Shown here: piece by piece, positions 1-64,000 of the stretch | How the letters are laid out: the number at the start of each line of letters is the position of its first letter | Numbering within the stretch: the stretch's first letter is position 1 | Assembly: GCA_964016885.1 (NCBI GenBank) | Contig: OZ024764.1 | Coordinates: 24,490,001-24,554,000, forward strand | DNA: 64,000 nucleotides | Source of the DNA: Eledone cirrhosa | Taxonomy: Eukaryota | Direction: 5' to 3' | Notes under the pieces: generated by a model | What the model saw: the letters and a program-made list of their open reading frames with translations, nothing else | Told to the model about the DNA's origin: nothing | Database searches by the model: none | Translations under genes and position numbers: made by a program

Positions 1-3000
1 TCCAACGTCTGGAAACTTTTCTGGGAACGTCCCGCTCCTTGCTTTTAGTGGGGGACTGGAATGGTATCCTGGATGCACGTTGGGACTATGTAGGGGCATG
101 TGCCAATAGAGGGGGGTGTAAAAGCCTCAAAAGGTTAATCGGCCGATTTGACCTGGCCGATAGATATCGACTAGATTTTCCGACTGTACCACTATGGACG
201 TGGACCAATCGCAGTGGAACATCTAGGTCGTACCTAGATAGGGTCCTAGTTAGAGAGAACGATAGGGACACATTTAGCTGTCCAAAAATGTTCATGGTTG
301 ACTATTCGGATCACAAGTTAGTGACCTGCATAGCCAACCTTGATAGAACCCATAGACAGGGACCCGGTTACTGGAAGCTGAACTTGTCCTTACCGAGAAG
401 CAAAGCTTACAGTAAACGGATTAGCACGTTAGTTAAGCAGAGTTTGACAGGGGCAATTGTCAACAACAGGTGGTGGAGCTCTCTTAAGAGAGCAATTAGA
501 ATAGAATCGATAGGTTTTAGTCAGGAATTAGCAAGGGATAGGAACAAGACGGAAAGGGAATTAGTAGATAGAGTAGAAGAGGCGATTAGGAGTGGCAATG
601 TAGCCGGCGTGCTGGCATCAAGAATGGCCTTAGACCAGTTCTTTGAGGTGAAGCATGAAGGCTGCGTTGTCAGAAGTAAAATACGTGCTCTGGGTAATGA
701 GGGAGCCAAAGCTGTAAGCTGGGCCCGAGTGACAGAGGCAAAAAGTGGGAACAAGTCCACGATTCGGTCTTTGAAGAACCAGGATGGGCGTGTGATCCTT
801 GAACCTGGGCAGATGTGTGCGGCCTTTCAGCGGCACTTTGCACGACTGTTCGAGAGGGGCGGCGCGCCGGGTGAGACTATGGATTTCAATCCATACCTCG
901 ACGGTCTGCCGCGCCTCTCGGACGCGGAGGCGAAGTCCTGCGAAAGGACGATTTCAGCTGCTGAGATAGGGGCGGCGCTGAGCCAATGCGGCAAACGCAA
1001 ATCCCCGGGTCTCGATGGTCTACCATACGAGCTATATGTAGCAATGCCGGACTTGTTCTCCGATATCCTCGAAGCGGTCTACTGCAACTGGCAGCAGAAC
1101 GGGAGAATTCCCAGTTCTGTGACCAAGGGCGTAGTTACGCTGGTGAGGAAGGATGAGAACAAGGGGGATGACATAAGTAACTTCAGGCCCATAACTCTGC
1201 TAAATACAGAGTTAAAGATTTTGGCCAAGGTGTTAGCGAAGAGGTTGGCGCTTGTCGTTGGAAACCTGGTGGGAGAAGCGCAGACATGCGCAATCCCGTC
1301 CAGGTCCATTCACGACAATCTCCACCTTATGCGATACATCATAGAGAGGGTAGGGAATGAACCCGGCTTTGGTGGGGCCCTGATCAACTTGGATCAATCT
1401 AAAGCTTTCGATAGGGTTGACCATCGTTACCTGGATGCGGTGCTCGCGGCGGCAGGCTTCGGACCCGTTTTCAGGGGTTGGATTGCTGCGATGCACAGCA
1501 GCAACGTCTGCTCAAGGGTCAAGGTGAACGGCCACCTCTCGGAGCCGTTCCAAATCATGCGATCCATCCGACAGGGATGCCCTCTCTCCTCCCTACTGTA
1601 TGTGCTGGCTCTTGAGCCACTACTGCGGAAGTTGGAGCGGTTGCAGGGCATCCCTTTGGAACCGGGATTGCAGAAAGCGGCGTCGGCCTACGCCGATGAC
1701 GTGACAGTAATGGTGTCGAAAACCTCGCAAATCGGTGAGATCGGCACCTTACTGGAGGAATATGAAAGGTTTACAGGAGCCAAGCTGAACCGGGACAAGT
1801 CCGTCGGTTTGCAACTCGGAACATGGAGAGGCAAACCGATGCCCTCCAACGACGTCGTCGGACGCTGGACGGAGGGCCCGGTGAAGCTGCTTGGGGTCTG
1901 GTTCGGACCAGACCTCCAGGTGGAGAAAAACTGGAACGAGGTAACGGCGAGGGTGTTTGCACTCACCCAGAAGTGGGCCCAGTGCAAACTATCCCTGAAA
2001 GGTCGAGCGGAGGTGGCGAATACTTATATAGCATCCGTCATCTACTACCGCTTGACCGTCGTGCCTTGCCCAGTGAAAAGACTCGCCAAAATGGAGTGCG
2101 CGCTGTTCCAATTTTTTTGGAACAAGCGGACCCCTTTGGTGAGGAGATCCATCTGCTGTCAACACCCTTCGAAAGGAGGGCTGGGGATGCCGTGGCTACA
2201 GATGCGTAAACACGCATTAAGGCTACGGCACCTCCAGGTATTCCTCACCGGTCAACCGGTGTGGGCCCCGTTTGTGAGGCGAGCCTTTCCCAGACTCGTC
2301 TCGCTCACCGAGCTGCAATCCTGGGTCAAGCAAAGACCGAGAAAAGTGGGCGACTGGCACATTGAATGTGCCCAGGCGCTCACGGCCCTCTGGAAAGCGG
2401 ACCCGGCAATCAGTGGAGACTCCACCTCGACATTCTATAGAGGGTTGGTACGCAGCAGGTGCGACGATGCTCTCGGAGAAGCTCTAGGCATGGAGGAAGA
2501 TGAACTGGCCAGTCTGTTCGGTAGGACGTTTGGCCCTGGACCGATGGACAACTTCCAAAAGTCCCTGGCTTGGCAGTGCTACCGAGGGGCTCTACCCGTT
2601 CGAGACAAGCTCCACAGGCATGGGAGCCTGGGTAGAGATCCTTTGAATAAGATCTGTCCGAGATGCGTGCATGATGACGAAACCGTTGCGCACGCATTCG
2701 TACACTGCCCAGGCATTGCTGACCTGTGGGGCTATGTGGAACGACTACTGTCGAGGGTGGGACCAATCCGGTTGACCACCGAGTCCATTGTCACGATCAA
2801 ACCGCCTCCCCCTTTCAAAAACGAAGGAGAGGCGGTTTTTCTCTGTGTGGTAGCCATGGCTAAAGAAGTTGTATGGTGGACGAGGCTGAAAGGGCTGAGG
2901 TCAGACACCTTTCTCTCCGGCCAACAACTGGTCCCCTTTTTCAAATACCACTTTAAAAGAAGGATCAGAATGGAGAGAGAGGTGCTCTACCCCAGCAAGT

Positions 3001-3308
3001 TTTATGAAAGGTGGGTGAAAGTAGGGAGAATGGCCAGAGTGAATGGGTCTTCTCTCTATATCAGCCTGTAGGTGAAAGAAGAGGAAAAAGAGGAGACGAG
3101 GGAAGCACCTACTCTTTGTGCTCCTGAGGAGAAGGGTTACACATTTTTTCCGGGGTGTGTGCGACCCATGTTAATGCCCCCTCCCTATTGAGGACTTCGT
3201 TTGTTGTTGTTATTTCATTGTTATATTTTTGTACTCGTTAATTATATGTAAACTTCCCCCCTTGTATCTGTCCCTACCTTTTGTGCCCTAGTGGCAAATA
3301 AAGAAACC
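1..3308 (+). mobile_element. Tx1-clade non-LTR retrotransposon, copy 1 (5' part outside window)
   Basis: ORF2 plus 3' UTR ending GGCAAATAAAGAAACC. About a dozen substitutions by eye versus copy 2 at offset 10615. Confidence 0.95.
3..3071 (+). CDS. ORF2 (partial): AP-endonuclease, reverse transcriptase, C-terminal CCHC zinc finger
   Basis: EN motifs GDWN, LDRVLV, SDH; Tx1-like GPGYWKLN and PSKGGLG; RT motifs KSPGLDG, FRPITLLN, DQSKAFD, QGCPLS, YADD; CPRC...HAFVHC. Frame is open to the window edge. Confidence 0.95.
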   Translation, partial: QRLETFLGTSRSLLLVGDWNGILDARWDYVGACANRGGCKSLKRLIGRFDLADRYRLDFPTVPLWTWTNRSGTSRSYLDRVLVRENDRDTFSCPKMFMVDYSDHKLVTCIANLDRTHRQGPGYWKLNLSLPRSKAYSKRISTLVKQSLTGAIVNNRWWSSLKRAIRIESIGFSQELARDRNKTERELVDRVEEAIRSGNVAGVLASRMALDQFFEVKHEGCVVRSKIRALGNEGAKAVSWARVTEAKSGNKSTIRSLKNQDGRVILEPGQMCAAFQRHFARLFERGGAPGETMDFNPYLDGLPRLSDAEAKSCERTISAAEIGAALSQCGKRKSPGLDGLPYELYVAMPDLFSDILEAVYCNWQQNGRIPSSVTKGVVTLVRKDENKGDDISNFRPITLLNTELKILAKVLAKRLALVVGNLVGEAQTCAIPSRSIHDNLHLMRYIIERVGNEPGFGGALINLDQSKAFDRVDHRYLDAVLAAAGFGPVFRGWIAAMHSSNVCSRVKVNGHLSEPFQIMRSIRQGCPLSSLLYVLALEPLLRKLERLQGIPLEPGLQKAASAYADDVTVMVSKTSQIGEIGTLLEEYERFTGAKLNRDKSVGLQLGTWRGKPMPSNDVVGRWTEGPVKLLGVWFGPDLQVEKNWNEVTARVFALTQKWAQCKLSLKGRAEVANTYIASVIYYRLTVVPCPVKRLAKMECALFQFFWNKRTPLVRRSICCQHPSKGGLGMPWLQMRKHALRLRHLQVFLTGQPVWAPFVRRAFPRLVSLTELQSWVKQRPRKVGDWHIECAQALTALWKADPAISGDSTSTFYRGLVRSRCDDALGEALGMEEDELASLFGRTFGPGPMDNFQKSLAWQCYRGALPVRDKLHRHGSLGRDPLNKICPRCVHDDETVAHAFVHCPGIADLWGYVERLLSRVGPIRLTTESIVTIKPPPPFKNEGEAVFLCVVAMAKEVVWWTRLKGLRSDTFLSGQQLVPFFKYHFKRRIRMEREVLYPSKFYERWVKVGRMARVNGSSLYISL

Positions 3309-4383
3309 ACTCTATATATACTATTGAATTTTCATGGTAAAGGCTTTACCTCACATAATATCTCACATAACATTTACATTACTCTATATATACTATTGTA
3401 TTTTCATGGTAAAGGCTTTACCTCACATAATATCTCACATAACATTTACATTACTCTATATATACTATTGTATTTTCATGGTAAAGGCTTTACCTCACAT
3501 AATATCTCACATAACATTTACATTACTCTATATTTACTATTGTATTGTCACAGTAAAGGCTTTACCTCACATAATATCTCACATAACATTTACATTACTC
3601 TATATATACTATTGTATTGTCACAGTAAAGGCTTTACCTCACATAATATCTCACATAACATTTACATTACTCTATATTTACTATTGTATTGTCACAGTAA
3701 AGGCTTTACCTCACATAATATCTCACATAACATTTACATTACTCTATATATACTATTGTATTTTCACAGTAAAGGCTCTACCTCACATAATATCTCACAT
3801 AATATTTACATTACTCTATATTTACTATTGTATTGTCACAGTAAAGGCTTTACCTCACATAATATCTCACATAACATTTACATTACTCTATATATACTAT
3901 TGTATTTTCACAGTAAAGGCTCTACCTCACATAATATCTCACATAATATTTACATTACTCTATATTTACTATTGTATTGTCACAGTAAAGGCTTTACCTC
4001 ACATAATATCTCACATAACATTTACATTACTCTATATATACTATTGTATTTTCACAGTAAAGGCTTTACCTCACATAATATCTCACATAACATTTACATT
4101 ACTCTATATATACTATTGTATTGTCACAGTAAAGGCTCTACCTCACATAATATCTCACATAACATTTACATTACTCTATATATACTATTGTATTTTCACA
4201 GTAAAGGCTTTACCTCACATAATATCTCACATAACATTTACATTACTCTATATATACTATTGTATTTTCACAGTAAAGGCTCTACCTCACATAATATCTC
4301 ACATAACATTTACATTACTCTATATATACTATTGTATTTTCATGGTAAAGGCTTTACCTCACATAATATCTCACATGACATTT
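3309..4383 (+). repeat. 72-bp tandem array (~15 units) abutting the Tx1 3' end
   Basis: Unit ACTCTATATATACTATTGTATT(T/G)TCACAGTAAAGGCTTTACCTCACATAATATCTCACATAACATTTACATT; lines repeat every 360 bp (5x72). Confidence 0.98.
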
Positions 4384-4520
4384 AATCTGAGATTTTGGTA
4401 TTATTTATTTCGAGAACAATACCTTCACCTAAGTATGAGTGGCCAGTTATAGCCAGTTTGAATAGAAAGAAGTGAGGGAATTCTGGCCGGATATGGCTGG
4501 TTTAAATGCTAAAAGGATAT
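4384..4520. mobile_element. MITE-like arm (~140 bp), putative piggyBac-like (TTAA) non-autonomous element
   Basis: Homologous to 14350-14489 and to the reverse complement of 48446-48584; ends TTTAAATGCTAAAAGGATAT (degenerate terminus). Confidence 0.65.
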
Positions 4521-4623
4521 ATTATTTTTAAAAAATTGAATATGTATAGACCAACTCAGCTTGCATGTATGTATGTTGTTCTAGAAATTCAGCTGCTATT
4601 TTTAGCAGGTCTAGCTATAATAT

Positions 4624-4885
4624 ATCATCATCCTGTGGCCTCAGCCAAAATGGACTCAACAATTGATCTCCACGTGGGTCTGTCGTTCATTGCCGTTGCC
4701 AAGTCCTGGATTTCAATACCAGAATCTCTGTAGATGACATCGGGGTAGGAGAGCTTGTGTCCCCTGTTATTAGTGACTGCTTGTGGTTTCTAGAGCACTA
4801 ATGGGGACACAGCCTCAGAGCTGGTACGATGGCAGTGGCCAGCAAATCTTACTCTCCTTATACGTACGACAGATATGCATGGGAG
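4624..4885 (-). mobile_element. Degenerate 3' fragment of an RTE-like LINE
   Basis: Minus-strand translation LSYPDVIYRDSGIEIQDLATAMNDRPTWRSIV resembles the C-terminus of the element at 62370-63134; short GATGAT tail. Confidence 0.55.
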
Positions 4886-4890
4886 GCCGG

Positions 4891-5529
4891 CTGACATGTC
4901 TGTATGTTGTTCTAGAGATCCAGCTGCTATTTCTAGCAGGTCTAGCTACCATCTATAGAACAACTGACATGTCTGTTGTTCTAGAGATCCAGCTGCTATT
5001 TCTAGCAGGTCTAGCTACCATCTATAGACCAACTGACATGTCTGTTGTTCTAGAGATCCAGTTGCTATTTCTAGCAGGTCTAGCTACCATCTATAGAACA
5101 ACTGACATGTCTGTTGTTCTAGAGATCCAGCTGCTATTTCTAGCAGGTCTAGCTACCATCTATAGACCAACTGACATGTCTGTTGTTCTAGAGATCCAAC
5201 TGCTATTTCTAGCAGGTCTAGCTACCATCTATAGAACAACTGACATGTCTGTTGTTCTAGAGATCCAGCTGCTATTTCTAGCAGGTCTAGCTACCATCTA
5301 TAGACCAACTGACATGTCTGTTGTTCTAGAGATCCAGCTGCTATTTCTAGCAGGTCTAGCTACCATCTATAGAACAACTGACATGTCTGTTGTTCTAGAG
5401 ATCCAGTTGTTATTTCTAGCAAGTCTAGCTACCATCTATAGAACAACTGACATGTCTGTTGTTCTAGAGATCCAGTTGTTATTTCTAGCAGGTCTAGCTA
5501 CCATCTATAGAACAACTGACATGTCTGTT
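4891..5529. repeat. 69-bp minisatellite (~9 units)
   Basis: 23-aa periodicity in ORF 4783..5556; a single diverged monomer lies at ~4570-4620. Confidence 0.93.
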
Positions 5530-5698
5530 CTGGTTGAACAAGTAAGGAATGTTTAGTTCTGTTTCTATTTGTGGGGATTAATACCTTGGAGCTTTCATGA
5601 GGCCCCAGCCTGTTATTAGTGTGGCTGGGTGGGGTGTATGTGTGTATGTATATATGTATATATATGTGTGTGTATGTATATATGTTTATGTATGTATG

Positions 5699-5730
<32 letters not shown>

Positions 5731-5731
<1 letters not shown>

Positions 5732-6600
5732 TTTCTCTTTCTCTTAATTTCGAGTATATTTTTTTGACCGGCCACCTTCCTGGTGGCAAGGTTGTAAAAG
5801 AAAAGAAATTGTCATCCCTTGAATCGCAAGAATGTTTTGCAAATTTTGAAGGTGCCAGCTTTCGCAGCCACTTGTAGACTATGAATTAGGGAGCTGCGCT
5901 CTTTGTCCGCAAATCCAAGTTCAGTCATACTTTGGTCCAAATGGGTTGGTATATAACCCGTAGCTCCAATAATGATGGGTATGAAACTAAAGGTGTATCT
6001 TGGATACTGGATTTGTAAACTCCTCATCAATGGTCCGTAGATGTCCTCTTTCTCTTGTATTTTTCTGACAACGTTTACATCAAGTGGGCAGCTGATCTCC
6101 ACAACAGAACACGTTTTCAATGTGTGGTCCCAAACAACAATATCAGGCCGGTTGTGCTTTAATTTGGTAGCAGTTTTTATTTTCAGGTTCCACCAGTATT
6201 CCTTAGTGCCATCTGTCTCAATATATTCTTCCTCGTTAGTTGTTAATTTTGTTTTCCGAAGTGCGTTCCAGATGGTTCTAGCTATCCCATCGTGTCTCAT
6301 GGGGAGGTAGTAGCGAGATGACATTCTTTCGCAGCTGGCAACAATGTGGCTTACATCCTCGATCTTTGTTTTACATAGCCTACATTTATTGTCAGCTGAT
6401 GGCCCTCCTCTTTTGTGCAGCAGATATTTGGTAGGGAGTTCTTGTTCCTGTATTGCATAGAGATATCCCTCAAGGTGTGATGTCATAAACTTGTCGGAAC
6501 TCCATGCCAGGCTCTTTGAGTGGTTTATCCCATCTATGGTCTGTGTTTTACGTCTCAAGTATCCATGCACAACTTTTTCTGTAAATTGGTCAATTTTTTC
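5731..6600 (-). mobile_element. 5'-truncated RLE-type LINE (R4/Dong-like) in a (TATG)n microsatellite
   Basis: ORF 5812..6570(-) has CRLC...HIVASC knuckle, RHD motif and RPDIVV...EISCP restriction-like endonuclease core; TATG repeats on both sides. Confidence 0.85.
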
Positions 6601-6984
6601 AATGTATGTATGTATGTTTGTTTGTATATATGTATGTATGTATGTATGTTTGTTTGTATGTTTGTTTGTTTGTAAATATGTATGTATGAATGTATGTTTG
6701 TATGTATGTATATATATTTCTAGGCATGTATGTGTGTATGTATGTATGTGTGTATGTATGTTCTTCTGGTTTTATAATTTCACAAAGTTTTACCAATAGA
6801 GAGAGAGTCGGTTTCTAACATAGACACAAGACTCTCAGTGGAATTTACACAACATCAACTAGGTAGATATGTATGTCTGCATGTGTAGATATGGATGTTA
6901 TTGTATGTGTGGATGTGGATGTTTTGAGTTGTATGTGTGCATGTGTATATGCTTTGTATCTGTACATGTGTATATGCAGTTATT

Positions 6985-7070
6985 AGATACAACATTTTTG
7001 GAATGTTTTACATATTTTTACTGTTCCATTAATGGATTGTACTTGTAATTTCCTAACTAGTGTTCTTTCT
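6985..7070 (-). mobile_element. Short diverged 3' fragment of a related RLE-type LINE
   Basis: LQVQSINGTVKICKTF matches LQVAAKAGTFKICKTF of the 5812 ORF; again next to TGTA/TATG repeats. Confidence 0.6.
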
Positions 7071-7575
7071 GTATGTATGTATGCATGTGTATATATGTAA
7101 ATGTATGTGTATATATTAATATGTATATACATGTGTGCATGTGTATGTATATGTGTGGGGACATAGAAATAATTGGGCTGGATACCCAATCCGCAGTTAA
7201 ACCACTGGGAGTGAAGGACCCCTAGCCTTTGTCAGGGCATTCTTCTAGAAGGCAACTCAGGAAACTGGGATAACTCTGACATAAAACCTGCGGCTCAGTA
7301 GTTACCGATGATGTTAATCTTTTCTTCTTTTCAGGTTATAGCTACTGTCTCTCAGAGAGTGGGATTGGCTCAGTGCACAGTCTTTCCTCACTTTAAAACA
7401 TATCTTCACACACAGGCATTGCAGGATGGCATTAATTGATAATTTAATGTTATATCGTGCAATAGCCATACTCGATAACAAGGGGGCAACCATCATGTAT
7501 GTATATATGTATGTCTATATGTATATATTTATATATAAATGTAATCTGAGTTTTTCAAATATTAATAATTGTTTC

Positions 7576-7692
7576 TACTTTTGGCACAAGGCCAGCAATT
7601 ATCCAGTGTATTACTGGTACTTTATTTTATCGACCCCGTAAGGATGAAAGGCAAAGTTAACCTCGGCGGGATTAGAACTCAGACTCTATGCG
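7576..7692 (-). mobile_element. Truncated tRNA-derived SINE (family 2)
   Basis: Homologous to 45728-45860 (TTTTGGCACAAGG...GGATGAAAGGCAAAGTTAACCTCGGCG); stops at ACTCTATGCGT where the 72-bp array begins. Confidence 0.75.
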
Positions 7693-8291
7693 TCACATAA
7701 TATCCCACATAACATTTACATTACTCTATATATACTATTGTATTTTCACAGTAAAGGCTTTACCGCACATAATATCTCACATAACATTTACATTACTCTA
7801 TATATACTATTGTATTGTCACAGTAAAGGCTTTACCTCACATAATATCTCACATAACATTTACATTACTCTATATATACTATTGTATTGTCACAGTAAAG
7901 GCTTTACCTCACATAATATCTCACATAACATTTACATTACTCTATATATACTATTGTATTGTCACAGTAAAGGCTTTACCTCACATAATATCTCACATAA
8001 CATTTACATTACTCTATATATACTATTGTATTTTCACAGTAAAGGCTTTACCTCACATAATATCTCACATAACATTTACATTACTCTATATATACTATTG
8101 TATTGTCACAGTAAAGGCTTTACCTCACATAATATCTCACATAACATTTACATTACTCTATATATACTATTGTATTGTCACAGTAAAGGCTTTACCTCAC
8201 ATAATATCTCACATAACATTTACATTACTCTATATATACTATTGTATTGTCACAGTAAAGGCTTTACCTCACATAATATCTCACATAACAT
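7693..8291 (+). repeat. 72-bp tandem array (~8.3 units) upstream of Tx1 copy 2
   Basis: Same unit as 3309-4383; ends CACATAACAT at the element 5' end. Confidence 0.98.
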
Positions 8292-8492
8292 CTCGTATAC
8301 GAGAGACGTGTGTGAACAAGCTCGGCTACCGAGTCGGATTTACTTACTCAAAAAGTGAGTTTTGATTAATTTTTTTATACTGTAATATACGTTAACCCCT
8401 TGCCTTGGTCGTCAAACTTTGAGTTTATTTATTTTCGCCCCTTTTTGGGGCGAATTTTCCAGTTAAAAATTTATTACGGCAAACTAATAGAA

Positions 8493-10226
8493 ATGGACGG
8501 AATTTTCACATCTCATCCTAACGTGAAAGCCACGCCCCCTAAGAAAGGTGATACAGAGAAGCTAGAAGCACAAGGCTCTAAGTCTTCCCTCCTCACTTCT
8601 GCAAAAGAAACATGGAACACGGAATTAAAAGAAAAATTTGTAGAAATGGGTGAAAACCCAGAAAGTCACATAAACGCAGACAAAAACATCAACGACAATA
8701 ACAGCAATAGTCACAACACCAACCAAGGAAAAAATAACGATAACACCAAACAAAGTGAACCCACTACTGGTACCTCCTTTGCACAGGCGGTCCGGAAAAC
8801 ACAAACCTGCAAGCAACTGGACATTACAACTCTGAGAGAAAAGATGAAGGAAGCGAAACAGTATGTAACTTTCAAAGAAGGAGGAGACTTCACAATCACC
8901 TCCCCACAAGAAATCAAAAGAGACACGACGCTAAGAACGATATCTTTCAGAACAATTTCCAACATAACAAGGAAACCAACTCAATTATCCCAAAAAGAGA
9001 TTGAGCTGGTCCTAAAAAATGTGTGGAGTGATATATCGTTCATACAAAAAGGGCCACTCTATGGGAATATAACGGTCCTAATGAAGGATCAATTGACGGC
9101 CAGGAAATACTCTGTGGCACCAATTGTTTCCAAGATATATACATTTTTCCCCACATATTTAGGGAAAAGAACGCAGAAGATAAGGGTCTCCGGAATCCGG
9201 CCAAATGCATGCATTTCCTGGGTACTAACAGGATTTTTAGAAGACGAGGACGGAATCCTCTCAGTAGGAGAAGTCACCACAGACGTTTTCGGCGGTTTGA
9301 GCGTGGAGGTTCTGGTCCAAATGAGACCAGAACGAATCGCTAGAATACCACAGAGGGTGTCCCTCGATGGAGAAACATTTATATATATTTCAGCCGAGGG
9401 TAGGAGGCCCATATGTTACTACTGTTCAAGCAGGGGTCATCTAAGGGCTGCTTGTCCTCAATTGACAAAAAAAAAGGCTCTTTTGCCTACACCCCACACA
9501 CCACCACCGCCACCACCACCACCACCACCACCTCCACCACAACAACGACAAAAACAACAGGGAAAAATAACACAAGACACGGCCCCACCCAAAACAACTC
9601 CCAAAACACACACAAATACAACAAAACCCCAAAATACACCACTACCCGACAGCACGGACGAGGACCCAGCGGAAACGGCACCTAGTGACGAAGAGGGGGA
9701 ACCCTTCCAACCTGTAAAAAGGAAAAAAAGAAAGCACCACTCGAACATAAACGAAACAAACACACAACCACCAACAAAAACAAAACAAACAGAACAAACA
9801 AAATCCGCCCCACCCCAAAACATAACACACACAACAAAACGTAAGCACACACAAGAACAACAAACAAACACAACACAAATAAAACAGTATACATACATTA
9901 ACACAAATAACAAAGAACTAGTAAAAACAATACACAAAGACCCTTTGGTGGAAACTGAAGGGCAATTCTTTGCAAGCGCGGCCAACAAACCGCATTTAAA
10001 AATGATAAGACTCCCAATGGACACCTATGCAAAACTAAGAGAGAACTTTCCTGAGGACGTGGGGAAAACATGTACTCGACCCTATAACCGCGTCCTCTTG
10101 AAACGTTTCCCCACCCACACCTCACCAAACACCCCCACTCCACCACAGAACAACACCCCACCAAACAACCCCTCCAATACGCCCATGGATATTGTGCAAC
10201 CTGCTCCTCAGGAGCCGAACAGGTAG
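8493..10226 (+). CDS. ORF1 gag-like nucleic-acid-binding protein (577 aa from first ATG)
   Basis: CCHC knuckle CYYCSSRGHLRAAC, Pro/Thr/Lys-rich low-complexity C-terminal half, basic KRKKRK; position upstream of ORF2. Confidence 0.9.
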   Translation: MDGIFTSHPNVKATPPKKGDTEKLEAQGSKSSLLTSAKETWNTELKEKFVEMGENPESHINADKNINDNNSNSHNTNQGKNNDNTKQSEPTTGTSFAQAVRKTQTCKQLDITTLREKMKEAKQYVTFKEGGDFTITSPQEIKRDTTLRTISFRTISNITRKPTQLSQKEIELVLKNVWSDISFIQKGPLYGNITVLMKDQLTARKYSVAPIVSKIYTFFPTYLGKRTQKIRVSGIRPNACISWVLTGFLEDEDGILSVGEVTTDVFGGLSVEVLVQMRPERIARIPQRVSLDGETFIYISAEGRRPICYYCSSRGHLRAACPQLTKKKALLPTPHTPPPPPPPPPPPPPQQRQKQQGKITQDTAPPKTTPKTHTNTTKPQNTPLPDSTDEDPAETAPSDEEGEPFQPVKRKKRKHHSNINETNTQPPTKTKQTEQTKSAPPQNITHTTKRKHTQEQQTNTTQIKQYTYINTNNKELVKTIHKDPLVETEGQFFASAANKPHLKMIRLPMDTYAKLRENFPEDVGKTCTRPYNRVLLKRFPTHTSPNTPTPPQNNTPPNNPSNTPMDIVQPAPQEPNR

Positions 10227-10247
10227 GTCCTTCCTCTTTTAACCAAC

Positions 10248-13200
10248 ATGGCTGATATAAGAGTTGGGTTTCTGAATGTACGTGGCCTGGGACTGTCTTG
10301 GAAACAAGGCAAACTTTTAAACGATCTCAGGTCACATAGAATGGATGTAATGGCTATTTGCGAGTCCAGGATCAGCAGCGAGCACCAACTGGCGCCCCTC
10401 TTCGACGACTTTGAGATCTTCGCATCTCTCTGTCAACCGGGGGGTGGGGGGGGGAGTTGTCGTTCTGCTGCGAAAACACCTGGGCCTCGCCATACAGAAG
10501 GTGCACCTGGACCCGGAGGGTCGACTGGTGGTTTTAGACGTCGGCAGTAGTGAAAGTGGAGCCCTTAGACTAATAGCTGTGTACGCCCCTTTTTGGGCAG
10601 CGCGGCCGGAATACTTCCAACGTCTGGAAACTTTTCTGGGAACGTCCCGCTCCTTGCTTTTAGTGGGGGACTGGAATGGTATCCTGGATGCACGTTGGGA
10701 CTATGTAGGGGCATGTGCCAATAGAGGGGGGTGTAAAAGCCTCAAAAGGTTAATCGGCCGATTTGACCTGGCCGATAGATATCGACTAGATTTTCCGACT
10801 GTACCACTATGGACGTGGACCAATCGCAGTGGAACATCTAGGTCGTACCTAGATAGGGTCCTAGTTAGAGAGAACGATAGGGACACATTTAGCTGTCCAA
10901 AAATGTTCATGGTTGACTATTCGGATCACAAGTTAGTGACCTGCATAGCCAACCTTGATAGAACCCATAGACAGGGACCCGGTTACTGGAAGCTGAACTT
11001 GTCCTTACCGAGAAGCAAAGCTTACAGTAAACGGATTAGCACGTTAGTTAAGCAGAATTTGACAGGGGCAATTGTCAACAACAGGTGGTGGAGCTCTCTT
11101 AAGAGAGCAATTAGAATAGAATCGATAGGTTTTAGTCAGGAATTAGCAAGGGATAGGAACAAGACGGAAAGGGAATTAGTAGATAGAGTAGAAGAGGCGA
11201 TTAGGAGTGGCAATGTAGCCGGCGTGCTGGCATCAAGAATGGCCTTAGACCAGTTCTTTGAGGTGAAGCATGAAGGCTGCGTTGTCAGGAGTAAAATACG
11301 TGCTCTGGGTAATGAGGGAGCCAAAGCTGTAAGCTGGGCCCGAGTGACAGAGGCAAAAAGTGGGAACAAGTCCACGATTCGGTCTTTGAAGGACCAGGAT
11401 GGGCGTGTGATCCTTGAACCTGGGCAGATGTGTGCGGCCTTTCAGCGGCACTTTGCACGACTGTTCGAGAGGGGCGGCGCGCCGGGTGAGACTATGGATT
11501 TCAATCCATACCTCGACGGTCTGCCGCGCCTCTCGGCCGCGGAGGCGAAGTCCTGCGAAAGGACGATTTCAGCTGCTGAGATAGGGGCGGCGCTGAGCCA
11601 ATGCGGCAAACGCAAATCCCCGGGTCTCGATGGTCTACCATACGAGCTATATGTAGCGATGCCGGACTTGTTCTCCGATATCCTCGAAGCGGTCTACTGC
11701 AACTGGCAGCAGAACGGGAGAATTCCCAGTTCTGTGACCAAGGGCGTAGTTACGCTGGTGAGGAAGGATGAGAACAAGGGGGATGACATAAGTAACTTCA
11801 GGCCCATAACTCTGCTAAATACAGAGTTAAAGATTTTGGCCAAGGTGTTAGCGAAGAGGTTGGCGCTTGTCGTTGGAAACCTGGTGGGAGAAGCGCAGAC
11901 ATGCGCAATCCCGTCCAGGTCCATTCACGACAATCTCCACCTTATGCGATACATCATAGAGAGGGTAGGGAATGAACCCGGCTTTGGTGGGGCCCTGATC
12001 AACTTGGATCAATCTAAAGCTTTCGATAGGGTTGACCATCGTTACCTGGATGCGGTGCTCGCGGCGGCAGGCTTCGGACCCGTTTTCAGGGGTTGGATTG
12101 CTGCGATGCACAGCAGCAACGTCTGTTCAAGGGTCAAGGTGAACGGCCACCTCTCGGAGCCGTTCCAAATCATGCGATCCATCCGACAGGGATGCCCTCT
12201 CTCCTCCCTACTGTATGTGCTGGCTCTTGAGCCACTACTGCGGAAGTTGGAGCGGTTGCAGGGCATCCCTTTGGAACCGGGATTGCAGAAAGCGGCGTCG
12301 GCCTACGCCGATGACGTGACAGTAATGGTGTCGAAAACCTCGCAAATCGGTGAGATCGGCACCTTACTGGAGGAATATGAAAGGTTTACAGGAGCCAAGC
12401 TGAACCGGGACAAGTCCGTCGGTTTGCAACTCGGAACATGGAGAGGCAAACCGATGCCCTCCAACGACGTCGTCGGACGCTGGACGGAGGGCCCGGTGAA
12501 GCTGCTTGGGGTCTGGTTCGGACCAGACCTCCAGGTGGAGAGAAACTGGAACGAGGTAACGGCCAGGGTGTTTGCACTCACCCAGAAGTGGGCCCAGTGC
12601 AAACTATCCCTGAAAGGTCGAGCGGAGGTGGCGAATACTTATATAGCATCCGTCATCTACTACCGCTTGACCGTCGTGCCTTGCCCAGTGAAAAGACTCG
12701 CCAAAATGGAGTGCGCGCTGTTCCAATTTCTTTGGAACAAGCGGACCCCTTTGGTGAGGAGATCCATCTGCTGTCAACACCCTTCGAAAGGAGGGCTGGG
12801 GATGCCGTGGCTACAGATGCGTAAACACGCATTAAGGCTACGGCACCTCCAGGTATTCCTCACCGGTCAACCGGTGTGGGCCCCGTTTGTGAGGCGAGCC
12901 TTTCCCAGACTCGTCTCGCTCACCGAGCTGCAATCCTGGGTCAAGCAAAGACCGAGAAAAGTGGGCGACTGGCACATTGAATGTGCCCAGGCGCTCACGG
13001 CCCTCTGGAAAGCGGACCCGGCAATCAGTGGAGACTCCACCTCGACATTCTATAGAGGGTTGGTACGCAGCAGGTGCGACGATGCTCTCGGAGAAGCTCT
13101 AGGCATGGAGGAAGAGGAACTGGCCAGTCTGTTCGGTAGGACGTTTGGCCCTGGACCGATGGACAACTTCCAAAAGTCCCTGGCTTGGCAGTGCTACCGA

Positions 13201-13686
13201 GGGGCTCTACCCGTTCGAGACAAGCTCCACAGGCATGGGAGCCTGGGTAGAGATCCTTTGAATAAGATCTGTCCGAGATGCGTGCATGATGACGAAACCG
13301 TTGCGCACGCATTCGTACACTGCCCAGGCATTGCTGACCTGTGGGGCTATGTGGAACGACTACTGTCGAGGGTGGGACCAATCCGGTTGACCACCGAGTC
13401 CATTGTCACGATCAAACCGCCTCCCCCTTTCAAAAACGAAGGAGAGGCGGTTTTTCTCTGTGTGGTAGCCATGGCTAAAGAAGTTGTATGGTGGACGAGG
13501 CTGAAAGGGCTGAGGTCAGACACCTTTCTCTCCGGCCAACAACTGGTCCCCTTTTTCAAATACCATTTTAAAAGAAGGATCAGAATGGAGAGAGAGGTGC
13601 TCTACCCCAGCAAGTTTTATGAAAGGTGGGTGAAAGTAGGGAGAATGGCCAGAGTGAATGGGTCTTCTCTCTATATCAGCCTGTAG
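10248..13686 (+). CDS. ORF2 EN-RT-zinc finger, ~1145 aa if one extra G in the G-run at ~10439-10454 is removed
   Basis: ORF 10248 gives the EN N-terminus (MADIRVGFLNVRGL...ICES); ORF 10411..13686 continues GVVVLL...GDWN...SDH...YADD one frame over. Confidence 0.92.
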
Positions 13687-13923
13687 GTGAAAGAAGAGGA
13701 AAAAGCGGAGACGAGGGAAGCACCTACTCTTTGTGCTCCTGAGGAGAAGGGTTACACATTTTTTCCGGGGTGTGTGCGACCCATGTTAATGCCCCCTCCC
13801 TATTGAGGACTTCGTTTGTTGTTGTTATTTCATTGTTATATTTTTGTACTCGTTAATTATATGTAAACTTCCCCCCTTGTATCTGTCCCTACCTTTTGTG
13901 CCCTAGTGGCAAATAAAGAAACC

Positions 13924-14349
13924 ACTCTATATATACTATTGTATTTTCACAGTAAAGGCTTTACCTCACATAATATCTCACATAACATTTACATTACTCT
14001 ATATATACTATTGTATTGTCACAGTAAAGGCTTTACCTCACATAATATCTCACATAACATTTACATTACTCTATATATACTATTGTATTTTCACAGTAAA
14101 GGCTTTACCTCACATAATATCTCACATAACATTTACATTACTCTATATATACTATTGTATTGTCACAGTAAAGGCTTTACCTCACATAATATCTCACATA
14201 ACATTTACATTACTCTATATATACTATTGTATTGTCACAGTAAAGGCTTTACCTCACATAATATCTCACATAACATTTACATTACTCTATATATACTATT
14301 GTATTTTCACAGTAAAGGCTTTACCTCACATAATATCTCACATAACATT
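13924..14349 (+). repeat. 72-bp tandem array (~6 units) downstream of Tx1 copy 2
   Basis: Same unit and same junction (GAAACC|ACTCTATAT) as copy 1. Confidence 0.98.
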
Positions 14350-14489
14350 GAATCTATGAGATTTTGATGTTATTTATTTTGAGAACAATGTCATAACATC
14401 AGTATGAGTGGCCAGCTACAGCCGGTTTGAACAGAAAGAGGTGAGAGAATTCTGGCTGAATACAGAAGGTTGAAATGCTAAAGGATTAA
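14350..14489. mobile_element. MITE-like arm ending AAATGCTAAAGGATTAA
   Basis: ~80% identical by hand alignment to 4384-4520; terminal TTAA at 14486-14489. Confidence 0.7.
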
Positions 14490-14887
14490 GGGTACTCATA
14501 TTTGTGGATTGCTGAATCTCCCTGAGAACTACAGCAAGGGTACAAGTGCCTGTTTATTAATATGTCAACATACATCTCCTGCCTGCAACTAATTGGATTA
14601 ATATTTCTTCCTTTCAGACTCTCCACAAGTGGCCACCGATCTGAATGTCGCACACCAACAACATGTTCAATTAAACGATGATGATGATAGTGGTGATGAT
14701 GATGACAATGTTAATGACATCGATTGTTATGTATATATGTATATACATATATTCATATATATATATATATATATATATATAAGACACTCTTCCTACTATT
14801 TCAAGCGTCAAACTAATATATTCCTTCCATATACTGTACCGATTGTGTTGTTATTTCTGTTTACCTTTTACATACATACATATATAT

Positions 14888-15082
14888 CATCATCATCATT
14901 TTATGTCCACTTTTCCCTGCTTGCAAGGGTGGGACGGGTCTTATTCAGCACAGCATCTCTCCATTTGTCACAGTCCTTTGTCATCTCTACCGTGAGCTTC
15001 AGCAATCTGAGGTCTGTTCTCACCACCTCTGCCCATGTTTTTCATGGTCTACCTCTACCATGTCTTCCTTCAACTGGCATTT
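14888..15082 (-). mobile_element. RTE LINE 3' fragment (family A end)
   Basis: Reverse complement of the 3' end at 21930-22121 (CCACCCTTGCAAGCAGGGAAAAGTGGAC) with (GAT)n tail. Confidence 0.85.
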
Positions 15083-15988
15083 CTACAGCAAGCAGCAAAC
15101 AGCCACAGGAAACAAGTACCACCAAACTCTGGGAGGGCTCTGTAGACACAGTAGACAGCTTCTGCTACCTAGGTGACCGAATTAACAGCGGAGGTGGGTG
15201 TTCAGAAAGTACAATAACTAGGGTAAGAACGGGATGGAAGAAGTTCAGGGAACTACTACCACTGCTAGCTGCAAAAGGCTTTTCCCTTAAAATGAAAGGC
15301 AGACTGTATGATGCGTGTATCTGAACAGCAATGTTACATGGCAGTGAGACTTTGGCGCTGAAGGTGGAAGACTTGTGTAAATTAGAAAGAAACAAAGCCT
15401 GCATGCTCCGATGGATGTATAACAGTAATATACGTGAACGGCAAAGCATAAATGAATTGAGAGAGAGACTGAGCATTAGAGGAATCAAATGCTGCGTGCA
15501 GGAGAGGCGGTTGAGTTGGTATAGACATGTGATGCGTATGAAGGATGACAGCTGCATAAAAAGGTGCAGAGCACTAGAAGTTGATGGAAGCTGTGGAGTG
15601 GGGAGACCCAAGAAAACCTGGGATGAGGTGATAAAAGCCGACCTTACCCAATTACACCTCTCAAAGGCAATGACACACAACCGTGACCTCTGGTGTCTCG
15701 CAGTAATACAGAAGACCCAACTTCCCACAGGAACAAGCCGAAGCTGAAGCATATAGACAATATTGCCCCACCCCCTCCCACTGCAAAATGGTCGAAGAGG
15801 TGCCACGGAAAAAAGCACCCAGCACTCACTGTAAATGGGGTTGGTATTAGGAAGGGCATCCAGCTGTAGAAATCAAGCCAGAATCAGTTCTCGTATGAGC
15901 AAGACAAGGTCACCCGACCTGGCATTGCCCACAACAGGACAACCCATCTAACCCATGCTAGCGTGGAAGAATGGACGTAAAAACGGTA

Positions 15989-16020
<32 letters not shown>

Positions 16021-16021
16021 A
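15083..16021 (+). mobile_element. 5'-truncated RTE LINE (family B end) with internal stop
   Basis: VDSFCYLGD, MLHGSET, RRLSWY, GRPKKTW motifs; 3' UTR and (GAT)n tail. Confidence 0.9.
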
Positions 16022-16108
16022 TATAGATACATATATATATTAGTGTTGAAAGTAGAGCCAAGAAGATAAGTGTTACATTTCCAATTTCCTGATTTCTTTG
16101 GAGATATA

Positions 16109-16853
16109 TCTCTATATATAAAACTGTAGCTGTCTGTGTCTGTGTGTGTGTGTATGTGTCCTAATTTTTGCAAAGTCTATACAAATCCACATTTCTACTC
16201 CGATTGACTTGAAACTTGCATTTTTATATTCCTTGTGGTCTAAAGTTATTAACTGCAGCTTTTATTTTTCAATGTTCTGTTGTTAAAGGCGTTTTTTTCA
16301 CTAAAACTTTAAGCCCTTTTTGTCGGCAATTTTGTCTACAATGTTCAAGAGAGACAACTCTTTAGTATTTTGAAAGAGTTACCTCTCTTTATAGACTATA
16401 TTATCCCTATTTAAACGTACATCCCTTGAAATTGTTGATGGTGACCCCAATAGTAACTCCGAAGCGTTCGGCATCCAATATAAAAGTTCGGTCTATATCA
16501 GATTGTGTAGATTTTTGTAACCAACTAAAGTATCCAACTAAATTCCTTCATGCTCTCCACCACTGCAGTCCCACATGCTTACTGCTCTGGAACTATTGCT
16601 TTCATTGTACCATAGCACAACAAATACATGTTCAGTTTGTCGAATGCCTTTTTACTTAACCCTATCGTCTTGGCTTTCGTGGGTTGAACATTTTACTCTC
16701 AGGCACCCAATTAGGTTAAACCCCTGGTAATCTACGACAATTTTGTTTTATAAGCACAAAATGTAGACACCATCCCCAGGCCGTTTCAGAAAGGAGGGAT
16801 AAGCATGCCAATCTATGTTTAGAATCCTGAGCAACGCCGGGCCATTCTGCTAG
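16109..16853 (+). mobile_element. Non-autonomous Helitron-like element
   Basis: 5' A|TCTCTATATATAAAA then a (TG) tract; 3' GAGCAACGCCGGGCCATTCTGCTAG|T. The same 3' motif occurs inverted at 54392 and 63768. Confidence 0.7.
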
Positions 16854-16854
16854 T

Positions 16855-18118
16855 ATCATCATCATCATCATCATCATCAGGTTTAGCGTCCGTGTTCCAC
16901 GCTTGCATGGGTTTGGACGGGGGTTTTCCCACTTGAGGCAAGAGTGGTTGTCTTGCTCGCATAGGACTGTCTGGCGGGTTTTCTACAGTTGGATGCCCTT
17001 CCTAACACCAACCACATTTACAGTGTGGGGCTGGGAGGTTTTTACCGTGTTGCCTACACGGCCACATTACAGCGTGGACTGTCTGGCGGGTTTTCTACAG
17101 CTGGATGCCCTTCCTAACACCAACCACATTTACAGTGTGGGGCTGGGAGGTTTTTACCGTGTTGCCTACACGGCCACATTTACAGCGTGGACTGTGTGTT
17201 TTTTTGTTGTGACACCTACACGATCTCATTTGTTTCGGCCTGGATGTTGTGGGACCAACATAATTGTACATTGAAAGGGGCGGTGTGGATGGGGTGGAGG
17301 TGGTGGGACCGGGGGGTGTTTTGATAGAGATGCCTACTGACTGTAGTAGGTTTTTACTTTGTATTTAGGTAAGGCGGGTCTTCTCTATTACTGAGTACCG
17401 CCAAAGGTCTCGGTCCAGTGACATTGTCTTGGAGAGGTGTAAGCGTGTGAGGTCGGAATTTATCAGCTCGTCCCAGGTTTTTCTAGGTCTGCCTATTCCG
17501 TGGCTACCATCTATCTTTATTGCCCTGCACTTTGTTATACAGCTGTCGACTTTCATGCGCATCACGTGACCGTACCAACGTAGCCTTCTCTCGAGTAAAC
17601 AACATCTGATCCCTCTTATTTCTAATTTTTTCCTTAGTTCGTTTATGCTTTGCCGTTCACGTATGTTACTATTGCACATCCAGCGGAGCATGCAAGCTTC
17701 GTTCCTCTCTAGTCTGCGTATATCCTCTGCACACAATGCCCAGGTCTCACTGCCATGCAGCATTGCTGTTCGTATGCAGGCATCGTATAACCTGCCTTTC
17801 ATTTTTAGGGAGAACCCTAAAGCGGCTAATAGTGGTATAAGCTCTCTGAACTTTTTCCATCCAGTTCTGACTCTAGCTACTGTACTTTCAGAGCACCCTC
17901 CCCCACTGCTGATTTTGTCACCCAGGTAACGGAAGCTGTCCACTATCTCTATAGAACCCTCTGCGCAGTTGAAGGAGCTAGTATTTTGTGGGCACTTGCT
18001 GCTACTTATTGCACCAGAGCACCGGCCACATGTAAAATCTATGTTCTTAGTTAGCTTACCTGTGATCCCACTACATCTTTTATGCACCCATACTTTGCAT
18101 TTGGGACATAAAATGGAG
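16855..18118 (-). mobile_element. 5'-truncated RTE LINE with a duplicated 112-bp 3' UTR module
   Basis: ORF 17365..18087(-): HKRC...CGRC, VDSFRYLGD, MLHGSETW, RRLRWYGH, GRPRKTW; (CAT)n tail on the + strand. Confidence 0.92.
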
Positions 18119-18134
18119 TATATATATATATATA

Positions 18135-18483
18135 TTCATTTCATTCATTCATTCAATTCATTTTACGTCCACTTTTCCCTGCTTGCAAGGGTGGGACGGG
18201 AACTGATTCTGGCTTGATTTCTACAGCTGGATGCCCTTCCTAACACCAACCTCATTTACAGTGAGTGCTGGGTGCTTTTTTGCCGTGGCACCTCCACGAC
18301 CACTTTGCAGTGGAATGATAGGGACCCCAGTCCCTATCATCTCATTTCTACAGCTGAGTAAACTGGAGCAATGTGAAATAAAGTGTCTTGCTCAAGGAAA
18401 CAACACATCACCCGGTCTGAGAATTGAACTCACAACCTTTCAATTGCAAGGCCAATGCTCTAACCACTAAGCCATGTGCCTCC
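18135..18483 (-). mobile_element. tRNA-derived SINE (family 1) with RTE-like 3' tail
   Basis: Minus strand: A-box TGGCTTAGTGG, B-box GAGTTCAATTC, CCTTGAGCAAGACACTT core; tail matches the RTE family A 3' end. Further copies at 58133 and 60588. Confidence 0.88.
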
Positions 18484-18689
18484 ATATATATATATATACA
18501 GTGATGCGTATGATTATATATAGCTGTATATATGAGTGTTGCGTGTGTGTCTATATGTATGGGTGAGCGTGTATATATACATAATTGCTTGTATGGGATG
18601 GCAATGTATATTTGTATATGATAAAAAGCTGTGTTAGGAGATTGCCATTCCCTATCTCACCTCCACCACCTCCAGTATATGTCTGACAC

Positions 18690-21600
18690 TGTATGCTAAC
18701 CACTCCCTCGGATGGAGGCTCTATAAGCTGTAGCGTTGGTAACCCGTCTAGGAGAGCTAGCACTTCAGATAAATTGGTGCGTGGTGGAGAAGTCCCCTAA
18801 GTCCAGTAAGACAACTCCCTAGAACTGGTGGCACAAATAAAAGCACCCAGTCCATGCTGTAAAGTGGTGCTGGTGTTAGGAAGGGCCTCCAACCAGTGTA
18901 TTAATGCCAAAACAATTATGAGCACAACAACAAATATATATAGCAATAACTGCGTGAACAGAAATAACACTAACCATGTTAGGGCTGCGCACGGTAGTGG
19001 GGTGGCTGGTGCGGCCATGTGCGAGACCCCCCCACACCCCACCCCGTCATCAAACAATCTCACAACATGATTATAGACCATTTTTCTTTGCAGAAAAGGA
19101 AGAAATTTCAACAAATCAGGGTTTCCACATTTAATGTTGGCCCCCTGCCAGGTAGATCTGGTGAGATAGCGGAGATGTTAGAGAGAAGATATGTGGATGT
19201 GTGCTGCGTGAAAGAGATGATACGGAGAGGTGCCTCTGCGAGACTAATCACAGGCAAACATCTTAGCTATAAGCTTTTCTGTGTAAGAAATGATGGGCTA
19301 GGGGGAGTAGGCATTTTACTGGCTGAGAGATGAATTGATAAGACAATAGAGGTAGTTAGAGTTAGTGATAGAATAATTAAGCTTAGATTAGTTGTAGGCA
19401 AGAGACTACTGACAATCATCTCGGCCTATGCTCCCCAAGCAAGCCTAGGTAAAGAAGAGAAAGACTGCTTTTACGAGCAACTTTTACGAATAGCCGTAAT
19501 GACAGAGGACGGAGACATCGTTATGCTAGCAGGGGACTTCAATGGTCATGTTGGACAGCTCCAGGATGATTACACTGGGGTACATGCTGGGGACGGTTAC
19601 GGCTCAAGAAATGAAGAAGGAGTGAGACTTCTTGAAATTTGTGATGCAGGTACACTGACTATTTGCAACACTAACTTCCAGAAACCTGCCAATCACCTAA
19701 CAACCTACAAATCTAGCGAACACATAAGCCAGATTGACTTCATGCTAGTTAGGCAGCGGGACAGGCAGATGGTGTCAAATACCTGGTGGCATACCCTGGG
19801 GAAGAATGTACCCCACAGCATAGGTTAGTCGTTAGTGATATCTCAGTAAAGAAGAGACAACATGAAACCAAACATACAGGAAGTGCGGAAAAAGAAGGTC
19901 TGGAAGCTAAAAGACCTTTCACTAAAATATAAATTTAGGAAAGCCCTTTAAGATGTGTATGACAAAAAAGAAGACGATTTAGAGTCGTATGACATGGACG
20001 ATAACTGGAATTTCTTGTGACAACTTACTGCAGGTTACTGAAGAAACTTGAACTTGTGGTTGGAGCAGAGCTCCAACCAGACAGAGAGTGACCTGGTGGT
20101 GGAACAGCATGGTAAATAGAGCCATTAGAGACAAAAGACTGGCATGGAATTCTTGGAAAAATGGTGGGAGTAGAGAAGGATATACAGCCGCTAAGAGAGA
20201 AGCTAGATGTCAGGTCTACTTAACATGCAGGGAAGCTGAGAGTAGGAGGTTTGCCAATGTTCTGCGATGGGGAGATCAGAGACGTGCAGTGTTCCGCATT
20301 GCAAGGCAGTGTGTCAATGTAAATCAGGATGTCATTGGAGATAAATGTGTCTGGAATGATGCTGGTGCAATTAGTGTCATGAATGCTCAGAAAAAGGAGG
20401 CCTGGAAATGTCATTATGAGAGACTGATGAATGTGGAGAATGAAAGGGAGAGAAACTACCCTCAGTAGACCCGACAGAGGGACCAGCTATTGAGATTGAC
20501 GACTATAGGGTCCAAGAGGCAATTAAGGAAATGAAAAATGGTAAGTCCGGTGGACCGTTGGGGATAGCTGCTGAGATGCTGAAGGTATCAGGGGATGTAG
20601 GAAGTAAACTGGTTGCACGCATCATTAATCAAGCTATATATGGTGGTGTCATACCCAAAGACTGGTGCAGCAGTATTCTCATAAATTGAGGTAAAGATAA
20701 AGGGGATGTTCTGGAGAGGAGTAATTATAGGGGCATAAAACTGATGGATCAGGATATGAAAGTGACAGAAAGAATACTAGCGCAACTTAGAGAAAGGGTC
20801 AAACAGATGCCCTCTTCTTAGTGAGACAACTACAAGAGAGGTTCTTAGAGAAGAATAAACTACTATACTTAGTTTTTGTTGACCTAAAGAAGGCCTTTGA
20901 TAGGGTACCCCAATCTGTCATCTGGTATTCCCTAAGGAAACTAGGTGTAGAGGAATAGTTTGTGAGGACACTGTAAGCTATGTACAGAGGTACTGTCAGT
21001 AAAGTGAGAGTAGGCATGGAGTTTAGTGAGGAATTCCAGATACAAGTAGGAGTACATCAGGGTTTGGTCCTCAGCCTGCTCTTGTTCATTATAGGCCTCC
21101 AAGCCATAACAGAGGAGTTTAAGACTGGCTGTCCATGGGAACTTCTCTATGCTGACGATATGGTTCTTATAGCAGAATCAGGAGAGGAGCTAGAGAATAA
21201 ATTCTGGCTATTGCAACAGCAGTTGGAATCAAGAGGACTGAGAGTGAACCTAGCTAAGACTAAAGTGTTGATGAGTAGAAAAGAGGACAAAACTGTCATT
21301 CCATCAGGGAAATGGCCATGTTCAATATGTAGAAAAGGAATTGGCATAAATTCTATAAAATGCACACAATGCAGATCTAGGGTACACAAGAGATGTAGTG
21401 GGATAGCAGGCAAACTAACAGGTAGGGAAAACTACATATGCAGTAGATGTACAGGGAAATTTAACAGTAGAAGTCGCATTGATAGACACATTTTTCAAAT
21501 GCAGGTGGGTGCTATAGAAGTGGTGGATAGCTTCCAGTACCTAGGTGATCAGATTAGTAAGGGAGGAGGGTGCTGCGATGCCATAGTATCTAGAATAAGA

Positions 21601-22121
21601 GCGGGTTGGAAGAAGTTTAGAAAGCTGCTTCCTCTGTTGACAAGGGTTTCTCCCTACGAACAAAAGGCCGGTTATATGATGCCTGTGTGAGGTGTGTGAT
21701 GCTGCATGGTAGTGAGACACGGGCAGCAACTGCAGACGATATGCAATGACTGGAGAGAAATGAGGCAAGCATGCTCTGATGGATGTGCAATGTCAATGTG
21801 CATGAACGACCCAGCATAGATGAGTTGAGAGAGAAACTATGTATGAGAGGGATAAACTGTAGTGTGCGGGAGAGAAGACTGCGATGGTATGGACATGTGA
21901 TGCACATGGAGGATGGGTGAAGAAGTGCCAAGAAATCCCAGTGGAAGGAAGACGCAGTAAAGGAAGACCACGAAAAACATGGGTGGCGGTGGTGAGAGGA
22001 GACCTCATATCACTGAAACACACGGTGGAGATGACGAAGGACCGTGACCTGTGGAGAGATGCTCTGCTGATCAATAGGACCCGCCCCACCCTTGCAAGCA
22101 GGGAAAAGTGGGCGTAAAATG
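18690..22121 (+). pseudogene. Near full-length decayed RTE LINE (5' UTR, EN, RT, PHD-like finger)
   Basis: RVSTFNVG, AGDFNGHVG, QIDF, DLKKAFD, GVHQG, YADD spread over several frames with stops and frameshifts; 3' end GGAAAAGTGGGCGTAAAATGAT. 5' boundary approximate. Confidence 0.9.
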
Positions 22122-22200
22122 ATATGTAAAATCTCCCCATTGTGCTTCATTTCCCCCTGTTTGGAGGCACTTCATGATACTCCCCAGTAGAGGTTGGCAG

Positions 22201-63716: not shown

Positions 63717-63731
<15 letters not shown>
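63453..63731. mobile_element. Palindrome (~123-bp arms, ~31-nt loop), Penelope-like inverted pseudo-LTR remnant
   Basis: 63453-63576 pairs with 63608-63731; hammerhead core in the arms; TA flanks. Confidence 0.8.
63501..63570 (-). ncRNA. Minimal type-I hammerhead ribozyme, intact core
   Basis: Minus strand TATTTTAT-CTGATGA-GAACACAA...TTGTATTC-GAAA-TGCGCA-TA-ATAATATA; perfect palindromic stem III. The plus-strand twin (63614-63682) reads CTGATAA. Confidence 0.8.
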
Positions 63732-63767
<36 letters not shown>

Positions 63768-64000
63768 CTAGCAGAGTTTAGCCCGGCGTTGCTCGGGTTT
63801 ATTCATTTGCTATGAAAAGTTACATACAGGTAAACGTGGCTTGAAAGTGAATAAGCTTATCAATTAAGTGCATAAAGCAGTTGAACCGGTTATTAAAAGT
63901 TATGAACCAATTAGCATTTTGGTCAATCAATGATGGGTTAATCTTCCAATAGCGAATTTAGCAGACCAAAGTTGCAAGATGGTGGCCCTGATGCCGCTGG
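63768..64000 (-). mobile_element. Helitron-like 3' end, running off the window
   Basis: A|CTAGCAGAGTTTAGCCCGGCGTTGCTCGGG, same motif as 16829-16853 inverted. Confidence 0.6.

What the first reader, a model, noticed from the sequence alone, without database searches (positions are those of the whole stretch)
3309..4520. Age paradox: near-identical arrays on old, diverged MITE arms suggest the array moves with, or is rebuilt by, the LINE
Seen: LINE copies 1 and 2 differ at about a dozen of 3300 positions, and array units share one consensus and the same TTT/TGT variant at all loci. The adjoining arms are only ~80% identical by hand alignment. Upstream of copy 2 the array abuts a truncated SINE rather than a MITE terminus. 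Inference: the transposing RNA includes flanking units (read-in and read-through) and overwrites the cognate segment of old MITE copies, or the RT re-copies the unit. Either way the element would spread its own landing pads. Gene conversion between arrays is the alternative.
Basis: inference. Interest (0 to 1): 0.8.

Follow-up and report, generated by a model that had tools for sequence, protein, structure and literature searches.

The report
Retrotransposon that duplicates its landing sites
A young copy-and-paste jumping gene lands at one fixed spot in a 72-base repeat inside an old small transposon; it does not appear to carry the whole repeat array with it, but it likely carries a short piece of its landing site that overwrites half a repeat and sometimes duplicates neighbouring DNA (here a perfect 4,983-base stretch), a variant of tricks known from frogs and flies.

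Summary
In detail: copies 1/2 differ at 12 of 3,308 sites, arms are 82-86% alike, all five arrays carry TTT and TGT, and a SINE abuts array B. Whole-array transport is not supported: only 14 of 100 sampled arrays have a LINE end within 10 kb, the youngest LINEs sit among locus-specific units, and unit variants track chromosomal neighbours (p<0.0005), not LINE kinship (p 0.10-0.26). 'Rebuilt by the LINE' is partly right. Local variants from unit position 41 on are lost in the unit touching the LINE 5' end (0 of 6 kept), implying a ~25-32-nt target-derived leader. Copy 1 is flanked by a perfect 4,983-bp direct repeat running from the insertion site to copy 2's 5' junction: most likely an independent insertion into a pre-existing 25-unit array with a giant target duplication. 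LINE-bearing arrays are more alike between loci (2.8%) than LINE-free ones (7.8%), so units do move between loci, probably by DNA exchange. Precedents: Xenopus Tx1/Tx1D; R1/R2 leaders. This scan already reported the LINE-in-MITE system on other DNA of this genome. Whether the LINE seeds LINE-free arrays stays open (~0.2).

The parts
1..3308 (+). LINE copy 1, 3' part (the element starts at window -2322, upstream of the window)
   Evidence: groups with a copy on contig C8, not with copy 2, in the tree
3309..8291 (+). Right-hand copy of a perfect 4,983-bp direct repeat flanking copy 1 (left copy at window -7305..-2323); begins at the insertion site, ends at copy 2's 5' junction
   Evidence: 0 mismatches in 4,983 bp, no extension to the left
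3309..4384 (+). 15 units = units 11-25 of the pre-existing 25-unit array of MITE A
   Evidence: same private variants in the same order as the array at window -8025
4385..4520 (+). Right arm of MITE A (decayed TIR end)
   Evidence: identical copy at -6229..-6094
7562..7690 (-). SINE fragment joined to a partial unit; left TIR of MITE B is missing (deletion inferred)
   Evidence: sequence
7693..8291 (+). Array B, upstream of copy 2 (8 units plus a partial unit)
8260..8291 (+). Unit positions 34-65: inferred target-derived 5' leader of the LINE, predicted to pair with LINE bases +13..+41
   Evidence: overwrite test; fold; shuffles
8292..13923 (+). LINE copy 2, full length 5,632 bp. ORF1 8493-10226; ORF2 from 10248 with a 1-base frameshift near 10446 relative to copy 1; AP-endonuclease, RT and zf-RVT domains; no poly(A) tail
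13924..14349 (+). Downstream array of copy 2 (6 units)
14350..14490 (+). Right arm of MITE B
50965..52145 (-). LINE copy 3, internally deleted (LINE 1-863 joined to 5305-5630), same junctions at both ends
52146..52998 (-). Upstream array of copy 3, next to a decayed left end
48450..50964 (-). Downstream array of copy 3 (48585-50964) and right arm of MITE C

Best explanation
The arms are old, independent MITE insertions and the arrays are younger expansions inside them, into which a young site-specific LINE inserts; the LINE likely brings only a ~25-32-nt copy of its target on its RNA 5' end, not the array. Steps: (1) shown: the LINE 3' end sits at one phase of the unit and its 5' end always follows unit position 65. 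(2) Shown: the 3' half of that adjoining unit loses local variants. (3) Inferred: the cDNA end anneals by homology to any nearby unit. An upstream unit gives a loss of 7+72k bp, a downstream one a duplication of 65+72k bp. At copy 1 it paired with copy 2's 5' junction 5 kb away and duplicated 4,983 bp holding about 23 more target sites. (4) Shown: units are exchanged between loci. Inferred: mainly by DNA-level exchange among neighbouring arrays in LINE-rich chromosome regions, not by transport in LINE RNA.
For: Fixed phase: 29 of 30 and 75 of 80 3' ends; 30 of 30 5' junctions. 301 5' ends vs 347 3' ends, so mostly full length. Three 5'-truncated copies have 2-9 bp TSDs and no leader (L206, L239, L256). 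Locus-majority variants at position >=41 are kept in 0 of 6 cases by the adjoining unit vs 5 of 6 by each neighbouring unit; at <=35, 15 of 21 are kept. Duplicated targets of 328, 793 and 4,983 bp. Copy 1 differs from copy 2 at 20 of 5,632 columns while the flanks differ at 0 of 4,983, and it shares 11 of those 20 states with an unlinked copy. Arrays are mostly LINE-free, 86 of 100; 10 of 18 informative LINE-free arrays carry their own terminal unit's variants. Rare variants are shared within 1 Mb (Jaccard 0.062 vs 0.017, 0 of 2,000 permutations) but not by LINE kinship. Precedent for leaders: PMC2718515, PMC3774820.
Against: No RNA was seen, so the leader is inferred from DNA only. The overwrite test at >=41 rests on 6 variants at 5 loci, two of them 20 kb apart. 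Many young copies show no clean duplication, and later array turnover blurs junctions. One truncated copy (L234) does carry a full 65-bp unit at its 5' junction. The model does not fully explain why 22 of 28 informative LINE-bearing arrays lost their local variants, including positions outside the leader; preferential insertion into arrays that match the leader is an untested alternative. The 4,983-bp repeat could also come from unequal crossing-over between LINE copies or from an assembly join. Some neighbour pairs may be old segmental duplicates (not excluded for L208/L209).
Confidence: 0.58

Rival explanations
1. One reading: the transposing RNA contains several flanking units (read-in and read-through) and lays the young array into old MITE copies.
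For: LINE-bearing arrays are alike across chromosomes (2.8% vs 12.2% for terminal units) and the array-specific TGT variant is in 17 of 37 of them vs 2 of 20 LINE-free arrays and 0 of 30 monomers. No poly(A) tail, so read-through is plausible (sequence).
Against: The youngest LINEs (0-0.25% apart) have different, locus-matching units on both sides. No link between unit variants and LINE distance (p 0.10-0.26); far pairs of near-identical LINEs share no more rare variants than any far pair (0.015 vs 0.018). Copy 1 and L281 entered pre-existing arrays. The kinship test has modest power because most adjoining units carry few variants.
Confidence: 0.08
2. The arrays grow and homogenise without the LINE (slippage, unequal exchange, ectopic conversion in repeat-prone distal regions); the LINE only picks arrays that match its leader and adds nothing lasting.
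For: The window holds other minisatellites (69, 45, 57, 48, 112 bp) with no such LINE. Locally made junctions exist: the AG-type junction occurs only with a G-type TIR, 13 of 60 vs 0 of 40, p=0.001, and a private TIR base is copied into units at 4-5 of 15 independent loci. Rare variants follow neighbours. MITEs with one monomer or an array are known (miDNA4, PMC12628747).
Against: It does not account for the overwritten half-unit or for duplications that start exactly at the insertion site. Long units in LINE-free arrays are of the LINE-leader length type in 25 of 27 cases vs 2 of 21 long monomers.
Confidence: 0.27
3. For the 4,983-bp repeat only: copy 1 inserted normally, and a crossover between copies 1 and 2 on different chromatids (or an assembly join between haplotypes) produced the duplication.
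For: Copies 1 and 2 are identical over their first 501 bases and share a 10-bp 5' deletion seen in only 4 of about 70 5'-complete copies, so copy 1's 5' end is probably copy 2-derived, as any such chimera would be.
Against: The switch lies in the first 0.5-1.5 kb of 5.6 kb, where a cDNA end would invade. The two flank copies have 0 differences, which two haplotypes need not show. Shorter duplications from the same site occur elsewhere.
Confidence: 0.3

Closest known systems
Xenopus laevis Tx1 (Tx1L) inserting into Tx1D, a non-autonomous piggyBac family (PMC4494074 and PMC6719617, passages)
   Same: AP-endonuclease LINE that targets a fixed site in a TTAA-flanked non-autonomous DNA transposon.
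   Different: Here the 5' end carries target sequence and junction duplications vary in whole-unit steps up to 5 kb. That Tx1D has internal tandem repeats and Tx1L a fixed ~23-bp TSD is recalled, not seen (the original papers were not held).
Melanogaster-type R1 (PMC2718515, passages)
   Same: Transcript carries target sequence ending a few bases upstream of the nick (-9 there, -7 here); precise deletion or rearranged junctions for full-length copies; short TSDs for 5'-truncated copies; tandem stacks of elements.
   Different: Target is the 28S gene, not a tandem unit, so R1 cannot choose among registers or multiply whole target units.
R2 elements with upstream 28S sequence on the RNA (PMC3774820, passages)
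   Same: Target-derived leader of similar size (up to 36 nt) that base-pairs with the element's 5' RNA and anneals to the target, giving uniform 5' junctions.
   Different: R2 has a restriction-like endonuclease and an HDV-like ribozyme; no ribozyme family matched here, only a predicted hairpin.
Crocodilian Tx1-Mar families in Mariner-N4_AMi; Kibi/Koshi in microsatellites (PMC4494074 section 15)
   Same: Tx1-type elements that prefer another transposon or a microsatellite; older relatives of this LINE sit in (TATC)n/(TA)n.
   Different: No tandem target unit inside the host transposon was described in the section read.
miDNA4 and Xstir/Xmix MITE-derived tandem repeats (PMC12628747, passages)
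   Same: A MITE present with a single monomer or with an internal array.
   Different: No site-specific LINE is invoked there.
L1 insertions with 1-10 kb tandem duplications read as large TSDs (bioRxiv 10.1101/2024.12.14.628481, passages)
   Same: kb-scale duplication at an insertion site.
   Different: There attributed to break-induced replication in cultured/cancer cells; here the far end coincides with a homologous LINE junction in an assembled genome.

Membership tests
L1/Tx1-type non-LTR retrotransposon | ORF2 with N-terminal AP endonuclease, RT and C-terminal zinc finger; separate ORF1 | tested here: met
   Pfam Exo_endo_phos, RVT_1, zf-RVT; best solved relative is human L1 ORF2p, E 3e-53; ORF1 with a CCHC motif
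Tx1 clade proper | RT groups with Tx1/Keno/Kibi in a phylogeny | not tested
   no named Tx1 reference was returned, so no clade tree was built
Sequence-specific LINE | Invariant 3' insertion site | tested here: met
   29 of 30; 75 of 80, four exceptions being 77-91% relatives in microsatellites and one a 2-bp deletion
Sequence-specific LINE | Endonuclease cuts that site in vitro | not testable with these tools
   needs biochemistry
TTAA-flanked (piggyBac-like) MITE | Short, non-coding, TIRs, TTAA on both sides, high copy | tested here: met
   ~229 bp, 14-bp TIR inside the TTAA, TTAA on both sides in 24 of 26; 12,695 exact left ends
TTAA-flanked (piggyBac-like) MITE | Autonomous partner of piggyBac (vs Kolobok) type | not tested
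   no transposase was sought
R1/R2-like target-leader integration | Target sequence on the element 5' end replaces local sequence | tested here: met
   0 of 6 local variants kept at >=41; divergence 0.9% vs 3.3-6.5% at positions 49-65; small sample
R1/R2-like target-leader integration | RNA 5' end mapped in the target; self-cleaving ribozyme | tested here: inconclusive
   no Rfam ribozyme match; hairpin predicted, 15 of 1,000 shuffles and 2 of 370 other LINE 45-mers as strong; no RNA data
   permutation p 0.10-0.26; Jaccard 0.015 vs 0.018

The most novel reading that the evidence does not exclude
The LINE is the founder of most arrays. Aborted reverse transcription of read-through or array RNA, primed at the target nick and resolved by homology, writes the leader-type half-unit and junction into old single-unit MITEs, which then expand locally. 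The element would thereby manufacture thousands of LINE-free landing pads, a retrotransposon-seeded minisatellite family. Hints: long units of LINE-free arrays are leader-type in 25 of 27 vs 2 of 21 long monomers; L149 joins six local variants to a leader-type end that its own short terminal unit lacks; slippage-type junctions lie far from LINEs (median 50 Mb vs 2.5 Mb). A DNA donor explains these hints equally well.
Probability: 0.2. Interest if true: 0.8.

Novelty: new variant of a known kind. Interest (0 to 1): 0.48.

Why it matters
It resolves the apparent age paradox and gives an unusually readable record of the least understood step of LINE integration, the joining of the 5' end. Because the target is a tandem unit with locus-specific marks, each insertion shows which unit the cDNA paired with and how much it overwrote. 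It shows a site-specific LINE enlarging its own target array and causing kb-scale duplications in an animal genome. If the novel case held, a retrotransposon would be the seed of a genome-wide minisatellite family. The basic LINE-in-MITE arrangement has close precedents and was already noted by this scan.

Tried and rejected
A DNA search of the genome with the 72-bp unit returned nothing because common words are skipped; patterns were used instead. I first read copies 1/2 as a plain tandem duplication and dropped that when the LINEs differed at 20 sites and the flanks at none. A young array-bearing MITE subfamily moved by transposase was rejected: arms of array-bearing MITEs differ by 16.8% (n=25) vs 12.8% for monomers (n=26). 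A fixed 65-bp TSD was rejected: the adjoining unit often does not match the first downstream unit. L265/L266 share an upstream flank but are a 97% segmental copy, not a 5' transduction. RNA: no RNA holder listed. Contigs of four runs laid on L262 gave only repeat-derived joints and no usable empty allele. Rfam gave only a chance miRNA hit. Array divergence did not correlate with LINE age (rho 0.08, p 0.58). Homologues carried no names. Paper searches listed nothing on this system or on LINE-seeded arrays and one search listed no paper; subscription journals and Repbase were not searched, and the supplements of PMC4494074 and PMC13282606 were not read.

Full report
OBSERVATION. The window holds three copies of one LINE, each flanked by arrays of a 72-bp unit. 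Copies 1 and 2 differ at 12 of 3,308 sites; units differ by 0.8-3.5%, and T and G at unit position 23 occur in all five arrays. The three arms are 82-86% identical. Array B abuts a reverse SINE fragment with no left TIR.

THE PARTS. The LINE is 5.63 kb, with ORF1 and an ORF2 of AP endonuclease, RT and zf-RVT, closest among solved structures to human L1 ORF2p. Tx1-clade membership was not tested by tree. The genome (G000; probably an octopus, a recalled reading that earlier notes share) has 347 exact 3' ends and 301 exact 5' ends. 71 aligned copies differ by 1.9% on average and the youngest are identical over ORF2. The host is a ~229-bp MITE with a 14-bp TIR and TTAA on both sides in 24 of 26 copies, 7.6% from its consensus; it has 12,695 exact left ends. 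Matched patterns gave 3,266 single-unit copies and 860 array ends, and there are 32,602 exact unit junctions. These are exact-match lower bounds that favour young sequence. My loci come from the first 100 places that each search listed, mostly contigs C1-C10.

SITE SPECIFICITY. The 3' end is followed by unit position 1 in 29 of 30 loci and in 75 of 80 larger loci (the sets overlap in part). The 5' end follows unit position 65 in 30 of 30, and 71 of 80 copies reach it. Three truncated copies have only 2-9 bp TSDs; one (L234) has a full unit instead.

COPY 1 IS NOT A FAIR TEST OF THE PARADOX. DNA upstream of the window shows a 25-unit array with a left TIR, then arm A, the spacer, the SINE and array B, before copy 1. 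Window 3309-8291 repeats -7305..-2323 with 0 mismatches in 4,983 bp. The repeat starts at the unit 10/11 insertion site and ends at the LINE 5' junction. The two LINEs differ at 20 of 5,632 columns; at that rate about 18 differences would be expected in the flank (my arithmetic). Copy 1 shares 11 of the 20 states with an unlinked copy and groups with a C8 copy. It is therefore most likely a new insertion into an existing array with a giant target duplication. Its first 501 bases match copy 2, including a rare 10-bp deletion, so the join was made in or near copy 2's 5' end. A crossover between the two LINEs or an assembly join gives the same structure and is not excluded.

DOES THE ARRAY TRAVEL? 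No sign of it. Of 100 array starts, 14 have a LINE end within 10 kb. The youngest copies lie among different units that match their own locus; L281 and L282 have 328 and 793 bp of exactly duplicated local units, while L259, L209, L250 and others show no duplication. Pairs of loci sharing a variant in the adjoining units are not closer in LINE sequence (p 0.16, 0.10, 0.26, 0.15), and far pairs of near-identical LINEs share rare variants no more than other far pairs, 0.015 vs 0.018. Arrays within 1 Mb do share them, 0.062 vs 0.017, 0 of 2,000 permutations, 30 pairs among 58 loci, after dropping two same-cluster loci.

WHAT THE LINE DOES REWRITE. Variants present in at least 60% of a locus's units are kept by the unit touching the LINE 5' end in 15 of 21 cases at positions <=35 and in 0 of 6 at >=41, where each neighbouring unit keeps 5 of 6. 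Divergence at positions 49-65 is 0.9% in that unit vs 3.3% and 6.5% in its neighbours. The LINE's bases +13..+41 are predicted to pair with unit positions 34-65 (15 of 1,000 shuffles and 2 of 370 other 45-mers as strong); no ribozyme family matched. I infer a leader of about 25-32 nt. Passages of PMC2718515 describe the same for melanogaster R1: target sequence ending at -9, precise junctions, TSDs on truncated copies. Passages of PMC3774820 describe R2 leaders of up to 36 nt.

THE REAL RESIDUE OF THE PARADOX. Over unit positions 1-41 (position 23 left out), majority units differ between loci by 2.8% in 37 LINE-bearing arrays and 7.8% in 20 LINE-free arrays (p 6e-4 for distance to the common unit), while terminal units differ by 12-13% in both (two duplicate LINE-free loci dropped) and arms by 15-17%. 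The TGT variant is in 17 of 37, 2 of 20 and 0 of 30 monomers. Local descent from the terminal unit holds for 6 of 28 and 10 of 18 informative arrays. Units thus do pass between loci, more so where LINEs are. DNA exchange among neighbours, LINE-anchored conversion and preferential insertion into leader-matching arrays remain unseparated.

ORIGIN OF LINE-FREE ARRAYS. Mixed. An AG-type first junction occurs in 13 of 60 arrays with a G-type TIR and 0 of 40 others (hand count, first 30 checked by script), and a private TIR base reappears in units at 4-5 of 15 independent loci (six related loci counted as one). Both point to local slippage for a minority. Most junctions are the leader type whatever the local TIR, and long first units are the 72-bp type in 25 of 27 vs 2 of 21 long monomers (13 duplicate or LINE-linked loci skipped). 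Against reading this as seeding, terminal units of arrays are also mostly 72-type (9 vs 2), so a 72-type MITE subfamily or later turnover could explain it. This is the open novel case.

PRIOR KNOWLEDGE. Tx1 in Tx1D and crocodilian Tx1-Mar (PMC4494074 passages and section 15; PMC6719617 passages). MITEs with monomer or array (PMC12628747 passages). kb-scale duplications at L1 sites (bioRxiv 10.1101/2024.12.14.628481 passages). An octopus repeat annotation lists 13 recently active L1-Tx1 families without targets in the passages read (PMC13282606). Searches listed no paper on this system. This scan had noted the LINE-in-MITE system, and the leader idea, on other DNA of this genome; I reached the leader reading before that look-up, and one note prompted the fold test.

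VERDICT. Real feature, interpretation partly supported, new variant of a known kind. The 4,983-bp duplication and the positional overwrite map are the additions; interest 0.48.

Noticed in passing
L210, L223, L224, L257, L021: Older relatives of the LINE (77-91% identity for the first four) end in (TATC)n, (TA)n or (TCTG)n microsatellites, not in the MITE; the MITE site is itself TA-rich, hinting at a target shift from microsatellites.
   Followed up: partly
window 8260-8333; L282 5' junction: LINE bases +13..+41 are an imperfect inverted copy of unit positions 34-65 and are predicted to form one long hairpin with them; the first 12 LINE bases are a perfect palindrome.
   Followed up: partly
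L085, L098, L014; window 7562-7690: A SINE whose tail resembles the LINE 3' end sits in several MITE copies, in L085 exactly at the LINE's site and in the LINE's orientation.
   Followed up: partly
G000 C1: LINEs and arrays crowd the chromosome ends while monomers fill the interior: 20 LINE 3' ends in the first 31 Mb and 7 in 431-434 Mb of 443 Mb, against 93 of the first 100 monomer hits lying at 31-163 Mb.
   Followed up: partly
G000 C1:4.22-4.26 Mb; C10:40.72-40.75 Mb: Head-to-tail stacks of up to six full LINEs separated by 1-20 units, like tandem R1 arrays.
   Followed up: partly
L216: Chimeric LINE: 3' part 0.11% from the youngest copies, 5' part 1.1% from its nearest neighbour.
   Followed up: no
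window 4901-5529, 45862-46398, 46704-47846, 53483-54120, 54816-55158: Other minisatellites (69, 45, 57, 48, 112 bp); the 48- and 112-bp ones lie within dispersed SINE-like repeats. The region is generally prone to tandem expansion.
   Followed up: no
window 22232-38833 and 38905-42475: 16.6 kb of TG/TA-rich compound satellite, interrupted by a ~950-bp dispersed repeat at 27774-28723, followed by 3.6 kb of (CAC)n.
   Followed up: no
L292-L295, L300, L301, L167: Array-bearing MITE copies with a shared left flank (L292-L295, L300, L301) or the same unit variants (L167) on several contigs: the MITE and array moved as part of a larger repeat.
   Followed up: no

Follow-up and report, generated by a model that had tools for sequence, protein, structure and literature searches.

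The region analysed here (the window) is a 64,000-bp stretch of Eledone cirrhosa contig OZ024764.1, in which three copies of a LINE are embedded in arrays of a 72-bp repeat (Table 1). One important question is why this element is found at a single exact phase of the repeat, and how its 5' end comes to be joined there so precisely. The evidence presented below makes it quite probable that a young, site-specific APE-type LINE inserts into the 72-bp inner repeat of a MITE and that its RNA starts with a 25–29-base copy of the target, which would provide a precise and complete 5' end.

Copies of the element in the window

The five junctions reported in the initial annotation, namely the end of copy 1 (3308), both ends of copy 2 (8292 and 13923) and both ends of copy 3 (52145 and 50965), were confirmed, as was the inverted orientation of copy 3, which lies on the minus strand and consists of element bases 1–863 fused to 5305–5632. 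The argument that these were three independent copies and not one segmental duplication failed for copies 1 and 2. Over 7,307 bp, window positions 3309–10615 are 99.89% identical to contig sequence lying 10,614 bp upstream, and the two copies have identical 5' flanks, indicating that they are one insertion duplicated in tandem. The 10,614-bp duplicated block includes the array after copy 1 and the degenerate right arm that follows it. The outer flanks, previously described as different, are homologous arms of one MITE family once the arrays are left behind. The statement that no array lacks an element holds inside the window but not outside it, where arrays free of the LINE are common: a LINE-free array of about 25 units lies 6–8 kb upstream, and none of the 19 array loci displayed (two of them from one array) has a LINE end within its own 3-kb stretch. 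The ORF2 of copy 2 is frameshifted within a G run near 10445–10458.

Table 1. Coordinates of the LINE copies, repeat arrays and MITE arm in the window
Feature	Position	Strand	Remarks
LINE copy 1, 3' part	1..3308	+	Head lies 2.3 kb upstream of the window start; 99.6% identical to copy 2, of which it is a tandem duplicate
72-bp array after copy 1	3309..4384	+	14.9 units (TRF), then degenerate MITE right arm
72-bp array upstream of copy 2	7693..8291	+	8.3 units (TRF); MITE left arm absent
Putative element-borne leader	8263..8291	+	About 25–29 bases, equal to unit positions 36–64; proposed from copy statistics
LINE copy 2, body	8292..13923	+	5,632 bp; AATAAA a few bases upstream of the 3' end; no poly(A) tail
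ORF1, copy 2	8493..10226	+	577 aa; single CCHC zinc knuckle at aa 307–323
ORF2, copy 2	10239..13686	+	APE endonuclease, reverse transcriptase (YADD), C-terminal zinc motif
72-bp array downstream of copy 2	13924..14349	+	5.9 units (TRF); insertion site at 13924 (unit position 0)
Host MITE right arm	14350..14489	+	Ends with terminal inverted repeat and TTAA; compared with single-unit MITEs
Array downstream of copy 3	48585..50964	-	72- and 60-bp units (TRF), then MITE right arm
LINE copy 3	50965..52145	-	Internal deletion, both ends retained
Array upstream of copy 3	52146..52998	-	From degenerate MITE left end; TRF span 52146–52949

A young LINE family with fixed ends

About 340 young copies of the LINE were found genome-wide, at one exact position of the 72-bp repeat within a small, old DNA transposon. 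Exact 3' ends number 344, against 305 exact 5' heads, and in 337 cases, far beyond chance, the 3' end runs directly into the first 8 bases of the unit (the pattern used for the latter count was 4 bases shorter on the element side). The proposed fixed phase therefore extends to the whole genome. At the 5' side, where the figure comes from sampled loci, the same upstream junction was present in all of the 30 top matches to a query without flank; one variant junction (L076) was seen among the remaining loci.

The copies studied were those on contigs C1–C10, selected by exact or near-exact 3' ends, so that older and odd copies are under-sampled. The first 100 3' ends listed comprised 94 exact ends, two in variant units and four from relatives outside the family. 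Among the 96 family members, 91 extended to the 5' head, four were truncated and one (L077) was ambiguous. Complete copies show a net loss of 7 target bases. The truncated copies L199, L213, L179 and L198 are instead flanked by duplications of 2, 6, 9 and 13 bases, respectively, with no deletion. Some of the sampled loci are not independent, since L164 and L165 share a flank and are segmental duplicates; head-to-tail runs of the LINE occur on C1 and C10. The idea of a recently active, site-specific APE-type LINE was borne out: mean similarity among copies is 98.1%, both ORFs are open in 11 of 85 copies (those with the usual junction and at least 250 bases of flank), and the copies are spread over many contigs. 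As in sequence-specific families, they keep to a single site of a target present in many copies.

Intact copies encode an ORF2 of 1,143–1,145 aa. ORF2 gave profile matches to PF03372 (APE endonuclease, N-terminal) and then to PF00078 (reverse transcriptase). An intact copy has the YADD motif and the usual APE catalytic motifs. The best solved relative of the reverse transcriptase is human L1 ORF2p (E 6e-51), ahead of the R2 proteins (E 2e-23); by this comparison the enzyme is of the L1 group and not of the R2 group. The ORF1 CCHC knuckle matched PF00098 at E 0.007, under the curated cut-off, and the N-terminal half of ORF1 resembles RRM+CCHC (ZCCHC3-like) clusters; its Atlas look-alikes carry zf-CCHC and ZCCHC3-type RNA-binding domains (0.90–0.93). 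Tx1-clade elements have a CCHC zinc knuckle in ORF1, unlike vertebrate L1. None of the protein matches bears a Tx1 name, the closest named one being a hypothetical protein of Argonauta hians (64–68% identical). Judged from its predicted proteins, the element is an APE-type LINE of L1/Tx1-like build, and the Tx1 label fits this architecture (APE and reverse transcriptase in ORF2, CCHC in ORF1).

The target is the inner repeat of a TTAA-flanked MITE

The target had been considered of an unrecognised kind. It proved to be the inner segment, amplified in tandem, of a piggyBac-like MITE of ~229 bp that is flanked by TTAA. Of the first 30 exact left ends of the MITE, 27 had a single unit, most of them in an element of ~216–229 bp, and most of these 27 loci have 13-bp inverted ends and TTAA, some right ends being lost or decayed. 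The ends start with CCC and the element has no coding capacity. Non-autonomous piggyBac-type elements are recognised by TTAA on both sides, short inverted ends beginning with CCC and absence of coding capacity; on these characters the host MITE is piggyBac-like. Assignment to the Kolobok/T2 type was ruled out by the CCC ends, since RR (AG) terminal bases at the TTAA site are required in that group according to the relevant part of PMC6004289. The unit forms a dispersed minisatellite of 2 Mb with at least 28,775 unit junctions. In contigs from three DNA-like runs of one organism all 30 bins were covered and empty units were seen; the possible RNA run gave scraps only.

The 5' end and the putative target-copy leader

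The fixed 5' junction most likely marks no cut site; it is rather the end of a target copy carried by the element, which lies 7 bases before the next unit start. Unit positions 36–64 adjoining the head showed 12 differences in 2438 bases, versus 196 in 8495 in the five neighbouring units (Fisher p 7e-11), whereas there was no comparable drop at positions 0–35 (p 1.0 and 0.70). Variants shared by the neighbours reached the leader stretch in 0/4, 0/6 and 0/9 cases, as compared with 4/9, 4/11, 4/7 and 3/6 in controls, although these counts are small. In L181, nine other upstream units and the next four downstream units are without a 12-base piece that is present in the unit adjoining the head. 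In all, 91 of 96 copies are 5'-complete and about 29 bases before the head are nearly invariant regardless of local array variants, which is new in this analysis and points to a target-copy leader. Such a leader on the LINE RNA is likely on these copy statistics and, if present, would explain why about nine in ten copies are 5'-complete with precise joins. Against it, L167 and L176 (2 of 85) carry a short unit form beside the head, so that in these copies at most ~17 bases could come from the element.

In the mechanism that we propose, the endonuclease would nick the bottom strand at unit position 0, or up to about 8 bases after it. The cut previously predicted at the unit start is consistent with the four truncated copies. 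Reverse transcription would begin on an RNA ending in or near target sequence, with no poly(A) copied, and the leader-bearing cDNA would pair with its counterpart in the upstream unit (positions -36 to -8). Replacement of the paired bases by leader cDNA would remove 7 bases, thereby accounting for the loss. A truncated cDNA without leader would be joined after a top-strand cut 2–13 bases downstream, giving a normal duplication. A general 65-bp duplication in place of the 7-base loss was rejected, since the units on either side of the LINE resemble each other no more than other adjacent units do. A ribozyme at the 5' end found no support, the five Rfam matches (E 2.4–4.2) all being far under their gathering scores. 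The leader plus the first 110 bases gave a fold z of -2.15 with the leader paired to the 5' UTR, a weak hint.

Alternative explanations

A further reading adds to the leader model and does not replace it: the LINE machinery may also build and spread the arrays. Pairing of the cDNA with a downstream unit would duplicate entire units, and single-unit MITEs would gain a unit from short copies of array RNA or read-through RNA, creating targets. We regard this as rather unlikely, although several observations favour it. At three diagnostic sites, 66, 75 and 76 of 77 LINE loci carry inner units of a single type shared across the genome; few single-unit MITEs have this type (1, 3 and 13 of 25), though host arms are old and star-like, but the two kinds of MITE were sampled by different routes. 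In 15 of 49 left arms there are variants among the 10 bases shared with the unit junction, and none of the 18 variants is carried by half of the junctions. In L089, five upstream units are exact repeats of its first five downstream units (38 shared and no unshared variants; permutation p 5e-5), L071 shows a similar repetition (p 0.004), and in L196, a MITE with one unit per side, a 34–51-base repeat surrounds the LINE. However, 2 of 41 LINE junctions show multi-unit block duplications, against 13 of 351 ordinary junctions within arrays, and hence there is no excess at the LINE. The first units on either side of the LINE are identical in 3/72 cases, against 5/60 and 5/61 for neighbours, and past its first 8 bases the first downstream unit shows no greater likeness to the element. 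Ectopic gene conversion between arrays, an old multi-unit MITE subfamily or a LINE preference for the common type would fit too. There was no sign of whole-unit 3' transduction. In its strongest form the proposal, tentative at best, is that the LINE farms its own habitat: leader or read-through RNA would pair with any unit, add units and convert single-unit MITEs into arrays, one unit type thus being spread among thousands of old MITEs on all chromosomes. If so, the 2-Mb minisatellite would be a by-product of site-specific retrotransposition.

The invariant bases before the head might also arise with no leader at all, if the protein required a near-perfect target across the ~40 bases upstream of the nick and cut the top strand 7 bases upstream; only perfect units would be hit, and would lose 7 bases. 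This needs no extra RNA, accounts for the fixed 5' junction and the low pre-head variation, and agrees with the preference of LINE copies for arrays of the common unit type and with the local short unit retained in two copies. Nevertheless, we consider it improbable. All four truncated copies have duplications and not the deletion, and in L089, L067 and L181 the unit adjoining the head has local variants in its first half, which are gone only in the last ~29 bases. Truncated L199 sits in an old, divergent single-unit MITE, which argues that a perfect upstream match is unnecessary for the nick.

A single ancestral insertion multiplied as a composite with its MITE (by DNA transposition, segmental duplication or unequal crossing-over) would account for completeness and identical, inherited junctions, and local cases do exist (the duplication in the window, L164/L165 and the runs on C1 and C10), but as a general explanation it is scarcely credible, and composite transposition as the main route is largely refuted by the age gap between LINEs and hosts. 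In pairwise comparison of 32 loci, host right arms were 84.5% alike (range 75.5–96.1) and LINE tails 98.7%, indicating independent and recent insertions; the two similarities are weakly correlated (rho 0.18, pairs not being independent). Moreover, the arms of MITEs with arrays are as far apart as those of single-unit MITEs (84.0 and 83.7, with 83.6% between them), the position of the LINE, counted in units, varies between hosts, and copies that are truncated or 5'-inverted and have duplications of their own represent separate retrotransposition events.

A sister family and known systems

Insertion with a target-copy leader is thus retained as the preferred reading. A sister family, ~81% identical, entered (TCTA)n-like sequence at 29 of 29 correctly oriented loci (29 of 30 loci were used, L279 being left out). 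The same genome holds a close relative with a reverse transcriptase 84–88% identical, another target and more truncation. The focal family likely derived from a (TCTA)n-targeting relative through a small target change. Microsatellite-targeting Tx1 elements are represented by Kibi, Koshi and the crocodilian (TTCC)n/(TTTC)n families in the corresponding section of PMC4494074; the sister family resembles them, whereas the focal family appears to have moved from a microsatellite to a similar motif inside a MITE.

The Tx1L site lies in the inner tandem repeat of Tx1D, with a 23-bp duplication. Because its target is the inner repeat of a TTAA MITE, the Eledone case parallels that of Xenopus laevis, where the portions of PMC4494074 and PMC1950540 on Tx1L describe an APE-type LINE at a specific site of the non-autonomous piggyBac-type transposon Tx1D. 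It provides a living invertebrate parallel of this nesting, and differs in host phylum, in target sequence and in that complete copies show a net 7-base loss and a probable leader, with no fixed duplication. Old non-autonomous DNA transposons are likewise preferred by the crocodilian families Tx1-Mar and Tx1-9_AMi (Mariner-N4_AMi and Harbinger; same section of PMC4494074), but there the preference is for a region and not for a single tandem-unit phase, and a target-copy leader is not described in that section.

The closest precedents for the 5' end come from rDNA elements. For melanogaster-group R1A, an APE LINE of 28S rDNA, the pertinent part of PMC2718515 reports complete copies with a precise 9-bp target deletion and no 5' variation, explained by 6–27 bases of upstream target on the RNA, and duplications in all truncated copies. 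The Eledone LINE shares the precise small deletion (30/30 unselected heads) and the duplications (4/4 clear truncations). R1A differs in clade (R1), in its rDNA target and in the rearranged junctions and off-target leader copies reported there, neither of which was found among the Eledone loci examined; in particular, none of these had a family copy outside a MITE carrying the leader. According to the part of PMC6895275 concerned, the R2Bm RNA retains 27 bases of upstream target; these are proposed to invade the target and are required for complete insertion. The parallel would lie in a target copy on the RNA, proposed for Eledone from genomic copies; R2Bm has a restriction-like endonuclease, one ORF and a ribozyme-processed rRNA co-transcript, unlike the Eledone LINE, which has no Rfam ribozyme at threshold. 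With R2Bm and Drosophila R1A as the first two, these likenesses point to a third lineage where an RNA-borne target copy appears to solve 5' joining. How APE LINEs complete their 5' end becomes testable here with a relative of other target, open-ORF copies and unit variants that would mark RNA- or target-derived bases. An element that inserts precisely and mostly in full, at tens of thousands of sites where it does no harm, could also serve gene insertion in cephalopods.

Amplification of an inner MITE segment into tandem arrays, as in the Eledone MITE, is described for the Xenopus MITEs Xmix/Xstir and miDNA4, Xmix being TTAA-flanked, in the sections of PMC6004289 and PMC12628747 devoted to them. 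Those sections invoke no LINE, and the AG ends of Xmix (Kolobok type) differ from the CCC ends of the Eledone MITE.

Genome-wide position of the LINE

The window is part of contig C25 in a genome of 3.0 Gb. The five LINE junctions listed in the initial annotation were all located in 72-bp arrays at the annotated positions, but its denial of a segmental duplication failed for copies 1 and 2, which belong to a 10,614-bp tandem duplication (99.89%). An exact 27-base 3'-end pattern had 344 matches in the genome, and one of similar sequence that also took in the first 8 bases of the unit had 337; among the first 100 entries for 3' ends, 94 occurred in both lists. Of the remaining six, L099 and L194 are copies in variant units, L182, L190 and L191 belong to a sister family, and L214 is a 44-base fragment whose tail is of the sister type. 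Unit position 0 was defined as the first base past the LINE 3' end (window 13924). The best 30 matches of a flank-free 5' query all (30/30) lay directly after unit position 64, 7 bases before the start of the next unit, and 305 exact heads (LINE 5' ends) were found genome-wide. Exact copies of the intact unit junction number 28,775, or roughly one per 100,000 positions, which rules out chance as the cause of the fixed position. The last kilobase of the copies is 98.1% alike on average, and both ORFs are open in 11 of 85 copies. The site-specific, recently active family proposed in the initial annotation is supported: this is a real, strongly site-specific and recently active LINE.

Among the first 100 matches listed for each, the LINE was nearly confined to the outer 30-80 Mb of the largest contigs, whereas exact left ends of the target MITE were spread over the whole of contig C1.

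Coordinates of LINE copies, ORFs, tandem arrays and LINE runs
Feature	Location	Strand	Remarks
LINE copy 2	window 8292-13923	+	5,632 bp
ORF1 of copy 2	window 8493-10226	+	577 aa, weak CCHC knuckle
ORF2 of copy 2	window 10239-13686	+	endonuclease, reverse transcriptase, zinc motif; frameshift in G run
LINE copy 1, 3' part	window 1-3308	+	99.6% identity to copy 2
LINE copy 3	window 52145-50965	inverted	internal deletion
112-bp tandem arrays	window 16964-17195 and 54816-55158		
48-bp tandem array	window 53483-54120		
Head-to-tail LINE run	C1:4.22-4.26 Mb		
Head-to-tail LINE run	C10:40.72-40.75 Mb		
Head-to-tail LINE run	C10:41.38-41.42 Mb		

The target is the inner segment of a MITE

The sequences that border the arrays form homologous arms, which terminate in 13-bp inverted repeats and TTAA. 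The MITE ends begin with CCC, as do those of piggyBac. A Kolobok/T2 MITE was rejected as the target because the ends carry CCC and not AG, the criterion in the accessible part of PMC6004289. The exact left end matched 1,529 times genome-wide; among the first 30 listed, 27 held a single unit, two were long arrays and one was a LINE locus. Most of the 27 single-unit elements measured ~216-229 bp, some with the right end lost or interrupted. Since the flanks are arms of a MITE that mostly holds one unit, the minisatellite is an amplified inner MITE segment, a process known from Xmix/Xstir and miDNA4 (accessible parts of PMC6004289 and PMC12628747). LINE-free 72-bp arrays are common.

It is unlikely that the LINE itself makes the 72-bp arrays. 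Inner units at LINE loci belong to one genome-wide type, yet the host arms are old and form no clear subfamily; no left-arm variant reaches a majority of the unit junctions (0/18), five units are repeated exactly across the LINE at L089 and L071, and a 34-51-base repeat spans it at L196. However, multi-unit blocks were equally frequent at ordinary junctions (13/351) and LINE junctions (2/41), units flanking the LINE were no more alike than other neighbours, and the remaining array data can be explained by gene conversion or target choice.

A different element, resembling Helentron/DINE-type repeats, lies 15 bases into a unit downstream of the LINE, at the same point in two loci (L052, L055, L083, L086), which suggests that a second element may favour this unit as well.

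Independence of the insertions

In the 32 LINE loci that keep a complete right arm, similarity was 84.5% among the arms and 98.7% over the last 300 bases of the LINE; carriage of the LINE by MITE transposition was rejected on this difference, and the sequences indicate that the insertions are independent and recent. Local duplication also adds copies, as seen in the window for copies 1 and 2. Single arrays can hold head-to-tail runs of LINE copies, up to six or more in number and 1-20 units apart. Two inverted loci ~44 kb apart on C1 (L164, L165) have a non-MITE upstream flank in common and different downstream arrays, for which ectopic recombination or 5' transduction can be offered. Internal deletions with both ends kept were seen in ~20 of 52 head-bearing copies (L161-L220).

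The 5' end and a putative leader

The head was reached in 91 of 96 family 3' ends with retrieved upstream DNA; four were truncated and one was ambiguous. The truncated copies, one with a 5' inversion and one in an old single-unit MITE, carry ordinary duplications of 2, 6, 9 and 13 bases from position 0, whereas in complete copies 7 target bases are missing. In the 85 copies with enough flank, positions 36-64 of the head-adjoining unit differed from the yardstick unit at 12/2,438 sites, against 196/8,495 in comparison units (two before it and three after the element; p 7e-11), while positions 0-35 were as variable as in other units. Neighbour-shared variants reached positions 36-64 in 0/4, 0/6 and 0/9 cases, small counts, against ~4 in 10 in controls. 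At L181 the head-adjoining unit has a 12-base piece absent from the surrounding units. Two copies retain a short local unit form before the head, which counts against a leader. Read most simply, the data suggest an RNA whose first ~25-29 bases are target sequence and would overwrite the bases present locally.

A 12-base palindrome opens the head (window 8292-8303), and in a predicted RNA fold (window 8262-8400) the putative leader is paired with 5' UTR sequence around this palindrome (z -2.15). By eye, the first ~15 head bases resemble MITE sequence after the terminal unit, a hint that the head may have originated there.

Proposed insertion mechanism

The bottom strand would be nicked at or just after position 0, placed there because the first 8 downstream bases are near-invariant (1/582 sites differ) and host variants begin at position 8. 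Reverse transcription would begin at the RNA end, with no poly(A) copied; the cDNA end would pair with the upstream unit, whose bases would be replaced, 7 being lost. In the rDNA LINE R1A of the melanogaster group, complete copies have a precise 9-bp deletion, the RNA carries 6-27 upstream target bases and truncated copies all have duplications (accessible part of PMC2718515). This triad matches the present LINE in its small precise loss and its duplications in truncated copies; target bases on the RNA would be the third parallel. The 27-base leader kept in R2Bm (PMC6895275, accessible part) is likened to the putative leader, and the proposed mechanism is therefore known in kind. The LINE combines nesting like that of the Xenopus pair Tx1L/Tx1D with, probably, a leader like those of R1A and R2Bm.

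Classification and sister family

The build fits Tx1 (APE and L1-group RT, CCHC ORF1, target preference); no named Tx1 sequence was among the protein matches, the closest named protein being from Argonauta hians (64-68% identical), which makes an octopod host likely, and the label describes architecture alone. Tx1 families that insert into non-autonomous DNA transposons or into microsatellites have already been described (PMC4494074, accessible part). The literature searched, which covered few subscription papers and neither Repbase nor Dfam, yielded no description of this family or target, and the literature searched for a leader mechanism, likewise mostly outside subscription papers, yielded none for Tx1-type elements. 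In Octopus vulgaris, 13 L1-Tx1 families with recent activity are reported to account for 421 insertions, the accessible part giving no targets (PMC13282606), and the present family may be among them.

The sister family shares ~81% identity at the DNA level and 84-88% in the protein sequence of the RT. Its 3' ends ran into (TCTA)n-like sequence at 29/29 correctly oriented loci (30 examined). In at least six sister copies whose truncation point falls in the last 1.6 kb, such a repeat or a 12-16-base duplication lies on the 5' side, and likewise before the head at L190. Because the target site in the 72-bp unit resembles the (TCTA)n motif, a small target shift between the two families is likely.

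Other repeats in the window

From 22232 to 38833 (interrupted near 27430-28720) runs a 16.6-kb tandem array whose TG/TA-rich unit measures 20-22 bp; after it come 3.6 kb of (CAC)n (38905-42475) and arrays of 15, 45 and 57 bp. The 112-bp and 48-bp units resemble pieces of common octopus SINE-type repeats, so that other small elements too would form arrays here.
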